Under the pieces are notes generated by a model. That model did not search any database and had not been told where the DNA came from. It saw only the letters and a list, made by a program, of their open reading frames with translations. A stretch of 62,050 nt of DNA, the filler included, from Globobulimina sp. (taxonomy: Eukaryota): assembly GCA_003354225.1 (NCBI GenBank). It is 17 parts of 17 records of this genome, joined end to end, with 100 filler letters (N's around TTAATTAATTAA, not from the genome) between each part and the next. Parts side by side here need not be neighbours in the genome. Positions count along the whole stretch, not along the records: positions 51,194 to 54,746 come from PIVH01002523.1; 16 more parts are not named here. The stretch is one strand, 5' to 3'. How positions within the stretch are numbered: position 1 is the first letter of the stretch; every line of letters starts with the position of its first letter. The translations under genes and the position numbers were made by a program. Of the stretch, positions 1 to 62,050 are shown piece by piece.

Positions 1-50
1 ATGTTAAACTAATATATTCTAAATACACTTTGTTTGTATGTATTGATCAA

Positions 51-233
51 TTTGACTTTTTAGGCTTAAACTTCTAAACACTTCTTTTGTGATTGGCAAG
101 GTTTTTGGGTTAGCTAGAGTGGTTTTCAACCTAGTATTCGAAGTTGACCTAGGTTTTGAATCCTAGTATTCAAAGTTGAAAACCTTGCCAATCACAAAAG
201 AAGTGTTTAGAAGTTTAAGCCTAAAAAGTCAAA
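51..233. repeat. Perfect 55-bp inverted repeat with 73-bp spacer
   Basis: 51..105 is the exact reverse complement of 179..233. The spacer holds two imperfect direct copies of GGTTTT..CCTAGTATTC.AAGTTGA. Confidence 0.9.
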
Positions 234-377
234 TGTCTTCGTTGTTTCATGGAAAATATTGTTAAAATGATTTCAAAGTGCTTCCAGATGATAAGTTCTC
301 TGAGGAATTACCATTTGTTTGATGTAACATATTTTTGGATTAATCCAGTTAATAATCAACTGTTCTAGAAAGAGGTT

Positions 378-427
378 AAAATTGGGACGCCACAAAAATT
401 GGAAAATTGCGACGCCACAAAAATTGA
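378..427. repeat. 25-bp tandem duplication
   Basis: AAAATTG(G/C)GACGCCACAAAAATTG(G/A) x2, followed by a degenerate third copy. Confidence 0.8.
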
Positions 428-792
428 AAAAGTGGCGCCGCAATGTTGCGCTTTTAGTCTTACTGCTATGTATACGTACTCTTTATAGGTAGTCTTTTGT
501 TTTATTAGGGTTTGTCGGAGGGCAAAATGGGGAGAAAAAAGTGTCTTCAAATTTTTTTATTTTAAAATATGATAATAATGAGAGTATTGGTGTGATGATC
601 TTCCAAAAATAAAATTGAAATGCACTCTTAGTCTCAGTTGACTTATAATCGCGATTCAAAGGATAAAATTAGAGATCATATTAAATCGAATACGCAGAAT
701 ACAGGCTATGCCATGTAAAAAATCAAAAGGAAAAAAGAAATAACTCACAACTCATAACTCAAAAAAGAAAAGATAAAACATACAAAATATTT

Positions 793-2794
793 TTATACTT
801 TGATGTTATTCTCTTGCATTTGTTTGCTACTGCTTTTAAGTAAATATTTATTTAATTCAACGATATGTTGTTGTGATAAATTAGCAGATATTTTCATTTG
901 CTCCATACATTGAAATAATGGATACAATGAACATAAATCGATTTGTTTCAAATATCTCATTTGATCCAATTCATTTGAAATAAATAAAACCTCATCATTT
1001 TTACACTCAAAATGAGACATAATATCTAATATAATTACAGATATATTATTTCTTTCTTTGTTCCAAAGCTCACTATCTTTGGAATACATAACATCCACAA
1101 ATCCATTTATATGTAGCATACCGATCAACAGTTTTATTTTATTCTCATTAAATCCATCTGAAATTACACATATCTGTCGCTGTGCTGTGTTTTTTATAAA
1201 TTCAAAATGATTCCGTAATAAATCGGATCGGTTAGGCTCGAAATTAAATAAACGATGTTGAACTTGTTTATTTGTCATCCATTCCACAGGTTTATTTTGT
1301 ATTGATTTTATAGCATCCCTTGCAATATAAATAATGGATAACAATACGTTTATATCATATATAACCACTTTGATATTCCTTAAATCCTTCAAATTTATCT
1401 CCAAATCGGAGAATCTTCGTGAATGTGAATGTTGTGTAAACATGTTTGGATTATCTGGAATGTTGCCGCTGGAAACATTCATATCGATATCGGGCGTATT
1501 CCCTCCATCTCCACTCGATTCTGATGGCGATTGGATCGACGGTGAATAGGGTGTCAACGAATTATTTTTCACCACATGAAGAGCGCCTAAATTATTATTG
1601 TTCTTAGCTTGGTTGTACACATCGAATGCATTCTGCTTTTTGTTTGCATTGTCTTCTGCTATAATAACAATCGATAATTTGTTATTTTCTTTTTTAATCT
1701 GTTCTTTGTTGAATGAGTCAACCTCTTTTTGCAAATTTTTGATGTTTGTGTCCTTTTGCATCGCATAATGACGACAACAATGTAAGGATTGAAACAAACA
1801 AAAGCCAATGGATGATTTGGATACTTTTGTAATGGATTGAAAACACCAAATATGAAATATCATAACAACAAACATATCGAACCATATAAAGCCAAAATAT
1901 CCGATATCTCGCGAATAAAATGGCGATTTAAGGTACGAAGTGTTATCCAAATCTGATCCTAGATTCATAATTAATGCAATACTGACAATAATAATGATAA
2001 ATATACTTATAATGCAAATGAACAGCACTCGTTTTTTAGTCCGAATAAATTTCTGTACATTGTATAATGTGTTTGTATAAACTACAAAATCTATAAACTA
2101 GTCACTTAACATTGACAACGTGCGGATCTGATTTTGCTTCGATGACATGATGTAATTTATCCATATACAGATACACTCGGAAATGGTGAAAGGTATTGCA
2201 AATAGCAAATATTATAGCAATTGAGCTAAGGATGTAATACGCGATAATACTTGGAATGATAGTATCTGCTGTCCATGCTACAAATTCTAAGACTAAATAT
2301 GACACAAAGCCAAAGATGGCAATATATTTACATGATATGCCGACATATTTCATCACATTGGAATGTTTGCTAATTGATTGTTTGAAGTGGATTAAATGAT
2401 GATGATGTTTCACCTCTTTCTCTTTCTCTGCGTCTTTAATGTCGTCATCATTGTTAGTGTCATCGCTGTAAAATAAATGTGATGATTCTATGGCTGCATG
2501 AAAGATATCTCGCATAAAAGGAATTGTTATCCAAATAATAATTAATATAGTTGAGGCACGAAGAAATTTGCAAATGGCATTCAGTATGAATCTCAATCCA
2601 TTATCGTCAATTAATTGTGAACCATATGTTTGAACAATTATGTTAATGCATAGACTCATTATAGAGACTAATAATAATAACCACCTATACAATAATACAG
2701 ACGGCACTGTTACAGCAGTTATGCATATTTGAGCAAGACATGAGAATGATAGTAAAGCTGACGTCATGGTAGAGATTACAAATAAAACAAACAT
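793..2794 (-). CDS. Two-exon multi-pass (7TM-like) membrane protein with a C-terminal HAD-like domain
   Basis: ORFs 2102..2794 and 793..2028 join in frame through a 58-nt GT..AG intron (2110..2053, ...HVVN|KFIRTKKRV...). About 7 hydrophobic segments. The tail has degenerate HAD motifs (KVVIYDIN, ICVIS, EVLFISNE). Confidence 0.6.
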
Positions 2795-2920
2795 GATTAC
2801 GATATCGACTGACTTTTTTTATACTTTAGTTTATTAACTCACTTTTCCACTTTAATTTATAAATTGTGTAAAATATTTGCATATATAATGAGCATTATTT
2901 GTATTGGTTCTATTGTTAAG

Positions 2921-3530
2921 ATGTCAGCTTATCCATCATTGGTTTTATGGAAACGGTTAGGAACTAAACATTATGAGACAAATTATCGCGCATTTGGTAC
3001 AACAAGTGATGATTTCAATGACATCGCGGAAATGCAAAGTATATCGTCAGGTTGAATTACTTCTAACTACAGAAACTTACATATTACAAATTACAATCAA
3101 CTTTTATCACAGACATAATTGAAGCATATGACACATATCGAGTTCTTATTAATATGCCAGGAATGGATAAAGAAGATATCAATCTAACGCTCAAAAGTTA
3201 TCACATTAATATACAAACTCTTTCTCCGATATGAAATTTCTGGAATTTTCTAGCATTTACATATGTTCAAACAACTGAAGTTTGGAAGTTTTAAATTTTT
3301 ATTTGTGTTATATAGATAAAATATTGAATATTGAAGGGAAACATAGTCAACATAAAGCAACGAGTGTTTCTGTCAAAAGTATAAAACGGTCTTTTTCTTT
3401 ACCAACAAATATCTTATCAAATGTCTCAAAAATAAAGGCAAAGTATAAAGACGGTGTATTGGATGTATTAATACCCAAAAAAAATGGTGGATCTGACGAT
3501 AATTCCTCAAGCAAAATTATTGTACATTAA
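2921..3530 (+). CDS. Small heat-shock protein (HSP20/alpha-crystallin), 3 exons
   Basis: Exons 2921..3050, 3113..3196 and 3316..3530 splice to DIIEAYDTYRVLINMPGMDKEDINL...KRSFSLP...IKAKYKDGVLDVLIPK, the alpha-crystallin consensus. Confidence 0.85.
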
Positions 3531-3561
3531 TATAAATTTTCTTTTTTGTGTTAATTTGTAA

Positions 3562-3661
3562 NNNNNNNNNNNNNNNNNNNNNNNNNNNNNNNNNNNNNNN
3601 NNNNNTTAATTAATTAANNNNNNNNNNNNNNNNNNNNNNNNNNNNNNNNNNNNNNNNNNNN
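3562..3661. other. Artificial contig linker (first of 16): 44 N + TTAATTAATTAA + 44 N
   Basis: Identical 100-bp spacers start at 3562, 7222, 10881, 14539, 18197, 21854, 25511, 29167, 32823, 36478, 40133, 43787, 47441, 51094, 54747 and 58399. The 12-mer puts stops in all six frames. Contig lengths fall steadily from 3561 to 3552 bp. Confidence 0.99.
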
Positions 3662-3922
3662 AATATAACATTAAATCATAAAACAACGCAATGTAAAGGC
3701 GAATATTGTGTCAACTGTTTATATAAAGATTACAATTTAACAATGGCAATAACGACAGATAATGGATACGTTGGTCATATGGGGCATAAACAAAGACATG
3801 TCCGGCAAAGAATGGATGAACGGAACTTGATAGGAATAGATGATATTAAAAATATGACAGTCATAAACAATAATATCGCAATTGATAATAACAACTGTAT
3901 GTACATTCACTTGCAAGTGTAA
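3662..3922 (+). CDS. 3' end of a gene truncated by the contig edge (possibly glycosyltransferase-like)
   Basis: 87 open codons from the contig start to TAA, including GYVGHMGHKQRHV. Confidence 0.4.
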   Translation, partial: NITLNHKTTQCKGEYCVNCLYKDYNLTMAITTDNGYVGHMGHKQRHVRQRMDERNLIGIDDIKNMTVINNNIAIDNNNCMYIHLQV

Positions 3923-3968
3923 ATTGTAAAACTACTACTTGTCCAACTAAAAAAACTTGATAAATAAA

Positions 3969-5228
3969 ATGAAAAACGTAATAAAATGCAGATGGTTTCC
4001 CTTTATTATAATCACTATGATTGGATTAATAATCACGATGATAAGCACTCAGGATTCAATAAACGTACATTTATTGCCAATAAATAACAAAACTTCTGAT
4101 CAAACTTCTGATGAAACATTAAATTATTTCAACAATATTTTTAAATTTGACAGCAAAAAGCAATCAAATAAAATTGCCGTTGGAATACCAATTCATTGCT
4201 ATGACCTAAAAACAACATTTTATTATATACAACGGAGTCTGTGTCAACATTTATTTTTATCAACAATGATACCTAAAATGTTGTATCTACGATTAACAAA
4301 TTTAAATAATAACCAAACTGACTGTGTTCAATGGGCCAACAAAACCATTTTTGTTGTTGAAAATTTGTTAAATGATATCCGGTATTTCATGAATAAAATA
4401 AATTTATTAAATAACAATAATGAGATGGACCACATTGTAGTTAGCATGGACTTTCGATATGAATCTGTGAATCGAGGCTATAATCGCAACTTCTTTGCAA
4501 ATAAAACAAATAATGATAAAATTCAATATTTCAGCAATTTTGATGCCGATGATATCATACATCCACAAAGAGTGCAAATCATTGACCATGCAATAAATGA
4601 AATTATTATTTATAATAATAAAGGCAATCTGAGCGTAAATTCAGTTATTCTCCATCAATATGACCGAGCTCCGTGCAGACAGCCTCAACAACACATTCTT
4701 TTTAACCAACATGACGACTTATTATCGAATACATATAATTCGACTAAAGTTATGGTACAGTTTCTGTCTCAATGTATTTTATTCAGTAAACATGAGACCT
4801 TTGCAAGCCAACCGACAGTAAGAAAAATGAATAAATTGCAATTTATTTATGAAACAGAATTATTGCAAAATCAAACATTAATTGAATATCAAAAGAAAAC
4901 AAATTGGAATAATTCTATATTGATAATAAAGTCTGCATATTTTTGGAAGTATTACACAAAAAAAATTATTGACATGAAAAATGCACCGTCGCTGCCAAAA
5001 CTGCCAAAAGGTTATTTTTGGAAATATATTCCAAATCAACATTTAAAACCTCATACCGGATGGATAACATCGTCAATGAAAAATTATTATGATACTAATG
5101 GATTCGATAACGACTATTATATGTTGGCAGATGCGCAGTTTTTATTCGACTCCATCACTATGGCTAATCACTCACTTGTTATTATTCCACAACGTTTAGG
5201 AATTTGGTGTTCTGGACCAAGATTCTAA
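3969..5228 (+). CDS. Type II membrane GT-A fold (GT2-like) glycosyltransferase
   Basis: N-terminal TM anchor, IAVGIP strand and DxD motif FDADDIIHPQR. Confidence 0.65.
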   Translation: MKNVIKCRWFPFIIITMIGLIITMISTQDSINVHLLPINNKTSDQTSDETLNYFNNIFKFDSKKQSNKIAVGIPIHCYDLKTTFYYIQRSLCQHLFLSTMIPKMLYLRLTNLNNNQTDCVQWANKTIFVVENLLNDIRYFMNKINLLNNNNEMDHIVVSMDFRYESVNRGYNRNFFANKTNNDKIQYFSNFDADDIIHPQRVQIIDHAINEIIIYNNKGNLSVNSVILHQYDRAPCRQPQQHILFNQHDDLLSNTYNSTKVMVQFLSQCILFSKHETFASQPTVRKMNKLQFIYETELLQNQTLIEYQKKTNWNNSILIIKSAYFWKYYTKKIIDMKNAPSLPKLPKGYFWKYIPNQHLKPHTGWITSSMKNYYDTNGFDNDYYMLADAQFLFDSITMANHSLVIIPQRLGIWCSGPRF

Positions 5229-5390
5229 TCATTTTAAACTTGTTTGTCCACATAATATATATTTTAATGACACTGATTTTAGTCATTTTACTGCAGGTTT
5301 TCAGTTAGAAAGATTTTTTGTAACAAAAGCACGAACAATCAATTAACAAACACACGAAAGTCCCGAAAATATTAATGCACGCATATGATT

Positions 5391-6696
5391 TTACAACAAT
5401 TCACCAGTTGGTATTTCCTGTAATTCAGCACCTTGAGCCTTTGGATACGGATTACATTTTCCAAAAAGTAGTTTTGTTCTACCTTCTGGATCTGCCTCTG
5501 TTTGAACAATAACAATTTCACCAAAATTCATCGCTTCGATCACTCCGTTATTGATAAAATCATCCCTGATATGAATACATATAAAACCGCCACCTCCATC
5601 AATCCCAACATCAACCACTCGCACTCCAAATCCATTATAGCTCTCTTCTCCATTATTGGCAAAATACTTCAACTTCGACAATATCTCCCTATCTCGGCTA
5701 TTATTGCCAGTCTTATTGATCTTTATTGGTTTACTCGTTCCATTCGATAACACATATCCATTATTCACAAAATCTTTGCATTTCATGGAAATGCATCCAC
5801 CGCCAATCCCTCCATAGAATATTTTCCTTGTTTTCCTCGCATGTTTCTTGCTTTTCGCCCTAGCAAAATACGAACCGCCTTTAGAAATATAATAAGACTC
5901 AAAGTCATACAAATCGGATGGCTTAGATATGATGGTTTGACTCAATGGCATGTCCTTCTCCTCCTCGTCGTCGTCGATACTGTCCAAAGTTTTTCCCTCC
6001 GCGCCACTGATATCAGTGACGGGGTTCAAAGTATTTATGTATTTCGCAGTTTGATGATAACCACAATACGTAATTAACACACTGTCATTTTCCAAGCCAG
6101 TCAAGCCAGCACCATTTAAATTGATCGCGCCGTGCTTATCAATGATTATATTTTCATGGCAATATATGTTTAATATGCCACCAATGTTATGATGGTAATC
6201 GCAGTCAATCCACTTAGTTACAGTCAAGACACCGTATTGTTGGATATGCAATGATCTGAATTCATAGATACGTTTACCATTCGATGGTAGGACTAATGTT
6301 GTATTGCTCTCTACGATCAAGGTCTCATTCCTATTGCCTTCATGCTCATATTCAGCTTCGTAGGTTACATATCCTATGATCATATCAATTAAGTCTTCAT
6401 TGTCAGCAATCGCTGGGTTTAGCTCAACGTCGGATGTGCTGCCAATGACGCAAATACGTAGACGTCGGAGCCATGATCGCAGCCAAAGAATGCGTTTGTG
6501 ATGCTTTCTATTGTTAGTATTTGTGTATTGGTGTATTTGTGTATTACGGAGAGGATAGGAATTGATACGTTTTGTAAAATATGTATCGTTTGCCTCCAAT
6601 TTGAGTGTCTGCAAAATTATATGCAGACCAACTGAAGTTATTTGTTGTTGTTAGCTTTGTTTTATTGTTGTTCACGTCTGAAGAGGAACAACCCAT
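5391..6696 (-). CDS. Hypothetical glycine-rich beta-strand protein with N-myristoylation-like start, 2 exons
   Basis: Exon 6696..6569 (MGCSSSD...) is followed by a 61-nt intron 6568..6508 with an ACTAAC branch site, joining ORF 5391..6614 in frame. Contains GGIGGGCI and GGGGFICI repeats. Confidence 0.6.
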
Positions 6697-6774
6697 GGTT
6701 TTGGATGTGTGGTTGCAAGTTTTTTTTTGATTTGGTGGTCAAAAAACGTGTACAGTACCATGCTAAGTCACTGT

Positions 6775-7221
6775 AAAGACAAACAAGCACTTTTTAAAAA
6801 AACTTGACGCCAAAGCCCGTGTTCTGAATACCCTCGATTTCAATCATGAATATATCTCTTTGGATAACAAAATAACGTATCTATGCTGAGTTAAAAAGAG
6901 ATTGGCTGCCAGCAAACAGTCAGGTTGTCCGAAATGATGTGATAACTGTCGATCCTTTCGATACCATTACAGAGCCACATGAGCTGCGACCAATTATAAT
7001 AAAAGTTCAACACCAACGCATTATTGACAAATTGAATAAATATCATCCCCTAAAGATACTGAACCACTGCACCGATGATTATAAACCAATGAATATGTAT
7101 GAAATAAGTGAGTTGGATGACTACATAAAGGAGCCAATGATAAAAACATATCGAGAGTTATTCTACAATTTCAACCAACAAATTCCATATTGCCGCCTAT
7201 GCCATACCAACATCAATAAAC
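6775..7221 (+). mobile_element. Degenerate non-LTR (LINE-like) retroelement fragment
   Basis: Translations FLKKLDAKARVLNTLDFNHEYISL and VDPFDTITEPHELRP...YRELFYNFNQ..CRLC align by eye with the remnant at 16580..18196. Frameshifted and internally deleted. Confidence 0.55.
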
Positions 7222-8113
7222 NNNNNNNNNNNNNNNNNNNNNNNNNNNNNNNNNNNNNNNNNNNNTTAATTAATTAANNNNNNNNNNNNNNNNNNNNNNN
7301 NNNNNNNNNNNNNNNNNNNNNATTTTGCAAAGTTAAGGTTGACATGATCTTTGGTCTCTGTTTTTTATTTTGACGATATATATACACACAAGTTTTATAC
7401 AGAACAATAGAAATAAAAATTAATGGAAACCATAATAGGAATATAGTTCACAATGAAAATAACAAAATCACAATTGTGAAAATAACAATGCGGTGAGTGA
7501 CATGGTAATGGTAATTTTAGTACAATGTGTATGTGGTAATCGGCACCAATTTGGAATTTAATGTGCTGTCTATTGGACAAATTGTAATCATTCATTTTGT
7601 ATACCGTATATATCAAATAAAATTAATAATGATATTATTCTGATGTGTTTAATTAAAAATTGTGAACAAGAATTATTGATAAAATAAATGGCGAAATTCG
7701 CGGCAAAAGGCATAATATTTATCACTTAGAACACAAATATTAATTTGTATAGATGGGAGTCTTTACTTTGTTGGCCAGATTGTCTTCCTTTATATCATAA
7801 GAAATGTGCTCTGACAGCATTATATTGTATTTAGCATTATATTGTATTATTAAAAAAATAAATCCCAAAATGTGTTACGCCAAATTATCATCGATTAACT
7901 ATTATTGGAGCAAGATAATCATAAAACGATTAAAGATCAATGTAAAACTCTACGCAAATTAATAAATAAACAGCAAAATAAATCTGAGGATTGAAAAGTG
8001 ATATAATATTCATTGTGAACTATATTCCTATTATGGTTTCCATTAATTTTTATTTCTATTGTTCTGTATAAAATTTGTGTGTATATATATCGTCAAAATA
8101 AAAAACAGAGATC

Positions 8114-9913
8114 ATGTCAACCTTCATGAAAGTGTCTTATTTTCAAAGAATGTCGTGTTTCTGCATGTTTTAGCAATCTATGTTTACAAAGCAGGCAGTC
8201 ACAACAAATTGAAATCAAAATCCTTTCTCAAAGACCTATGGAATCAGAGGAAGATATTTATTCCTCTTCTTATCCATTTTTATGTATGTTCTCTGTTATG
8301 ATATATCACATAACATAACATCGAAAGGATACGGCTACGGATATTGGAGTCATTTATAATTGGGCTGAATTGATGAAGCAAGAGCAATCAATGAACTTTG
8401 AGTCGATCGATATGGAGACATTCTTTTGGTGCGGCATTGCATTCCTTCTCCTTTATAGAGTTATATTATTGGTCTGGGCATTGCTGGACTGGCTTTTACG
8501 TGGTGAGGGTGAGTGGTATCATGTTGTTTTGGTGTTGTTGGATTTGTATATTTTTGTGGTGGTTTATGAGTCCTTCAATGCGGCAATAGAAAGAAAAAAG
8601 AGCAAAAAGCAGTGCAACAACAATTAAGCAAATCCATTGAAGCTGGAAAAATCAGTGACAAGCAAGCACAGATAATCCAAGATGGTTTACAAGAAATGGG
8701 AGAGATTGAACCTGCAGATAAACAGGTACTAAGTTCATATTCTATTAAATGACAAATAAATACATATATGTCGCAACACTCAGATAATGATGCAAGTCGC
8801 GGAAGCTATCACAGAGAGTATGCCCCAAATCATCCTGCAGTCCGTATTCGTGTTGAGATCCCAAAATGATCCGCTTCTTAGGGAAAGTGCAGCAAATTTC
8901 AGTTTAATAATATTGAGCGTATTGGCGAGTTGAGTTTATTTAGTATTGCGAGTAAATATGGATATAGCGATAAAGATGAGGTTGAGGAAAGAGCGCAATC
9001 ATTAAAACCGAGAGAAAGATTTCCAGATTGCATTAATTATTGGTATTTATGTCATATTTTAGCAAAGTTCGCTGTGTTTACACTCATTTGGCGTGGCTAC
9101 CAATATGGGCTGGATCAGTGGCTACCAATATGGGCTGGATCAGTGTTTGTAGTTTGGTGCGTCGTGAGTTGTTTCGATGATAATGTAGACTCAGTAATTG
9201 CGGGTGCTTTTAATGGCATAGTTTATCTCGTTGCAATTATGGAGATCCGCAAAGAATATCGAATGTTTTTTCTATTGAAATGGGTGGAAACAACGATTGG
9301 ATTGATATTAATTGCAATATTTGGAACAATTAAGTTTGAGTGTAGCATCTGTCATGATTCAGGAATGATATTTAAAAATGATATGATTTTCATGTATTGG
9401 ATAATGGGAGTTTTAGCTCATATTATTGATGCAATGTTGTATTTGGTGCTTTATTTTGCAAATATATTATTAGATAAAAAAGAAGAAAGTATTTATCATA
9501 ATCGATGGGGACATAAATTTGGGGATGAAGATGAAGGCGAGCCTTTTAAGCATTTGATTAAAGATCATAAAACGCAGAAAATTACAGGTATTCGGTTATG
9601 GAGTGATGCGCGTAATAAGTATCTGTCAGGCATTGAGTTTGAAGTAAATCGTGTTTGGATGGGAAAACATGGTAAAAAGTCCTACTCACCGCCATACGCA
9701 CAAGGAATATTACACACAGATGAATATATTAATTGTATTATCATCTATGAGACAAACTATGTTAAATTTCGTACAAATGGAGAAAGATCAGTATCGGCTG
9801 GGAGAAAACCTAAAAGATATGAGGATTTTAAATTAGTTGACTGCAAAGGAAGAAGTGATGATGAAAGAGTGCACGAATTGCAATTTTTATGGCATATAAA
9901 TATCTACGCTTAG
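8114..9913 (+). pseudogene. Disrupted XK-related multi-pass membrane protein with a C-terminal jacalin-like domain
   Basis: Motifs HFY|DTATDIGV and AEAITESMPQIILQSVF are XK-like. The tail ITGIRLW...GIEFEV...GKHG...DEYI...FRTN is jacalin-like. Frameshifts near 8600 and 8930, plus a 25-bp tandem duplication at ~9095-9145. Confidence 0.55.
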
Positions 9914-10270
9914 TGTTAGATGTAAATAATTTTTAATAAATATTCATAAAATATATTATAATTACTTTAGAACGTGAATAATTTGAAACATGAATACGTT
10001 TGAAACTGTATACATTATTTGTTAAACGAATATAAAATAAACGAATGCTGATAGATTATAGTGTGAATTAGTTGAATCTATTGTTAATTTCACTAAGCTT
10101 TCGGCTAACATTAATTGAAAAATTAAAGATATTCAATCACAAAAACTACAAACACTCGAAACTAAGATACACCAAAAGAAACATAAAACAAACAAACGTG
10201 AAAAATAATGTTTGAAAATTGAATCAAAAACAAATATGATTTCTCTTAAATACAAAATGCAAAATGCGTA

Positions 10271-10567
10271 GAAAGAACGTATCCTGTTCATAATTTTACA
10301 AAAATAGGAGAGTTTTCTGATATTCATTATATGAAGAAGCCAAATGCTACTATACATTTAACAGTTGGCACAGGCGGAGCTTGGATAAATGAAGAATAAT
10401 TTGTTAAACCAGCGCCGGAATGGACTGTATATAGAAATGGTACTGTGTTGGAAAGCCCTTATGGTTATGGAATGTTGCGAATATTTAATGAAACACATGT
10501 ATATTATCAATTTGCCAAACAAAAGACAAGAGAGATTCTTGATTTTATGTGGATTGATAAAAAATAA
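10271..10567 (+). pseudogene. 5'-truncated purple acid phosphatase C-terminal fragment
   Basis: Reads ERTYPV...TIHLTVGTGGA...PAPEWTVYR...YGYGMLRIFNETH...DFMWIDKK with an in-frame TAA at 10397..10399 and no upstream catalytic exons. Confidence 0.6.
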
Positions 10568-10637
10568 AATGAATAAATATTGAAATTAAAAAACTTCAAC
10601 ACTAAACACACTTGACATCAAAACATTGTCTTTCGAA

Positions 10638-10880
10638 ATGATATCCAAAACAGACGATGTTGTTGCATTAGCTATGCAACTTATAAATATCGAGTCTATC
10701 ACAAACAACGAATATCCAATGGCAGTCGCATTAAAATCCTGGTTACAAGCAAGAGATTGGACAGTCCAATTACAATTAGTTGCAGATAACAGATATAATG
10801 TATTAGCATATCCAAATAACACTGATCCAACCACAGCAAAATTATTAATCAATAGTCACATTGATACAGTTCCTCCATTT
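10638..10880 (+). CDS. M20 peptidase / acetylornithine deacetylase-like protein, N-terminal part
   Basis: LINIESIT..E, NVLA and the metal-binding motif LLINSHIDTVPP. Truncated by the contig end. Confidence 0.8.
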
Positions 10881-11117
10881 NNNNNNNNNNNNNNNNNNNN
10901 NNNNNNNNNNNNNNNNNNNNNNNNTTAATTAATTAANNNNNNNNNNNNNNNNNNNNNNNNNNNNNNNNNNNNNNNNNNNNTTTATTTTCTTGTTGTTTTT
11001 GGTTTCATAAAATCTCATTATTGCATTTGAACTGTTGCAATATCAATGAATATTAGTTGTGGGACAAACGTGTTTATAAAAAGCTATATAAGTCCGACTC
11101 TATAACAAATTCATAAT

Positions 11118-13835
11118 TTATTCAAAGACAATTTCAAATTCATAATTAACGGCAATATTAACCTCAAATACCAATAAATTTGGAGTTTTATAACAAAAAT
11201 TGTCTAATAATGTTTTCTTGTGTTTTGAATGTATAATGACAGACTTTGTTGGAATACTATTTGCGTTGGACATTAATATCCAGATTTGATAAATATTGCA
11301 TTTCTGTATTTTTTCATTTGAGTGAATTATTTTATTTGTAAATATATCTGAATCAAAAATAAATTGTGTAAACATATATTCATTGCAATCCAAATGATTT
11401 AAAGTTTCTCCATCATCCAAATAATATTTTCCAATGCAAAAATTATTCCTATCCAAGGCCATAATAATTGTAATTGGATCATATTTCATTAATGATGCAG
11501 ATCTCCGCATAAATTGATGTCTTTCTACAGTTAATTTCCCGCCTAACCTCAGAACAGGGATTGTATCCGAATATCCTTTCAAATTAACAATGCTTTGTTC
11601 CTCATCCATTCCATAAATATCAACCATACACTTTTCATCGTCATTTGTGAGTTGATAATAAATATGATTTTGCGGCAAGACAACAGTGCATTGACTCGTA
11701 TCTGGCGTAACAATCGGAACTATAAATAAAGCATCGCCAAACATGAACGCGTCCTCTCTGTCAAATGTGTTGATATCGCTTTCAAATTCATACCATAGTG
11801 GCCTCATAATTGGATGTCCCGCACAAAAAGACAAATAAAACAAGGTATAAATGTATGGCAATAATTTATATCTTTGAATAATTGAATTACGCATACTTTG
11901 CATATATTTGCTATCCATCTCAGTATCATACATCCAAAATTCTTGTCTTTTCGCATTGTGATGACAATGATTCCGAAAAAATGGATAAAATGCAGCCAAA
12001 TTATACCATCGTTGCATTAATTGAGCTGAGCAATGACCAAAAAAGCCGCCAACATCGGCGCCAACAAAGGGCATTCCAGCAACACTCAAAGATAATAACA
12101 TCGCAATTGATATTTGTAAATGTTTCCAATTTGATTTATTATCACCGGTCCAAATCGCACCAAACTTATGTGAGCCAATAAAAAAAGAACGCGATAATAT
12201 AAAAGGACGCAGTCGTTGATTAAATTCATTTTTCCGTTTTAATAATCCTTCAAAAGAGGCTTTATGGAAATAATAACCATATAAATTATGAACTTCTTCA
12301 TGTCTTAAATCAAAATGAATGGCATCACAATGTTTATTACAACAAGGCATTGTTCCTTCCATCCCGTCAAAAACCGATGGTTCATTCATGTCATTCCAGA
12401 CAAATATGTTATTATTTTGCATATATTTTGGAAATTGTTGACCCCATAACTCCCTCATTTGTGCATTTATGAAATCAGGGTATAAGGACTGGCCCGGCCA
12501 GCATTTCCCGGCAAAATTCTTATTCTCTCTCGTTTGAACCCAGTAATTATTTTTATTTATGATATTGTAAATGGAATAATTTTCATCTTTTTTTATATGG
12601 GGATCAACGATGCAAACTAACTTCCTTTTGGTGTCAGCATTTGATAAGTTCTTAATTAATCGTTTTGGATCTGGGAACTTATTAAAATCCCAAGTAAAAT
12701 ATTTCTTTTTCTCTGTGTGTCCAATATCAAGCCATATCACATCATTTGGACATTTATATTCGTTAAATTTGTCATTGATATCCATTACATCTTTCTCGTC
12801 CACATAATCCCATCGACATTGATGATGACCCACTGCAAACAATGGAGGTAACTGAGGAGGACCGGTCAGGCCATAATATTGCGATAAATAACTCCTTTTA
12901 CTCTTATTTTGATGTAACAATATAAATGTTTCTAAAGCACAAGTTTCGCTCATAAATCGAACATTTTTTGAGTTGATTTTATTTTCGTGAATTTCAACAA
13001 ATGTTTCTGACGAATTGCACCATAAAATAGAATGTGTTGTTAATGCATTATGGTTTATAATATATGGTATCGAACCATATAGCATTGCTGGCGAATTTAT
13101 TTTATATTTATAAACATCCAAATTATACATTCGATATGCTTCTGCATTGTCGAAACTATTTGTGGATGGCAGAGAGAATGGCGTGGAATGCGAGGGAATG
13201 CCATAAACATTCATCTCTTTCTCTTTTGCATCATCATTTGATTGTAATTCAACAAAATCAAAATCTAAACCAATGGCTGAAGCACCATAATCTCGATAAT
13301 ATGTATGATTTAATGCTGTCTCTGAATGTGCACAATTTGAATATGGTTCGAAGTAAAATTTGTTTCTATTATTCATTAAAATTTGCAATTCATTTGATTC
13401 ATAAATATGAATTAGAAATGGTTGATAAAATATTTTTATACAATAAGAATTCCATGCTAATATACAACCATTTTCTGTGTGTTTAATGGTTGAAAATGGC
13501 AATGCTTTTCTTGCATCATTCATTAATACGTCATTGTTATCATTTACTTGATATCTTTTTTTCTTATTTTTATCATCATTTAATTCTTTGATTGATACAC
13601 GAACAATATCATCAATTACGCGACTTACTATCAATTTTAATTGTTTTTCTTCATTTTCAGCATCATTTGAATCGCATAAAACCGCTTCAAACTCAAACTG
13701 TTTGTTAACAATATTCATAGTTTTTTCATCTATAAAATAGTTGCATTTGTCGACATTTTCATTTTGTCTCAGATAGAATGGTGTGTTTGATGATTTTCTG
13801 TATTTATCATCATGTGTGGCTTTGACCTGTTGCAT
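11118..13835 (-). CDS. GH31 neutral alpha-glucosidase (glucosidase II alpha / GANC-like), intronless
   Basis: HQCRW, WLDI, nucleophile WNDMNEPSVF, acid/base WTGDN, GADVGGFFG and YPFFRNH motifs. Confidence 0.92.
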   Translation of the reverse strand: MQQVKATHDDKYRKSSNTPFYLRQNENVDKCNYFIDEKTMNIVNKQFEFEAVLCDSNDAENEEKQLKLIVSRVIDDIVRVSIKELNDDKNKKKRYQVNDNNDVLMNDARKALPFSTIKHTENGCILAWNSYCIKIFYQPFLIHIYESNELQILMNNRNKFYFEPYSNCAHSETALNHTYYRDYGASAIGLDFDFVELQSNDDAKEKEMNVYGIPSHSTPFSLPSTNSFDNAEAYRMYNLDVYKYKINSPAMLYGSIPYIINHNALTTHSILWCNSSETFVEIHENKINSKNVRFMSETCALETFILLHQNKSKRSYLSQYYGLTGPPQLPPLFAVGHHQCRWDYVDEKDVMDINDKFNEYKCPNDVIWLDIGHTEKKKYFTWDFNKFPDPKRLIKNLSNADTKRKLVCIVDPHIKKDENYSIYNIINKNNYWVQTRENKNFAGKCWPGQSLYPDFINAQMRELWGQQFPKYMQNNNIFVWNDMNEPSVFDGMEGTMPCCNKHCDAIHFDLRHEEVHNLYGYYFHKASFEGLLKRKNEFNQRLRPFILSRSFFIGSHKFGAIWTGDNKSNWKHLQISIAMLLSLSVAGMPFVGADVGGFFGHCSAQLMQRWYNLAAFYPFFRNHCHHNAKRQEFWMYDTEMDSKYMQSMRNSIIQRYKLLPYIYTLFYLSFCAGHPIMRPLWYEFESDINTFDREDAFMFGDALFIVPIVTPDTSQCTVVLPQNHIYYQLTNDDEKCMVDIYGMDEEQSIVNLKGYSDTIPVLRLGGKLTVERHQFMRRSASLMKYDPITIIMALDRNNFCIGKYYLDDGETLNHLDCNEYMFTQFIFDSDIFTNKIIHSNEKIQKCNIYQIWILMSNANSIPTKSVIIHSKHKKTLLDNFCYKTPNLLVFEVNIAVNYEFEIVFE

Positions 13836-14215
13836 TGTGTTCAAATGTATGTAATCATAGATGTATATTTCGTTTTAATTTGTTTTAAACGTAACAATCT
13901 TGATTGCTTTCTTTTTTTTCTTTGGTTTCCAACCAAGACCACTGAACATTACTTACTTACAAAATGAATGATGTTTTTCGTTAAATTTAAATTTAATACA
14001 GTATCAAATATCAATGAACAAGAAGAATATTCTATCATTTTACGATATCATACAATGCAAAATAAGTGGATCACTGATATGAAAAGTAGCATTTTAAAAA
14101 CTTGACTTTATTTTTTTTCTTGAATTTTGTTCGTGACATATTTTACGATGCAATGCCAATCTATGACATGGATGTACAAAAAGCATATAGGTTTTATCAG
14201 CCAATATTTGTTGGA

Positions 14216-14426
14216 TGACTCAGGCAGGATTTAAACCTGCATCCATGTGCATTATAGCCACAACATTGAATTTATAATCAGCAATTGTGTATTGAATATT
14301 GCTAAACAGTGGATGCCTACATCCTAGGCATATTACTCTACGCTTACACGGGGTCTCTTCGCAAGGGAATTGTGGGTGGAACAGCCGAAGCTGCAGACAC
14401 ACGCTCTATTATTGAGCTACTGAGTC
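14216..14426 (-). ncRNA. tRNA-like gene A with a 146-nt insert in place of the anticodon loop
   Basis: Minus strand reads GACTCAG TA GCTC AATAATA GAGC G TGTGT [146 nt] GCACA TGGAT GCAGG TTTAAAT CCTGC CTGAGTC A. All four cloverleaf stems pair. A T5 run lies ~35 nt downstream. Confidence 0.75.
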
Positions 14427-14771
14427 TTAATAAATTATTATTTAATTTATTTTCTTGTTGTTTTTGGTTTCATAAAATCTCATTATTGCATTTGAACTGT
14501 TGCAATATCAATGAATATTAGTTGTGGGACAAACGTGTNNNNNNNNNNNNNNNNNNNNNNNNNNNNNNNNNNNNNNNNNNNNTTAATTAATTAANNNNNN
14601 NNNNNNNNNNNNNNNNNNNNNNNNNNNNNNNNNNNNNNAAACAGTTGTCATAATCAAATATTCATGCAACGAGTAATTGAGTATTTTTCTGACGTTCGCC
14701 CAAATCCTAAGATATTATGGTTGCTGATATGCGGAGCAAACTGCTATGATGAGAAAATCACTTCCAAGACC

Positions 14772-16532
14772 ATGTCGTTGTGGACTTTTCTATCACGTCA
14801 TATTTTGGCCAATCCTCTTAATTCATTTGATGCGATGTCTGGTATTTTATTGGGTATGACAGCCACTGGAATTGTATACAAGACAACAATAAGAACCAAG
14901 AATTGGAAAATTAACCGAAAAATCTTCATTATTTTAGGAATACTATACGTTGGTTATCGAATCGCAAAAATTCTAAGGAAACAATATAAAGCATTATTAA
15001 TTAAATCGTCACCATTTAAACATCGGATTGTTATCATTGGAGCTGGTTTAAGTGGACTTTGCATGGCAATTAAACTGAAACACGAATTGGGTTATGATAA
15101 TTTTATAATTTATGAAATGCTTTCTGATTTAGGCGGTACTTGGTTTGCAAATACATATCCTGGCTGTTGCTGTGATGTCGCAGGTGATCTATATTCATAT
15201 TCGTTTGCACCAAACCCTATGGCACAAAGAGCGTATCCCACACAATCAGAAACATTGCAATATATCAAACAAGTTGCAAACAAATATGATCTTTATAAAT
15301 ATATTCAATTTAATACGCAAGTTATCGGTTGTAAGTACGATGAAAATACTGCACAATGGACGGTGCAACTAAAACATGTACAAAATGATACCGATACAAA
15401 TGATACAATACAATCAGTAAAAGCAAATTTTGTTGTTTCTGCTGTTGGCGCATTCGTGATTCCAAAATACCCAAACATTGCTAATTTAAAAGCATTTAAA
15501 GGTAAAATGATTCATTCTGCACAGTGGGAGCATGGATATGATTTTCAGAGTAAAAGAATTGCAGTAATTGGTACCGGATGTTCCGCCATACAGTTGGTAC
15601 CCACATTAATTCAAACCTATGGTAAGCACATAAAACGAATGGATGTTTACCAACGTACTCCGGGACATATATTCCCCAAAGAAGATTATAAACATTCTGC
15701 AATGCGACAATTTTTATATTATTACTTGCCATGGACTTTGAAATTAAAACGATATTTTTTATACTGGAGACATGATGCATTAATATTTCCTGCTTTGTAC
15801 AAAGACAGTAAACGAAATAAACAATTTGAAGAACTTTGTGGTGAATATAGGAATCAAATGGTTTGTGATACTGTGTTGAGAAAGCAGTTAAGGCCAAGTT
15901 TTCCGTTTGGCGCTAAGCGGATATTGGTTGAAGATGGATATTATTCTGCTTTGCAAGAAACAAATGTCGGATTACTAACAAGTATGGATGGCCATGGAAT
16001 AGATTGTATGATGGCGGATGGCATCAAATTAAAGAATGGCGTTTTGAAGGAATATGACTGTATAATACTTTGTACTGGCTATGAAACAGAAGAATTTCTA
16101 AAAAGTATTCCAAATGGAGTTGTAAATACAGCCAAAAACATGGAAATTAATGTAACAGATGCAAAAGCATATATAGGACGCACTGTTTCTAACTTTCCGA
16201 ATTGGTTTCAAATAATGGGACCAGGCTCCGGTTTGGTACATTCGTCCATGATATTAATAATTGAAAATGATGCGAATTATATTAAACAAATTATTGAGAA
16301 ATTTCTAGTGAGCCATGGTAAGTTTAAATCAATTGAGGTGAAAGAAAAGTGCATGGATGAATTTGTAGATCGAATGGACGCTCAAATGCAACAAATGGTT
16401 TGGAGTGATGAAAATACTACGTCTTGGTATAAACATAAACATCAACGCGTTGCTGCTTTGTTTGGATGGAGTGCTGTTTATCATTGGTGGATATCCAGAA
16501 AGGTTGAATGGAGTCATTACACATTAACTTAA
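14772..16532 (+). CDS. Baeyer-Villiger-type flavin monooxygenase with N-terminal TM segments
   Basis: Two Rossmann motifs (GAGLSG, GTGCSA), GGTWFANTYPG and BVMO fingerprint FKGKMIHSAQW. Probable start is MSLWTF at 14772. The 36 upstream codons of the listed ORF are mostly retroelement-derived. Confidence 0.88.
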   Translation: MSLWTFLSRHILANPLNSFDAMSGILLGMTATGIVYKTTIRTKNWKINRKIFIILGILYVGYRIAKILRKQYKALLIKSSPFKHRIVIIGAGLSGLCMAIKLKHELGYDNFIIYEMLSDLGGTWFANTYPGCCCDVAGDLYSYSFAPNPMAQRAYPTQSETLQYIKQVANKYDLYKYIQFNTQVIGCKYDENTAQWTVQLKHVQNDTDTNDTIQSVKANFVVSAVGAFVIPKYPNIANLKAFKGKMIHSAQWEHGYDFQSKRIAVIGTGCSAIQLVPTLIQTYGKHIKRMDVYQRTPGHIFPKEDYKHSAMRQFLYYYLPWTLKLKRYFLYWRHDALIFPALYKDSKRNKQFEELCGEYRNQMVCDTVLRKQLRPSFPFGAKRILVEDGYYSALQETNVGLLTSMDGHGIDCMMADGIKLKNGVLKEYDCIILCTGYETEEFLKSIPNGVVNTAKNMEINVTDAKAYIGRTVSNFPNWFQIMGPGSGLVHSSMILIIENDANYIKQIIEKFLVSHGKFKSIEVKEKCMDEFVDRMDAQMQQMVWSDENTTSWYKHKHQRVAALFGWSAVYHWWISRKVEWSHYTLT

Positions 16533-16579
16533 TAAATGATTGCTAGTAAACTAAGTTTTTTGTACATTTGAAAAATCCT

Positions 16580-18196
16580 CACCATTCTTTTTCAATCTCT
16601 GCAAAGTAATCAAAGCCATTTATAATAACTCTCATTCAGCCATCCGCGATATCCCTTTCATCACTCAGATCTTCAAACTCCAAGATTGATATCCTCCAAT
16701 CCTCCAAAAAATGTGCCCTTTCACCTGACCGTGATCGCTTAGTCCTCACAGCCAACACCATTGAGAATCTTGCATCTCTGTTGAAAATATGTGAAGAGCA
16801 CAGCCACCATTGGGCGTACACATTTAATTCGAAAAAATGCAAAGCCATAATACATAACGATCCATCCATTCTCACCAACAACACCCACCACCATAACACT
16901 GCGCAGAAAACTAAAATGACCCAAGAATACCATGACAAAATCAACCAACCGACACAAAAACAAGCCCCAATGGTCCTAATCACTGCTGTAACCAACAACA
17001 AATTAATGGCCATAGACATTGATGGCATGGTCTGTTCGTACAGCACCGAAGAAGTCCCTCCTGAAATATTAAATCCATTTAAAACCCACTGCTGTTATTA
17101 TCAAAAGAAAATATCAAACACACCGTATCACATAATATGTGATAACATAATTCAGGATAATAGCTGGTCCATATCCAAAATGCACCATTTGTGTCCTACC
17201 TACGATACCTTGGCGCTCACCTTTGTTCGCATGACCCTGATAACATTGTCTCGACAGAACGCACAAATAAAGTGTTCCTCAATAAACTGGACCAAAAAGC
17301 CAAACTGTTGTAACGCTTAGACTTTAACCATGATTTTATCTCTCTCAGCGACAAAATACGAATCCAAAAACATTCTACTTAGTCTACACTGAGATATTCG
17401 CTCAAGTACTCGATAGCAAAATAATCAATTTAACAGCTGCTCTGAACAAACAAATCCGTACAATAACGACACAAACACAAACTAAAAATTTTGTCTTTGA
17501 ACAATTCTCAGTCTTTGCAGTAATCCCATCCCCCTACGAACGCTGGGTCGTTCTGAAACTGGCCTTCTATTGGAAGCTCTGTAAAGGTGAACCCATTTCG
17601 TATATGCACAAATGGAACCTCCTCCCAAATATATCCAATTTCACCTGAAACAAAAATGGTTACCAACCAAACCAGAATAATAAACGACATTTCAATCAGC
17701 ACCGACCCATTCAATGATATAACCCATTCATCCGAATTAGGACCATTGGTGGTGGTAAAACAACACCGTGAATTGGTTGCCACCTTCCATAACAAACATC
17801 CTTTCAATATCCTCCAACACCATCTTTCTGACTACAAAGCAATGAACACATTTGAAGTGCAAGACCTTGAAGATTACGTAAAACAGCATATGATTGTTCA
17901 ATACCGTGAACTGTTTTACGCTTTCAACCAAAAACCATCCCATTGTAACCTCTGCATGAAACACATTCCAAATCCGATTGAGTACCATCTCTGTGTTAAT
18001 TGCCCGCGACTAAGCATGATGAGATACTCCTACTGGAACCATTCAAGGCTGCCATTATCAAAAATAGGCTCCAAAATAAACAGTTGTCATAATCAAATAT
18101 TCATGCAACGAGTAATTGAGTATTTTTCTGACGTTCGCCCAAATCCTAAGATATTATGGTTGCTGATATGCGGAGCAAACTGCTATGATGAGAAAA
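16580..18196 (+). mobile_element. Degenerate LINE-like retroelement remnant with C-terminal CCHC zinc finger
   Basis: Broken ORFs 16781..17320 and 17587..18196. The motif CNLC-x9-H-x4-C resembles the non-LTR ORF2 C-terminus. C/A-rich coding strand. Homologous to 6775..7221. Confidence 0.55.
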
Positions 18197-18493
18197 NNNN
18201 NNNNNNNNNNNNNNNNNNNNNNNNNNNNNNNNNNNNNNNNTTAATTAATTAANNNNNNNNNNNNNNNNNNNNNNNNNNNNNNNNNNNNNNNNNNNNTTGA
18301 TTGTGTCCTTTTTTCTGTATTATATATCCAACTGCTTGGGTTATTGCGCCAAACGAAGCTAAGATCACAGCAATAAGAAGGTTCTTTGATGCTTCGTCCA
18401 TTGGGAAATTACAAAAACTACAGTTTCGACTCAAAGCGAAGTTATGGATCACATCTTCATATTTTATGTATCACAGAATAATCCTTATGGTAA

Positions 18494-19907
18494 ATGGGTC
18501 CCTCCCATATCAGTTATCTGACTCTGCTACGCAGAGGACGATGGCTCGCAACGCTCCGCGTTGCTCCCCGTTCCAAAAATATATTCAATCCAATTATAAA
18601 ATATTTAACTGACACCTTTCATCCATTGAGTTTAAAAATCGATTATGTGAAAAGTGAATCATTCACCGGTTATATTGTCGGATCAGAATTAAATAATATT
18701 ACTGTTGCTGATAAACGCTTGACAGACTATGACAAGAATGACATTGTCAAGCATGGAATCGATGCGGTTGTGGTCATACATCGTCAGCACACAATAAAGT
18801 CGCAGCCGATATCCTGCGTTCATATGAACGAAATAAAGAGTAACAATCCGATGGACTGTCCAATTTATTATACAATGAAAGAAAATTGCGATTTCAACGC
18901 AGAGCATTTAGCGCATTTGAACGAATTTAATCATTTTCTCGATGAATATAATGAAAAAACAATATGTCAATCTAAAGATAAATGTGCTGCATTTATTAGG
19001 CTAGAAAATGGAAGGAATGTGTTGAGCGACCAATGTCATATCAAATTATATCTGCATCCCGCAAGGAAAAGATATATGAAATTGTGGCAGAATGCCAATT
19101 CGCTGATGTTTGAAACAAAAGCAAGGCGAAATCATGTGTTATATATGCCAGTGGCAGGCAGCAACAGTGCTGATTATGATGAGTGGGACGGATATCTGCA
19201 TGTTTTGATCGAGGAAGTAATAGTAAATGGATATCAGTATGACCTATGTCTGCAATGTGCAGTGAATGAGCGCGAGGAATGCAAACATAATATATACGAT
19301 GATAAGTATTCTATATTGACAATGGTCACTGATAAAATGGAATGTCATCGGCATAAAAGCATTGGTAAACCCTTACGAAGGGACCACATGTTATCCTTGA
19401 TACTTTATACAAGTTATTTGACTTTATTTTATGTTATATTTGTAATAATATGCATGTACGTGAATAGATTGTGAGTGTAGTTATGATTTGTGTGGGTCGC
19501 AAAGAAAAGGAGATTATGGTAAATGGAAATGGTTTGATTACTGTTTATGGAATGCCATTGATGAACTATCGAGACGTGAATCTGGTTCGTTTACAGTGTA
19601 TTCAGCAATAAATCGAGTGAAACTCGATAAGAAAAGTGTAGAATGTGGCTATTTTGCGACGTATGTGTCGTCGTCGTGGAATAAAGCGGTTGCGGATAGG
19701 TTTCTGATTAATGGAATGGTCATAGAAATGGATAAAGAGTTTAAAAATAATGCGTTTGTGAGGTGTGCCGATGTATCATGGATTTCAAAATTTGCTGATG
19801 AATTTGAGGTATTATTTGCAAGATCATTGGATTGTAATTCTATGAAGTTTAAATGTGTTGTGTTGAATGAGTCGCACGGAGTACAAACAGTGTCGCTCAA
19901 AAGGTGA
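18494..19907 (+). CDS. Cys/His zinc-finger protein with C-terminal mono-ADP-ribosyltransferase-like domain (5' end uncertain)
   Basis: Intron 19413..19467 joins the two ORFs (ILYT-N-CECSYDLC). Contains ART-like YVSSSW and ISKFADEFEVLF (ExE), plus PBZ-like C..C..H..H clusters. Confidence 0.55.
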
Positions 19908-20172
19908 GAATATGTTCATTGTTTATATATATTTGTGTGGGAATATTGTCTTCTAATTTAATTAGTGAAATCATACCCTTGATGTTAAGAATTGTTATTT
20001 AAAAACTTTTTGTTCAATCCTCCTGATAAACTTTTGGTTGACCACTACTACTGACGCTAACAAAATGTGTAGTGCTAATCTCACGTAAAACAAATGCTTT
20101 TAAAAGACAATATAAGATTAAAAATAATATTGGATTTGGTCTGGTTAGGAATTAAAAATAAATGTATTGAAC

Positions 20173-20392
20173 CGGTTCAGGTGGGATTTTAACCCACATC
20201 CATGTGTGTTGCGTGACAGAATTAATTAAACTGTTTAATAACAGAATAAATTAAACAGAATAACACTGATAAACGCTGGATTTTTTTTGTTTTGTTTTTT
20301 TTTGTATATTTCAATTTTTTTTTTTAGTTGGTTGGTTGGGGGTGCAGCCAAAGCCGCAAGACACACGCTCTAACGAGTTGAGCTACTGAACC
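20173..20392 (-). ncRNA. tRNA-like gene B with a 153-nt insert in place of the anticodon loop
   Basis: Minus strand reads GGTTCAG TA GCTC AACTCGTTA GAGC G TGTGT [153 nt] ACACA TGGAT GTGGG TTAAAAT CCCAC CTGAACC G. All stems pair. A T5 run lies ~16 nt downstream. Homologous to gene A. Confidence 0.75.
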
Positions 20393-20636
20393 TCTATAAT
20401 TGTTGTCTGGGTATTACTTAATGTTCTGGAAGCAAACAATTGTATACATATAGAATGTTGAAAATACAATTAAAAGATCATGGGATCGAAAAACAAAAAT
20501 ACGGCTCAAATTGCGTAGTTACTTCAATATTAAATCAATGGAAAAATAAAAAAATGCAAAATAATCAATCTGTCCGGATTTAATTCTGTCTTTTGACAAA
20601 TGAAGAATATATAGATCGACAATGATATAAATTCGG

Positions 20637-21839
20637 TTATAATTGGAAATAAAACATGTTATCTTCCAAAGATTTATTAAAACAAAAGGGATTATTTCTG
20701 AGATAAAACCGTTGCATTTGTTGTGATAAAAGACCAGCCCAAACAGGGAATTGTGGAGCCTCCCTCTTTTTGAATAATTCAATTTCATCCAACCATGCTA
20801 CCTCTATATGCTTTGCAAATTGCTCCAATTGGCGGCCCACTGTAAATGCTAAGATTGCCACACCAATCAATGTCAAACATATAGCCACAGCAAATAGCGC
20901 CAATTCATAGACCTCCAATGACTGAAATTCATTAAAATATATGGCTCCCATCAAAGTTGCACCCAATATCAGCAAAACCTGATATATCGGCACCACAAAC
21001 AAAGCGCCTTACAAATCACAATTAATATATATAATATTATCCAATGTCATATTTAATTTATAATACATACCAAAATATGCCAATCCTCTCTGTCGGAAGA
21101 ATTCTAACGATACATTCACGACAATAATACAGACGATCACAACATAAAAATACAAATCTGCCAAGTAACCAACAACAAACGTTGCTATTATGATAACCAT
21201 AGATTTCATAAATAACACATTAATGGCACCAAAGTAGGCAGCCAATGAGACATAAGATATCATCAAATATCTTTTCCCATAAACAATTTCATTCTGTTGC
21301 TTGTCATTAAAGTTCAAGTGTTCATAATATTTAACTCCAATAAAATCAATGACAGCGATCACTGTCAAAATGCAAAAGAATATTATAAATTGAGGCTGTA
21401 GCCAATTATCTATCAATTCACTTATTGTTGGCTCTGTTCCTTGCGATTTGGGCCCAAATATTATAGCCATTATGCTGCCACAAATTACTAATATTATCCC
21501 AATAATATCCTCTTTTTCGAAGGGTTCTCCCAACAATTTTGTGGCTAACAGTGTATTTGCGACGAGCGTCAATGACCCCAATGGAGATACGACTGACTGT
21601 GCGCCCCATTTCAAGGCTGCTGCATTCATCAGGGATCCCGCAATATAAGTTATAAAACCCGATATCCACAAACAATTGCCTGTATATGACTTCTTGTCTT
21701 GTTCGTTTGCAATTGTTTTGTTATGTGCGTTGACTTGATTGTGTCCTTTTTTCTGTATTATATATCCAACTGCTTGGGTTATTGCGCCAAACGAAGCTAA
21801 GATCACAGCAATAAGAAGGTTCTTTGATGCTTCGTCCAT
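20637..21839 (-). CDS. NIPA-family magnesium transporter, 2 exons
   Basis: GYIIQKKG, LWISGF, AALKWGAQSVVSPLGSLTLVAN and VVPIYQV...GAIYFNEF. 63-nt intron 21070..21008. Confidence 0.88.
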
Positions 21840-21953
21840 TGGGAAATTACAAANNNNNNNNNNNNNNNNNNNNNNNNNNNNNNNNNNNNNNNNNNNNTTA
21901 ATTAATTAANNNNNNNNNNNNNNNNNNNNNNNNNNNNNNNNNNNNNNNNNNNN

Positions 21954-23799
21954 ATATGGCAAACCTTTCAATATTCTCGCTTTGCTTATTTTATCTAAAT
22001 TTCCACACTCTTTGTTCTCTTCATTTTGTCGAGAGATCTCTCGCAATTTTACACTAAACTCATCTCGAACCAATATCTCATCCACACTCAACCGATGCCG
22101 CTCTCTCACCAACACAGCCTCATCCATTACAGCCTCAGTCCCTGCATAACACAACAGATACAATCACATTATCCTCGCACCCAAATCAAACACAAAAATG
22201 AATAATAAAATAAGAAATTGCACGAAAATACTTCTGCGCAAGGATAAAATAGTAAAAACATACCAAAATTCATCTGCACCCTTTTACTTTTCTTCCTTTT
22301 TACATTTTTCACCACCGGCGCGGACGCAGCCAAATCCGCCACCACTTCATTCTGCACATACTCCACAGTCATACCACTCTCATTCATCATAGGTGGCTGT
22401 GCCTGCACTGCCGGGGCCTCTGCCGGTGGCTGCGACTGTGGCGCTCCTTGCGGTGCTACGATATCATGCTGCATTGCTTGCACCTGATGATAGCTGTGAT
22501 TGCCACTATTATTGTTCGCATAGCCACTCTGTTGATAATTATAGCCATCCGGATATGCCACACCATTGTAATTGACAACATTAGCAATCACCCCATCATT
22601 GAAGCTATTCCCTTGGGCTTGATACACATTATTCATACTATTCATATTAATCTGTTGCTGTTGCAATAGATACTGTTGCTGCTGCTGCTGCTGCTGCTGT
22701 TGCTGTACCGCCAACTCCCTCTGTCTCAACAACTCCTCCTGTTGCCTCCTCTCAACCTCTTGCTGTTGCTGCTGTTGTACGTGTACCTGTTGCTGCTGCT
22801 GTTGCTGTTGTAGCTGTTTCATCCTTTCTTGCTCTCTCTGTTGTTGATAGATCGTATTATCATTCAATACCACAAACGACTCATTATTATCATTTGCGGC
22901 ACGGTTCTCCATATAACCCTTTTCTACCTCACCCACATCATCAAATAGATCGATATCTGCGTTATCTTCCTCTTCCACATAGTCCTCCTCCTCCTCCTCT
23001 GCATGGAATGTATCAATCGCATTATCAATCACATCGCCACCCAATTTCTGTTTGTTTTTCTTAGACTTCCGGTTTTTTTTGCGTTCCTCCCGACGCCGTT
23101 CTAATGGATCTATAATCAATCCATGCTCATCCACTTCGAAATTATCCTCATCATCCTCGTCGTCGTCATCATCTTCGTCATCGTCCTCGTCGTCATCCTC
23201 ATCGTCCGCCTCTGCGTTGGCGTTTCTGTTATGGTTTCTCACTCGGCGTTGTCGCTGTGTATTATACAGAAACAATGCAAAAACAGACTAAATTATGTAG
23301 AATGCAGTAAACTTAATACTTTATAGGCAGAGGGATCGAAATCTTCATCCTCAGAGTCTTTGTTTTGTCGCTTTTCTTTTTCTAAATCTTTGCGCCATTT
23401 TTTCTGTCTCGCCACTGCATCTTCAATGGACGCATTGTATTCGGGGAGATCTTCGTCTTCGACTTTTAATTCAGAGACTAAGCGGGCTTCGATTTGCAAT
23501 GAAAATGGTATGATGCGGTCACGCGTTAACCAATCGACGCGGTTATGATCTTCACCGAACCATCGGACTGGTAAACGAGGCGTACGACCGGTGCCTTTGT
23601 CACCATCTAATAATGTAAAATCACACTGTGCGGGCCACCAAGGAAAGTCTTCTAAGCGCGCCCACACCACTTCTAAATCGCGATAAATGTAATTTGTATA
23701 ATTTGTATGCACTGATTTATGCCGTTTAAAGGCTGGTGATTCTATATCTTCATCGATGGCATCACCCTCATATTGTTTACGTTTACCTAATACGGACAT
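21954..23799 (-). CDS. PWWP-domain chromatin protein with acidic and poly-Q tracts, multi-exon, 3' truncated
   Basis: VVWARLEDFPWWPA...VRWFGE motif. Successive same-strand ORFs 23293..23799, 22169..23275 and ~21954..22163 are separated by intron-like gaps. Confidence 0.75.
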
Positions 23800-24045
23800 C
23801 CACTCTGATTAATGTTTTGAATTAATGATAGGAAGCTTACTTGAAACGAAAAGATGATCTATTCACTGTTTTTTTAATTTAGAGTTTTTTAAATGAAAAC
23901 AAAACCTTTTTGTTGCTGCGTTGCACGCGACTCGGATACGTACTGATCCGGTATTTCCAAATTACACGTTTTTTATCTCATTTGCCGAAGTGGCGTGCAA
24001 ACGTGTTTCTAAAAACACGCTCTTGTACTGGTTTTCTTCAAGAGC

Positions 24046-25510
24046 ATGGCAGATGAAGATGCACAGAAAGTGTTGCCAGAATATACAAAGAAGTTTGGCC
24101 GCTTACCGAATCAACCACATCATCTAATTACTTTCTCTAAATTACGATCGGATCTACCAAATCTAAATTATCACAGCGCAAAGGGTATCATAGCAAACCT
24201 CAATCATCAACAACACAGTGATATGGATATCGCACAAGCAAAAGCATTGCCAGCGGAGCATGCCCAGGAAGGACTGTTATCAGAAGACGATGAAGATGAT
24301 GATGCATTATATATTGATGGTGACCATACCACTGCGCCTGGTTTTGTTGCACAAGTTAAATCTGCAAAATAAATTGTACACATACATACATTACATATAT
24401 ACTGTACGTATACATGATTATACAGCTGGCAATGCAAGAAAATGTCATAGCAAACGCAGACGAGTTTGATTATATATCACCACATTCACCAGATGGGGAT
24501 GCAGTAAATCCATCCAATAATGAAGCCAATGCAGCACCAAAAGCAAAATTAAACATCCACTCACTTCGCGATTGGTGCCTGGATAATGGCTTAATGGATA
24601 TCTACGATAAATTGGTATCTGCCGGATATACCACATGCAAAATGTTAAGCAAATGTCGTGACGAACAGATAGATGAAATCAGCAAAGATTTGGCGTTTAC
24701 TACACCGCAAGAACTAACTTTTAAAGTTGCTGTGGAAGAATTGCGTACTTTGTATTTGGAGAACAATTATCAGCTACGACACCCAGAAGAACATAGGTCA
24801 TTAACGGACATTATATCAAAAATCAAGGACTCTGAGAAATTGATGATAAAGTTCCATGGCAAGATGCAGTATATGCACAATGAGATATATTCGTATCAAA
24901 TGGACGTTGAGCGGGAGTTCCAGACTATGATTGAACAGCTGCACAAACGGAAAATGATTTTAATAAATGATTTGAATAAGTTTTTCATCAAAAAGAAAAG
25001 TATTATCACCATGAAACAACAGACGTTGACTGCATTCATTACGGAGGCAAAACTACAGAAAAATAATATTTTTTCCATGTTACAAGATGGTGACATCGAT
25101 TATACCAAAATTGAACAACGAAAGCGAAAAGTAATAGCGCTTCATGATGATATTATTGTTGGTTTCTTGAATGTGAAGAAAGTGGAATATGGTGGCTTGC
25201 CCAAAGTGAATACATCCTTTCCAACCACACACAACTTATTGACGGAAATATCGCGTTTTGGAACGGTGACTGAGAATATACAAAATACGTTGGGTGTAAT
25301 GCCTGTGATTACAATGATAAATCATTCTGGAAAGTCGACCATAATTAAAATAAAATGGGAGCTGACAAATGATCATTATGGAATTGACGCAGATACGGTA
25401 AAATCGATACGGATTGAATGGATTGAAGTGGATGAGCAGGAGTTGCAAAATGAATTGCAAATAACGGATGGAATGGTGGCTAGGAACTCGCGCCCACAAC
25501 ATATACCAGG
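24046..25510 (+). CDS. SAM-like + coiled-coil (+ probable FN3) protein, 3' truncated
   Basis: Intron ~24355..24425 joins the ORFs. SAM-like LRDWCLDNGLMDIYDKLVSAGY, then a coiled coil, then IKIKWE. Confidence 0.55.
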
Positions 25511-26527
25511 NNNNNNNNNNNNNNNNNNNNNNNNNNNNNNNNNNNNNNNNNNNNTTAATTAATTAANNNNNNNNNNNNNNNNNNNNNNNNNNNNNNNNNN
25601 NNNNNNNNNNATGTGCTGCTATGCGTCTGCTTGACTAGTGCACATCTAAACCTAAATATACTGTACAAAAAGTGTGGCAAATATAAACTAAAATGTGTAT
25701 TTGAGAGAATCATGGCTGAATCCATGACAGATATAATGGAGGCCAATTAAAATGAATTGAAATTTTTTGATTTGTCAGAAAATCATTTGGGCAATGTTTA
25801 AGAGATGCATGTCGCTCCAGGTTATCTCGAGAATGGTTATTGACATTCAGCAAACCAACCGAAACAAGGGTTCTCTAGCTGTCTGGTATATATCATTCAA
25901 CCTTTGTTTTGATTGCATAAAGGAAATGCATTGGATGTTAATGTTTATATCAATTTAATATAGAGCATTGCAGTCCTCTTCACATGCATCCTTTCTGACA
26001 TCGATTATGCTGACAAATAACGGTCCAGACAATTTACGGTCCGTGCTATTCTGCCTGACTGTTTTGTTACCCACACTTCCTTCTGATACCCAAACAATCC
26101 CTGGGTTTTCGACTTCTGGGTTCCCCTGCAATTACCATCGAATGGGTTCCCTAACAACTTCTTTTGGTTTGGGGAGGTCCCTTGGGAGGGATCCTTTTGG
26201 AAAGATCTTTTTCAATGGTTCCACCGCCAAAGCCAAATTGCAATCGCACCTAGCGGTCCAGTGTCATAAATTTATTAGGCACTAATTGGGGCGCAGCATC
26301 TACCTTTTCAAAAATTGGTTCCCCCTCTTTTGCGATTGGCTCCACTCAGCCCAACCTTTCTGGCTATCAATCCAACCCAAGTTACAGGTTGTAAATGGTG
26401 CTAACCTGTATTACTATTTCAGATTATCGATTCAGTCATATCCAGGTCAGGCTACAGCAACATAATACCTCCTGGAGCATGCAAGCAGCACCAGATTCAG
26501 GCAACGATGCAATGATGTGGGTGGTTG

Positions 26528-26671
26528 TAGGATGGACAACCACCAGTCAAATAGCAATCGTCACATGACATAGGATGGACAATGTCCAGTCAAACGGCAA
26601 TCGTCACATGACATAGGATGGACAACCACCAGTCAAATAGCAATCGTCACATGACATAGGATGGACAATGT
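26528..26671. repeat. 43-bp tandem repeat x3.3 with alternating variants
   Basis: TAGGATGGACAA(CCA/TGT)CCAGTCAAA(TA/CG)GCAATCGTCACATGACA, with no spacers. Confidence 0.9.
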
Positions 26672-27454
26672 ATAGTATTCCGGGGTTGTGTAAGTAGCTA
26701 CCCAAGATCGTTGCTCGATGGAGTGGTTGCAGTAGGAACCGTGTTTTTGCTCTCTGAAATTAGGGATTTTTTTCCTGAAAAATAAAGCTTGCTTTTTTTA
26801 CTCGGCACACGTCTTGCACAACGGGAACATCAGTTTGTCGCGAACACTGAAAAAAAGGCAATTTTCGGGAGCACAACGGTTGATTAGTTACCGCAAAGGT
26901 AATGGTGGAAATATTATGATCTGATTGGCGGGTGCCAATGTACGCACTTTAATCAAACCAAAATAATTTTCCAATGTCGACAATTCAAAATTATCCAATG
27001 AGTAGCCATCTATTTTCGTTGGATGGTCTGTAGGATATTCTTTAATTTTATGTTTAAAAAATATCAAACTTACCCGTCGGGTATTCGTTGGTGATCATCG
27101 AGTGGGGGTAAAGCTAAATAAATATCATTGAGTGGGCTTTTCCACGCTGCCTCGTTTCGACATTAATTTTCGCCGCCTTTAGTCATAACAGCGTCGAAAA
27201 GAGGCGGCCATTAAACGGCGCTAGACACTTACACTATTTAAATCGAAATAGCTGATCCGGTAGCCGCTGTCGTTGATAAGTGAATCGGACAACTGAGCCA
27301 GTAGAATACCCTGACTTACGCGTCCGCCTAAATTGAACCTAGAAAATAATAAAACAAATAATATAATCCTACAGTATATTATCATATTATATAATTATAT
27401 TATTAGTATTATTATTATTATTTATTATTATATTATCCTTACAGTATTATTATT

Positions 27455-28430
27455 GTATGAGATAGATGTCGCTCCAGGAAACGGGATTTACTGATACCAA
27501 TTATAACTATTTTGAATTGTTTTGGGCAATGAGTATGAGATAGATGTCGCTCCTGGAAACACGGAGATATAATGGAGGCCAATTAAAATGAATTGAAATT
27601 TTTTGATTTGTCAGAAAATCATTTGGGCAATATTTAAGAGATGCATGCCGCTTCAGGAAACGGACCAAATAAAACGAATTTGAATTTTTCGGTTTGTCAG
27701 AAAAACATTTGTGAAATGTTTGAGAGATGCATGTCGCTCAGGGAAAAGGGTGATATTACTGATACCAATTAAAATGAATTTGAATTTTTTGGTTTGTCAG
27801 AAAATCATTTGGGCAATGAGTATGAGATAGATGTCGCTCCAGGAAACACGGAGATATAATGGAGGCCAATTAAAACGAATTGAGATTTTTTGGTTGAATT
27901 TTTCTTTTGGTCAGAAAATCATTTGGGCAAACGTGGAAACGTGGTGATTTAATTGAGACCAATTAAAACTAATTTGAATTTTTTGGTTTGTCAGAAAATC
28001 ATTTGGGTAATGAGTATGAGATGCATGTCACTCTAGGAAATCGGGATGATATAATTGAGACCAATTAAAACTAATTTGAATTTTTTGGTTTGTCAGAAAA
28101 TCATTTGGGCAAATGTGTAAGAGATGCATGTCACTCCAGGAAACGGGGTGATATAATTAAGACCAATTAAAACTAATTTGAATTTTTTGGTTTGTCAGAA
28201 AATCATTTGGGCAATGTGTAGGAGATGCATGTCGCTCCGGGCAATGAGTATGAGATAGATGTCGCTCCAGGAAACGGGATGATATTACTGGTATGTCAGA
28301 AAATAATTTGTAAGGCAATATTTAAGAGACGCATGTCGCTCCAGGATACTAATTTTAATTGGTATGTCAGAAAATAATTTGGGCAATATGTAAGAGACGC
28401 ATGTCACTCTAGGAAACGGAGTGATTGAGA
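27455..28430. repeat. ~120-bp satellite array (further copy at ~25720..25820)
   Basis: Recurring GAGATGCATGTCGCTCCAGGAAAC...CCAATTAAAA...TTTGTCAGAAAATCATTTGGGCAA. Confidence 0.9.
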
Positions 28431-28699
28431 CCATTTGGAAAGATCCTTTGCAATCGTTCCACTGCCTTCGAAGTGTTATGTCAGTAACATACAGTACTTG
28501 TTCTGTTCGATCAATCAAAACAAAAATGTGCAGCAGCACACACAGGTGTTGTTGTGCTCACGTGGTATATATATCTTGTCCTATAACCTGCACATCCAAA
28601 ACATCATATCATATCCGTTTATTCTTCATTACTGAAGGTATTGATATACAAAATATGAATAACAACATTATACTACAAAATACAAGAAAATTAATAACG

Positions 28700-29166
28700 T
28701 TCCTATTCAAACGCGATCAAAATTTTATTTAAATTATTATTCGATTATCGATAAAAATCGATTAAAAAACGATTATTTTAGTTATTTTTGAAACTTTAAC
28801 CAAAATGGTTCAAACCTTTTTAGATCGAAAGCTAATAAGGTTGCGAGTCAAACTCGGTCAAAATTTGATTTAAATTAATTGTCGATTATCGACAAAAATC
28901 GATTAAAAATCGATAATTTTAGTTATTTTTGAAAAGTTAACGAAAATGGTTCAAACCTTTTTAGATCGAAAGCTAATACGCTTCCGAGTTAAACGCGATA
29001 AAAATTTGATTTAAATTATTGTTCGATTATCGATAAAAATCGATTAAATATCGATAATTTTAGATATTTTTGATTTGTTAATGATAAACATTGATTCTTT
29101 TTTCCATAGAAAGCTAATAAGGTTCTGAGTCAAACGCGAACAAAATATGATTTAGATTATTGTTTG
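28700..29166. repeat. 141-bp satellite, ~3.3 copies, running off the contig end
   Basis: Unit starts AAACGCGATCAAAATT at ~28709, 28850, 28991 and 29132. Confidence 0.9.
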
Positions 29167-29484
29167 NNNNNNNNNNNNNNNNNNNNNNNNNNNNNNNNNN
29201 NNNNNNNNNNTTAATTAATTAANNNNNNNNNNNNNNNNNNNNNNNNNNNNNNNNNNNNNNNNNNNNTAAGCCAACAGAGTTATAAATAGACTCTGGTAAA
29301 TCTTTATTAAATTCCAACAATGCAGATTTTAGCACTGTATGATGTAAAAGTGTTTTTATTTGATTTGCGATTTTTTTACTATTTGTTTTTTGGAAACTTT
29401 TGTATCAAAACCTCTCATTCAAAAATTGCAATGTGAAAAAGAATGATTTTTCGTATACACGATTGTGTATACAACTTTTACAAA

Positions 29485-29940
29485 TTAGTTATCTTTTTTG
29501 TTAGAACTCGATTGAGCATCGGTAGCATTGTCAGAACTCGGCGAGCGGCGCCATCCAACCGTAAACATCGCGCTGTCACTCGGTCCATATTGACCATCAC
29601 CGTGATACATGACTTGATCATTAACGATTATATTATAAAAGCCAGCGCCATCACAACACATAATTGTGAAATAATATTCACCCGCTTGTAATGTAGGGAA
29701 TGCCTCAATAACTTCTGTATTAGGGTTTGTATAATAACTGTAATCTCTGCTAGCCACCAATACTAAACCAGGATATGTTTCAAGTTTCCACGATATTTCC
29801 CTTGGAAAAGTATCTGTCATAAGCTGTAACCCGGTAAATGCGGAAACTGTTGTATTAATATAATAATGTTATGTTTTGTTAATGTAATTCGCAGTTAACA
29901 CACCTGTCGATACCAATAATAAGATGCACAAATAATACAT
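29485..29940 (-). CDS. Small secreted protein, 2 exons
   Basis: Hydrophobic start MYYLCILLLVSTG at 29940, a short intron, then TDTFPREISWKL beta-sandwich-like domain. Confidence 0.5.
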
Positions 29941-30218
29941 GCTAATTATACTTGTTTTCAAAATCATTATTTTTGAACTTTGCGATTATTTTAACGGTTA
30001 GATTTTAACGGTTTAGTGAATAAAGGATGGTTTGAATGGCGTAATTTAGGATGGTTTGGATGGCGTAATACGTACAACGATTTTCTGCTCTTTGCCTTGA
30101 TGACTAGTTTTTGCTTACCCAAAAACCTCCCATATCGTTGAAATGCTACGGCCGTAAACAGTATATAGTTTATTAAACTCAATTCAGACATTATCTGTTG
30201 ACACACTCGAATGACTCG

Positions 30219-31907
30219 ATGTTATTAAACATTCCTTTTAACACTAAGCGTAATATATGGTTGCTGTGTTTATGCGTAATAATATCATGCATTTTTTTTA
30301 TAAATGAAGAAAATAGTATCTCCAACACCATCGAGGATGCAATCAATGCATTAACACACAACATATCAAACACTAACATACGTATACCAACCACCAAAAC
30401 GCCAACAATGGACATCGAAATCTTAAATACGACAGATATGAATATCCCATTTAATTTGACTTGCACGTCTTTCAAACAAATATGCAATAATTTGAGCACA
30501 TCGATAAACATCAAATTTGCCCATATAACAATCGAGGAATTTAATACCAAATGTAAACACATTAAGCAATTTATTGTTGAAAATGCGCCATTATTATCAC
30601 CATTATTCATATTATCATTCCGCAGGGAATTCATTTTAAATAAATATTATAAATACATCGCTCCAAATTGTTTGAAAATGCTGGCCATCGCATTCAAAAT
30701 GTTACACTCGAAAGCATTGTCCTTTCATCACATAAAAGAAGCAGTATTGTATCATACGCACATTTCCAAAGCAGCTGGCAGTGCTAACCACAATTCCATC
30801 ATAAACATAATGCAGCAGCTCACCAACCACAAATACATCAATTACAAGTATAAAATATTAAATCGCGGCGTAAAAGGATACGCGCGCGGTTTTGTTATCT
30901 GTGGCGGTCCGGATTGTGGCTCATTTCCTTCCTGCAAGCAATATTACAGTGACTTGCTGAAAGAGGAAGGAGATAATGAAAGAATTGTACGTATGGCTGA
31001 TGAGCGACCCTTATCAAACAGGAAAATCTGCCCACAATTCTATAATTCAATCATTATTCGAGAGCCAATCAGTCATCGACTATCATTTTTAGCTTTCATG
31101 AATCGGTTCAATCCGAGCAAGAAAGCTTTGTATTATGTTACAAATACAAATAAAAATAACTTTGAACAGCATATGTGTTTACATAGCAATGAGATGAAAG
31201 GCGTTCTCAATGAATTGTTTCAAGACAACAACACTGGATATTTTATGGATGCGTTGAGAAAGCAATCCAGACAAAATAAAGGAGGCTATGTGTATGAATG
31301 GATAAATCCAAATGAGAGGAAGTTTGTGATTGGTGTACGACAGGCAAAGCGTTCTAAAAATAATAAAGTTGCGCTGAGCAGAGAGAATGTGACAAAATGT
31401 GTGCATCGCGAGTTTAATACGACATATTTAATGGGATGGTTAAGTAATACGTATGCGCGATGGATTGGGTATGACCATCCAAACGAGGATACTGTTTTAG
31501 ATTCGCTGTTTATTGATTATGTGCAAATAAATGAAGACTTTAATTACTTGCTATGGAATACAAAACGTTTATTAATTCAATATGATTATGTGTTGCCATT
31601 AGATACTAAACAATATACCACTCAACACCCAATTTATCAGTATTATGCCAAAGATATTCAAAACAAAATATTCAATATAACTCAAATAAATGATTTCTAT
31701 ATTTCCAATTTAAGCGTTGCGGCGTATAATTATAAGAAGGCCCAATTTGGAATTTCAACACATGGATTGTTCACTGTGTTTAATGAAAGTCAAGAATTGG
31801 ATTTATTGGTAAGTTTGAATCAAATTGATTTAAAAATATTTGAATTTTCTAAAAACATTGCTATGGCTGATATTCTTTTTAATGAATGGCTGCGATTTGA
31901 AGAATGA
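30219..31907 (+). CDS. Type II membrane (Golgi-type) sulfotransferase-like protein
   Basis: N-terminal TM anchor, 5'-PSB-like HTHISKAAGS and 3'-PB-like IIREPISHRLS. Confidence 0.7.
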   Translation: MLLNIPFNTKRNIWLLCLCVIISCIFFINEENSISNTIEDAINALTHNISNTNIRIPTTKTPTMDIEILNTTDMNIPFNLTCTSFKQICNNLSTSINIKFAHITIEEFNTKCKHIKQFIVENAPLLSPLFILSFRREFILNKYYKYIAPNCLKMLAIAFKMLHSKALSFHHIKEAVLYHTHISKAAGSANHNSIINIMQQLTNHKYINYKYKILNRGVKGYARGFVICGGPDCGSFPSCKQYYSDLLKEEGDNERIVRMADERPLSNRKICPQFYNSIIIREPISHRLSFLAFMNRFNPSKKALYYVTNTNKNNFEQHMCLHSNEMKGVLNELFQDNNTGYFMDALRKQSRQNKGGYVYEWINPNERKFVIGVRQAKRSKNNKVALSRENVTKCVHREFNTTYLMGWLSNTYARWIGYDHPNEDTVLDSLFIDYVQINEDFNYLLWNTKRLLIQYDYVLPLDTKQYTTQHPIYQYYAKDIQNKIFNITQINDFYISNLSVAAYNYKKAQFGISTHGLFTVFNESQELDLLVSLNQIDLKIFEFSKNIAMADILFNEWLRFEE

Positions 31908-32035
31908 ACATTTGTCACAGTGCAATGATTTCTGTATAGATTCAATAAAACAGATTAATTTAACACATATCTTGTAATAATAGTACATTAACAATGAATT
32001 GGAAATCAAATGTCAATATCTTATGAAAAAACAGT

Positions 32036-32822
32036 TCATTTTGATTGTTGAGCAAGTTTTTTCCAATCGCCTTCCGGCATTCTTCCAGATTTCAAAATTG
32101 CTTCCAATTTCTCAAACTCTTGATTCGTTGTTGCAGAATGTATTGCTTTTTGTATAATTTGTATCTGCGATTGAGATAATTTAATATCGCCATGGCCGTT
32201 CATTGCGACATCATTTATTTCTTCCTTTCCCTCCACTTCATCCCCATCCATATTTACATCGCCATCAACATTCACATCCTTCTTATTTGATTTCTTATTT
32301 TTTAGTTTCGTTTTTTTATTTTTTTTGACGTTTTCTTTCGCACTTTTTTTATTTTTACGTTTTATCACACATTTTCCAAATATTTTCTCCGCCTCATTCC
32401 GTTCCTTACATAGCATAAAAACACAAATCATTATTGAGCTGCGAGTAAAACCTATAAAATATACAAAAAAAATAGAGCTCAACGTATGAAAAAGAAAAAA
32501 ATAACTAACACTTTGCTTAATTTTTTGGAAATCGAGATGTTTTAATTTCGGACATCGAGCGATTGCGTACAATCTGTAACCATCCTGTTTCGTGACGGGG
32601 TTATCCATAATATTTAATCTTAATAAGTTATCAAACTCAGTTAAACCATCCAACTGCGATAACTGTGGAAGTTGCGGGGAATGGATTCAATAAACAGTGC
32701 AAGGATAAAATTAGTGAAATAAACATACTTTTTCAATCTTATTGTTGGATAGCATTAGATTTTGTAAATTTGGCAAGTATCTGCCTAATCCTTTGGCAAT
32801 TTGTGCTACACAAAAATCATCA
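32036..32822 (-). CDS. SNRPA1: U2 snRNP A' (LRR) protein, 5' truncated, with introns
   Basis: NPVTKQDGYRLYAIARCPKLKHLDFQKIKQ..ERNEAEKIF and C-terminal IQKAIHSATTNQEFEKLEAILKSG. Confidence 0.88.
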
Positions 32823-33149
32823 NNNNNNNNNNNNNNNNNNNNNNNNNNNNNNNNNNNNNNNNNNNNTTAATTAATTAANNNNNNNNNNNNNNNNNNNNNN
32901 NNNNNNNNNNNNNNNNNNNNNNTGCCATGATCGCGTCTGAAGTTAAGTAAAAAGTTTTTCTCCAGTGCCAATATCAAAACAGTTTCGATCCATTTGAATA
33001 TTTTTGCAAGATCCATCCAAATCTCTGATCGATGCCACAACATATACATGTACGTTTTGGGGTGTTTTTGTTGCTATTTTGAGCCTACTTATGTTTTTCC
33101 TGATGTCCATATATGGATATCCTGAATAGATGGTACAGTATATATCTTT

Positions 33150-34139
33150 CTATGTTGAATAGGATCTTTCCATAATTCTCCTGACATTTTCATAGCACAG
33201 AAAAACAACTGCATGCTGGGGAGTGCATCTCTGTGTAAATACATATCAATTATCAACATAGAAACATAGTGAATCACATTATTCACATACCAACAAAGTA
33301 GCGCCTAAACCTCTATAAATGTTTAATTTCCCACCTTCTCTCCGTATATGGTCAGTAACAGCTCTCCCAAATGCTAACTTACCATATTCATACTTTTGTA
33401 ATTGATAATACGTTTTAATGTGATCCAAAGGATAGGCAAAACTCCATGACAACAATCCTGCAACACCACCACCAATAAATGGTATAAGCTGTGTCTTTCT
33501 GTCCCTATCATATTCCTCCATAATCCATTCATAACTCACAAAATATACACCCAAAGCAGGTGAATCGCGTAAGACAGTCACTCCAAAACCTCTATATATT
33601 CCGTGTCTGAATCCAAACGACTTATACAATGATACTGCTTCGATATATTCTTGCTGGATAGTTGCAGATTGAATGCATGTCTTTTCTTGAACCATTAGTT
33701 TAAATAACTCCGTTGGTGCATTAATAACACACGATATGGCTCCAGCAATGCTGCCACATATATAAATGTCCAAATAATTGCATGGTTTCTTGGTATATGA
33801 CGATATAATGGACTTTGAGGATTCGAACGTTTGAAATAAAATGGCATTCATTAATCCCACTGTTAGTGTTGGTGCTGCTACTCCGCGGAATAAACCACGT
33901 ATTCCTTCATTGTGTTTGATCTGAATATACATTGAATTGCATGTAACAATCGTATATCATGTATACTGTACGTAGTTTTTAACTGATTGGAAATGTTGTA
34001 AAACCGACTTATTTTGATGTTTGAAGACTTGGCAACGTATTCGTATGGTATCTAATGGCTGCGTCGTTATTATCCCAGCCATTCCAGCGATGCATCCTGC
34101 CACGAAATCTTTTGAAAGTAGATAATCTTTGAGAGTCAT
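33150..34139 (-). CDS. Mitochondrial carrier (SLC25; carnitine/basic amino acid-type), 3 exons
   Basis: Three Px[D/E]xx[K/R] repeats (PLDTIR, PTELFK, PLDHIK). Last exon 33230..33150 (RCTPQHAVVFLCYE) follows a 60-nt intron 33290..33231. Confidence 0.88.
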
Positions 34140-34265
34140 TTACAAAATGTCCACGAAAACTGCCCAGTGAACTGTAGATAGCATTTGATAATGGTTTACT
34201 AATCACAGAATATTCGAAACGAAACCAAGTTTGTGCGATTATTAACACACAAGTACTTCGAAAAA

Positions 34266-35706
34266 ATGAGAAACATTATCTGTATATTAATGTTGTTTGT
34301 ATACATAAATCCATTATCAACGGACAAATCCGCAAGTCCAGGCGCCTCACAATCAGCATCCAACAGTTTAAGTGGTAGTACATCACACTCAGTATCCAAC
34401 AGTAACAGTTCAAGTGGAAGTGAATCAGATGATTCATCGAGTAGTTCAAATTCGGATTTCTCATCATGTACTGATCAATCATTATGTTTAAACACTGATA
34501 TAATCCAAACAATATCTGGTGAGTCTGTACAATATCAAATCTGTTTAATTTACGACCCTTCTTTACCAGGTTGTGCATCATCAGAGGCTGTCCATTATGG
34601 TTGTTCATCGCCAACAGACTCAGTCATAACAGATATACTTTCAACTCAATCTCTGTGTAACACTGTAAACTGTGGTGAAAACGCAATATTTGCCTTTCAA
34701 GATGGTAAAGGTTGTAAATCAGACGATGTTAATGTAACAAATGTAACAGTAGGCACAATGACAGATATATCATGTAATTACCCTACAAATGGTAGCAATT
34801 ATTGTTATAATAAAAGTAGCAAAAAGAAAAAAGAATGTATATGGACTGTCCCAGCACCGCAATGTACACAATCTGCAATCGTTTCTGTGGAAAAAAATCC
34901 AACAACATCACCTTCACAAAATCCGACAAAATCCCACCACAAAATCACCAACAAAATCACCAACAGCATATCCATCATCCTCTCCATCGGAGAATCCAAC
35001 ATTAAAACCATCAGAATCGCCAACACAAAATCCATCAACACCCTCTCCAACACATCCTGATGAATTAACGTGTGGCGAGACCGTAACTGGTCCCTATAAT
35101 GGTATTGCTGTATTGATTGAGGCAAATATACCATTTGATGGCTCATTAACTATTGATACCACTGGTTGTAATTTTAATATTGTTGCAATACAAGCCATTG
35201 ATAATAATGACGGTTCAGAGAGTAAAGGTGGTGTATTATCCGATGATAATAAGGATGGTGTATTACAATTGAGTGAGGTGACAAGTGGTGATTATTTGTT
35301 TCGTATCGAAGGGGAGAGTGTAAGTGGTCGTATATTTGTGATCGATATACAATGTGTGGAGAAAGTAGCGAACGAAGCACAAGTAATAGTTGGCGATGAG
35401 AAGTCAGAGAAGAAGGAAATGAATGCATTTCAGGTTGCTGATGAAAGAGGTGATGGTGATGGCGGGAATAGTAAAATTGGGCTGATTATTGGGGTGACTC
35501 TCATTTGTGCGATATGTTGTTTTCTTATTGTATTTGGGGTATATTATTATAGAGAGAGAGTGAAGGAGAAATATAGGAGTTATCGGAGTGTTGCTGCAAA
35601 TGATACAGATAATACGGACAGTACTGATTCTCTTATTGCTCATGGAGATGATATCGAATCTGATGATGCATTTGAGAATAATCGAGAAAATCAACAACTT
35701 GTATAA
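34266..35706 (+). CDS. Type I surface protein: signal peptide, Ser-rich and Cys-rich domains, PT-repeat stalk, TM; one frameshift
   Basis: ORFs 34233..35060 and 34789..35706 switch frame at ~34930 inside 12-nt P-T-x-x repeats. Confidence 0.65.
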
Positions 35707-36174
35707 CATTATATATTATTTTTGTACAATTTATTACTTTGTTTTGGTTTGTTTTAGTTTGTTTTAGTTTGTTTGTTTTAGTTTGTTTTGGTTTTGAATA
35801 CTTTTGTTTTTCAAGATTACAAAGTGGAAATACAACCTTTCGGGCCTACACAAGTTAAATAGGCCCTAAATAGGTTTTTCCGAAACACCCCATGGAGATT
35901 TACATAAGTACAAGGATAATGTATACAGTTTCGAAAGAAGAGTGTTTCCAACTATGTAAATTTTTGTGACAAATCAAATGGGGGTTCGGAGGGTTGTTAT
36001 CTATCGGACTTCTAGGGTTGTTGTTATATATCGGCTGTGAACTTGAAACATTTTCCGATTTTTGAAACAGTGCCTTGTTAGTTTTTAAAAATTTGAAACT
36101 AAAAGGAACCGTATCACCATCTCCCGTGTGTGCGAGGATAATATATGTGTAGTTAATAGTTATTGATAACTGAA

Positions 36175-36477
36175 TTATTGATATAATGATGTAATATTAA
36201 CAGTACCACAACTTTTTACTGTTAAAGATCCATTGAATGATCTGTTTACAACCGGTATATGCACATCCAAGGCATGGCAATGTCCCACAGTGAATGTGCT
36301 GAGATAAAGCTCTTTCCCTGGCGTACAATATGAACCCTCAAACAATACGATTTGAACGGTATTATTTTCAGCAAAACATTGTTCAATTTCAAATGAAAGT
36401 ATATCCACAGCATTACAATCTTCAGTTTCATTAAATCTGATTGGAACAGCTCCGATTTTGCATGTTTTTGATAAGAT
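36175..36477 (-). CDS. 3' end of a Cys-containing protein, truncated by the contig edge
   Basis: Open frame ending ...LTVKSCGTVNITSLYQ*. Confidence 0.4.
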   Translation of the reverse strand: MLSKTCKIGAVPIRFNETEDCNAVDILSFEIEQCFAENNTVQIVLFEGSYCTPGKELYLSTFTVGHCHALDVHIPVVNRSFNGSLTVKSCGTVNITSLYQ

Positions 36478-36577
36478 NNNNNNNNNNNNNNNNNNNNNNN
36501 NNNNNNNNNNNNNNNNNNNNNTTAATTAATTAANNNNNNNNNNNNNNNNNNNNNNNNNNNNNNNNNNNNNNNNNNNN

Positions 36578-39520
36578 TAATTACATAATAAATCTGATCC
36601 AAAATCGCATCATTCTCGCAAATATACGCCGGCGAAAATACAGCACATAAACGCTGCAACAATGTCCTCGGTTTTTGTTGAATATCCTCTGTGCAGCCGT
36701 TAAATGCTTCAATTTGCCCCACCACAAAGGCTCGTACTTGGGCCTGATTACTGCACGGCGCGCCGGAGAGCATATGGTGCACACATTCGACTAATATCAG
36801 CCATATATGCGAGAATTCCCGCGTAGGCAGCACGTGATAGGCAGACACACAGACACTTAATGTGTCCAATAAGCCCGCTGCGATTAACTCGGTGAAAATG
36901 GCAGAACGCGATTGTGGGTCCGTGATACTTTTAGTCCGCGTCAAAAATTCCGATAAAAAGCGAAATAAAACGCCATCGGGAGCACTGAATAATTCTCGCC
37001 GGTTTTCCTGTCGACGATGCATTGCTAAGATAGCACATTTTTAGCGTGTTTTGCATGCAGCAAAAGTAAAAAAAATACAGTACCTTGAAAATATTCGTCA
37101 TCTTGGTATAATATGTCCTTTTCTTCCTCGATATTGCTGTTATCATCTTGCATATTATCGTCGTTATCGTCAGTTATATGTCCATTTAACACAGCTTTAT
37201 TCTCGCCGTTTGCCGCTGTATTTGTCACATTTTCTGCAGTGTCGTCAATGGACACTGTCCTTGAAATGTTGCGTAGCGGCAACATTGCATCCATGTCATT
37301 TTCCTCATTCGTAGGCGTTAACGGCAACGTTGGCGATTTCTGCACGATCGCTTTTACACTGTTCAGCTGTGTCAAAGGTATGATGCCGTAATGTGTGCTG
37401 CAACTTTGCTTAATTTTATTGAACAGACAGTGTAAAAAGGCCGTATCCTCGGCGATAGTCTCACAAATCAATGAGTTATATCTCGCGATTTGATGGTTTA
37501 TAATATGAAAACATTGCTGCTCCAAATCCAATTTGCCCAACAATACACAATCCCGCACATAGTTTAACTTATAAACATACTCAATTTCCTCATACAACTC
37601 CTCTCCGTCCATCAATTCAATCTCTTTCAACTTCTCCACACGTGCAAGCTTCAGAAAATTGCGATGTTTATACGACAGCGCAATGCCTCCACCGCCGCCA
37701 CCATCGCAGCCGCACGCATTGATCCTGCGAATGGGGTCATATTCCAACATAGCAATGCATTTAGAAATGAATTCCTTGCCCAAATACACCATCATTAACT
37801 GCGTGCTGTTGCGCTGCGGAGAGTGTCCAAACGATCCATTTAATAGTTGCGCCAATGAAGTATGCATTATGTACCCCAATTGTTGCTGTGCTATGGCGTC
37901 GAATTTGGATTTCAATCGACTTGTATTACCATCCTCTTTCTTTTTCAATTTGATCCCCGTGCTCTCCCTACAACATTCCAACACGATCATGAACACAAAC
38001 TCCAACGGATGATAACTGCGAGTGTCCTCATCCACGCTCGGCGGCAAACTCGTTAATGACGCCGTGGATAATCGAGGGGTGACTGAGGGACTGCGCACTT
38101 TCTCCAATTTGGGCAAAGGTGACGGTGACGGCGACGGCGACGCTGCTTTGGCTGTGCTGTTGATATCGATGGTGATTGGCGGTGGCGATATGGCGTGTTT
38201 GTGCGTGATGTTTAGGTCGTTTATACGTTGGATTTGCTGCTGTTCCAAGGCGAGGAACACTTTGTATAACGCAGCTCGCCATGGCTTGGATGCCATGGTG
38301 GTTAAGGCAGACATGTCCTTGCTTTCCACGGCGAGCTTAACTTTGCTGTACACCTCGCATAGATTGAGTTGAGTGGGGACGGGGATTTCTAGTTTTTTCT
38401 GTTTTTGGGAGTGAGAACGGCATTATGTACAAGTGATTGGGTAAAGTAACTTTTTTCGCTTTTTTCTGAGTGCGCATGGTCAGCTTTTGCAGGAATTGCG
38501 TGCCGCCGTCGTCTTCGTCGCTGGAGGTGTCGGTGGTTTGTGTGTCGTCAGCGGCGTCTTTCTCTTTTTTGGTGGAGATGCGGTCATCGTTATTCTTTTC
38601 AAAATAGCTTTTCTTTTTACTTTTTTTTCGGTTGAGGTTGTGGTTTGGTTCTGTTTTGACAATATTTTCGTCGATGTTTATGTCAATATCATCGTCGCTA
38701 TGCTCCTGCTGTCCATTTGGTGCATTTATAGGAGTTTCATCGTCGTTGCAGTCGCTTAAAAAAGTGGTCAATAATTCATTGGAATCGTTGCTGTTCTTTT
38801 CATTCATACAAATATCATCGTCGTCTGAGTCAAAGTGAATATTATCCGATTTATGTGGCTTTGCATTGCTTTTATTCTCCTCATTGGTGCCATGGGCCTT
38901 TATGCAACCAATTAAATTCCACAATTCTGTGCATTTTGTTTTGTGTTGGAAGGATATGGCGCGTTCAATCTGGCCATGGCGAGATTTGTCATGTACTGAA
39001 TCACTGGAATCCAACCACTGAATAATGCTCTCTCCCTGTCACATATTACAAAAACAGATCAATTGATGGCTACGCCACATATATGCCAGAGATACAAACC
39101 TGTTTATCGTATAAAATCTGATTAGTCGCAGTGTGTTCCAACAATAAAATGGATTTTTCATCCTTGACAGGTTCAGACATGATGGTGATTTGGATGGTTT
39201 TGTGGTTGCTGTCCTTGCTTAGTTCAAAGTGGATGCATCCCGTTCCCTCATCGTGCCAATTGCCGTCATCTGTCAATTCATACAATTTGACACGATATTC
39301 CTTATTTAAATGGTCATGTGACTGGTGGCAATTTGCTGTGTGTTCCCGGAATGGATTTGGATTTATTTGTTTATGTTTGATTTTCGAGTGCCAGGATAAG
39401 TAATGGAATACCTGAATTGCGAAGCTGTTTGCAGTCAGAATCTGATTTTACATCGTCATCAATACTGAGTGATATGATTGGCGCTTCGGCCGACGATTTA
39501 GGTTTGGTGGCGGTGGTCAT
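36578..39520 (-). CDS. PPP4R3: Protein phosphatase 4 regulatory subunit 3 (SMEK/Psy2) homolog, multi-exon, partial
   Basis: EVH1-like YRVKLYELTDDGNWHDEGTG and SMK-1 region MLEYDP...HRNFL...YKLNYVRDCVL. Introns include 37083..37025. One homopolymer frameshift at ~38405. Confidence 0.8.
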
Positions 39521-40132
39521 GCCTTTGCGTCTCAAGGTTCATTATTAGGTCCTATCCTACATGAATTTAAAGAAAAAAAATCAGAACTCATAGCTAATCT
39601 ATTTGCGATATACTCTAAGAACCTTTTGAAAAAAAGTATCAAGCCCCCTTCATCACCTCCTGATACTCGAGTTACCATTCAAGGTGGAATAGGTACTGCT
39701 GATGAACAAAATCTACTTCTCAATTACTATAACGTAGACGGCACAGGATGGGGAACCCCATTTTTGTTAGCTCCTGATGTAACCAATCTTGATCCTGAGC
39801 ATATGCAAAAGTTAATTGATGCTACTGAATCTGATGTATTTTTAAGTAATAGCTCTCCACTTGGTGTTCCTTTTTGGAATTTAAAAACATCAAAAAGTGA
39901 ACAGGTACGTAATGATAGGATTAAGAAGGACAAACCTGGTTCAAGTTGTCCAAAAGGATATTTAGTTTCTAATTCTGAGTTTACAAAAGTTCCTATTTGC
40001 CATGCATCACGAGTATTCCAGAAACGTAAACTCAAAGCAATAGATACAGACAGCACAAATTCAGACAATTTCACTAAACAACTCATTAAATTTCTGTGTC
40101 ATTGTTTGATTCTTGAAAACAGTTATGGAAAT
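39512..40132 (+). CDS. Fragment of a bacterial conserved hypothetical (TIM-barrel oxidoreductase-like) protein
   Basis: Intronless frame GGHAFASQGSLLGPILHEFK...TIQGGIGT...GTGWGTPFLL...SPLGVPF...PGSSCPK begins mid-domain, abutting the eukaryotic gene. Confidence 0.65.
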
Positions 40133-40799
40133 NNNNNNNNNNNNNNNNNNNNNNNNNNNNNNNNNNNNNNNNNNNNTTAATTAATTAANNNNNNNNNNNN
40201 NNNNNNNNNNNNNNNNNNNNNNNNNNNNNNNNCTTTTTGGTGGGACTTTTGATGATACATTTGATCTATTTCGGGTTATGTGCAAATTGAAAAATTGATT
40301 GGTATTAATTTTTGAATTTTGAAATATACAGAAATTTATAGTTATAATTAATTGGAGCGGAATTTGGAATTAATTGGATAAAAGGGGCCCCGATAAAATT
40401 ATAAAAATTGTCAAAAGAGAAAACAGGCAAAAAAACAAGCTGTAAAAATTAATATTGGAAAAGTTACAAAATGATGAATTAAGTTAAGTTTTTTTTTTTA
40501 GTTTGTTGGGTTCAGCAGTAGTTTTTCTCATCTTTATCATGACAGCTCACAAACATGGTCCGGTCCGATTGCTTAAAATTAATAGATCCGACTGATCCCA
40601 CTCAAACAATACGAAAATGTCTGCGATGAATGCGATTCTAAATGTGATCGTGAAATGAATGCGATAAAATTTACCGGTAAGATCGTAAATAAATTGATTT
40701 TGATATTCGAGATGGTGCCATACAGAGTGTGGACGCATTACGCAAAGCAATGTCGATTCGATTGTTATTCATTGATATTTGACATCTAATATTTATAAA

Positions 40800-42050
40800 A
40801 TGCATCCATCAAACATTGAAGGCGCACTTCTTCTTCGGGTGCGATTGTCCGACGAAAGTCGTAGATTGGCACAAATTGATCATTTATCTGATGCTTGTGC
40901 CAGAGGTAATACATCAACAGCAATCTCGAAAATAATTAATGGCATAACATCGAATCATGTCCGAAATCAATTGGAAACGCAACAAACTATATCAAAACCT
41001 GACACGTTCGGTCGCAGTGCATTGCATTATGCTGCTATGAAAGGTAGAAAATCTGTCGTGACCCTATTATTGCAGAACAATTTTAATCCAAATTGCGAAG
41101 ATGTGCATGGTTCTTATCCCTTACATTTAGCCATACAATCGAATCGCTATGATGCTGCAATTGAATTATGCAAAACAACTAAACCAAATGTAACCAACTA
41201 CAACCAGCAAAGTGCCATTTTGCTACTGAGCAAAAACCGGTATCATCCAAAAATGCTTGAGTTGCTATCGGAATTAATAAAACACAAAAACGACATTAAT
41301 TTAGCAGATAGTCGACAATGCAATGCTTTATTTTATTCAGTCGATAAACCATTATTAGTTGAACAGTTATTAAAGCATGGAATCGATGTAAATCACAGAG
41401 ATGGATTTAACAGAAACGCTTTGTTCAATGCGGTCTATGGAACAAATCAAGAAGTTACCGAATTGTTAGTCAGTGCAGGATCGAATATAGAAATAAAGGA
41501 TGATTTTGAACACACTCCTTTAATGTTGGCAGCATGTTTTGGTGGCGTTGAAATTACGAAAACATTGATAAAACATGGCGCGAATGTTAATGCTGTGATG
41601 GATTCGGATTCGTGGCACGTATCTCCGTTATCATTGGCCATAAAGCATACTAATTATGACGTTGCTAAAGTACTGGTGGCCCGCGGTGCTGATTTGGAAA
41701 TGGATGTTGCAGCCAATGAGACCCTTTGGGATTTATTAGAATATGATTTTGATTATGATGGCGATATTGAAATGAAAGATGTTGGACACGATCTTGTTGA
41801 GTTAACAGATAATATGGATTTGGAAGTTTATTCTTTCGGAGAATGTGCTAAATTTAACCCCGATCGCGGTTTTTGGAAGAAAGTGGAAAGACATTGGAAG
41901 AATCAAAGAAGACAGTCGCTGTTGAAGTATCTGGAAGAAACTCAAACGCAGCGCAAAATGCAAAGTTTAATTGACACAGAATTAGTCAACAAATTGAAAA
42001 TCCCAAAAGCTGTTCTTAAGCTCATTGCATCCCCTTTAGCCTGGTTCTAA
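40800..42050 (+). CDS. Ankyrin-repeat protein
   Basis: About 7 repeats (GRSALHYAA, GSYPLHLA, TPLMLAA, SPLSLA). Confidence 0.9.
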   Translation: MHPSNIEGALLLRVRLSDESRRLAQIDHLSDACARGNTSTAISKIINGITSNHVRNQLETQQTISKPDTFGRSALHYAAMKGRKSVVTLLLQNNFNPNCEDVHGSYPLHLAIQSNRYDAAIELCKTTKPNVTNYNQQSAILLLSKNRYHPKMLELLSELIKHKNDINLADSRQCNALFYSVDKPLLVEQLLKHGIDVNHRDGFNRNALFNAVYGTNQEVTELLVSAGSNIEIKDDFEHTPLMLAACFGGVEITKTLIKHGANVNAVMDSDSWHVSPLSLAIKHTNYDVAKVLVARGADLEMDVAANETLWDLLEYDFDYDGDIEMKDVGHDLVELTDNMDLEVYSFGECAKFNPDRGFWKKVERHWKNQRRQSLLKYLEETQTQRKMQSLIDTELVNKLKIPKAVLKLIASPLAWF

Positions 42051-42130
42051 TAATTATGTTTTGAAACAATTTTTTGATCGTTTAGTGAAGTGAAGTGAAT
42101 ATTAGTGACTTTTTTCTGTGTTTTTGAAGA

Positions 42131-43579
42131 ATGCCTTTTGCGTTTGACATTAACAAAATATCCATACTACACAGCATTGTTGATCTTGTGGGCTTAGTGT
42201 ATGTAACAGCATGGAACTTACAAATTTTAGTTGCATGCCTTATATTTGGTGTCATGATATTAAATGCGTGGCAGTCCACTTATTCATTTGTCCGAGACAA
42301 AATTCATGGAATAAAGAAATTTAGCATCGGGTTATTCCATTCATCATTGCAATTATTACCTTTTTCGTTATCATTGGCATATTATGATAGCAATGATGTG
42401 TTCATGAATGCCTTATTTATTACAATATGTTTATCATTTGCGGTCATCATTTATTTTGATAGTAAGAAAATGAACAATGACTCGGATAATAACACGCGAA
42501 TACATGAAATATTTTGTTTATGCATTATATTGGATTATGTCAATGCTTTATCAATGATTTTATGCAAATTATACACCACAAATAATTATTATTTTTATAA
42601 ATTTATCCTTTCATCGTATCCATTTTGTATCGGTCTATCATTTGCAATCTGTAATTGGGAGTATATGAATTGGCTTAGAATCATCAAACGACGCAATTTT
42701 GAAACACTCCGCAAATTTGGCATTGGTTTATGGTTTTTGTTTATTTTAGTCATTTTATATCCGGTTGGCATGGAGTGTGCCAATGCGTGTTGGATTATAT
42801 TTATTTATTTTGAATTTCTAACAAAATTGAGGCATTCCAGGAGATTTGATGAGAGTTTGAAGGATGACTTAGTTGGATGGCTGAATGAACATAAAAATGA
42901 TTTGTTGACTAAAATCTGTATTATCAATCACGTGCAACTTGTGTCTCATCGGAATAACGACGAAGTCGCATTGTATCTTTATCTTCAACATCATTGTGAG
43001 AATAATAAATTTTATAAAAATGTTTGTTGGAATGCCTTCAAAAACAAGTCACAGAAATTTAAAAACAGGAATTTAGCAAAAACGGTCATTGAGGCATTGG
43101 CGGAATATTCCAGAATACACAGATTATGCGGTACTGCAATGCAAAAATGGCAAACCTTTAAAATGAATAAATCGACGCGGACATTTATGCCGTTTATTGA
43201 GAAAATATGGGAGATTGGTTCGGTTGTTCTGTTGTCATTTTATGCAGTTAGTTGTGTGTTGAATGTGTTCGTATGGCCAGTTATTACAATATGTGTCATG
43301 TATGCCACATTAAATATGCATCAGACAGGTTTTATAATTTTATATTGGTTAATTGCCTCGGTTGTGGTGTATAAATTGTATGTGATGATTCATTATGAAC
43401 GAATGATGTGGTATATCACACCGGATTTGTCGCAAGCAAAGCGAGCACAAACTCAAACCTATAAAAAGTATTATAAGTTTATAAAAGAGGATTTTATACA
43501 ATTCAAGAACATTTTAGCTGATGTGTTGGGAGATGATATTGCAAATATAGTTTTATTGTATGCACCAGATTTTTATTGA
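42131..43579 (+). CDS. Hypothetical multi-pass membrane protein
   Basis: 482-aa ORF with many hydrophobic segments and C-terminal VLGDDIANIVLLY. Resembles 54975..56203. Confidence 0.65.
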   Translation: MPFAFDINKISILHSIVDLVGLVYVTAWNLQILVACLIFGVMILNAWQSTYSFVRDKIHGIKKFSIGLFHSSLQLLPFSLSLAYYDSNDVFMNALFITICLSFAVIIYFDSKKMNNDSDNNTRIHEIFCLCIILDYVNALSMILCKLYTTNNYYFYKFILSSYPFCIGLSFAICNWEYMNWLRIIKRRNFETLRKFGIGLWFLFILVILYPVGMECANACWIIFIYFEFLTKLRHSRRFDESLKDDLVGWLNEHKNDLLTKICIINHVQLVSHRNNDEVALYLYLQHHCENNKFYKNVCWNAFKNKSQKFKNRNLAKTVIEALAEYSRIHRLCGTAMQKWQTFKMNKSTRTFMPFIEKIWEIGSVVLLSFYAVSCVLNVFVWPVITICVMYATLNMHQTGFIILYWLIASVVVYKLYVMIHYERMMWYITPDLSQAKRAQTQTYKKYYKFIKEDFIQFKNILADVLGDDIANIVLLYAPDFY

Positions 43580-43886
43580 ATGTGTGGTGTGTTTTGTGGG
43601 TGAGGTGGGTGAGGTGGGCGTGGTGGGGCTGATTTACGATATTTATATTACAACATTTAATTTTGTTTAATTAAAAATCAAATGCAATTTTGCTTCTTCT
43701 TGATCTTGATCTTGGAACATGGAATCTTTTGTTCTGCAATAAAATAAACAAAACTATTTTAACTTTACTGTTTTTCTTCTTCTTGTNNNNNNNNNNNNNN
43801 NNNNNNNNNNNNNNNNNNNNNNNNNNNNNNTTAATTAATTAANNNNNNNNNNNNNNNNNNNNNNNNNNNNNNNNNNNNNNNNNNNN

Positions 43887-44086
43887 CCTTGTACCAAACT
43901 AAAAATGACGGTAATTACGGGGAATGTAAAACTAAGAGCTGCTAATTCACGATCTCCCAGCATACCTACATAGTACAAATCCACAAGGTTAAAAGCTACC
44001 ATACTTATAATACCAATGAGCATTGGTAGTGTAAGCTTAATTAAGTGCTTTAGTATGGAGCCGGTCGTTAAATCAGTTGATTTCAT
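43887..44086 (-). CDS. Bacterial MATE efflux transporter, N-terminal fragment
   Basis: MKSTDLTTGSILKHLIKLTLPMLIG...FNLVDLYYVGMLG..ELAALSFTFPV. Confidence 0.88.
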
Positions 44087-44143
44087 TTACAAAATGCAAG
44101 CCGCAAAAGTCATCATTTATAGCTCATGCAATTACAGTTTCCA

Positions 44144-44180
44144 AAAATAAAACCCCGGTCAAATTTCTTCAACCGGGGCC
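44144..44180 (-). terminator. Bacterial intrinsic terminator upstream of the MATE gene
   Basis: Minus strand CCCCGGT-loop-ACCGGGG followed by TTTTATTTTT. Confidence 0.6.
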
Positions 44181-44241
44181 CATTCAAATAATTAAATCAA
44201 GGAATGTTATTTATTTAAAATTTCAGTAAACAAAATTAAAG

Positions 44242-45279
44242 TTATTTAAATATTTTAGTACAAGTTGGTATCGTATGCGACGAATTACCACATAAACAAA
44301 TATGAGCTCTGTCCTGGTTTCCTGCTTTGCAAAATAAACCATTTTTTACTGAGCAACTTTCTTCATTCATATGATGTGCTGCACAGATTTTGCCATTTAA
44401 TTTTTGTTTATATTCTGGTTTGAGATTCGGGCGTATTGAATCCATCCATAATTTGAATCGATTTGTTCTCTGTGATCTTTCATGAGGACTTAAACCATTT
44501 CTCCTCGATGGAGTTTTATATTTTGGTATAGTCCCCACTTTATTCCCAGCCGTTTTATTTGTGGCTTTTTGATGGTCCGCGATTTGTTTTTGTGTTTTTA
44601 ATAATTTTGCATGATCGTATAATAAGGGAAAAGTATGTTGCATCCATATGGGATCATTTAATGTCATGTTTAATTTATTCAAATTCAATTGTTGTCTTAA
44701 ATGTGTGTCTTGTACATCAACAATGATTGATGTCTTGAACTTATATGATTTGAGCAACGCTGTATTTAAAAATGTATAAAATAACTGAGCATCCAATTGT
44801 TGATCATCCACCAAAGTGGTTATGATGTCATTAAATTGTCTCCAGTCATTAATAGCGACTGAAATCATACGCGAATAACTCTCAATTTCCCGCGTTGCTT
44901 TACAATTTATTGATTTCTTAATATACAATCTCTTTAATTGTGTGATAATATCTTGTCTGTTATGTATCAAATATAACGACCATACACTTAATAATCTCTG
45001 TACTTCTATAATGAAAGCAAAAATATTCTCTTTCATTTGAAAAATATTATTTATCGTCGATGTAATATTGACTCGCGTTAATTTTTGTGTTTGTTCAGCG
45101 TATCGTATAATGTTTAACATCACTTTCGTAATAACATTCGGATTTATTCGCCATATCCAATATAAAACGTCAGATTCCGATGCAGATTTTTTGTCTAATT
45201 TAGACATTTTTAATTTTTTCTTCTTTTTGCCAGAATTTGGCTCATCACTGTCATCTGAATCTGTTATGTATACAAACAA
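44242..45279 (-). CDS. Gag-like protein with C-terminal Cys/His knuckle (DIRS/Ngaro-like)
   Basis: Ends ICAAHHMNEESC..NGLFC......AHICLCGNSSH....C. A probable splice acceptor at 45262..45261 suggests an upstream exon. Confidence 0.45.
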   Translation of the reverse strand: MFVYITDSDDSDEPNSGKKKKKLKMSKLDKKSASESDVLYWIWRINPNVITKVMLNIIRYAEQTQKLTRVNITSTINNIFQMKENIFAFIIEVQRLLSVWSLYLIHNRQDIITQLKRLYIKKSINCKATREIESYSRMISVAINDWRQFNDIITTLVDDQQLDAQLFYTFLNTALLKSYKFKTSIIVDVQDTHLRQQLNLNKLNMTLNDPIWMQHTFPLLYDHAKLLKTQKQIADHQKATNKTAGNKVGTIPKYKTPSRRNGLSPHERSQRTNRFKLWMDSIRPNLKPEYKQKLNGKICAAHHMNEESCSVKNGLFCKAGNQDRAHICLCGNSSHTIPTCTKIFK

Positions 45280-45586
45280 TTTATGATTTATGCATTGGTA
45301 ATTAATTAAACTCTGTTTATTGAGTTATGAATGATTAAAGAATGGATCAGATGGAGTATGTGGTGCGATTTCTATCCATCCGATTTCTTATCATTATTAA
45401 TCCTGTCTTATGTCAACCCGTTGCCAGGGACACATATTGACAATAATAGATATCAGAAATTAGTTAAAATTATAAATAATTTTGCGAAAAAAAATGAGGA
45501 GACAAAAACGTTTCTCTCCACGGAAACGTTTTATATTTGTAATGACAAACAGGACAAATCCAAAGTCATCAACGTGAATAAGCATA

Positions 45587-47140
45587 TTATTCACACGACT
45601 CACATGACCAACGGATACAAACCCAGTTACCTTGTATGTCACCAACGATATTCTTATTCCTCTTCTTATTCACTAATCTTTGATATAAATCTTGATGTTT
45701 CGATGATTGTTGGTGTTTCTGAGTGTGATCTGCAATTAATTCGAAACCATGAATGGTTTTATTTACATGGAATTCCCGGCTCCACCTTTCAATTCCTCGT
45801 TTATTTGAATTTAGCATATCATCCACCGATTGTTTCTGGGGAGAAACATCTGTTTTTGAGGACTGAATAAGTCCGATGCTGTAACGTAATTCGTTTTGTC
45901 CATTTATGAGATCTTGAATGTAGTTTGGTGGTGGTGGAGTAACCGGTTTCTTCTTCTCAGAATCCTCCATTTCATCATCAATTTCATGTATGTCGTCCTT
46001 GCGCCTTCGCTTTGACGGATGGAAATTGTCTAGTTCTTCCCACTCCGAACGTTTTCGAATCCGTGGGTTTGAATCCTTCAATAAACTCACTTTTCCATTC
46101 TTTACGTTATACGTTTCCTTGGGAATAACATTCAATGAATCATACTTTTTAATCCTTTTCCCATCGCCATCAATAAAACCTTTCTTACATAAAAACGTAA
46201 ATTGTTTATAATATGTTTTAACTACGGCGGATTTGAGTGGTTCATTGGTTAAACCCAATAAACGCCCGAATTTATTCGATGATGGGGCCAAATGATGAAA
46301 AACTCGATAATTTATTAGATATTGGACCATTCTGTGATTGTAGGCGTTAAATTCGCCTTTTACGTTTTCATAATTTAGTGAACGTTTTTGATAATTCGCG
46401 ATGTTTTGCAATAAGATTCGTCGATAATCAATGACTTGTTTTAATAATTTGACAAATTTAATCTCATAATCTTTTGCTTTATTTGCAGTCACAAATTGTG
46501 AATCTACGAATTTTCTCACATTTTCCATGTCCAAATTATCATTATTTTTCTCCTCAATGTCCGGAATAAAATCAATTTTTTCTTCTCGCGAAGCGAAATA
46601 ATCCTCGTTTTCATTTGGTACTTCCTCAACCTCTCTAATTGGTAGAGCAGGTTCGTCGTCATTTGAGTCAGAACTCTCATTTCTACCATTTGCACGTGAT
46701 TGGCGTAGCTCATTCGGGAAATCCCAACGTTGAATTAAATCGTCAATATCATATAATTCTAAACGTTTTTGCCACGTTCTCTCCCGTGGAGGAGATAACG
46801 TTTCCCAGAACCATACCTCATTTGTTAATAATTGATTGATATCATCATGATTTGGAGGGTCAATGTCCGGATTTGCTGTTTCAAAAGCAATTGCTTTGAA
46901 ATATGCATCATTGATACTTACAAAATCGGTATCAACTCCTTTCTTATTTCCATATGGTTTGATCATTTTTGTCTTAATTAAAGCTGCGATAGCAGCTACG
47001 CTTGTGCTTGATAATAACCCCCTGCGTGCCGCCGATTTAATTTTATTAATTACAATATGGTGTGTAAATTGCGGATTTGGGAGATGATAATATTTATCAT
47101 CAGGAACGTGTGTTCCGGTGACATAGACGCGATCTTCCAT
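45587..47140 (-). CDS. Hypothetical protein, possibly the 5' part of the gag-like gene
   Basis: 517-aa ATG-initiated ORF on the same strand directly upstream of 44242..45279. No recognised domain. Confidence 0.5.
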   Translation of the reverse strand: MEDRVYVTGTHVPDDKYYHLPNPQFTHHIVINKIKSAARRGLLSSTSVAAIAALIKTKMIKPYGNKKGVDTDFVSINDAYFKAIAFETANPDIDPPNHDDINQLLTNEVWFWETLSPPRERTWQKRLELYDIDDLIQRWDFPNELRQSRANGRNESSDSNDDEPALPIREVEEVPNENEDYFASREEKIDFIPDIEEKNNDNLDMENVRKFVDSQFVTANKAKDYEIKFVKLLKQVIDYRRILLQNIANYQKRSLNYENVKGEFNAYNHRMVQYLINYRVFHHLAPSSNKFGRLLGLTNEPLKSAVVKTYYKQFTFLCKKGFIDGDGKRIKKYDSLNVIPKETYNVKNGKVSLLKDSNPRIRKRSEWEELDNFHPSKRRRKDDIHEIDDEMEDSEKKKPVTPPPPNYIQDLINGQNELRYSIGLIQSSKTDVSPQKQSVDDMLNSNKRGIERWSREFHVNKTIHGFELIADHTQKHQQSSKHQDLYQRLVNKKRNKNIVGDIQGNWVCIRWSCESCE

Positions 47141-47541
47141 TCTAAGGAGTGACTGTTGTTGCTGTTTGGGAGGGACTGAGTTTCTTTTTCTTGGCAGAGT
47201 TGTTATTGAACTGAAGCTGAAGTTTTAATTTATTTGAAAAACTAATTTAAACGGAAACACTATTTAGTTATTGCGGCTTCTTATGTTCAATACCCAGATG
47301 ATTACAGGGGCAATATCTAGCATATTAAAATGTCACTGCTCATAAAAATATCTTATCAGAAAAGGTAGAGGATCGAACTCTACTGAATAAGGCCACTCAA
47401 TTCAACACTTGTGTATGACTTCTTTCGGGTATATCTGAAANNNNNNNNNNNNNNNNNNNNNNNNNNNNNNNNNNNNNNNNNNNNTTAATTAATTAANNNN
47501 NNNNNNNNNNNNNNNNNNNNNNNNNNNNNNNNNNNNNNNNA

Positions 47542-49911
47542 ATATCTTCATCATCGGCATCGGCATCGTCGTCATCATCAACAACAACAACAACTGAAAG
47601 CGACAGCGACAGTGACAGTAACAGTGAAAGTAAAGATGATGAATTGCGTATAATGGAATATCATAAATATTATAAAAATAGAGAGAAAACATTACAACAT
47701 GGCATGAACAACAGTGGACATAATAATTATAGCGGTACACCATCAAAAAGCTTAAGTAATGATTGGATGATCAATGCATTGAATGCAGACACATTTAAAA
47801 AACGCTATCAATGCACACGAAGTCTGATGGAAAAGGATTGCGGAAATAGCAACAAAATACCACAGACGTTTAATATTAATGGAACATCAAAGATATTGCA
47901 TTTATTTGCAGAGTGGTTAGAGAATGAGAAGCATTTTGTTGTTCGTAAGCATATATTACAATTATTAGTTCCATTGGCGAATGGTATGAATAGTATGAAT
48001 AATATGAATAGTTCAATAATTAAACAAATTGCAAAATCGTTAATAACTCGACAATGGTTGGAGCGAAGAAGAGGTTTTTTAGCATTGGTTGGACCGGCAC
48101 TAATTAGCATATATATTGGCAGTAATAATATGTGTGATATTTCAGAATGGAAAGAATGGCTTCTTTCGGCCTTATTATCGCCAAATATAGAAACACAAAC
48201 AGAATGTTGGGATTTTTTAGCGCATGTTATGGAATTATCGGTATTAAGAAAGAAATTGTGCGGATTAGAGTGGATTTACAATGATATAATGAAATTAGTC
48301 AAAGATGAAGAAATTTTATCCATTGCAAAAAATGTATTATTAAAAAATAAAGATAATAATCTACGATTAAGATGTTGTTTATTTATATATGGAATTGTTC
48401 ATTGTTTCAAAAAAAATAATAAAAAATATCAATCTGTTTATAAACAATTGTTACAATCCAATGAGATTAGTTTATATTTTTATGGAATTGTACAGAGTGA
48501 ATATAATAACATATTTATCCCATTTCACAATGAGAATGAGAATGAGAGTGAGAATAAGAATGAAAATGAGAGTGCGGAGAATGATGATCAATCTGTTAAA
48601 TGTATCAATTGTATGAAAAAAGAAAAGAAAATAAATCAATTATGTGATGAAATGAAGGGTTTAAAAGAAGTAATCTCTGGTTTAAAAATTGAAAAAAATG
48701 GATTTAAAAAAAATAAAAGAGAATGGATTATAAATCTAGAAAAAGCTAAAAAGATTTATAGCGAAAGGCTGAATAATAAGAAAAATATGGAGTTAGAATT
48801 ATTTGAATTAAGAAAAGAATTGTCTCAATTGAAAAAAATAAATAATAATCATTATAAAAATGATTTAATTGAATGGACATCAAATGATATCTTAGAATAT
48901 GTGGTATCTTTGTATAATGGCAGATATTTAAAATATGAAGAAAATATAAATACATTAATACAAGAAAATAATATAAATGGTAATGAATTAATAAGAAATG
49001 GAAATTTCAATGAAAGAGACTTAAGAAAATGTGGAATAAATAGATTTTTGGATAGAAAACAACTGGTTACCCATATAAATGAATTGATTAATCATTATAA
49101 AAAGGAAGAAGTGGGAGATAATCGGGATCGCGCACCATCGGAGTCTGTGTTAAGCGAACAATTAGAAGGTGCAATAAAAGAAAATAATGATTCCGATGAG
49201 AACAGCGATTCAGATTTAAACAGTGTCATTATTCATGAAGATGTGGTGAATAATGTAGATGTAGATGTGGATGCAGATGAAGATAAAGATGCAGATGAAA
49301 AAGTGATGGAAATCTATGAAAATATAGAGGTCGATTTAGTTATCGGTGCAGATGAAAAAGTGATGGAAATGGAATGCAATCAATGCTTTCAACTAAAAAA
49401 AGAAAGTGACGGATATGCCGATGATGAGGATGGTAGTTGGTATTGTTTACAGTGTTGGAATGAATTCAATGCACAGCAAGAAAATATTAATAATCAGTTG
49501 TTGGATATACTAATGAACGATGATGGCAATGTTGATGGGAATGATATTATTGCAGCAAAAAGAAAGAGTAGGAAAAGCATATTGGATAGTTACGATTTAA
49601 CGAAATTAATACAAGAAAAAGAAAGTGAGAGTCAATCTGTAGATGTAGAAAATGAGAAAAAAGAAGATATAAATGATAACATTGAAGATGATGAGGATGA
49701 GGATGAAGATGATAGTTATACAGATACCATAGAAGAGAACAAAAGTGATATTATAGATAATAAGAAATATTTAAATATATCAGTTAATGATCAGGCAAAT
49801 GATATGCTATTAGATCCAGGAAGTCCTCAGATTTTGTTGACAATGAGTCCAGAATCACGACTTCAAATAGACTGCAATGCAGACAGTGATTTTGATGATA
49901 TCACATTGTAG
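47542..49911 (+). CDS. 5'-truncated protein: helical (ARM-like) region, coiled coil, SAM domain, CxxC..CxxC ribbon, acidic tail
   Basis: Frame open from the contig edge. SAM-like EWTSNDILEYV...ENNING..L...DLRKCGI, then CNQC...CLQC. Confidence 0.65.
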   Translation: MSSSSASASSSSSTTTTTESDSDSDSNSESKDDELRIMEYHKYYKNREKTLQHGMNNSGHNNYSGTPSKSLSNDWMINALNADTFKKRYQCTRSLMEKDCGNSNKIPQTFNINGTSKILHLFAEWLENEKHFVVRKHILQLLVPLANGMNSMNNMNSSIIKQIAKSLITRQWLERRRGFLALVGPALISIYIGSNNMCDISEWKEWLLSALLSPNIETQTECWDFLAHVMELSVLRKKLCGLEWIYNDIMKLVKDEEILSIAKNVLLKNKDNNLRLRCCLFIYGIVHCFKKNNKKYQSVYKQLLQSNEISLYFYGIVQSEYNNIFIPFHNENENESENKNENESAENDDQSVKCINCMKKEKKINQLCDEMKGLKEVISGLKIEKNGFKKNKREWIINLEKAKKIYSERLNNKKNMELELFELRKELSQLKKINNNHYKNDLIEWTSNDILEYVVSLYNGRYLKYEENINTLIQENNINGNELIRNGNFNERDLRKCGINRFLDRKQLVTHINELINHYKKEEVGDNRDRAPSESVLSEQLEGAIKENNDSDENSDSDLNSVIIHEDVVNNVDVDVDADEDKDADEKVMEIYENIEVDLVIGADEKVMEMECNQCFQLKKESDGYADDEDGSWYCLQCWNEFNAQQENINNQLLDILMNDDGNVDGNDIIAAKRKSRKSILDSYDLTKLIQEKESESQSVDVENEKKEDINDNIEDDEDEDEDDSYTDTIEENKSDIIDNKKYLNISVNDQANDMLLDPGSPQILLTMSPESRLQIDCNADSDFDDITL

Positions 49912-50018
49912 ATAATTAACATTATGTTATACATTTTTACGTATTGTTGCAACTCACTCAAAAAAGGTTTGCAATTGCATGAAATTAGTTTTTTTTGCAT
50001 AGGATTTGAACTTCGTCT

Positions 50019-51075
50019 TCAATCTTTATCTAAATCATTATCAGCATCATCAACAATCATTTCATCATTAAATCCGCACCATGAAGATATACCAAATATA
50101 AACTCCCGAAATGAAATATTTTCATCGTTATTATAATCTAATTCCTTCATTCTTTGTTTAACAATGTGCGGATCTCTACATATGGCATTAAAAGAGCCCT
50201 CGAACTCTTTTAATGATATTTCACCGCTTCCATCCGCATCAATGGTATCAAACATGTTTTTAACAACTTCAAATCCCAATGACAATATATCAAATCTTAA
50301 CTCCTCTTCACTTTGTTTATTATCATCATCATCATCTTTTAGTTCATGATCAGGCAAAGGTAGTATCACTCCGTTATCATCATATTCCACTTCTGTGCCA
50401 CTGTTCTCTTTCTCATCTTCTTCTTTTACCTTCTTCTCTTTCTCCAATTTAGCAAAGTAACATAAACCAACGCCTAAATATAAGTAAATATAAATATAAA
50501 TATAAAAATAGTTAATTGCGATTTTGCGATATATATTTGTTTACCAATTAAAAGGCGTTGAAATGAGATATTGGTCTCCGATGCAGGATCTTTATAGAAG
50601 ATATTTTTTAATTCGTCATTTGTAAAGCACTTAGCACCAAAACCTAAGTATTCTAATATTGGATCCACTTTTTTCATATTACATTTACGTGTCATTCGTT
50701 GTTGTAATGATCGACTTGATTGTGACCGAGCAATTACTATAAAAGCATCCTCTACCAAACGATACGCTTTCTCCACGCGCGAAAATTGTAAGATAAATTT
50801 ATTCATCACACCTAGCACAAACATGCAAATTGCAAACAAATAAATGAAAAACAAAAAACATAGTCAACAATCTCAACATACCTACGTTGGTATTGGCTCT
50901 ATTGAATTTTTTCTATATTTTATAATTATTCAAACAAAATAGATAATTAACATTTTATAGTTTACATATATTTTAATTTGTTTACCTGGCTCTTTTTATT
51001 GTGTGCATGTTGGATGGTCACGTGAGTTTCCTTACTTTTCTCGTTTTTAAATAATCCTTTTTCTGACTGAGACAT
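50019..51075 (-). CDS. EF-hand calcium-binding protein, multi-exon
   Basis: EF loops DADGSGEISLKEF and DYNNDENISFREF. Upstream exons are separated by short GT..AG gaps. Confidence 0.75.
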
Positions 51076-51193
51076 GTTATGGATGTACAGACTNNNNNNN
51101 NNNNNNNNNNNNNNNNNNNNNNNNNNNNNNNNNNNNNTTAATTAATTAANNNNNNNNNNNNNNNNNNNNNNNNNNNNNNNNNNNNNNNNNNNN

Positions 51194-52246
51194 AAACATG
51201 GTAACCATTTATATTTCTGGCTTAATCTTTCAACACTATTTCTGCCTGTACATCTTGTATGCGAGCCATCTAAAGAAAATAACGCATCTGGCATTGGAAC
51301 ATTTTTCTTTTTCCAAAGCAAACGTATTTCAGCCATTAAATATGTGGATAAAATCTCAAATGCACTCCATTCGCACACTGAAGAGTTAGCATTGAAAGGA
51401 AAGTTTGATAAATTTCCATATTGGAACAGTTATAGAAATAACAGGTTCCAACTCAGCCATCCTTTAATCCAAGAAAAGTTAGACAATGTTTTGGCAAAAT
51501 TGAATTACAAACACAACAAAGAGATATTAGAGGAGGTTGAATCTCATTTATTAGAGATAAATAAAGTGTATATGGGTGATTTAAAGGTGATTATCGATCA
51601 TGCTTTGGACGAACATCGTAAATGGTGCTGGATTCAGAGTGAGTTTAGTACTCAGAAGAAAGCCCATAAATACACTTTAAACGTAGATTTAGAGAATGAC
51701 GACCAACAAATCATTGACAAGCACATAAAATTAATTTATGGTCGCGAGTACCAATTAGATCAAAAGAGATTATTTTTGCAAAACATTAGCAAAAACATCC
51801 AATTTCATATGCAAAAGAATAATGAAATTTATTTGCGTCCATCGATAGATCCAATTTATATGAATGCCGCAAAAGATTTGATTAGTAATCAAAAGAAAGC
51901 AAATAAAAACATCTCATCTACGAAACATAAAAATATCCAAAATAAAAATCGCAAAAATAAGCCATATAAAAACAATAAAAACACCAAAAATAACAAATCG
52001 TTTTTCACCAAAAACTTTAAATATGGCAAGAACAAAAACGTTAAAAACATTAAAAACAAAAACAAAAAGAAACCAAAGAAGCATTATAGCGATTTAACGG
52101 ATAAACAGAAATTCGGAAATTACAACAAGAATTTCTTAGATTTAGCGCCATCATTAAAGCCATTACAAATTAGATTGGATAGCAACGCTCAGAATATTAT
52201 TAATAACACAATGTCCGACGACGAGTCAATGAATGATAATTTATGA
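51194..52246 (+). CDS. PLE ORF1: helical region plus very basic K/N-rich segment (5' truncated)
   Basis: Frame open from the contig edge to TGA 52244..52246, in the same frame as the RT ORF. Confidence 0.65.
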   Translation, partial: KHGNHLYFWLNLSTLFLPVHLVCEPSKENNASGIGTFFFFQSKRISAIKYVDKISNALHSHTEELALKGKFDKFPYWNSYRNNRFQLSHPLIQEKLDNVLAKLNYKHNKEILEEVESHLLEINKVYMGDLKVIIDHALDEHRKWCWIQSEFSTQKKAHKYTLNVDLENDDQQIIDKHIKLIYGREYQLDQKRLFLQNISKNIQFHMQKNNEIYLRPSIDPIYMNAAKDLISNQKKANKNISSTKHKNIQNKNRKNKPYKNNKNTKNNKSFFTKNFKYGKNKNVKNIKNKNKKKPKKHYSDLTDKQKFGNYNKNFLDLAPSLKPLQIRLDSNAQNIINNTMSDDESMNDNL

Positions 52247-52264
52247 CAGTCCAATCATTTAAGA

Positions 52265-54322
52265 ATGCGCATTTCTGGTCGCTATCGATCAAAAACTCCA
52301 CCACCTCAATCTTCCAATAAATACAAGGAATATAGAAAAAAGAAAAGAGATTTTCCCAAATCTATATTCAATAAAACTGATTTGAAATCGCTTCCGTTCA
52401 TAGTACGTATTATCGGCCATAAAGGACGTAATTATACATTGGATAATCCGTCGATTAATAATTGGTCAAAAAACTTGAAGCGCTCAAAAACCGCTTTCAA
52501 GCAACGTTTATCAAAACATTTTAACAAATTATACAAAAATGATAAACGAGATTCGGAGTTTGAATTGAAAAAAGCATACGATTTTTTAGACATAAATATG
52601 AATCAACACATAAATAATAAGAAACGTAAATGCTTTTTCAATAAAAAATATTACATTTCAAGGCAGAATACAACGAAAGCAGTTCGCGGCATTTTGCGAG
52701 AAATAAAAAAGAACAAATATACCATCATCGAATCGGACAAGAAAATGGGAAGTGTTTATATCGATGTTTGTGTCCTGGACACCGAAGTTCTGAAGTTTTT
52801 GGATGGAAAACAATTCAAAATTGTATATGCATCAGATTTTAGTGTCGCAACCAAAGTCGCTTCGTTTGTCAGAGATATTACATTCAAACATATTAATTAT
52901 TTCCGTGAGATGTGGCAAAATGATCCGATTTATAGAGATTGGCAAAGAATTGATTCGGACGACAAAATATTGCCTCTCCCTAAGATTAGACCGATGATGA
53001 AATTGCACAAAGTCGGCTGGCGATTTATTTTCAATCCCGGCAATTTTTACACATTATTCTTGTCAGTGTATACTGGCAAACTTTTAGATGAAATGTTGAT
53101 GCTTTTCCAAGAAAAAAAGCAGCAATATATAGTATTAAACAATTCATTTGAAGTCATTAACAATTATAAAAAGATCAATATTGCAAACCATCCATTTAAT
53201 ATTACAGATAGATACAGTTTTGACTCCGATGTAGTCGCTTTATATGATTCAATGATTTTGGATCAATGTATTGATATTTTGCAGTATATTCAAGACGATC
53301 TAAATTATAATCCTTTCAAATACCATTTTATGATTGATTGCTTATTATTTTTTAAGGATAATACTTACATTAAATACAAAAATTGGACGCGTAGAATGGT
53401 CATTGGCATTGGAACAGGCACATCGCATTCCGGCCCATTAGCAAATTTATGCTTATATGGATATGAAATTAAGAATTTGAATACCTTTCTTTCCTCAATT
53501 CATTACAAGTCTCTTTGCGATATTCCTTTAAGGAAACGGTATATCGACGATCTTAAAACTATCATCGATATCGATTCTGAACAATTTGGCGATGAAATTG
53601 AGAAATTATGCTATTTAGAACATATATCCATTGCATTAAATGATATCTATCCTAAAAACCTTGTATTAAAAACAAAATATGCGAAAAGATCTATATTTTT
53701 GGACATGTATACAATTATTTGTCATCAAACCAATACAATCGTATCATTTATGCATGAAAAACCATTAAATTTACATATTAATTTACATTTTAATTCAAAT
53801 AATCCATTCAATCAAAAAGAATGTATATTCTTTTCTTTTCTGTTTAGATCCATTTGTTTGAATGATAGCGAATTAAAACACAAATCGTTTACAAAGAAAT
53901 TGATAAAAAGAATGTTAAACAGAGATTTTCCGGCCGTCGTAATTAGGAAAATACTCAAAAACCGTAAACTACCACAATATATTAATCGTGATAAATATTT
54001 GGAAAAATTAGAAAGTAATCGATTACAGAAATATTATCGGAATTTTTTGAAAATATACGATGAAAATATGTGGGGCCAAGATAAATTTTTAGAAGATGAA
54101 ATCTGGCAAAATTTAATCGAAAAATATTCAGAAGAAACGGACGACGATGACATTAAAACGATTTATTTCAAGAAAGTGTATCAACAGTTATTCGATGATG
54201 ATAATCGATTTAGAGATATTTTAAAACAATTTAAAAGTATATTACCTATTGATTTTGCAGAAAAGATTAAGCTCTCTATTTGCAATAAAACAGAAGATAA
54301 ACTCATGAGATATCTAAATTAA
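52265..54322 (+). CDS. Penelope-type reverse transcriptase
   Basis: ESDKKMG, KLHK..WRFI, DVVALYDSM, GIGTGTSHSGPLANL, RYIDD, IFLDM and thumb motif HEKP...LHFNSNNP...NRDFP. Confidence 0.88.
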   Translation: MRISGRYRSKTPPPQSSNKYKEYRKKKRDFPKSIFNKTDLKSLPFIVRIIGHKGRNYTLDNPSINNWSKNLKRSKTAFKQRLSKHFNKLYKNDKRDSEFELKKAYDFLDINMNQHINNKKRKCFFNKKYYISRQNTTKAVRGILREIKKNKYTIIESDKKMGSVYIDVCVLDTEVLKFLDGKQFKIVYASDFSVATKVASFVRDITFKHINYFREMWQNDPIYRDWQRIDSDDKILPLPKIRPMMKLHKVGWRFIFNPGNFYTLFLSVYTGKLLDEMLMLFQEKKQQYIVLNNSFEVINNYKKINIANHPFNITDRYSFDSDVVALYDSMILDQCIDILQYIQDDLNYNPFKYHFMIDCLLFFKDNTYIKYKNWTRRMVIGIGTGTSHSGPLANLCLYGYEIKNLNTFLSSIHYKSLCDIPLRKRYIDDLKTIIDIDSEQFGDEIEKLCYLEHISIALNDIYPKNLVLKTKYAKRSIFLDMYTIICHQTNTIVSFMHEKPLNLHINLHFNSNNPFNQKECIFFSFLFRSICLNDSELKHKSFTKKLIKRMLNRDFPAVVIRKILKNRKLPQYINRDKYLEKLESNRLQKYYRNFLKIYDENMWGQDKFLEDEIWQNLIEKYSEETDDDDIKTIYFKKVYQQLFDDDNRFRDILKQFKSILPIDFAEKIKLSICNKTEDKLMRYLN

Positions 54323-54612
54323 TTCTTTTTAGTTTGTTTTATATACTTTTTACCTTATTTAATTTTTCATTTCTTTCTATTTATAGATACAATGTAAATT
54401 CGCTATTTGTATACTTTGCATTGACAATGAAAAAGTTCACATTCGTTTTACATACTTTTTTATGACTTATTTGCTTTTGTTTGTTTGGTGTTTTTTTGAA
54501 ATTATGTTACCGTTTGTGTTTTTATTTTTGTTTCACAGCAAGTTGTGAAAGACTCAAAGTTTTTTTGAATTTTTATCAAGAAACTTTAAGTATTTACCTT
54601 TCACCTTATTTT

Positions 54613-54660
54613 TTAAAGTGTGAATCAGTCCTTGTTTGGACGAAACTAGTCACTAATTAA
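54613..54660 (+). ncRNA. Minimal type I hammerhead ribozyme, variant core
   Basis: TTAA-AGT [GTGAATCA] GTCC TTGTTT GGAC GAAA CTAG TC ACT-aa-TTAA: stem II, GAAA, palindromic CTAG stem III and a GUC cleavage triplet. Confidence 0.65.
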
Positions 54661-54846
54661 TATCAACAATTGTTTTATCATTTCGTTGAAGAGTGAATCT
54701 CGTCTCTAAATATAGTTCACTCTATCCCTTTAGACTCACGTATCCCNNNNNNNNNNNNNNNNNNNNNNNNNNNNNNNNNNNNNNNNNNNNTTAATTAATT
54801 AANNNNNNNNNNNNNNNNNNNNNNNNNNNNNNNNNNNNNNNNNNNN

Positions 54847-54970
54847 GGCTGCCACGAGACGCGGGGCAAGGCGCCCAACGCGGTCCCAAAGCCGTAATCG
54901 CCGCGCTCCGCCGAATAACGGGCAACATCGGAGATCGTCAATCCAACCTGGGCAAGCTCGTCCGGATACA
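54847..54970 (-). other. GC-rich bacterial-like coding fragment fused to eukaryotic DNA
   Basis: GC is abruptly much higher than in the flanking DNA. Open frame YPDELAQVGLTISDVARYSAERGDYGFGTALGALPRVSWQ. Confidence 0.6.
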
Positions 54971-54974
54971 ACTT

Positions 54975-56203
54975 TACCTGGTTTGGTGTGTGTACGGACT
55001 TTTTTGGTATATTCTTCGCAATCTCCTGGGCATTTTACAGAACAGATTCATCACAGAATGCAAACCTTACTGTCATTGGGCAAATATATTTGTATAAAAT
55101 ACTCTGTGGATCGTTACCCATCGCTGTATTCAGTTCAATATTCATGTATTTGTATGTTGCTCCAAGTTTAGAAACAGTTCATTATGTTTGACTGAATATA
55201 TATCCTTCCTTCCACTTAAATTAATACAGAATGGTTTGGAAAAGTAACCGAAATCACTGAGTCTGGCTGTAGTATATGTGCAGTTACATTCGCTTTGGTT
55301 ATGAGCATATTTGGATTTATTGTCGGTTGTTGTGTATTATGTTTATTATCTGAAATATTTAATTTTACATTGATTGCGCTATTTATTTATTATTTTGGAA
55401 CAACCCGTTTTTCAAAATATGAGCAAATTGAAGAGAATAAAATATTACAGGAAGTTATACAATTTATTTCTGATGGAAGATCTGATGAAGATAAAGCGTT
55501 GCGGGTTTTTGCTATCAACACTGAATATTATCATTCATTTTCAACACTGGGTAAACATCGTAAATTGCTACGATTTAAGTTTGCCGCTTGGATTGATACA
55601 ATTGAAGAAAATGAATCATTGGAATTAATAACTTGGGAAAATATGAGATTGAATGCAATGAACGAAGCACAACAAAGATATGCCAATTTTTGGAATCATA
55701 TATTGTTAAAAACGATGTTTGAACAATTGGATGAAGAAATAACCACAGCATCAAATTCCAATAATTGTATGTCTGCTTTTATACGATTAGGTGGATATAT
55801 TATGCTCTATTTCTTATTGCCATTGTATTTGCTGTCGAAAATTGTAACACTTTTATATCCGTTGATAATAACTGGTGTTGTATCTATTGCTGCTTTTGGA
55901 TGGGCTGAAATACCGATGTTTCAATTTATTATGTTAATAACCTATGTATTTATGATTGTGATTGTTATAACATTTGGTATTCCAACATTGCGATTATTGT
56001 TTTGGTTATGGCATATTGCCCCAGGCGATGAACATATTATTATGCAAAGAATACGAATGAAAAAAGTTGAAAATTATTATGATAAATTAATGTTAACACC
56101 ATTCATTGAGAAATTGGTGATCACAACATTTGGACAAGACGTTGGTGATATCATTATGGACTACTATAAAAACATTCGTTTGGAAAGAAATTCAAAGAAA
56201 TGA
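54975..56203 (+). CDS. Hypothetical multi-pass membrane protein, 5' truncated, one intron
   Basis: Hydrophobic ORFs 54988..55191 and 55295..56203 flank an intron-like gap at ~55187..55229. C-terminal TFGQDVGDIIMDY. Confidence 0.6.
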
Positions 56204-56331
56204 TGCCGTGAGCTCACAATAGGCAAACGTTGATCAGATATTTTTATACGTTTTTTGCATGTTTAAAAATATTTTCTCATTTGATGTTTAAGATCACACT
56301 AACAGACTTAGTTACTACTCGTTTGAAAATC

Positions 56332-57876
56332 ATGTCAGTTCCACTGTCACAGTTGGTGCAGGACAGAATTACGTTATGTTATCATGGATTGAAAAAAGCA
56401 TTTGTTATTTATAATGAAATCTATGAAGATTCAATTCAAAATTTGTTAGTTTTGTATGATGTATGTTGTTTTGCCATATTTTTTGGTCTGGAAAACAATC
56501 AATAATTGGCTAATATTTTCAAAAAACAGGATTTGTTGTCTACAAATCAAGTTAATTTGGACAAACCATATGATGGCGACAAATGCTTTATTCATACATT
56601 AGCAAAACGACAACATATTAGATTGCTTGAAACTTTTATTGATCTGGGAGTTGATGTTAATGCAGCATCAAAAGATGGAAGCACCGCGGCACATTATATT
56701 GTACAGACTGGCGATTCTGAATTAACGCGGAATATATTATCATTATTAATAAAGCACAAATCAGATCTGACCATAGCAAATGACAATGGATTTTCTCCAC
56801 TGGATTTATGTGGATACAAATTAACTCGTTTTGTCCAACAACTACAACAAGATAATCCAAAAGAGAAATCATTTTATAATTTTCAGAAACAAGATATAAA
56901 GAATACATTTAATATATTTGATCGAACTAAGACAGGCTATATATCCATGGCAGAGATTAAAGATACCATTCAACACTTAAACGTGGGCTTTGATGTAAGT
57001 GACAATTTATTGGATTGCATGTTTCGTCTTTGTGATGTAACTGGCGACGGACAAATATCATCGCAAGAATTCCATGCAATGGTCAGCACAAATATTAATT
57101 CTGTTGAAAGGCCAATATATCAAAATGCAAAATTAGCACAATTATTTCGGAAAAAAATTGATAACCAAGTACTTATTAGAGATATACCATTGGATTTTAT
57201 ATTTATTCCGAGGAATATACAAAATGACGTTGTTTTATTGAAAGGTGGAGAATTGAAGGAAAATGAAATGAAACAACAAAAACATTCAAAGTGGACAAAT
57301 ATTGAAGCAGCACATAATTTGATTGATGCAGAATCCGTCGCTAAAGTTTTAAAAAAATGCGATTTAAACTTTACAAAATTAGAAAGATTATATCAATTAT
57401 ATTTTAATAAAAACAGTGGTACGATAAAGCATTCATATACAACATTTGAAGATTTTATGAAAGCATTCAAAAGTGCAGAGAGCAAATACAAAAAGAAATT
57501 AAAGCGATTATTTTATACATTCAGTGAGGAACATTCAAAGTTTGTGAATGGAAGATTATTATTTATTTGTTTGGCCGGTGTTTTAGCTCAATACGAAACA
57601 CATTTTGCGACATTGGATGAATTAGCAAAAATAAGAGCAGATTTTGTATTTAAATTATTGGATGCAAACAATGAGCAAACTCTGGATATATTTCAGATTG
57701 CCTGGCTATTGCGAGCAGCGAGTATATTTACAAAATCTGAACAAGAAATATTAAGAAAATCACAATTGTTATTAACAGCATCGGGAGCGAAAGGATATGG
57801 CGACAGAGCAAAAAAAGACATTTTTAATGAAGTTGTTTTAAGATTTCCAAGTATCATATTTATCAAAGTGGTTTAA
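56332..57876 (+). CDS. Ankyrin + EF-hand protein, 2 exons
   Basis: Intron 56461..56529. Ankyrin DGSTAAHY and GFSPLDL, EF loops DRTKTGYISMAE and DVTGDGQISSQEF. Confidence 0.8.
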
Positions 57877-57886
57877 ATTTAATATT

Positions 57887-58398
57887 TTACAGTGTCGTAT
57901 TTCCGTTGCATGCGCCACCACACCCATTGTAAATAATTCCTTGCACAAAAAACTTATAATTTTCCTCTTGCGTGATTGCTTGCAATTTATTATATTCATG
58001 CGTATCATGTTCTCGTTTTGGTGGCAAATTAACAAATGGCACAATAGGCATATTATAATTCCATCCTTGTATCATGCACGAATTGTTGTATTCATTATTG
58101 TTTCTTATGTCAACAACAACACTATCATTGTAAATCCAATTGAATGCATATAATGTTTCGTTCCCTTCAGCAACATCAGAACTGTACATAAAGCAATTCA
58201 GACTCCGCGCTAACTGTTGCGCTCCAAGCCAAGTAACTTGCGCATCGCCCAAAGCAAACTCAATCAAAACATTATGAATTGGGGTACCAAGCAATGGCTC
58301 TTTATTTAAGTGTGAAATAAATCCGGATGGTTCAATTTGTGTCCATATTAAGTCAAACCATGACAGAAACATTATTCTATCGACATCATCCGGATGGA
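57887..58398 (-). CDS. C-terminal part of a putative alpha/beta-hydrolase-like protein
   Basis: IWTQIEPSGF...VLIEFALGDAQVTWLGAQQLARSL...HDTHE. Truncated by the contig edge. Confidence 0.5.
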
Positions 58399-58923
58399 NN
58401 NNNNNNNNNNNNNNNNNNNNNNNNNNNNNNNNNNNNNNNNNNTTAATTAATTAANNNNNNNNNNNNNNNNNNNNNNNNNNNNNNNNNNNNNNNNNNNNTT
58501 AAAAAAACGTTTTTTAGTTAATATTAATCTGAACGAACAAAATCAATTTTGAATATTAATGAACAAAATCAAATCAATTTTTACTATGTTTGGTTCAAAT
58601 TTTAAACTGCAACATTTATATCCAATTAATTATTAATAATAGTATGTTTAGTTCAAATGTTGAGTATGGGAAAACATAGAGATTACAGATTAATTTTGAA
58701 TATAATGAATATGGAAAAATAAATGTAACAATTGGTGCGAGTGGAATATAGAATATAATAAAATATAGTCATATTATATGACATACTGTATACAAGGATA
58801 AGACATGCAGTACAAAAACAAATGAAAACATGCAAAAAAAAACAGGAAAGTTAATAGGATTAATCATAATGTTTTTCGTCGTAACGGAGAGAAACGTTGA
58901 TCTGTAATATACATTATATGGCA

Positions 58924-60416
58924 TTAATAGATATATAAACGTACCATATACAAGATATGTATGTGCAACATGGCAGATTGCCTATGTGCAATTACGGTAC
59001 CTGTTACTGAATAAGATTGAGAGCGATAAGGTCGGTAAAACTGTCCATCGTAACCAGTGGTGGCAGTCAATGTGGTCATGGGAGAATCATTGGGAGCATG
59101 ATGCATTTGAGTAACATCATCTTGATAAATATCACAATCGTAACCATGGTCAATCTTTATTTCTTGTTGTTTGTTGTCAGTATTTGTCCCTTGTTGTTTG
59201 TTAACGTTTCTATTGAAATTATTGATATTTTGAGAATAATCAGCTAGCGGTTCAACATAAACAGGAACAAAGTTAAACTCATCAAATAATTGATAAACAT
59301 CACTTTGAAAATTTAATGTTGTTTGATTCGATATAACTTCTAATTGGTCAATAATTAAACCCATTAATGTTACTGCTGTCAAATCCGGGTTATTCTGTAT
59401 AGGATTAACAGAGTTAGATAAATTCTGACATATTTGGATAAGTTCGTGTGATATATCTGAACATCTCGAAGTGCAAACAAATGCATATGGAAAAACCAAA
59501 CAAAACCAAACTTGAAGCAACTTATTCACGTTTATAGTGTCATCAATATTTGTTTTTAAATACAATTGAAACGCATGACATTCTTTTAAAATACTGCATG
59601 ATATTAATGAGTGCGCTCTTGTTGAGGGTAACTTTAATTTCTGTTTGAATATACTTGTAACAATCTGTATATACAAATGTTTTGTCAGAAAAATACGAAA
59701 CCACATAGAGAATATAGAGACATATACTCATTACTCACTTACCTGCACAGTCAGGCTTTTCACAAATTTGCTCTGGAGAGAAATACATCGTTCATTAAAA
59801 TACCTTTTTGCTGCAATTCTAATAAATCGCGTAACGGCATCAAATATTGGTATCCATAAATATTGCGCCAAAATTGCTCTTTTTCTTTGATCAAACCATG
59901 AACGAGAGGTTGTAAAATATTTTCTAAAAGAATCGAATTTATGTTTTGAATGATTTAAAACAATGCCGTTCCATGATTCAATCAGTCGCATTGTTAATTT
60001 CTGTAAACAATTATTAATTAATTGCTCGTTGACAGCGTTTTCATATAATTTTGTATCGATATACAATTTCATTCTCTCATTTATTATTTTAAAATGTGCC
60101 ACTTGTTTATTAATTATATCTTGGAGCACGTTTACACGAATCACCATCAGTTTGGATTCTCTTTCCTGTGCACCGTATATATATATTGCTGGATATTTTA
60201 TGTTTTCAACTCTGTTTTTAGCGCAATTAGCTTAACTATTAATTTTTGCTTTGTTATTCTAATCCAATTTGAAAAATTATCGCCTGCAACCTCAGTAATG
60301 CCATCAATGGATACAATTTCATTTTTTACAACACGACGACGCCTTTTTTGCTGCTTTTTTACAATATCTGGTTTTTGGTTGTTTATATATGCATTTGATA
60401 CTTTTGTGTCATCCAT
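58924..60416 (-). CDS. Hypothetical multi-exon protein
   Basis: Three consecutive same-strand ORFs with GT..AG-bounded AT-rich gaps. Exon borders and 3' end unresolved. Confidence 0.45.
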
Positions 60417-60573
60417 TTGTGTTAAAACCGCGGCCGCTTTCTACAGGTTGGATGATGAGAGTTTTTAATGAAAGTTGTAAAACCTAGAGGTTGGCAGTTT
60501 TTTAAGATGTTTGAGTGACCTAAAACCAGTAACTCTTACATTCGTACTTTCTACCCAACTGAGGTGATATTGT

Positions 60574-61875
60574 ATGAATACAGATCCTAATACAAACAGA
60601 TCTGTGTATTGTTGTTATTTATTGCGATGTTTGAATCCTAAATGGAATAATGCGCAATATATCGGTTTTACAAATAATCCGCCACGAAGAATACGTCAAC
60701 ATAATGGAGAGTTATCTAATGGCGCAAAGAAAACAAAACGAAAACGGCCATGGGAAATGGTACTATTTATTTATGGATTTCCGACAAAACACAGTGCATT
60801 GCAATTTGAATGGGCGTGGCAAAAACCTAAATATTCACGTTTGGTTAAACATTATTTGACCAAAAAAACCTATAAAGGTGGCGTCAATGGCAAAATACAA
60901 ATTTTATTTGAAATGATACAAATGTTACCATTCAAGAATTATCCATTAAATATAAATTGGACAAATAACAATCATTATAATCAATATTCTAAATTAATAA
61001 ACATTGGCAATATACCACCACATATTTACATACACACTCGGCCACTGAACAAATTGTATTATTTTCATAAAAAAAAATATAAAAAAAATAACAAAAATAA
61101 AAACGATATTAATATCAATATTGATAATGATAATGATCATAAAAGTGCCGATTTATTAAATTATTATCAACAAAATATAAAATATTGCCATCCGCCAGTT
61201 ATTTTTTGTCATTGTTGCCATCAAAAAGAAGAATTTGGTCATTTAAAAAACTTAAATCAATCATCATTATTGTTACAATATGACAATAAATTTACAAAAT
61301 GTCCAAATAAAAAATGTAAAGCATATTTACATTTATTGTGTTTAACAAAACAAGCTTTAAATAAAAGCATTAAAGCATACAAAAACAATGTTGATATAAA
61401 TATACAAAATGGAAATTCAAAAAGAAATAAAATGGTTGATATTGATTCAAAAATTGTTGGAATTTCAAAAAAATTAAGAATTATTCCAAATAATGTAACA
61501 TGCCCAAAATGTAAAAATATATGTAAATGGCCAGAATATATACGAAATACCTTAAGATTTATTGATATCACAATTGATGATGAGAGCGAAGAAGAGGATC
61601 ATGATTTAGATGACGAGGATATGGAAGAAGATGAAGAGAACATTCACTATGATCATAATGCAAACAATAAAAATCACAATAAAGTGATTCCGGGCGTCGG
61701 TTATTGTCACGCAAACAATCAAAATAAACAGAAAACAAATAACAATCATGATTATGACTCAACGTCATCGGTCAGTGAGGTGGATGAGGATGAGGTGGAT
61801 GAGGAAAGTGACGACGATGATGATATTGGAATGAGTTTAAAAGATCGTTTGAAACAAAGAGGAATTAATTGTTAA
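60574..61875 (+). CDS. SLX1: Structure-specific endonuclease SLX1
   Basis: GIY-YIG domain CYLL..YIGFTNNPPRRIRQHNG..GAKKT..RPWEMVL..GFP...ALQFEWAWQ and a C-terminal RING/PHD-like finger (C..C..HLLCL..CPKC..W). Confidence 0.93.
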   Translation: MNTDPNTNRSVYCCYLLRCLNPKWNNAQYIGFTNNPPRRIRQHNGELSNGAKKTKRKRPWEMVLFIYGFPTKHSALQFEWAWQKPKYSRLVKHYLTKKTYKGGVNGKIQILFEMIQMLPFKNYPLNINWTNNNHYNQYSKLINIGNIPPHIYIHTRPLNKLYYFHKKKYKKNNKNKNDININIDNDNDHKSADLLNYYQQNIKYCHPPVIFCHCCHQKEEFGHLKNLNQSSLLLQYDNKFTKCPNKKCKAYLHLLCLTKQALNKSIKAYKNNVDINIQNGNSKRNKMVDIDSKIVGISKKLRIIPNNVTCPKCKNICKWPEYIRNTLRFIDITIDDESEEEDHDLDDEDMEEDEENIHYDHNANNKNHNKVIPGVGYCHANNQNKQKTNNNHDYDSTSSVSEVDEDEVDEESDDDDDIGMSLKDRLKQRGINC

Positions 61876-62050
61876 ACGTTTGAACCCGCGTTTGATTTTT
61901 CAATATCGATTGTAATGTGATTTAATTGTTTCAAGTCATTGTTATGTTCTTGCGCTACATCGATTTCATTTATTATTGTTTTATCGGTTTTTAGCGGGTT
62001 CTGATTACATCGGACAAGTTCCACTTTTTTGATTCCATAATAGTATTTTA

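What the first reader, a model, noticed from the sequence alone, without database searches (positions are those of the whole stretch)
14216..14426. tRNA-like scaffold A: anticodon loop replaced by a structured 146-nt cargo
Seen: all four cloverleaf stems pair, but the D-loop GG is AA and the T-loop is TTTAAAT, so the G19-C56 elbow pair becomes A19-U56. The insert opens with a GCAGC-UUCG-GCTGT tetraloop hairpin and a C-rich tract, contains a perfect 7-bp hairpin (14313..14331), and can close with CCACAA/TTGTGG. Splicing at 37/38 would give anticodon GCA but with A73 rather than the Cys identity base U73, and the usual anticodon-intron pair is absent. Inference: not a decoding tRNA but a tRNA-shaped carrier or processing signal for a small RNA. 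It may derive from intron-containing tRNA-Ile(UAU), since the insert ends CTATAA.
Basis: partly seen in the sequence, partly recalled or inferred. Interest (0 to 1): 0.78.

Follow-up and report, generated by a model that had tools for sequence, protein, structure and literature searches.

The report
tRNA genes with giant structured inserts
This is a real, evolutionarily conserved and multi-copy kind of tRNA-shaped gene whose anticodon loop carries a folded 120-150 base insert, far longer than usual tRNA introns, and whether the insert is cut out or is itself the working part is still open.

Summary
The described sequence is there (14426->14216, minus strand). It is not chance. I found 11 full-length relatives: A and B in the window, and 9 in public contigs of 30-48% G+C. 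All keep a 7-bp acceptor stem, 4-bp D stem and 5-bp T stem. In the 7 copies counted, 12 of 21 pairs changed on both sides and stayed paired (0/500 shuffles). A hairpin starting at nucleotide 34 is present in 11/11. Six relatives pass Rfam's tRNA threshold with the insert placed in the anticodon loop; A itself does not (17.8 bits against 29). In the GC-richer relatives the gene lies in small-RNA gene clusters (7SL, tRNA-Arg, tRNA-Sec, U2). In the window's organism the 5' module is highly repeated, and 5'-only fragments exist. No target-site duplications were found. The marks of standard tRNA splicing are missing: the 32:intron pair in 0/11 copies, and no bulge-helix-bulge. Best reading (0.45): a Pol III tRNA(GCA)-type gene family with an unusually long, structured, non-canonical intron. 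Rivals: an unspliced tRNA-scaffolded RNA, or a decaying repeat copy. Descent from tRNA-Ile(UAU) is not supported. New variant of a known kind; interest moderate to high.

The parts
14216..14426 (-). Element A: whole tRNA-shaped gene with its insert (211 nt)
   Evidence: Read. Folded. Family membership.
14420..14426 (-). Acceptor stem, 5' strand (GACTCAG). It pairs with 14217-14223.
   Evidence: 7 of 7 pairs. Across 7 copies, 6 of the 7 acceptor pairs changed on both sides and stayed paired.
14403..14417 (-). D arm (GCTC / AATAATA / GAGC). It has an A-box-like sequence. G18 and G19 are replaced by A and A.
   Evidence: The D stem is invariant in 11 of 11 copies. D-loop length varies from 7 to 16 nt.
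14397..14401 (-). Anticodon stem, 5' strand (TGTGT), followed by C32 and U33 at 14396-14395
   Evidence: The first 4 pairs are kept in 11 of 11 copies. Pair 31:39 is formed in only 2 of 11.
14381..14394 (-). P1 hairpin GCAGC-UUCG-GCUGU. It starts at nucleotide 34, so it holds the would-be anticodon GCA.
   Evidence: A hairpin at this place in 11 of 11 copies, in 4 sequence versions. It is identical in 8 full-length and 3 partial copies from contigs of 30-48% G+C.
14365..14380 (-). C/A-rich tract (UCCACCCACAAUUCCC). Positions 14369-14375 form the 5' strand of the proposed closing helix P2.
   Evidence: For A the P2 helix is 7 bp, and 104 of 1000 shuffles do as well.
14313..14331 (-). Perfect 7-bp hairpin in the variable middle of the insert
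   Evidence: It is not conserved in the relatives.
14261..14301 (-). P3: counterpart of the hairpin conserved in the relatives. Lower stem is CAAUAUU (14301-14295) with AAUGUUG (14267-14261).
   Evidence: It aligns with CGACGTT/AACGTCG in L002 and CAACGTT/AACGTTG in L004, with compensatory changes. Its 3' strand overlaps the 3' strand of P2.
14258..14264 (-). G/U-rich 3' strand of the proposed closing helix P2 (GUUGUGG)
14251..14257 (-). 3' junction CUAUAAU. The last three bases follow A-R-Y, as in all copies.
   Evidence: A-R-Y in 11 of 11 copies, while the two bases before them vary.
14246..14250 (-). Anticodon stem, 3' strand (GCACA), followed by the 5-nt variable loop UGGAU at 14245-14241
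14224..14240 (-). T arm GCAGG / UUUAAAU / CCUGC. It is B-box-like, with U in place of C56.
   Evidence: 5 of 5 pairs in 11 of 11 copies, in 7 stem versions. Across 7 copies, 4 of the 5 pairs show changes on both sides.
14216..14223 (-). Acceptor stem, 3' strand (CUGAGUC), plus the discriminator A at 14216
   Evidence: The discriminator is A in 8 of 11 copies, G in 2 and U in 1.
14178..14182 (-). T5 run 34 nt downstream, a likely RNA polymerase III terminator
20173..20392 (-). Element B: the paralogue in another contig of the window (220 nt). It has one extra U before P1, no P2, and discriminator G.

Best explanation
Element A belongs to a conserved, lineage-specific, multi-copy family of tRNA(GCA)-type genes, probably transcribed by RNA polymerase III. 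Their anticodon loop is interrupted by a structured insert of 117-148 nt.

Proposed working:
1. The tRNA body supplies the internal A-box and B-box-like promoter, and a T5 run downstream ends transcription.
2. The cloverleaf and the 19:56 elbow pair give an L-shaped fold, so the ends can be trimmed as for any tRNA.
3. The insert leaves the anticodon stem as a three-way junction. It has hairpin P1, which locks up nucleotides 34-38; a C/A-rich strand that can pair with a G/U-rich strand near the 3' end (P2); and a distal hairpin (P3).
4. I think the insert is most likely an unusually long intron that is removed in a non-canonical way. That would leave a tRNA with loop CUGCA(A/G)U and release a stable folded intron RNA.

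What is shown: the fold, its conservation, the gene's company of other small-RNA genes, and the high copy number. What is inferred: transcription, end processing, excision, and any use of the released RNA.
For: (1) Family.
- A pattern spanning the anticodon-stem strand and P1 found 6 metagenome contigs and 4 contigs filed under a bacterial MAG.
- With A and B this gives 11 full-length copies, plus 2 copies that have only the 5' module, 1 copy with only its 5' part on the contig (L006, cut by the contig end) and 1 with only its 3' part (L003c, cut by the contig end).

(2) Structure under selection.
- On 7 copies, 96.6% of 147 cells are paired and 12 of 21 pairs changed on both sides.
- 0 of 500 shuffles reach this. 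Sliding the partners drops pairing to 20-52%.
- All 11 copies keep 7/7 acceptor pairs and 5/5 T-stem pairs, with 7 T-stem versions.
- The tertiary pair 19:56 is Watson-Crick in 8 of 11 copies, in 3 versions.

(3) tRNA membership of the relatives.
- Rfam RF00005 scores 45.8, 44.9, 40.9, 41.6, 41.5 and 35.6 bits against a gathering score of 29.
- These matches run end to end, with a 137-152 nt insertion placed in the anticodon loop in the two alignments printed.
Three are called Cys(gca).

(4) Genomic company.
- In L002 to L004 the gene lies 12-17 nt upstream of tRNA-Arg(CCG), which is followed by tRNA-Sec.
- 7SL and U2 genes are nearby.
- A T5 run follows 4 of 7 copies within 7-34 nt. The other 3 run straight into the next tRNA gene.

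(5) The insert is functional rather than filler.
- P1 is present in 11 of 11 copies, in 4 covarying versions.
- P1 and the start of the C-rich tract are identical between contigs of 31% and 47% G+C.
- P3 keeps its pairing through compensatory changes between A and L002-L004.

(6) The anticodon lies on the 5' side.
- GCA after C32-U33 is invariant in all 8 full-length copies of the main type.
- On the 3' side only the last three bases (A-R-Y) are conserved, in 11 of 11 copies.

(7) Precedent. In Drosophila, the tRNA-Tyr gene CR31905 has a 113-nt conserved, covarying intron that yields a stable circular RNA (PMC4536317, passages read).
Against: - The marks of the standard eukaryotic splicing substrate are missing. 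Nucleotide 32 cannot pair with intron position -3 in any of 11 copies. The four positions of a bulge-helix-bulge central helix pair in only 1-3 of 4.
- Every candidate 5' cut between nucleotides 34 and 38 lies inside the P1 helix.
- With anticodon GCA the discriminator should be U73 for cysteine (recalled rule). It is A in 8 copies, G in 2 and U in 1 of 11.
- Cutting at 37/38 gives odd results in the paralogues: GUG with U37 in L003b, GCG in L004a and UGC in B (read).
- A itself fails both tRNA detectors. It lacks G18, G19 and C56.
- D-loops of 7-16 nt and a variable discriminator in the AT-rich copies suggest relaxed constraint on decoding.
- P1 and the C-rich tract are conserved more tightly than the T arm. 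That is unusual for a sequence that is only thrown away.
- No spliced form and no RNA evidence were obtained.
Confidence: 0.45

Rival explanations
1. A tRNA-scaffolded non-coding RNA that is not spliced. On this view the insert (P1, the C/A-rich strand, a variable middle and P3) is the working part. The tRNA body only supplies the Pol III promoter, end processing, stability and perhaps export.
For: - No canonical splice signals: 0 of 11 A-I pairs and no bulge-helix-bulge. The 5' cut sites are buried in P1.
- P1 and the start of the C-rich tract are invariant between organisms of 31% and 47% G+C, while the T stem changes.
- The identity mismatch of GCA with A73.
- Copies in the AT-rich organisms share an identical 5' module and then differ. 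A and L006 are 93.5% identical over 77 nt and unalignable after that. The loose ends at 14361-14380 show the same break.
Against: - Six relatives are good tRNA matches sitting inside tRNA gene clusters.
- The three bases before the 3' stem strand follow the anticodon-loop rule A36-R37-Y38 in 11 of 11 copies. That is expected if a normal loop is re-formed.
- Long conserved tRNA introns have precedent.
- No target or partner for the C/A-rich strand was found.
Confidence: 0.25
2. In the window's organism, A is one copy of a dispersed repeat (SINE-like or spread by segmental duplication) derived from such a gene. On this view A has no function of its own.
For: - Summed contig depth over 14322-14437 is 1117.9 in run X1, against 10.9 over the neighbouring gene. 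In X6 it is 491.5 against 11.4.
- 67 contigs of X1 lie on the 3.5-kb stretch.
- Two 5'-only copies (L005, L007) have no 3' half within more than 800 nt.
- D-loop length and the discriminator vary.
- L008 to L011 are copies of a longer repeat unit, 70-91% identical over 0.4-1.5 kb.
Against: - A keeps every stem, plus P1, P2 and P3, a compensated 19:56 pair and a terminator.
- Differences between copies are compensatory, not random.
- No direct repeats flank the copies beyond chance, 0 of 7.
- The unit ends at the discriminator with no A-rich or LINE-like tail.
- Outside the modules, the flanks of A and B match nothing in the other loci.
- In run X3 the same bin is not raised: 55.7 against 42.6.
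Confidence: 0.2
3. A small mobile element that targets the anticodon loop of a tRNA gene. Dada-type DNA transposons that insert into multicopy RNA genes would be the model.
For: The insert sits at one fixed place. Its ends are conserved and its middle is variable. The C/A-rich and G/U-rich strands are inverted repeats near its ends. For Dada elements I saw only the search listing and the start of the abstract of PMC8869645.
Against: - P1 covaries with the paralogue type and starts exactly at nucleotide 34 in all 11 copies.
- The insert is present in all copies found, in organisms of very different G+C content. No empty site was seen.
- No terminal inverted repeats at the very ends and no duplicated target were seen on reading.
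Confidence: 0.05

Closest known systems
Drosophila tRNA:Tyr-GUA gene CR31905 and its intron RNA tric31905
   Same: A nuclear tRNA gene split by an exceptionally long intron (113 nt). The intron's predicted structure is conserved with covarying pairs, and it accumulates as a stable RNA (PMC4536317, passages read).
   Different: - Here the insert is 117-148 nt.
- The family has many copies and at least 3 subtypes.
- The anticodon is locked in a local hairpin (P1) rather than paired to the 3' end of the intron.
- No bulge-helix-bulge-like motif or A-I pair can be drawn.
- Circularity and splicing are untested.
Archaeal pre-tRNA-Trp intron that carries a box C/D guide RNA
   Same: A long tRNA intron that is itself a functional small RNA. 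I saw only the title in the reference list of PMC4090602; the rest is recalled.
   Different: No C box (RUGAUGA, one mismatch allowed) occurs in any of the 11 inserts, and CUGA occurs in only 4 of 11. These are eukaryotic contigs. There is no bulge-helix-bulge.
tRNA-derived SINEs
   Same: A tRNA-like Pol III promoter region, high copy number, and truncated copies.
   Different: - The tRNA 3' half closes the cloverleaf after the insert.
- There is no tail and there are no target-site duplications.
- Changes are compensatory.
- Orthologous copies lie in conserved small-RNA gene clusters.
Unusual nuclear tRNA introns of algae (Ostreococcus tauri, Cyanidioschyzon merolae, Chondrus crispus)
   Same: Eukaryotic tRNA genes whose introns depart from the short canonical 37/38 type (PMC13578239, one passage read).
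   Different: That review calls about 64 nt 'unusually long', and the atypical introns it describes have bulge-helix-bulge-like structures. Here the inserts are about twice that length and have no such motif.
Engineered 'tRNA scaffold' for expressing structured RNAs in the anticodon arm (recalled, not checked in any call)
   Same: A cargo RNA replaces the anticodon loop, and the tRNA body gives processing and stability.
   Different: That is a laboratory design. This would be a natural family, and it is not known that the cargo stays attached.

Membership tests
tRNA (Rfam RF00005, cloverleaf RNA) | Four stems of the cloverleaf with correct spacing (2 nt, 1 nt, and a 5-nt variable loop) | tested here: met
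   A has 7/7 acceptor, 4/4 D, 4 Watson-Crick + 1 U.G anticodon-stem and 5/5 T-stem pairs. The family shows 12 of 21 pairs changed on both sides.
tRNA (Rfam RF00005, cloverleaf RNA) | Score at or above the curated gathering score (29 bits) | tested here: not met
   A scores 17.8 bits, on the 3' part only, and gives no match at gathering. Six relatives do pass, at 35.6-45.8 bits.
tRNA (Rfam RF00005, cloverleaf RNA) | Conserved elbow nucleotides G18, G19, T54, Psi55 and C56 | tested here: not met
   A has A18, A19 and U56. However, 19:56 is a Watson-Crick pair in 8 of 11 copies (A-U, U-A or G-C).
Decoding tRNA-Cys(GCA) | Anticodon GCA in a 7-nt loop together with discriminator U73 (identity rule recalled) | tested here: not met
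   GCA is present after C32-U33 but lies inside P1. The loop exists only if the insert is removed. The discriminator is A in A and in 8 of 11 copies.
Canonical eukaryotic intron-containing pre-tRNA (splicing-endonuclease substrate) | Base pair between nucleotide 32 and intron position -3 (the A-I pair) | tested here: not met
   C32 faces C or U in 11 of 11 copies.
Canonical eukaryotic intron-containing pre-tRNA (splicing-endonuclease substrate) | Splice sites lie in single-stranded bulges, or a bulge-helix-bulge is present | tested here: not met
   Only 1-3 of 4 central-helix positions can pair. Nucleotides 34-38 are in the P1 helix in 11 of 11 copies.
Canonical eukaryotic intron-containing pre-tRNA (splicing-endonuclease substrate) | A spliced mature tRNA exists | not testable with these tools
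   No usable RNA data. No contig joint across the insert in the 4 runs laid, which says nothing either way.
tRNA-derived SINE | Target-site duplications and a 3' tail | tested here: not met
   The longest repeat shared by the two flanks is no better than in shuffles for 7 of 7 copies. The unit ends at the discriminator.
tRNA-derived SINE | High copy number with random decay | tested here: inconclusive
   Depth for the 5' module is high in X1 and X6 but not in X3. 5'-only fragments exist. The full copies, however, differ by compensatory changes.
Box C/D RNA carried in a tRNA intron | C box RUGAUGA and D box CUGA near the ends of the insert | tested here: not met
   0 of 11 inserts have a C box, even with one mismatch allowed.
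tricRNA-producing tRNA gene | [quoted passage not shown] | not testable with these tools
   No raw RNA reads of the organism were available.

The most novel reading that the evidence does not exclude
The insert is not an intron but the payload. On this reading the elements form a natural family of tRNA-scaffolded RNAs, in which:
- an invariant P1 hairpin and a C/A-rich single strand form a common handle;
- the middle of the insert differs from copy to copy and acts as a variable cargo or guide;
- the tRNA body supplies the Pol III promoter, end processing and an L-shaped fold kept up by a covarying 19:56 pair.

The expansion to many copies in the window's organism would then mean diversification of cargo rather than decay.
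Probability: 0.2. Interest if true: 0.85.

Novelty: new variant of a known kind. Interest (0 to 1): 0.62.

Why it matters
If these are spliced tRNAs, their introns are longer than any I found described in a eukaryote. The comparisons I read were 113 nt in a fly gene regarded as exceptional, and about 64 nt called "unusually long" in an alga. They would also be removed without the recognised splice-site signals, which would point to a different way of choosing tRNA splice sites.

If they are not spliced, nature has its own version of the tRNA scaffold used in the laboratory to express structured RNAs.

Either way, standard tRNA finders miss or mislabel these genes. ARAGORN labelled them Thr, SeC, Tyr or Cys. 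tRNA sets for this poorly sampled eukaryotic lineage will therefore be wrong unless long inserts are allowed.

Tried and rejected
**Searches that gave nothing**
- No whole genome is held for the window.
- Earlier findings of the scan: nothing by place, by sequence or for relatives.
- First metagenome scan, with the 3'-half pattern: 0 hits.
- Viral contigs: the 5' pattern hit only a phage tRNA-Arg in a 25-tRNA array, which is a chance match. Two further viral scans gave 0.

**Sequencing runs**
- No RNA holder is listed.
- Two runs guessed to be RNA were laid. X8 has no cover on the element. X6 has only 35-41-nt contigs on the 5' module. No contig joins across the insert in any of the 4 runs. 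None of this bears on expression or splicing.

**Ideas checked and dropped**
- Box C/D guide: no C box in 0 of 11 inserts.
- H/ACA-like hairpin with an ANA box before the 3' stem: an ANA triplet is there in 8 of 11 full-length copies on reading, but the internal loop is too small. Dropped as unsupported.
- Telomerase-RNA template in the C-rich tract: the tract differs between copies and the gene is multi-copy.
- tmRNA-like or alanine identity: there is no G3:U70.
- Vault, Y and other Rfam families: nothing at E <= 10 around A or at E <= 1 in the loci.
- Avoidance of T runs inside the insert: no T4 run in 5 of 7 copies, but shuffles give this 46-72% of the time. Not evidence.
- Helix P2: it sits at a consistent place, but exceeds shuffles clearly only in L008 (0/1000) and L011 (8/1000). 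It is weaker in L003b (58/1000) and A (104/1000), and is at chance level in the other 7.
- An alternative pairing of GUG with CAC proposed by RNAalifold is not kept in the paralogues.
- The equal 146-nt length of A and B comes from two different ways of counting.

**Organism**
Not resolved. The best protein relatives are unnamed EukProt entries at 64-67% identity, and the protein atlas gave only broad eukaryotic clusters. A foraminiferal origin was only a guess of mine. The one paper I read on a foraminiferal genome says nothing on such genes (PMC3079666, passages).

**Literature**
Full report
**What the window is**

The 62,050-base window is not one molecule. It is 17 contigs of 3,552-3,561 bases, sorted by length. 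They are joined by spacers of 44 N, TTAATTAATTAA and 44 N.

The finding lies in contig 4 (10981-14538). G+C is about 31%. The contig's only long gene is an intron-less glycoside hydrolase family 31 protein of 908 aa (11118-13844, minus strand). Its best named relatives are glucosidase II alpha subunits. Contig 6 carries a NIPA-type magnesium transporter that is interrupted by what looks like a GT..AG intron of about 63 nt. So this is nuclear DNA of an AT-rich microbial eukaryote.

I could not name the organism. The nearest proteins are unnamed EukProt entries at 64-67% identity. No whole genome is held for the window.

**The observation**

On the minus strand, 14426->14216 reads as a complete cloverleaf frame. 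The stretch between the two anticodon-stem strands is 146 nt.
- the GCAGC-UUCG-GCUGU hairpin, which I call P1, and the C-rich tract after it;
- the perfect 7-bp hairpin at 14331-14313;
- the possible closing helix CCACAA / UUGUGG;
- AA in place of G18-G19, and a UUUAAAU T-loop;
- discriminator A73.

Free folding recovers the acceptor, D and T arms and P1 (z = -2.78).

On its own the element fails the standard detectors:
- ARAGORN by default finds nothing in the window.
- With introns of up to 400 nt allowed, it calls the second copy, B (20392->20173), as "SeC(tca)" with a 146-nt intron. It does not call A.
- Rfam finds nothing at gathering scores. In E-value mode the tRNA model scores 17.8 bits, on the 3' part only.

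A profile search finds only A and B in the window.

**Relatives**

A first metagenome scan, using a pattern from the 3' half, found nothing. A second scan used a pattern spanning the anticodon-stem strand and P1. It found six contigs, L002 to L007. The same pattern found four short contigs filed under a bacterial MAG, L008 to L011.

With A and B this makes:
- 11 full-length copies;
- two copies with only the 5' module (L005, L007), which have no 3' half within more than 800 nt;
- one copy with only its 5' part on the contig, because the contig ends there (L006);
- one copy with only its 3' part on the contig, because the contig ends there (L003c).

L002, L003 and L004 have 41-48% G+C. The others have 30-33%, like the window.

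**The cloverleaf is under selection**

All 11 full-length copies keep:
- 7 of 7 acceptor pairs (one copy has a G.U);
- the same 4-bp D stem;
- the first 4 anticodon-stem pairs;
- 5 of 5 T-stem pairs, in seven different stem sequences.

On the seven copies known at that point I counted pairs formally:
- 96.6% of 147 cells are paired.
- 12 of 21 pairs changed on both sides and stayed paired.
- No shuffle out of 500 reaches this.
- Sliding the partners by 1-3 columns drops pairing to 20-52%.

Those seven copies are related to one another, so the shuffle count is not a probability. The slid controls and the number of distinct pair types are what I rely on.

The tertiary pair 19:56 also covaries:
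- G-C in L003b and L004a;
- A-U in A and in L008 to L011;
- U-A in B;
- A.C in the other three.

It suggests that the L-shape is kept.

Pair 31:39 is formed in only 2 of 11 copies.

**They are tRNA genes by the usual yardstick**

Six relatives pass Rfam's tRNA gathering score of 29 bits from end to end:
- L003a, 45.8 bits
- L002, 44.9
- L004a, 40.9
- L010, 41.6
- L009, 41.5
- L011, 35.6

In the two alignments printed, a 137-nt and a 152-nt insertion is placed in the anticodon loop.

In L002, L003 and L004 the gene lies 12-17 nt upstream of a canonical tRNA-Arg(CCG). That is followed by tRNA-Sec, with 7SL and U2 genes nearby. L003 and L004 each hold further copies, and one in L003 lies next to tRNA-Gly(CCC). 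In L009 to L011 a sub-threshold U3-like match (27-30 bits) lies about 400 nt downstream.

A T5 run follows 4 of 7 copies within 7-34 nt. For A it is at 14182-14178. The other three copies run directly into the next tRNA gene. All this fits RNA polymerase III genes. Transcription itself is inferred.

**The insert**

Measured as a canonical intron, the insert is 117-148 nt long.

P1. It is present in 11 of 11 copies and always starts at nucleotide 34. It comes in four covarying versions:
- GCAGC / GCUGU
- GCGGC / GCUGC, with an extra U-A pair in B
- GUGUC / GACAU
- GCGGC / GCCGU

In the main type, P1 and the first bases of the C-rich tract are identical in copies from contigs of 31% and 47% G+C. 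The T stem changes between the same copies.

P3. A distal hairpin aligns between A and L002-L004 with compensatory changes: CAAUAUU/AAUGUUG, CGACGUU/AACGUCG and CAACGUU/AACGUUG.

P2. A helix between the C/A-rich strand and a G/U-rich strand near the 3' end lies at a consistent place. By shuffling it is clearly better than chance only in L008 (0/1000) and L011 (8/1000). It is weaker in L003b (58/1000) and A (104/1000), and is at chance level in the other seven. I therefore treat P2 as proposed. In A its 3' strand overlaps that of P3.

The middle of the insert is not alignable between most copies.

**Is it spliced?**

Against a standard intron:
- Nucleotide 32 (C) faces C or U at intron position -3 in 11 of 11 copies.
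- The four central-helix positions of a bulge-helix-bulge pair in only 1-3 of 4.
- Every possible 5' cut between nucleotides 34 and 38 lies inside P1.

For excision of some kind:
- The three bases before the 3' stem strand are A-R-Y in 11 of 11 copies: AAU eight times, AGU twice and AAC once. The two bases before them vary.
- This is what one expects if nucleotides 36-38, or 37-38, of a normal loop are re-formed there.
- GCA after C32-U33 is invariant in the eight full-length copies of the main type.

What different junctions would give, read:
- A cut at 37/38 gives GCA in those eight copies. It gives GUG with U37 in L003b, GCG in L004a and UGC in B.
- A junction after nucleotide 35 gives CUGCA(A/G)U in 9 of 11 copies, CUGUAGU (GUA, Tyr-like) in L003b and UGA in B.

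I cannot decide between these junctions from sequence. B has an extra U, no P2 and discriminator G, and may be a decaying copy.

The discriminator is A in 8 copies, G in 2 and U in 1 of 11. By the recalled rule, cysteine identity needs U73.

**Copy number**

I laid Logan contigs of four runs on contig 4.
- Run X1: 67 contigs lie on the stretch. Summed depth in the bin 14322-14437 is 1117.9, against 10.9 along the hydrolase gene.
- Run X6, another organism about 4% diverged in the coding sequence: 491.5 against 11.4. This is carried by 35-41-nt contigs over 14363-14407.
- Run X3: the bin is not raised, at 55.7 against 42.6.
- Run X8: no cover on the element.

Many contigs match up to 14361-14380 and then diverge. 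Others match only 14216-14249.

The 5' module (D arm to C-rich tract) is thus shared by many loci in at least two organisms. Summed contig depth is a rough measure and can include other organisms.

A and L006 are 93.5% identical over 77 nt and unrelated after that.

Flanks:
- No direct repeats beyond chance flank the copies, 0 of 7.
- Outside the modules, the flanks of A and B match nothing in the other loci.
- L008 to L011, by contrast, are copies of a longer repeat unit.

This is not the picture of a SINE. It does show that the family has multiplied and left fragments.

**Verdict**

The feature is real. It is a member of a conserved family of tRNA genes with a very long structured insert in the anticodon loop.

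- Most likely reading, at about 0.45: a tRNA(GCA)-type gene with a non-canonical intron that may give a stable intron RNA. The closest precedent is the 113-nt conserved intron of a Drosophila tRNA-Tyr gene, which yields a circular RNA (PMC4536317, passages).
- An unspliced scaffold RNA: 0.25.
- A functionless repeat copy: 0.2.
- A targeted mobile insert: 0.05.

A review calls about 64 nt "unusually long" for an algal tRNA intron (PMC13578239, one passage). [quoted passage not shown] Six literature searches found no description of this family.

The proposed descent from tRNA-Ile(UAU) is not supported.

Noticed in passing
window 1-62050: The window is a chain of 17 separate contigs of 3,552-3,561 nt in descending length. 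They are joined by spacers of N44, TTAATTAATTAA and N44. Neighbouring contigs are therefore not genomic neighbours.
   Followed up: yes
window 10981-14538, 14639-18196, 18297-21853: Contigs 4, 5 and 6 end in exact copies of their own first 93, 119 and 119 nt. Each is therefore a circle or a tandem unit, of 3,465, 3,439 and 3,438 nt. A contig of run X1 bridges the junction of contig 4. The tRNA-like elements lie in 2 of these 3 contigs and in 0 of the other 14 (Fisher one-sided p = 0.022; a single uncorrected look). Whether the elements have anything to do with amplification is unexplained.
   Followed up: partly
L002 1-989; L003 4-397; L004 686-1081: Tight small-RNA gene clusters in contigs of 41-48% G+C: the 3' part of 7SL, the long-insert tRNA, tRNA-Arg(CCG), tRNA-Sec and U2. 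The three tRNA genes are only 12-17 nt apart, and a T5 run comes only after tRNA-Sec. This suggests a shared transcript.
   Followed up: partly
L008-L011 (PIVX01000443.1, PIVX01000182.1, PIVX01000186.1, PIVX01000129.1): Four contigs of 0.8-2 kb and 30-32% G+C are filed under 'MAG: Gammaproteobacteria bacterium isolate Glo_16'. They carry the eukaryote-type long-insert tRNA gene and a U3-like match. They are copies of one repeat unit, 70-91% identical to each other. They are probably eukaryotic contigs mis-binned into a bacterial genome.
   Followed up: partly
window about 21008-21070 (-): The NIPA-type transporter gene (20637-21839, minus strand) is split by one in-frame stop. The stop lies in a stretch of about 63 nt that starts GTATGT and ends AG. 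This is most simply a short spliceosomal intron. The boundaries are inferred, not tested.
   Followed up: no
window 14200-14215 (-); L008-L011 just after the element: A short motif, CAACA(C)AA, recurs 2-20 nt after the discriminator in A and in L008-L011. B and L008-L010 share TTCAA.ACA ... TTTATTTTT up to the terminator. This may be a conserved 3' trailer. It was seen on reading only.
   Followed up: no
L005 673-745 (+); L007 5412-5473 (-): These are 5'-only copies: acceptor strand, D arm, anticodon-stem strand and P1, followed by unrelated sequence. In L005 the D-loop is 17 nt long and a T5 run follows 12 nt after P1. They have no B-box-like part, so they are fragments or a different short transcript.
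   Followed up: partly
L001 4336-4409 (-): A phage tRNA-Arg(ACG), in an array of 25 tRNA genes on a 217-kb viral contig, shares the 5' pattern with element A by chance.
   Followed up: yes

Follow-up and report, generated by a model that had tools for sequence, protein, structure and literature searches.

A tRNA-shaped RNA gene with a structured insert in its anticodon loop, and evidence for a family of such elements in distant eukaryotes

The window, that is, the whole 62-kb stretch of Globobulimina DNA analyzed here, carries on its minus strand at 20173-20392 a complete cloverleaf whose anticodon loop is split by a structured insert of about 146 nt. This locus, B, is a genuine gene, it is expressed, and its product is a tRNA-shaped RNA. 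With introns allowed, ARAGORN calls a tRNA of 74 nt at exactly c[20173,20392], interrupted by an insert of 146 nt, and the Rfam tRNA model RF00005 (gathering score 29 bits) aligns at the same coordinates over model positions 1-71, with 44.9 bits and an E value of 1.4e-8, once the speed filters are relaxed. The B strand itself folds into the cloverleaf with z = -4.2, and an equally good fold was obtained from none of 200 shuffles. Default scans of the whole window with ARAGORN, with Rfam at the gathering score, and with Rfam by E value return 0 matches; the element therefore looks unannotated, which is an effect of filtering and insert length and not of absence. Relaxing the ARAGORN thresholds yields 133-265 calls in the window, a level of noise. 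The parts of B and of a second copy, A, are collected in Table 1.

Table 1. Parts of locus B, the downstream T run, and copy A, in window coordinates
Feature	Position	Strand	Remarks
Acceptor stem, 5' strand, GGTTCAG	20386-20392	-	All 7 of 7 acceptor pairs covary across 14 members
D arm, GCTC / AACTCGTTA / GAGC	20367-20383	-	A-box-like TAGCTCAA; G18 present, position 19 is U
Anticodon stem, 5' strand, TGTGT	20361-20365	-	Partner strand at 20203-20207
CTT, then hairpin H1, GCGGC-TTTG-GCTGC	20344-20360	-	H1 buries the nominal anticodon
C/A-rich tract, ACCCCCAACCAACCAACT	20326-20343	-	A comparable tract follows H1 in every member
A-rich middle of insert	20281-20325	-	Weakly conserved; A runs (11, 9, and 8 nt); T runs of 4 or more absent
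Central conserved block, TCCAGCGTTTAT	20269-20280	-	Family consensus AACTGTTTG, from the alignment
3' part of insert, ending in junction motif GCAAC	20208-20268	-	High summed depth of RNA-type contigs
3' half of tRNA body	20173-20207	-	Anticodon stem 3' strand ACACA; variable loop TGGAT; T arm GTGGG/TTAAAAT/CCCAC (B-box-like); CTGAACC; discriminator G
T5 run, TTATTTTTAA	20148-20154	-	Pol III terminator-like as read from the sequence; about 20 nt downstream of B
Copy A	14216-14426 (14217-14426 without discriminator)	-	Layout as B: acceptor GACTCAG; H1 GCAGC-TTCG-GCTGT; tract TCCACCCACAATTCCC; motif AATGTTGTGG; junction ATAAT; T loop TTTAAAT; discriminator A

An earlier note had compared A with B, and the compensatory differences it described are borne out. 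In the acceptor stem (GGTTCAG/CTGAACC in B, GACTCAG/CTGAGTC in A), pair 2:71 is G-C versus A-U and pair 3:70 is U-A versus C-G, and in the T stem (GTGGG/CCCAC versus GCAGG/CCTGC), pair 50:64 is U-A versus C-G and pair 51:63 is G-C versus A-U. At the elbow, position 56 is A in B and T in A, opposite T and A, respectively, at the third-from-last position of the D loop, and A15-U48 is retained in both copies, as are the hairpin that opens the insert and the C-rich tract behind it. The nominal anticodon of B, TGC in its own numbering, was also read correctly: tRNA-Ala identity resides in a G3:U70 pair and A73, and B lacks these marks, since it has U3-A70 and G73. Two statements needed adjustment. 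The insert lengths given as 153 and 146 nt fit only if loop nucleotides are included, our recount being 146 nt in B and 139 nt in A, and the remainder of the inserts is not as unrelated as was claimed, because the central block (TCCAGCGTTTAT in B, CCACTGTTT in A) aligns throughout the family.

The same note could place the element in no known family, which the match of RF00005 to B from end to end at 44.9 bits corrects. Because this model scores B and also six relatives (35.6-45.8 bits), the scaffold is a derivative of tRNA and not a separate fold; an existing tRNA model thus explains the scaffold of the copies, an outcome that the note had itself named as counting against its proposal. Copy A aligns to RF00005 only partially, at 17.8 bits, and no full-length alignment of it was found, but it reaches 80.5 bits with a model built from the family (R1), which scores 15 members at 56.8-89.5 bits and ordinary tRNAs at no more than 38.8 bits. 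By the same model, the window holds two copies, A and B, and no third.

Relatives gathered from eukaryotic contigs bring the set to 14 complete and 4 partial elements, so that the family consists of B, A, and at least 12 complete relatives elsewhere. Carriers were found at 7 of 21 metagenome loci, at 4 of 20 loci from the genome collection, and on 2 further contigs of genome G001; the other 16 genome-collection matches are chance matches in GC-rich bacteria, and the 1 and 3 loci matched in the viral collection include no family member. One copy, L021, is truncated, its 3' half being absent from its contig. The contigs of the relatives have no DNA in common with the window outside the element, and the neighboring genes of family members are eukaryotic (PX, P450, DEP, and amidase). 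On these sequence comparisons, B is a member of a family conserved across several distant eukaryotes. Its elements sit within clusters of tRNA and small-RNA genes. The contig of one relative (L002), for example, has ordinary tRNA-Cys, -His, -Ala, and -Arg genes beside the element, and none of its canonical tRNAs is a close parent of the elements. Across the contigs that carry the six relatives scored above, 33 canonical tRNAs score 56.9-72.3 bits with RF00005. The genome that contributes four family members encodes, in addition, a textbook tRNA-Tyr, which has a C1-G72 pair and an intron of 11 nt. Runs of at least four T's lie about 10-45 nt downstream of 11 of the 14 complete members, and a tRNA-Arg gene comes directly after the remaining three.

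Covariation over the 14 complete members supports the proposal that A and B are homologous structured RNAs whose L shape is under selection. Across 26 pairs, 97.5% of the cells are paired and changes on both sides occur at 18 of the 26, a combination reached by 0 of 500 shuffles, while pairing drops to 24-53% in controls with the strands slid against each other. The pairs of the acceptor, D, H1, and T helices are never broken. H1 is fully paired in every member with both-side changes at four of its five pairs; the D stem is unchanged in 13 members and replaced by a compensatory TCTC/GAGA in the other (L047). Pair 31:39, by contrast with these helices, is unpaired in 9 of 14. The elbow pair 19:56 takes three different Watson-Crick forms, together covering 11 of 14 members. 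In decoding cytosolic tRNAs the elbow consensus is G18, G19, T54, Psi55, C56, and A58; G18G19 is kept in 2 of the 14 members and a T54-T55-C56-R57-A58 T loop in 4, B having G18, U19, and A56. Nucleotides 34-36 read GCA in eight members, GCG in four, and GTG and ATG in one each, with H1 pairing meanwhile kept by compensatory changes, so the nominal anticodon is unconserved, as had been suspected. B and L047 share acceptor stem and T loop and differ at 34-36. The discriminator is A in ten members, G in two, and T in two, and it is A in L032 and L035, G in L038, and T in L039, four paralogs from a single genome whose exons are otherwise identical.

The insert ranges from 117 to 172 nt across members and lies within the anticodon loop; ARAGORN places it at 35/36 or 36/37, and 37/38 is also possible. 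Inspection of folds and junctions revealed no archaeal-type bulge-helix-bulge motif (a 4-bp helix between two 3-nt bulges at which cutting occurs). Its description as variable cargo is apt for the middle, which varies, and fails for the hairpin that starts at nucleotide 34, the C/A-rich tract, the central motif, and the 3' junction motif, all of which are conserved. The junction motif, R-Y-A-R-Y, is present at the 3' end of the insert in all 14 members, and these insert blocks are shared by contigs with nothing else in common. The C/A tract can pair with the G/U-rich end of the insert in 8 of 13 members tested (z <= -1.9), B not among them, and in a subgroup of three (L001, L007, and L009) the central block forms the base of a covarying 3' hairpin. 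On the sense strand, the 14 inserts contain 3 runs of four or more T's versus 21 such A runs, a bias that read-through of the entire insert by Pol III would predict. Several candidate functions were set aside: box C/D, H/ACA, Sm, and U6/U4-like motifs were not seen by eye, with Rfam matches for A and B at noise level only; a telomerase-template role of the C/A tract does not suit tracts that differ among paralogs of one genome; and searches for primer-binding-site or antisense targets gave only self matches within the window. Nor did the Rfam group I intron model (Intron_gpI), Vault (RF00006), or Y RNA models match A or B at E <= 10. The group I introns known to us are larger than 117-172 nt, and RF00006 is a vertebrate-centered model, so the lack of a match to it does not count against a functional analogy to vault RNA.

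Three sequencing runs (X2, X6, and X7) are treated here as RNA; none of the runs listed as containing the sequence is on record as RNA, and these three behave as such because 55- to 63-nt mRNA introns are skipped in them at 19412/19468 and 21006/21070. Over 20082-20319 the contigs of these runs sum to a depth of 3197-473713, with flanking genes at about 20-300, although depth of assembled contigs reflects level poorly. Contigs of high depth extend from the insert into the 3' exon; one of 57 nt at depth 2478 spans 20183-20231, joining 3' exon and insert with 26 letters on one side of the boundary and 23 on the other, where our threshold for bridging is 31 letters. Two RNA-type contigs end at 20174 against adapter, one of them after a non-templated ACC, a tail seen in one contig only, which derives from a relative. 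Joints skipping the insert and back-joints of the insert are both missing from the contig joints listed, which by their nature cannot show that a spliced form is absent, and the sole back-joint listed is an assembly wrap of the DNA run X1. Depth over the bin of the 5' exon is 601, 0, and 0, versus thousands on the 3' side, for which a low-complexity A tract, a filter, or modifications that block reverse transcription are possible causes, and no conclusion is drawn from it. The X1 contigs depart from the sequence of B at both the start and the end of its 5' exon.

To account for these features, we favor, at a probability of roughly 45%, the reading that B encodes a Pol III RNA of tRNA descent that does not decode and retains its insert. 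More broadly, though with odds that stay short of even, the family could represent an undescribed class of abundant Pol III RNAs in several distant eukaryotes, in which the tRNA body is processed and CCA-tailed, the anticodon loop is permanently replaced by a conserved three-way junction, and the product, unable to decode, serves as an RNP scaffold or as a decoy for tRNA-binding factors. No description of such a family came up in full-text literature searches. RNA polymerase III is most likely the enzyme that transcribes these genes. The varying nucleotides 34-36 and discriminator, the broken 31:39 pair, the loss of the G18G19 and T-loop consensus, and the lower RF00005 scores would be the marks of a non-decoder.

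According to this proposal of a retained insert, the tRNA body would be kept whole, with acceptor, D, anticodon, and T stems and the U8-A14, A15-U48, and 19:56 contacts, while a domain of 117-172 nt takes the place of the anticodon loop. The stable hairpin that opens this domain would take up nucleotides 34-37; the C/A-rich strand would follow, pairing in most members with the G/U-rich strand near the end of the insert, and the R-Y-A-R-Y linker would lead back to the anticodon stem. The A- and B-box-like D and T arms may act as internal promoters, driving transcription as far as the downstream T run. The tRNA body would then recruit end-processing enzymes that remove the trailer and add CCA, steps to which the 3' ends at nucleotide 72 and the single non-templated ACC lend partial support. 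An insert-bearing RNA of about 200-220 nt would accumulate as the stable product instead of being spliced to a decoding tRNA. With the anticodon buried and the discriminator and elbow drifting, a normal adaptor role would be impossible, and we speculate that the RNA mimics tRNA as a scaffold or decoy and that the conserved three-way junction is the surface through which it works.

A second reading, which we regard as quite possible but on balance doubtful, holds that the family comprises genuine tRNA genes with unusually long conserved introns at or near 37/38, which TSEN and ligase would convert to tRNAs of about 74 nt, perhaps unusual or specialized ones. The base rate speaks for it and against a mimic, since a eukaryotic match to the tRNA model that is split in the anticodon loop usually turns out to be a tRNA gene with an intron, and the RF00005 matches, the ARAGORN calls, the anticodon-loop position of the insert, and the location of the elements within tRNA and small-RNA gene clusters all fit. 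Removing the insert in silico leaves a tRNA that ARAGORN accepts in 12 of 14 cases; with the cut set at 36/37, position 37 is a purine in all 14, and the eight members with near-identical bodies all read GCA. Conserved ends around a free middle would likewise be expected of a spliced intron, and identical exons with different inserts are typical of paralogs in a tRNA gene family. The insert-bearing RNA with a trimmed 3' end and a CCA-type tail also fits a normal splicing intermediate: in yeast, intron-containing pre-tRNAs that are end matured and bear CCA are normal intermediates, and mature tRNAs are under-represented in standard RNA-seq. Moreover, nucleotides 34-37 pair with the insert, and pairing of the anticodon with the intervening sequence is given as a hallmark of pre-tRNAs in one study (PMC10485636).

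One argument against this intron reading is the geometry of the splice sites. In all 14 members nucleotide 32 is C, and U or C stands at -3 of the canonical 3' cut; because C32 thus faces a pyrimidine, the proximal base pair beside the 3-nt bulge cannot form in any of them, and the canonical 5' cut would land within the covarying hairpin H1. This pair is described as conserved and critical for the eukaryotic splicing endonuclease in two papers (PMC6614914 and PMC10485636). A distal GUUGUGG, considered by eye as the partner strand of an anticodon-intron helix, fits the A-type members and L002 and not the others. A cut at 34/35 was considered as well; the anticodon, taken from the 3' side, would be GTA or GCA, making Tyr and Cys tRNAs of paralogs with identical bodies in a genome that has a normal tRNA-Tyr. 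The decoding features also argue against genuine tRNAs. Some members carry anticodons GCG and AUG, which to our knowledge are not used by eukaryotic cytosolic tRNAs; GCA is combined with A73, when the identity mark of tRNA-Cys is U73; the discriminator varies as A/A/G/T among paralogs with identical exons; 31:39 is broken in nine members; and the elbow invariants are gone in most. Conservation of insert blocks between otherwise unrelated contigs is not expected of ordinary tRNA introns, and normal short-intron tRNAs and ordinary isoacceptors exist alongside the family.

It is improbable, in our view, that the tRNA body is a processing chassis from which the tRNA splicing machinery excises the insert as the functional product, linear or in circular form like a tricRNA. 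This idea resembles the "L-shaped RNA" with cargo of the earlier note. Sequence and structure are conserved inside the insert and summed depth over it is high, and tRNA introns can be stable products, as two tricRNA papers describe (PMC4536317 and PMC6614914). However, conservation is highest in the scaffold and the junction-proximal ends and not in the interior, the high-depth contigs continue from the insert to the 3' exon, the one back-joint listed belongs to DNA, and the splice-site objections are the same as for an ordinary intron. Finally, that B is a decaying tRNA pseudogene, a copy of a tRNA-derived SINE, or a chance fold is very hard to credit: scores below those of canonical tRNAs, several copies per genome including the truncated L021, and the X1 contigs that differ at both 5'-exon ends would suit it, but it is contradicted by compensatory change at 18 of 26 pairs with the main helices unbroken, by conservation on unrelated contigs, by transcript-like contigs at high depth, and, in the sequences of A and B, by the lack of a poly-A or simple-repeat tail and of a target-site duplication, the presence of just two copies in the 62-kb window, and a 3' tRNA half that is complete.

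Should the RNA mature with its insert in place, some eukaryotes would possess a conserved, highly expressed tRNA mimic that has gone uncatalogued, and it would offer a new way to ask how non-decoding RNAs share the factors of tRNA processing, export, and surveillance. Were the insert spliced out, it would rank among the longest eukaryotic tRNA introns known to us, with a structure conserved across distant taxa, and the absence of a base pair described as critical to TSEN would challenge current substrate rules. On either reading, genome annotations of such organisms miss these genes.

Among known systems, the family can be compared with intron-containing eukaryotic nuclear tRNA genes, whose 37/38 introns are removed by TSEN. 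It shares with them the RF00005 cloverleaf, the interruption of the anticodon loop, pairing between anticodon and insert, A- and B-box-like arms, a downstream T run, and tRNA-gene neighbors. It differs in an insert of 117-172 nt, where the tRNA-Tyr intron of the same organism measures 11 nt; in the lack of a proximal pair with 3-nt bulge in 14 of 14 members; in an anticodon that pairs with the near end of the insert, as a closed hairpin, and not with its far end; and in having anticodon, discriminator, 31:39, and elbow unconserved while insert blocks are conserved across distant contigs. The pre-tRNAs of animal tricRNAs, such as Drosophila tRNA:Tyr with its intron of about 113 nt, are similar in combining a long structured intervening sequence with a Pol III tRNA gene and an abundant insert RNA. 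Unlike the family, hosts of tricRNAs are ordinary decoding tRNAs with a conserved C-G proximal pair, as stated in PMC6614914; in the family, moreover, no back-splice joint is listed and the high-depth contigs reach the 3' exon.

Vault and Y RNAs are likewise small, abundant Pol III RNAs. In vault RNAs, internal promoter boxes resemble those of tRNA, the 5' and 3' ends are paired, and the middle is variable, but vault and Y RNAs are not known to have a full covarying cloverleaf with tertiary pairs or a CCA-type end. Also comparable are mascRNA of MALAT1, bacterial YrlA, and tmRNA, tRNA mimics that enter tRNA end-processing without decoding; RNase P, RNase Z, and the CCA-adding enzyme act on tRNA-like modules of this kind. 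Each has its own architecture: mascRNA arises from a Pol II transcript as a small by-product, the topology of YrlA is reversed, its tRNA-like part lying inside, and tmRNA is without D and anticodon stems, has G3:U70, and encodes a tag. In none of these mimics is the anticodon loop known to be replaced by a three-way junction.

We conclude with high confidence that B, a tRNA-shaped gene whose anticodon loop is split by an insert, is real, expressed and under selection, that its scaffold is a tRNA derivative, and that its family is conserved across several unrelated eukaryotic contigs. With introns allowed, ARAGORN returns B as a 74-nt tRNA plus a 146-nt insert at exactly the coordinates tabulated here. 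With B's region alone as query, the Rfam tRNA model spans it end to end (44.9 bits, cut-off 29, E 1.4e-8), so the proposal that it matched no known family does not hold. The cloverleaf fold of B's strand has z = -4.2 against shuffles. Default ARAGORN, the Rfam gathering scan and the whole-window Rfam E-value scan gave no match for B or for A, the second such gene in the window, making B invisible to routine annotation; a family model search found no third copy in the window. Every pairwise detail of A and B listed in the earlier note is correct, and the near-equal insert lengths stand, with the figures becoming 146 (B) and 139 (A) by the usual count in place of 153 and 146. B has neither G3:U70 nor A73.

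Features of the window around B and A; summed contig depths are a poor measure of RNA level
Feature	Position	Strand	Description
B	20173-20392	-	7-bp acceptor stem, D arm, 5-bp anticodon stem, insert, then 3' half
B 3' half	within 20173-20392	-	other strand of anticodon stem, 5-nt variable loop, T arm, acceptor 3' strand
A	14216-14426	-	copy A, same strand as B
Spliceosomal intron	19413-19467		55 nt, GT..AG, skipped by RNA-type contigs
Spliceosomal intron	21007-21069		63 nt, GT..AG, skipped by RNA-type contigs
Depth bin	20082-20200		X2 113940, X6 6012, X7 3504
Depth bin	20201-20319		X2 473713, X6 4847, X7 3197
Flanking genes, depth			about 20-300

Searching metagenomes with a 20-base pattern from the 5' half common to A and B matched 21 loci, comprising 7 with B-type architecture, 11 ordinary tRNAs and 3 unclear cases; two of the seven family contigs bear a second, more divergent copy. 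A pattern for the insert hairpin matched 20 loci in a prokaryote genome collection, 16 by chance and 4 as family members, all in one record, 'MAG: Gammaproteobacteria bacterium isolate Glo_16' (G001), on contigs of ~31% GC. A family-model search of that whole record added two contigs, one of which (L047) carries a B-type copy with the same acceptor stem and T loop as B. Since the many small AT-rich contigs of this record (L043-L048, L058, L075-L088; <3 kb, 29-38% GC) bear eukaryote-style tRNA genes alongside family elements, we take them as eukaryotic, and the bin probably holds eukaryotic contamination. The family thus totals 14 complete and 4 partial members (L016, L021, L048, L076), scoring 56.8-89.5 bits on the family model vs at most 38.8 bits for ordinary tRNAs. 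Longer family contigs carry eukaryotic neighbour genes (PX, P450, DEP, amidase); family contigs and the window have no DNA in common outside the element, and viral contigs contained no members. L021 carries at 5399-5473 the 5' half of a family element, scoring 80.8 bits on the family covariance model; the contig contains no 3' half downstream of it, and an ORF (4448-5263) sits where that half would be expected. It is probably a truncated copy.

Relatives are located within small-RNA gene clusters. In L001 (1-989), L007 (5-655) and L009 (687-1081) the conserved order is SRP RNA, element, tRNA-Arg(CCG) and tRNA-Sec, followed in L001 by U2 snRNA, which means that these organisms cluster small-RNA genes and make use of selenocysteine. 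On the 3.9-kb contig L002 (1-3869), a 5S rRNA gene and 29 canonical tRNA genes accompany one element, with ordinary Cys, His, Ala and Arg tRNAs beside it, and no close parent of the elements was found among these canonical tRNAs. The genes of this unusually dense eukaryote-type array lie ~20-100 nt apart, and the isoacceptors absent from it include Tyr and Asn. L035 and L038 show a weak U3-like match.

The window itself (33% GC) is nuclear DNA of an AT-rich, gene-dense eukaryote, encoding a GH31 glucosidase, an FMO-like oxidoreductase and, near B, a NIPA transporter whose closest relative (74% identical) is confined to a protist-oriented collection. Pairs of 44-N blocks, 12 bases apart (for example 14539-14582 and 14595-14638), recur every ~3657 bases between 3562 and 58498, 32 blocks in total, and have the look of regular masking, not of assembly gaps. 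Pfam gives no match for a 685-aa ORF at 52265-54322 (+); by language-model features it resembles clusters of hypothetical proteins that are most frequent in Rotifera, some bearing HTH_animal or reverse-transcriptase domains, and a relation to a mobile element is possible.

The insert has a common plan. In every member C32 U33 opens the region (B has one U more), a 5-6-bp hairpin starts at nucleotide 34 (UUCG loop in 10/14), a C/A-rich tract, a variable middle and a central block (consensus AACUGUUUG) follow, and an R-Y-A-R-Y linker joins the insert to the anticodon stem; most members also have a G/U-rich block 3' of the central block. The C/A tract can pair with the insert end above shuffles (z <= -1.9) in 8 of 13 members tested, B not being among them, and the L001/L007/L009 subgroup forms a long 3' hairpin based on the central block, with a compensatory change. 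Sense-strand T runs of at least 4 number 3 in the inserts vs 21 A runs, B's insert having none of the former and A tracts 11, 9 and 8 long, and T runs lie downstream of the element in 11/14 members; this pattern would fit transcription of the whole unit by Pol III. Around 'acagaataa' (20216-20256), B's insert is locally duplicated in tandem; contigs from the related organisms of X2 and X6 are missing ~25-28 nt there, so close relatives differ by indels in the insert.

Our preferred reading, tentatively held at a probability of about 0.45, is that B is a non-decoding, end-matured RNA retaining its insert. A spliced tRNA with a long intron is a possible but less probable explanation; the cluster setting suits a Pol III housekeeping gene under both readings. 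Nucleotides 34-36 read GCA (8), GCG (4), GTG (1) or ATG (1), with hairpin pairing kept by compensatory changes; L015 has GCG despite an A-type acceptor stem, and B and L047 differ here though their acceptor stems and T loops match. Four paralogs in one genome have discriminators A, A, G and T with otherwise identical exons. The 31:39 pair is broken in 9/14, G18G19 occurs in 2/14 and a canonical T loop in 4/14. On the tRNA model the elements reach 35.6-45.8 bits vs 56.9-72.3 for the 33 canonical tRNAs of those contigs, where 5 of 11 complete elements go unreported at E <= 0.01.

No sequencing run compared is on record as RNA, but contigs of X2, X6 and X7 skip mRNA introns of the genes flanking B, so these runs behave as RNA, and the ORF list under-calls exon structure. 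A 57-nt contig (depth 2478) covers 20183-20231, reaching 26 nt into the 3' exon and 23 nt into the insert, below the 31-letter rule for bridging that boundary; at contig loose ends, RNA of relatives carries on into the insert, where it differs by a ~28-nt indel. Two contigs stop at 20174 against adapter, one bearing ACC first where the window has GGT, which looks like discriminator A plus CC(A). Because contig depth measures RNA level poorly and contigs cannot show absence, we give no weight to the absent insert-skipping joint or the low 5' exon depth. That the tRNA body is a chassis releasing its insert is improbable beside RNA in which exon and insert adjoin. X1 DNA contigs match B's 3' or 5' exon and then diverge (at 20206 and 20357-20392), indicating additional copies; beyond the exon, one of these contigs has 30 bases that match the end of the L047 insert exactly.

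Selection on an L-shaped fold, proposed from two sequences, is now on much firmer ground. Across the 14-member alignment, the 26 pairs of the cloverleaf and first insert hairpin are 97.5% paired, with both-side changes in 18 pairs (41 cells); none of 500 shuffles equalled these values, and sliding partners by 1-3 columns lowers pairing to 24-53%. U8-A14 and A15-U48 are kept in 14/14, and 19:56 is Watson-Crick in 11/14 as U-A (3), A-U (6) or G-C (2). A pseudogene or SINE is highly implausible. We found no description of such a tRNA-shaped family in open-access full text.

The preferred reading of a retained insert can be set against known splicing. According to two papers, introns of eukaryotic tRNAs occupy the 37/38 position, with the anticodon-intron helix stacked onto the anticodon stem; the proximal base pair of that helix, which adjoins a 3-nt bulge where the 3' cut is made, is important and conserved (PMC10485636, PMC6614914). 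Here nucleotide 32 is C and its required proximal-pair partner a pyrimidine in 14/14, and the canonical 5' cut would fall within the covarying hairpin. This splice-site mismatch, with the variable nucleotides 34-36 and discriminator, broken 31:39 pair and lost elbow consensus, leads us to doubt an ordinary intron-containing tRNA. A textbook tRNA-Tyr (C1-G72, 11-nt intron) is present in the genome that supplies four members.

Follow-up and report, generated by a model that had tools for sequence, protein, structure and literature searches.

A retroelement contig with a hammerhead-like motif

The window, meaning the whole stretch of 62,050 nucleotides analysed here (Globobulimina sp., assembly GCA_003354225.1), has a G+C content of about 30% and comprises 17 contigs, each of about 3.55 kb, with linkers of the form N44-TTAATTAATTAA-N44 between them (32 N runs). 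It represents several molecules, and features across contig joins are not to be read as continuous. A hammerhead-like motif lies on the 3.5-kb contig at 51194-54746 (PIVH01002523.1), which also encodes two open reading frames (ORFs) of a retroelement.

51313..52246, plus strand: ORF1, from translation; frame open back to the contig start, with the stop TGA at 52244-52246
52265..54322, plus strand: ORF2, 685 aa, by profile comparisons a divergent Penelope-like element (PLE)-type RT without an endonuclease domain

ORF1 and ORF2 share one frame, split by a single TGA plus 18 nt (52244-52264), an arrangement that could reflect stop-codon readthrough, yielding a fusion, or separate initiation at the ATG at 52265. 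ORF1 matched no Pfam or NCBIfam family, save for a sub-threshold match to HAAS (E 0.055). ORF2 had no Pfam or NCBIfam match of its own, and PDB sequence searches with ORF2 and with its family profile A2 returned 0 matches. Its relatives come from a full HMMER scan, which found 103 at E ≤ 1e-3; a word-index protein search gave 1 match. When 20 of the relatives were scanned, RVT_1 was found at E ≤ 0.01 in 11, six of these above the cut-off, and one of the 20 also carried a C-terminal GIY-YIG domain, while the seven closest relatives gave no match. Compared by hhalign with this RT+GIY-YIG protein, profile A2 aligned at 99.1% probability (E 3.9e-19, 243 columns).

Within ORF2, the DK(N/K)xG position reads DKKMG (aa 158-162, 52736-52750), against a family consensus of DKNMG, and YIDD lies at aa 426-429 (53540-53551). 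Pfam detected no GIY-YIG domain in ORF1 or ORF2, and the ORF2 relatives share a conserved C-terminus, ending at the same point. Judged by these profiles and motifs, ORF2 is a PLE-type RT. Its two closest named relatives belong to a foraminiferan protein set (35% and 32% identity in the alignment), and the others come from ENA, Logan or NCBI contigs of 1.9-3.9 kb. Alignments A1 and A2 offered no conserved stretch for a search of related loci; the matches to the pattern of alignment A3 (591 in viral, 592 in metagenome and 421 in genome contigs) encoded no relative, and searches of the window by tblastn and blastn revealed no further copies of the element.

At the 5' end of the contig, depth in run X1 is 1401 over 51194-51312, against 10.7-131 in all later bins, and contigs diverge at 51312. 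These first 119 nt (51194-51312) are another high-copy repeat, with a junction at 51312; either this copy of the element has lost its 5' part or the contig is a chimera at that point. At the 3' end, the contig stops 95 nt past the motif. Its final 24 nt include two TATCCC hexamers (54723-54728 and 54741-54746), 70-95 nt past the motif; a telomeric-repeat array was not found in the window.

The remaining contigs carry eukaryotic genes, including those for GH31, PP4R3, ankyrin/EF-hand proteins and an SLX1-like GIY-YIG protein. The last of these, a 433-aa ORF at 60574-61875 (+), carries GIY-YIG at its N-terminus (61.5 bits) and also matches the SLX1 C-terminal domain, just under the cut-off (25.6 bits). 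Its assignment to a PLE with permuted domains was rejected on the grounds of that SLX1 C-terminal match and the lack of an RT; from its domains, the product is a eukaryotic SLX1-like structure-specific nuclease, outside any retroelement. The next contig after that of the motif opens with about 130 nt of G+C-rich DNA (54847-54980) before a sharp change to AT-rich DNA; this start may have arisen through chimerism at the contig end or through insertion of foreign DNA. Two satellite-like tandem arrays were also observed, at 27663-28238 (period 102, 5.8 copies) and 28685-29164 (period 141, 3.4 copies).

Anatomy of the motif and its variant box

The motif begins 290 nt after the ORF2 stop. Positions 54613-54660 (+) read, in order, TTAAAGT, GTGAATCA, GTCC TTGTTT GGAC, GAAA, CTAG, TC and ACTAATTAA, and can be divided as follows.

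54600..54624, plus strand: competing hairpin, 54600-54607 with 54616-54624, from the predicted fold; sequesters G3-A7 of the box
54617..54619, plus strand: helix I, 5' strand AGU, from sequence; pairs with 54652-54654, three contiguous pairs only
54620..54627, plus strand: variant catalytic box GUGAAUCA, which replaces CUGANGA; read as G3 U4 G5 A6 A7 +U C8 A9
54628..54641, plus strand: helix II hairpin GUCC-UUGUUU-GGAC, with the G10.1-C11.1 pair; from sequence, fold and sister contigs
54642..54645, plus strand: GAAA box (G12 A13 A14 A15.1), from sequence; invariant in alignment A4
54645..54650, plus strand: palindrome ACUAGU (A15.1 to U16.1), from sequence
54651..54651, plus strand: C17, with the scissile bond predicted at 54651/54652 from its position in the motif
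54652..54654, plus strand: helix I, 3' strand ACU, from sequence

Stem II, GAAA, CTAG and the GUC site had all been named in an earlier note on this DNA, and each lies where that note placed it, with GUC ending at C54651. The GAAA box (54642-54645) directly follows helix II, which opens with G10.1-C11.1. The GUCC/GGAC stem is formed in the minimum-energy fold and is the same as in five canonical loci (described below) and in the printed Rfam RF00163 consensus. The A15.1-U16.1 pair and the GUC triplet (H17 = C) are present as ACUAGU-C at 54645-54651. The palindrome ACUAGU closes no hairpin; on the dimer model of PMC4209133, two copies can pair through it as a helix III of 6 bp.

Hammerhead cores are nearly invariant. 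The box GUGAAUCA departs from the CUGANGA consensus: in the best parse, U4, G5, A6 and A9 are kept, with G at 3, C at 8 and one extra base. It aligns under CCUGAUGA or CCUGAAGA of the five canonical loci, and a gap-free alignment with them gives mismatches at 4 of 7 positions. A parse that places the extra base between 9 and 10.1, leaving a G3-U8 wobble and C at 9, was rejected since A9 is lost; the canonical cousins, which have no such base, also argue against it.

Beyond the three pairs of helix I, the outer TTAA/TTAA pairing requires a 2-nt bulge, the predicted folds favour other pairings, and T54613 is A in all three sister contigs that cover the site. For 54600-54670 as a single strand, the minimum-energy and centroid fold (-11.2 kcal/mol, z = -1.5) prefers the competing hairpin, and in the predicted 51-nt fold C54651 pairs with G54620, within an AGUG/CACU helix. 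Dimer cofolds gave no useful separation of the window motif from the canonical loci.

Specificity of the motif and its canonical relatives

The pattern A-GUCC-N6-GGAC-GAAA-CUAG-UC specifies 19 bases. Searched as AGTCC-N6-GGACGAAACTAGTC with at most one mismatch, it has one match in the window and none in 100 dinucleotide shuffles. With a loop of 4-8 nt, the 19-base pattern occurs at two loci in genome contigs (596 Gb, prokaryotic), neither of which has a hammerhead box, and at 13 loci in metagenome contigs. A loose scan of the window, for any 4-bp stem with GAAA and a box within three edits, returned 93 sites, 17 of them within two edits, so box resemblance by itself carries no weight. The weight rests on the exact match of stem II, GAAA and helix III, together with the context. 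The sole CTGAAGA on the contig (51378) has neither helix II nor GAAA after it.

No Rfam hammerhead was found in the window at the gathering score, or on the 3.5-kb contig at E ≤ 10 (RF00163 and its clan). In E-value mode, the five canonical cousins scored 19.7-31.4 bits against RF00163 or RF00008, with none reaching the gathering score of 34. This lack of an Rfam match, and the 93 sites of the loose scan, would suit a chance resemblance in AT-rich DNA; against such an origin, the exact 19-base pattern is as rare as the shuffles and the genome contigs indicate, a PLE-type RT ends shortly before the motif, and the arrangement is common to the canonical cousins. We regard chance as extremely improbable.

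Seven of the 13 metagenome loci, five of them distinct (L002 = L010 = L011, L004, L005, L009 and L013), have a canonical CUGAUGA or CUGAAGA box, with CCUGAUGA or CCUGAAGA directly 5' of the 19-base pattern and, downstream of that pattern, a short helix I. The ACUAGU hexamer is present in all seven. The other six (L001, L003, L006 = L008 = L012 and L007) are without a canonical box. The variant box was found at 0/13 metagenome loci and 0/2 genome loci, and had no matches in viral contigs.

Two of the canonical loci are informative for their context. L002 (hammerhead at 1650-1680) and L004 (1590-1610) encode RT ORFs without an endonuclease, whose stops precede the hammerhead by 380 and 680 nt, respectively. 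These ORFs match ORF2 by tblastn (E 3e-7 and 0.026) and RVT_1 at 31.9 and 17 bits. CCCTAA repeats, CCCTAACCCTAACCC or AACCCTAACCCT, follow 150 or 70 nt after the hammerhead. The distance of these telomere-complement repeats from the motif is comparable to that of TATCCC in the window. In L005 (1-1760, 27% G+C), the hammerhead lies 130 nt before a two-ORF unit, the second ORF of which has DKNLG. The two L005 ORFs overlap in different frames, whereas ORF1 and ORF2 of the window are in one frame.

Because the cousins share stem II, GAAA and ACUAGU-C, and two of them also follow endonuclease-less RT ORFs and precede CCCTAA repeats, the motif is, as far as sequence can tell, a homologue of the minimal type I hammerheads, in an endonuclease-less, EN(-), PLE of a microbial eukaryote. 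The earlier note had proposed a minimal type I hammerhead of the PLE kind, and the nearby PLE-type RT ORF and the stem II and ACUAGU shared with the canonical cousins bear this out. Minimal type I hammerheads have been described in the flanking repeats of PLEs by Cervera & de la Pena (2014; PMC4209133), where helix III is replaced by a palindrome, a dimeric active form is proposed and in vitro activity is low.

Sister copies and conservation of the box

Run X1 contains 90% of the contig's sampled words, with no RNA run listed for the stretch, and 208 of its contigs align to the contig at a likeness of at least 80% (46 at ≥99%, 24 at 95-99%, 47 at 90-95% and 91 below 90%); the element family is therefore multicopy. 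The motif itself is covered by 3-4 sister contigs. The sister substitutions considered are the best 40 of 687, which leaves room for a minor contig with another box. Those listed near the motif lie at 54609, 54613, 54634, 54636, 54662, 54679 and 54716, and the listed indels at 54524-54550, 54596, 54662, 54664 and 54679.

None of the listed sister differences falls in the box, stems, GAAA or CUAGUC. Loop II varies (54634 G>T and 54636 T>G), and the changes at 54609 and 54613 sit in the loop of the competing hairpin. The earlier note had called for a check of other copies, and had taken sister copies with canonical CUGANGA as the sign that this one had decayed; among the listed differences, from 3-4 contigs, no such copy appeared. 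That 0/15 listed differences fall in the 26 constrained bases of 193 nt (P = 0.11) is compatible with selection, but as a weak test is not evidence for it.

The coding regions do carry a signal of selection. In ORF2, synonymous changes account for 16 of the 24 sister differences in the list, where 19% would be expected (P = 3e-7). The proteins therefore still mattered as the lineages drew apart, and these lineages carried the box GUGAAUCA throughout. In ORF1, six of nine listed differences are synonymous.

These comparisons bear on whether the box is the private decay of a single copy, or an assembly error, with working copies carrying CUGANGA. Copies of retroelements do decay, and with the best 40 of 687 differences listed, minor contigs could vary in the box. 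However, the three contigs that cover 54613 all differ from the window there, which makes them other copies, and the list has differences carried by contigs of equal depth (37.6-41.3 of about 50-55) at 54609, 54634, 54636 and 54662, with none in the box. We consider private decay very improbable: as the sister contigs have no listed box change, GUGAAUCA is not one copy's own loss. The analysis thus establishes hammerhead homology and the element context, with a box that is family-wide among the listed differences.

Predicted activity of the variant core

Published work on altered cores is of direct relevance. In the hammerhead of the PAc element, a PLE, C3G and G8C singly abolish cleavage and the double mutant restores it in part; cleavage there required protein, insertion in vitro was unaffected by hammerhead mutants, and the PLE RT acts on the 3' part of its own RNA (PMC11167929). 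A natural insertion after A6 leaves low, slow activity, attributed to a lost backbone contact (PMC3088659), and U3-A8 covariation occurs naturally in PLE and other hammerheads (PMC4209133, PMC3088659). For a G3-C8 variant, G17 was reported, as data not shown, to be more active than C17, in line with a 3-17 pairing trap (PMC3884650). The claim of the earlier note that the G3-C8 double swap rescues activity thus holds for partial restoration and not for full rescue, the published work pointing to low activity.

For a natural G3-C8 hammerhead, a literature search with most subscription journals outside its scope gave laboratory variants only. Natural 3-8 covariation other than U3-A8 was not met in the parts of the papers covered; the supplementary alignments of PMC4209133 and PMC8557442 may bear on this.

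One reading, which takes up the idea of the earlier note and which we hold to be rather unlikely, is that of an active compensated variant, in which G3-C8 replaces C3-G8, the extra base is bulged beside position 7 and the RNA cleaves after C54651, probably as a dimer with the element's protein helping. It draws on the partial restoration by the C3G/G8C double mutant, on the natural U3-A8 covariation and on the slow cleavage that survives a natural insertion after A6. In the motif itself, about three edits all fall within the 7-nt box and the other 18-19 conserved bases are intact; random placement of three edits in the box has a probability of roughly (7/25)^3 = 0.02. Such confinement is unexpected for plain decay and counts against a weakened or dead ribozyme, as does the Watson-Crick complementarity of the changed positions 3 and 8. 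Two changed positions form a Watson-Crick pair in about 1 in 3 outcomes, however, so the G3-C8 pairing does not establish selected compensation. The unchanged box among the listed sister differences, with purifying selection on the ORFs and, among those differences, motif change in loop II only, is a weak fit to a maintained element.

Several lines of evidence argue against cleavage. Rescue by the double swap is only partial, and the insertion is a second handicap. A G at 3 can trap C17 (PMC3884650); the site here is C17, and G54620 and C54651 are paired in the predicted fold. Helix I has three pairs, and the predicted competing hairpin lies over G3-A7. The box was seen nowhere else among the metagenome, genome and viral loci, and its constancy in the sister contigs falls short of significance (P = 0.11, above). 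Measurable cleavage by the window motif is, in our assessment, rather doubtful. Less likely still is the fuller proposition that this hammerhead would be without natural precedent in its transposed G3-C8 pair and bulged extra base, kept by an active EN(-) PLE family in a foraminifer-like protist, with dimeric, protein-assisted cleavage after C54651.

We instead lean, with modest confidence, towards a hammerhead that was inherited by a multicopy EN(-) PLE family, whose box changed to GUGAAUCA and whose badly weakened or dead ribozyme is tolerated. The altered box, though possibly paired correctly, probably weakens or kills self-cleavage. Put differently, the core change is family-wide among the listed differences, possibly compensated and probably crippling.

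The sequence of events would be as follows. A minimal type I hammerhead was presumably inherited in the 3' flank of the endonuclease-less retroelement family; a ribozyme at such a site is thought to trim unit-length RNA from longer transcripts, and two copies would pair via the ACUAGU palindrome. The box in the family would then have shifted from CUGANGA to GUGAAUCA, with G at 3, C at 8 and an extra base between A6 and 8, leaving a ribozyme that would be badly weakened or dead. The family would tolerate this, as PLEs can copy themselves without hammerhead cleavage, and any residual cutting would be slow and dependent on the element's protein. Loss of activity appears tolerable because cleavage is dispensable for insertion in vitro (PMC11167929) and because whole clades are without canonical hammerheads, the Naiad and Chlamys elements thriving in this state (PMC8557442).

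A third reading holds that catalysis was lost and that the helix II hairpin and palindrome were retained for RNA dimerisation or for RT recognition of the 3' region. The intact stem II, GAAA and ACUAGU, with the loop alone varying among the listed sister differences, would agree with such repurposing, as would the action of the PLE RT on the 3' part of its own RNA and the protein requirement of the PAc hammerhead (PMC11167929). Copies that share a recent ancestor would, however, be expected to show the same pattern, and we judge repurposing improbable. The weakened or dead but tolerated ribozyme remains our preferred reading.

The variant bears on whether PLEs need their ribozyme, and its G3/C8 form, family-wide among the listed differences, is a natural experiment on core tolerance. 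Were the active form true, the 3-8 pair could flip in nature, and descriptor and covariance searches would overlook a class of working hammerheads. The locus also adds a PLE family without an endonuclease, with foraminiferan proteins as its nearest named relatives.

Comparison with known hammerheads and Penelope-like elements

Among the closest counterparts are the canonical loci from the metagenome contigs, which have an identical A-GUCC...GGAC-GAAA-CUAG-UC. They differ from the window motif in the box, CCUGAUGA or CCUGAAGA, and in a helix I of about 4 bp, and the RTs of L002 and L004 are no more than distantly related to ORF2 (23-26% identity).

With the minimal PLE hammerheads of PMC4209133, the motif shares a type I arrangement, a helix II of 4 bp that includes G10.1-C11.1, GAAA, an open helix III with a palindrome around 15.2-16.2, GUC, a short helix I, a location flanking an RT ORF of the PLE type and a proposed dimeric active form. 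The box sets it apart: CUGANGA there, GUGAAUCA in the window, with U3-A8 as the only natural 3-8 covariation in the parts of that paper considered. In many metazoan minimal hammerheads, helix II is longer and one more base stands between A9 and G10.1 (PMC4209133), whereas the window motif is without that base.

The Athena and Coprina clades consist of an RT only, with a DKG/DKN motif and no endonuclease, and their hammerhead motifs adjoin short reverse-complement telomeric repeats (PMC8557442, PMC13159263). According to these descriptions, the element in the window shares with them an RT that lacks GIY-YIG, DK(N/K)xG ahead of the RT core, an ORF1 further upstream and, close to the 3' end, a hammerhead motif. 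The closest named relatives of ORF2 are foraminiferan, whereas foraminifera are unmentioned in the passages of PMC8557442 and PMC13159263 on Athena and Coprina.

Finally, the transposed 3-8 pair has a laboratory precedent in the C3G/G8C double mutants (PMC11167929, citing Martick & Scott 2006). Those mutants are engineered and have no insertion, whereas the change in the window is natural, family-wide among the listed differences and accompanied by an extra base.
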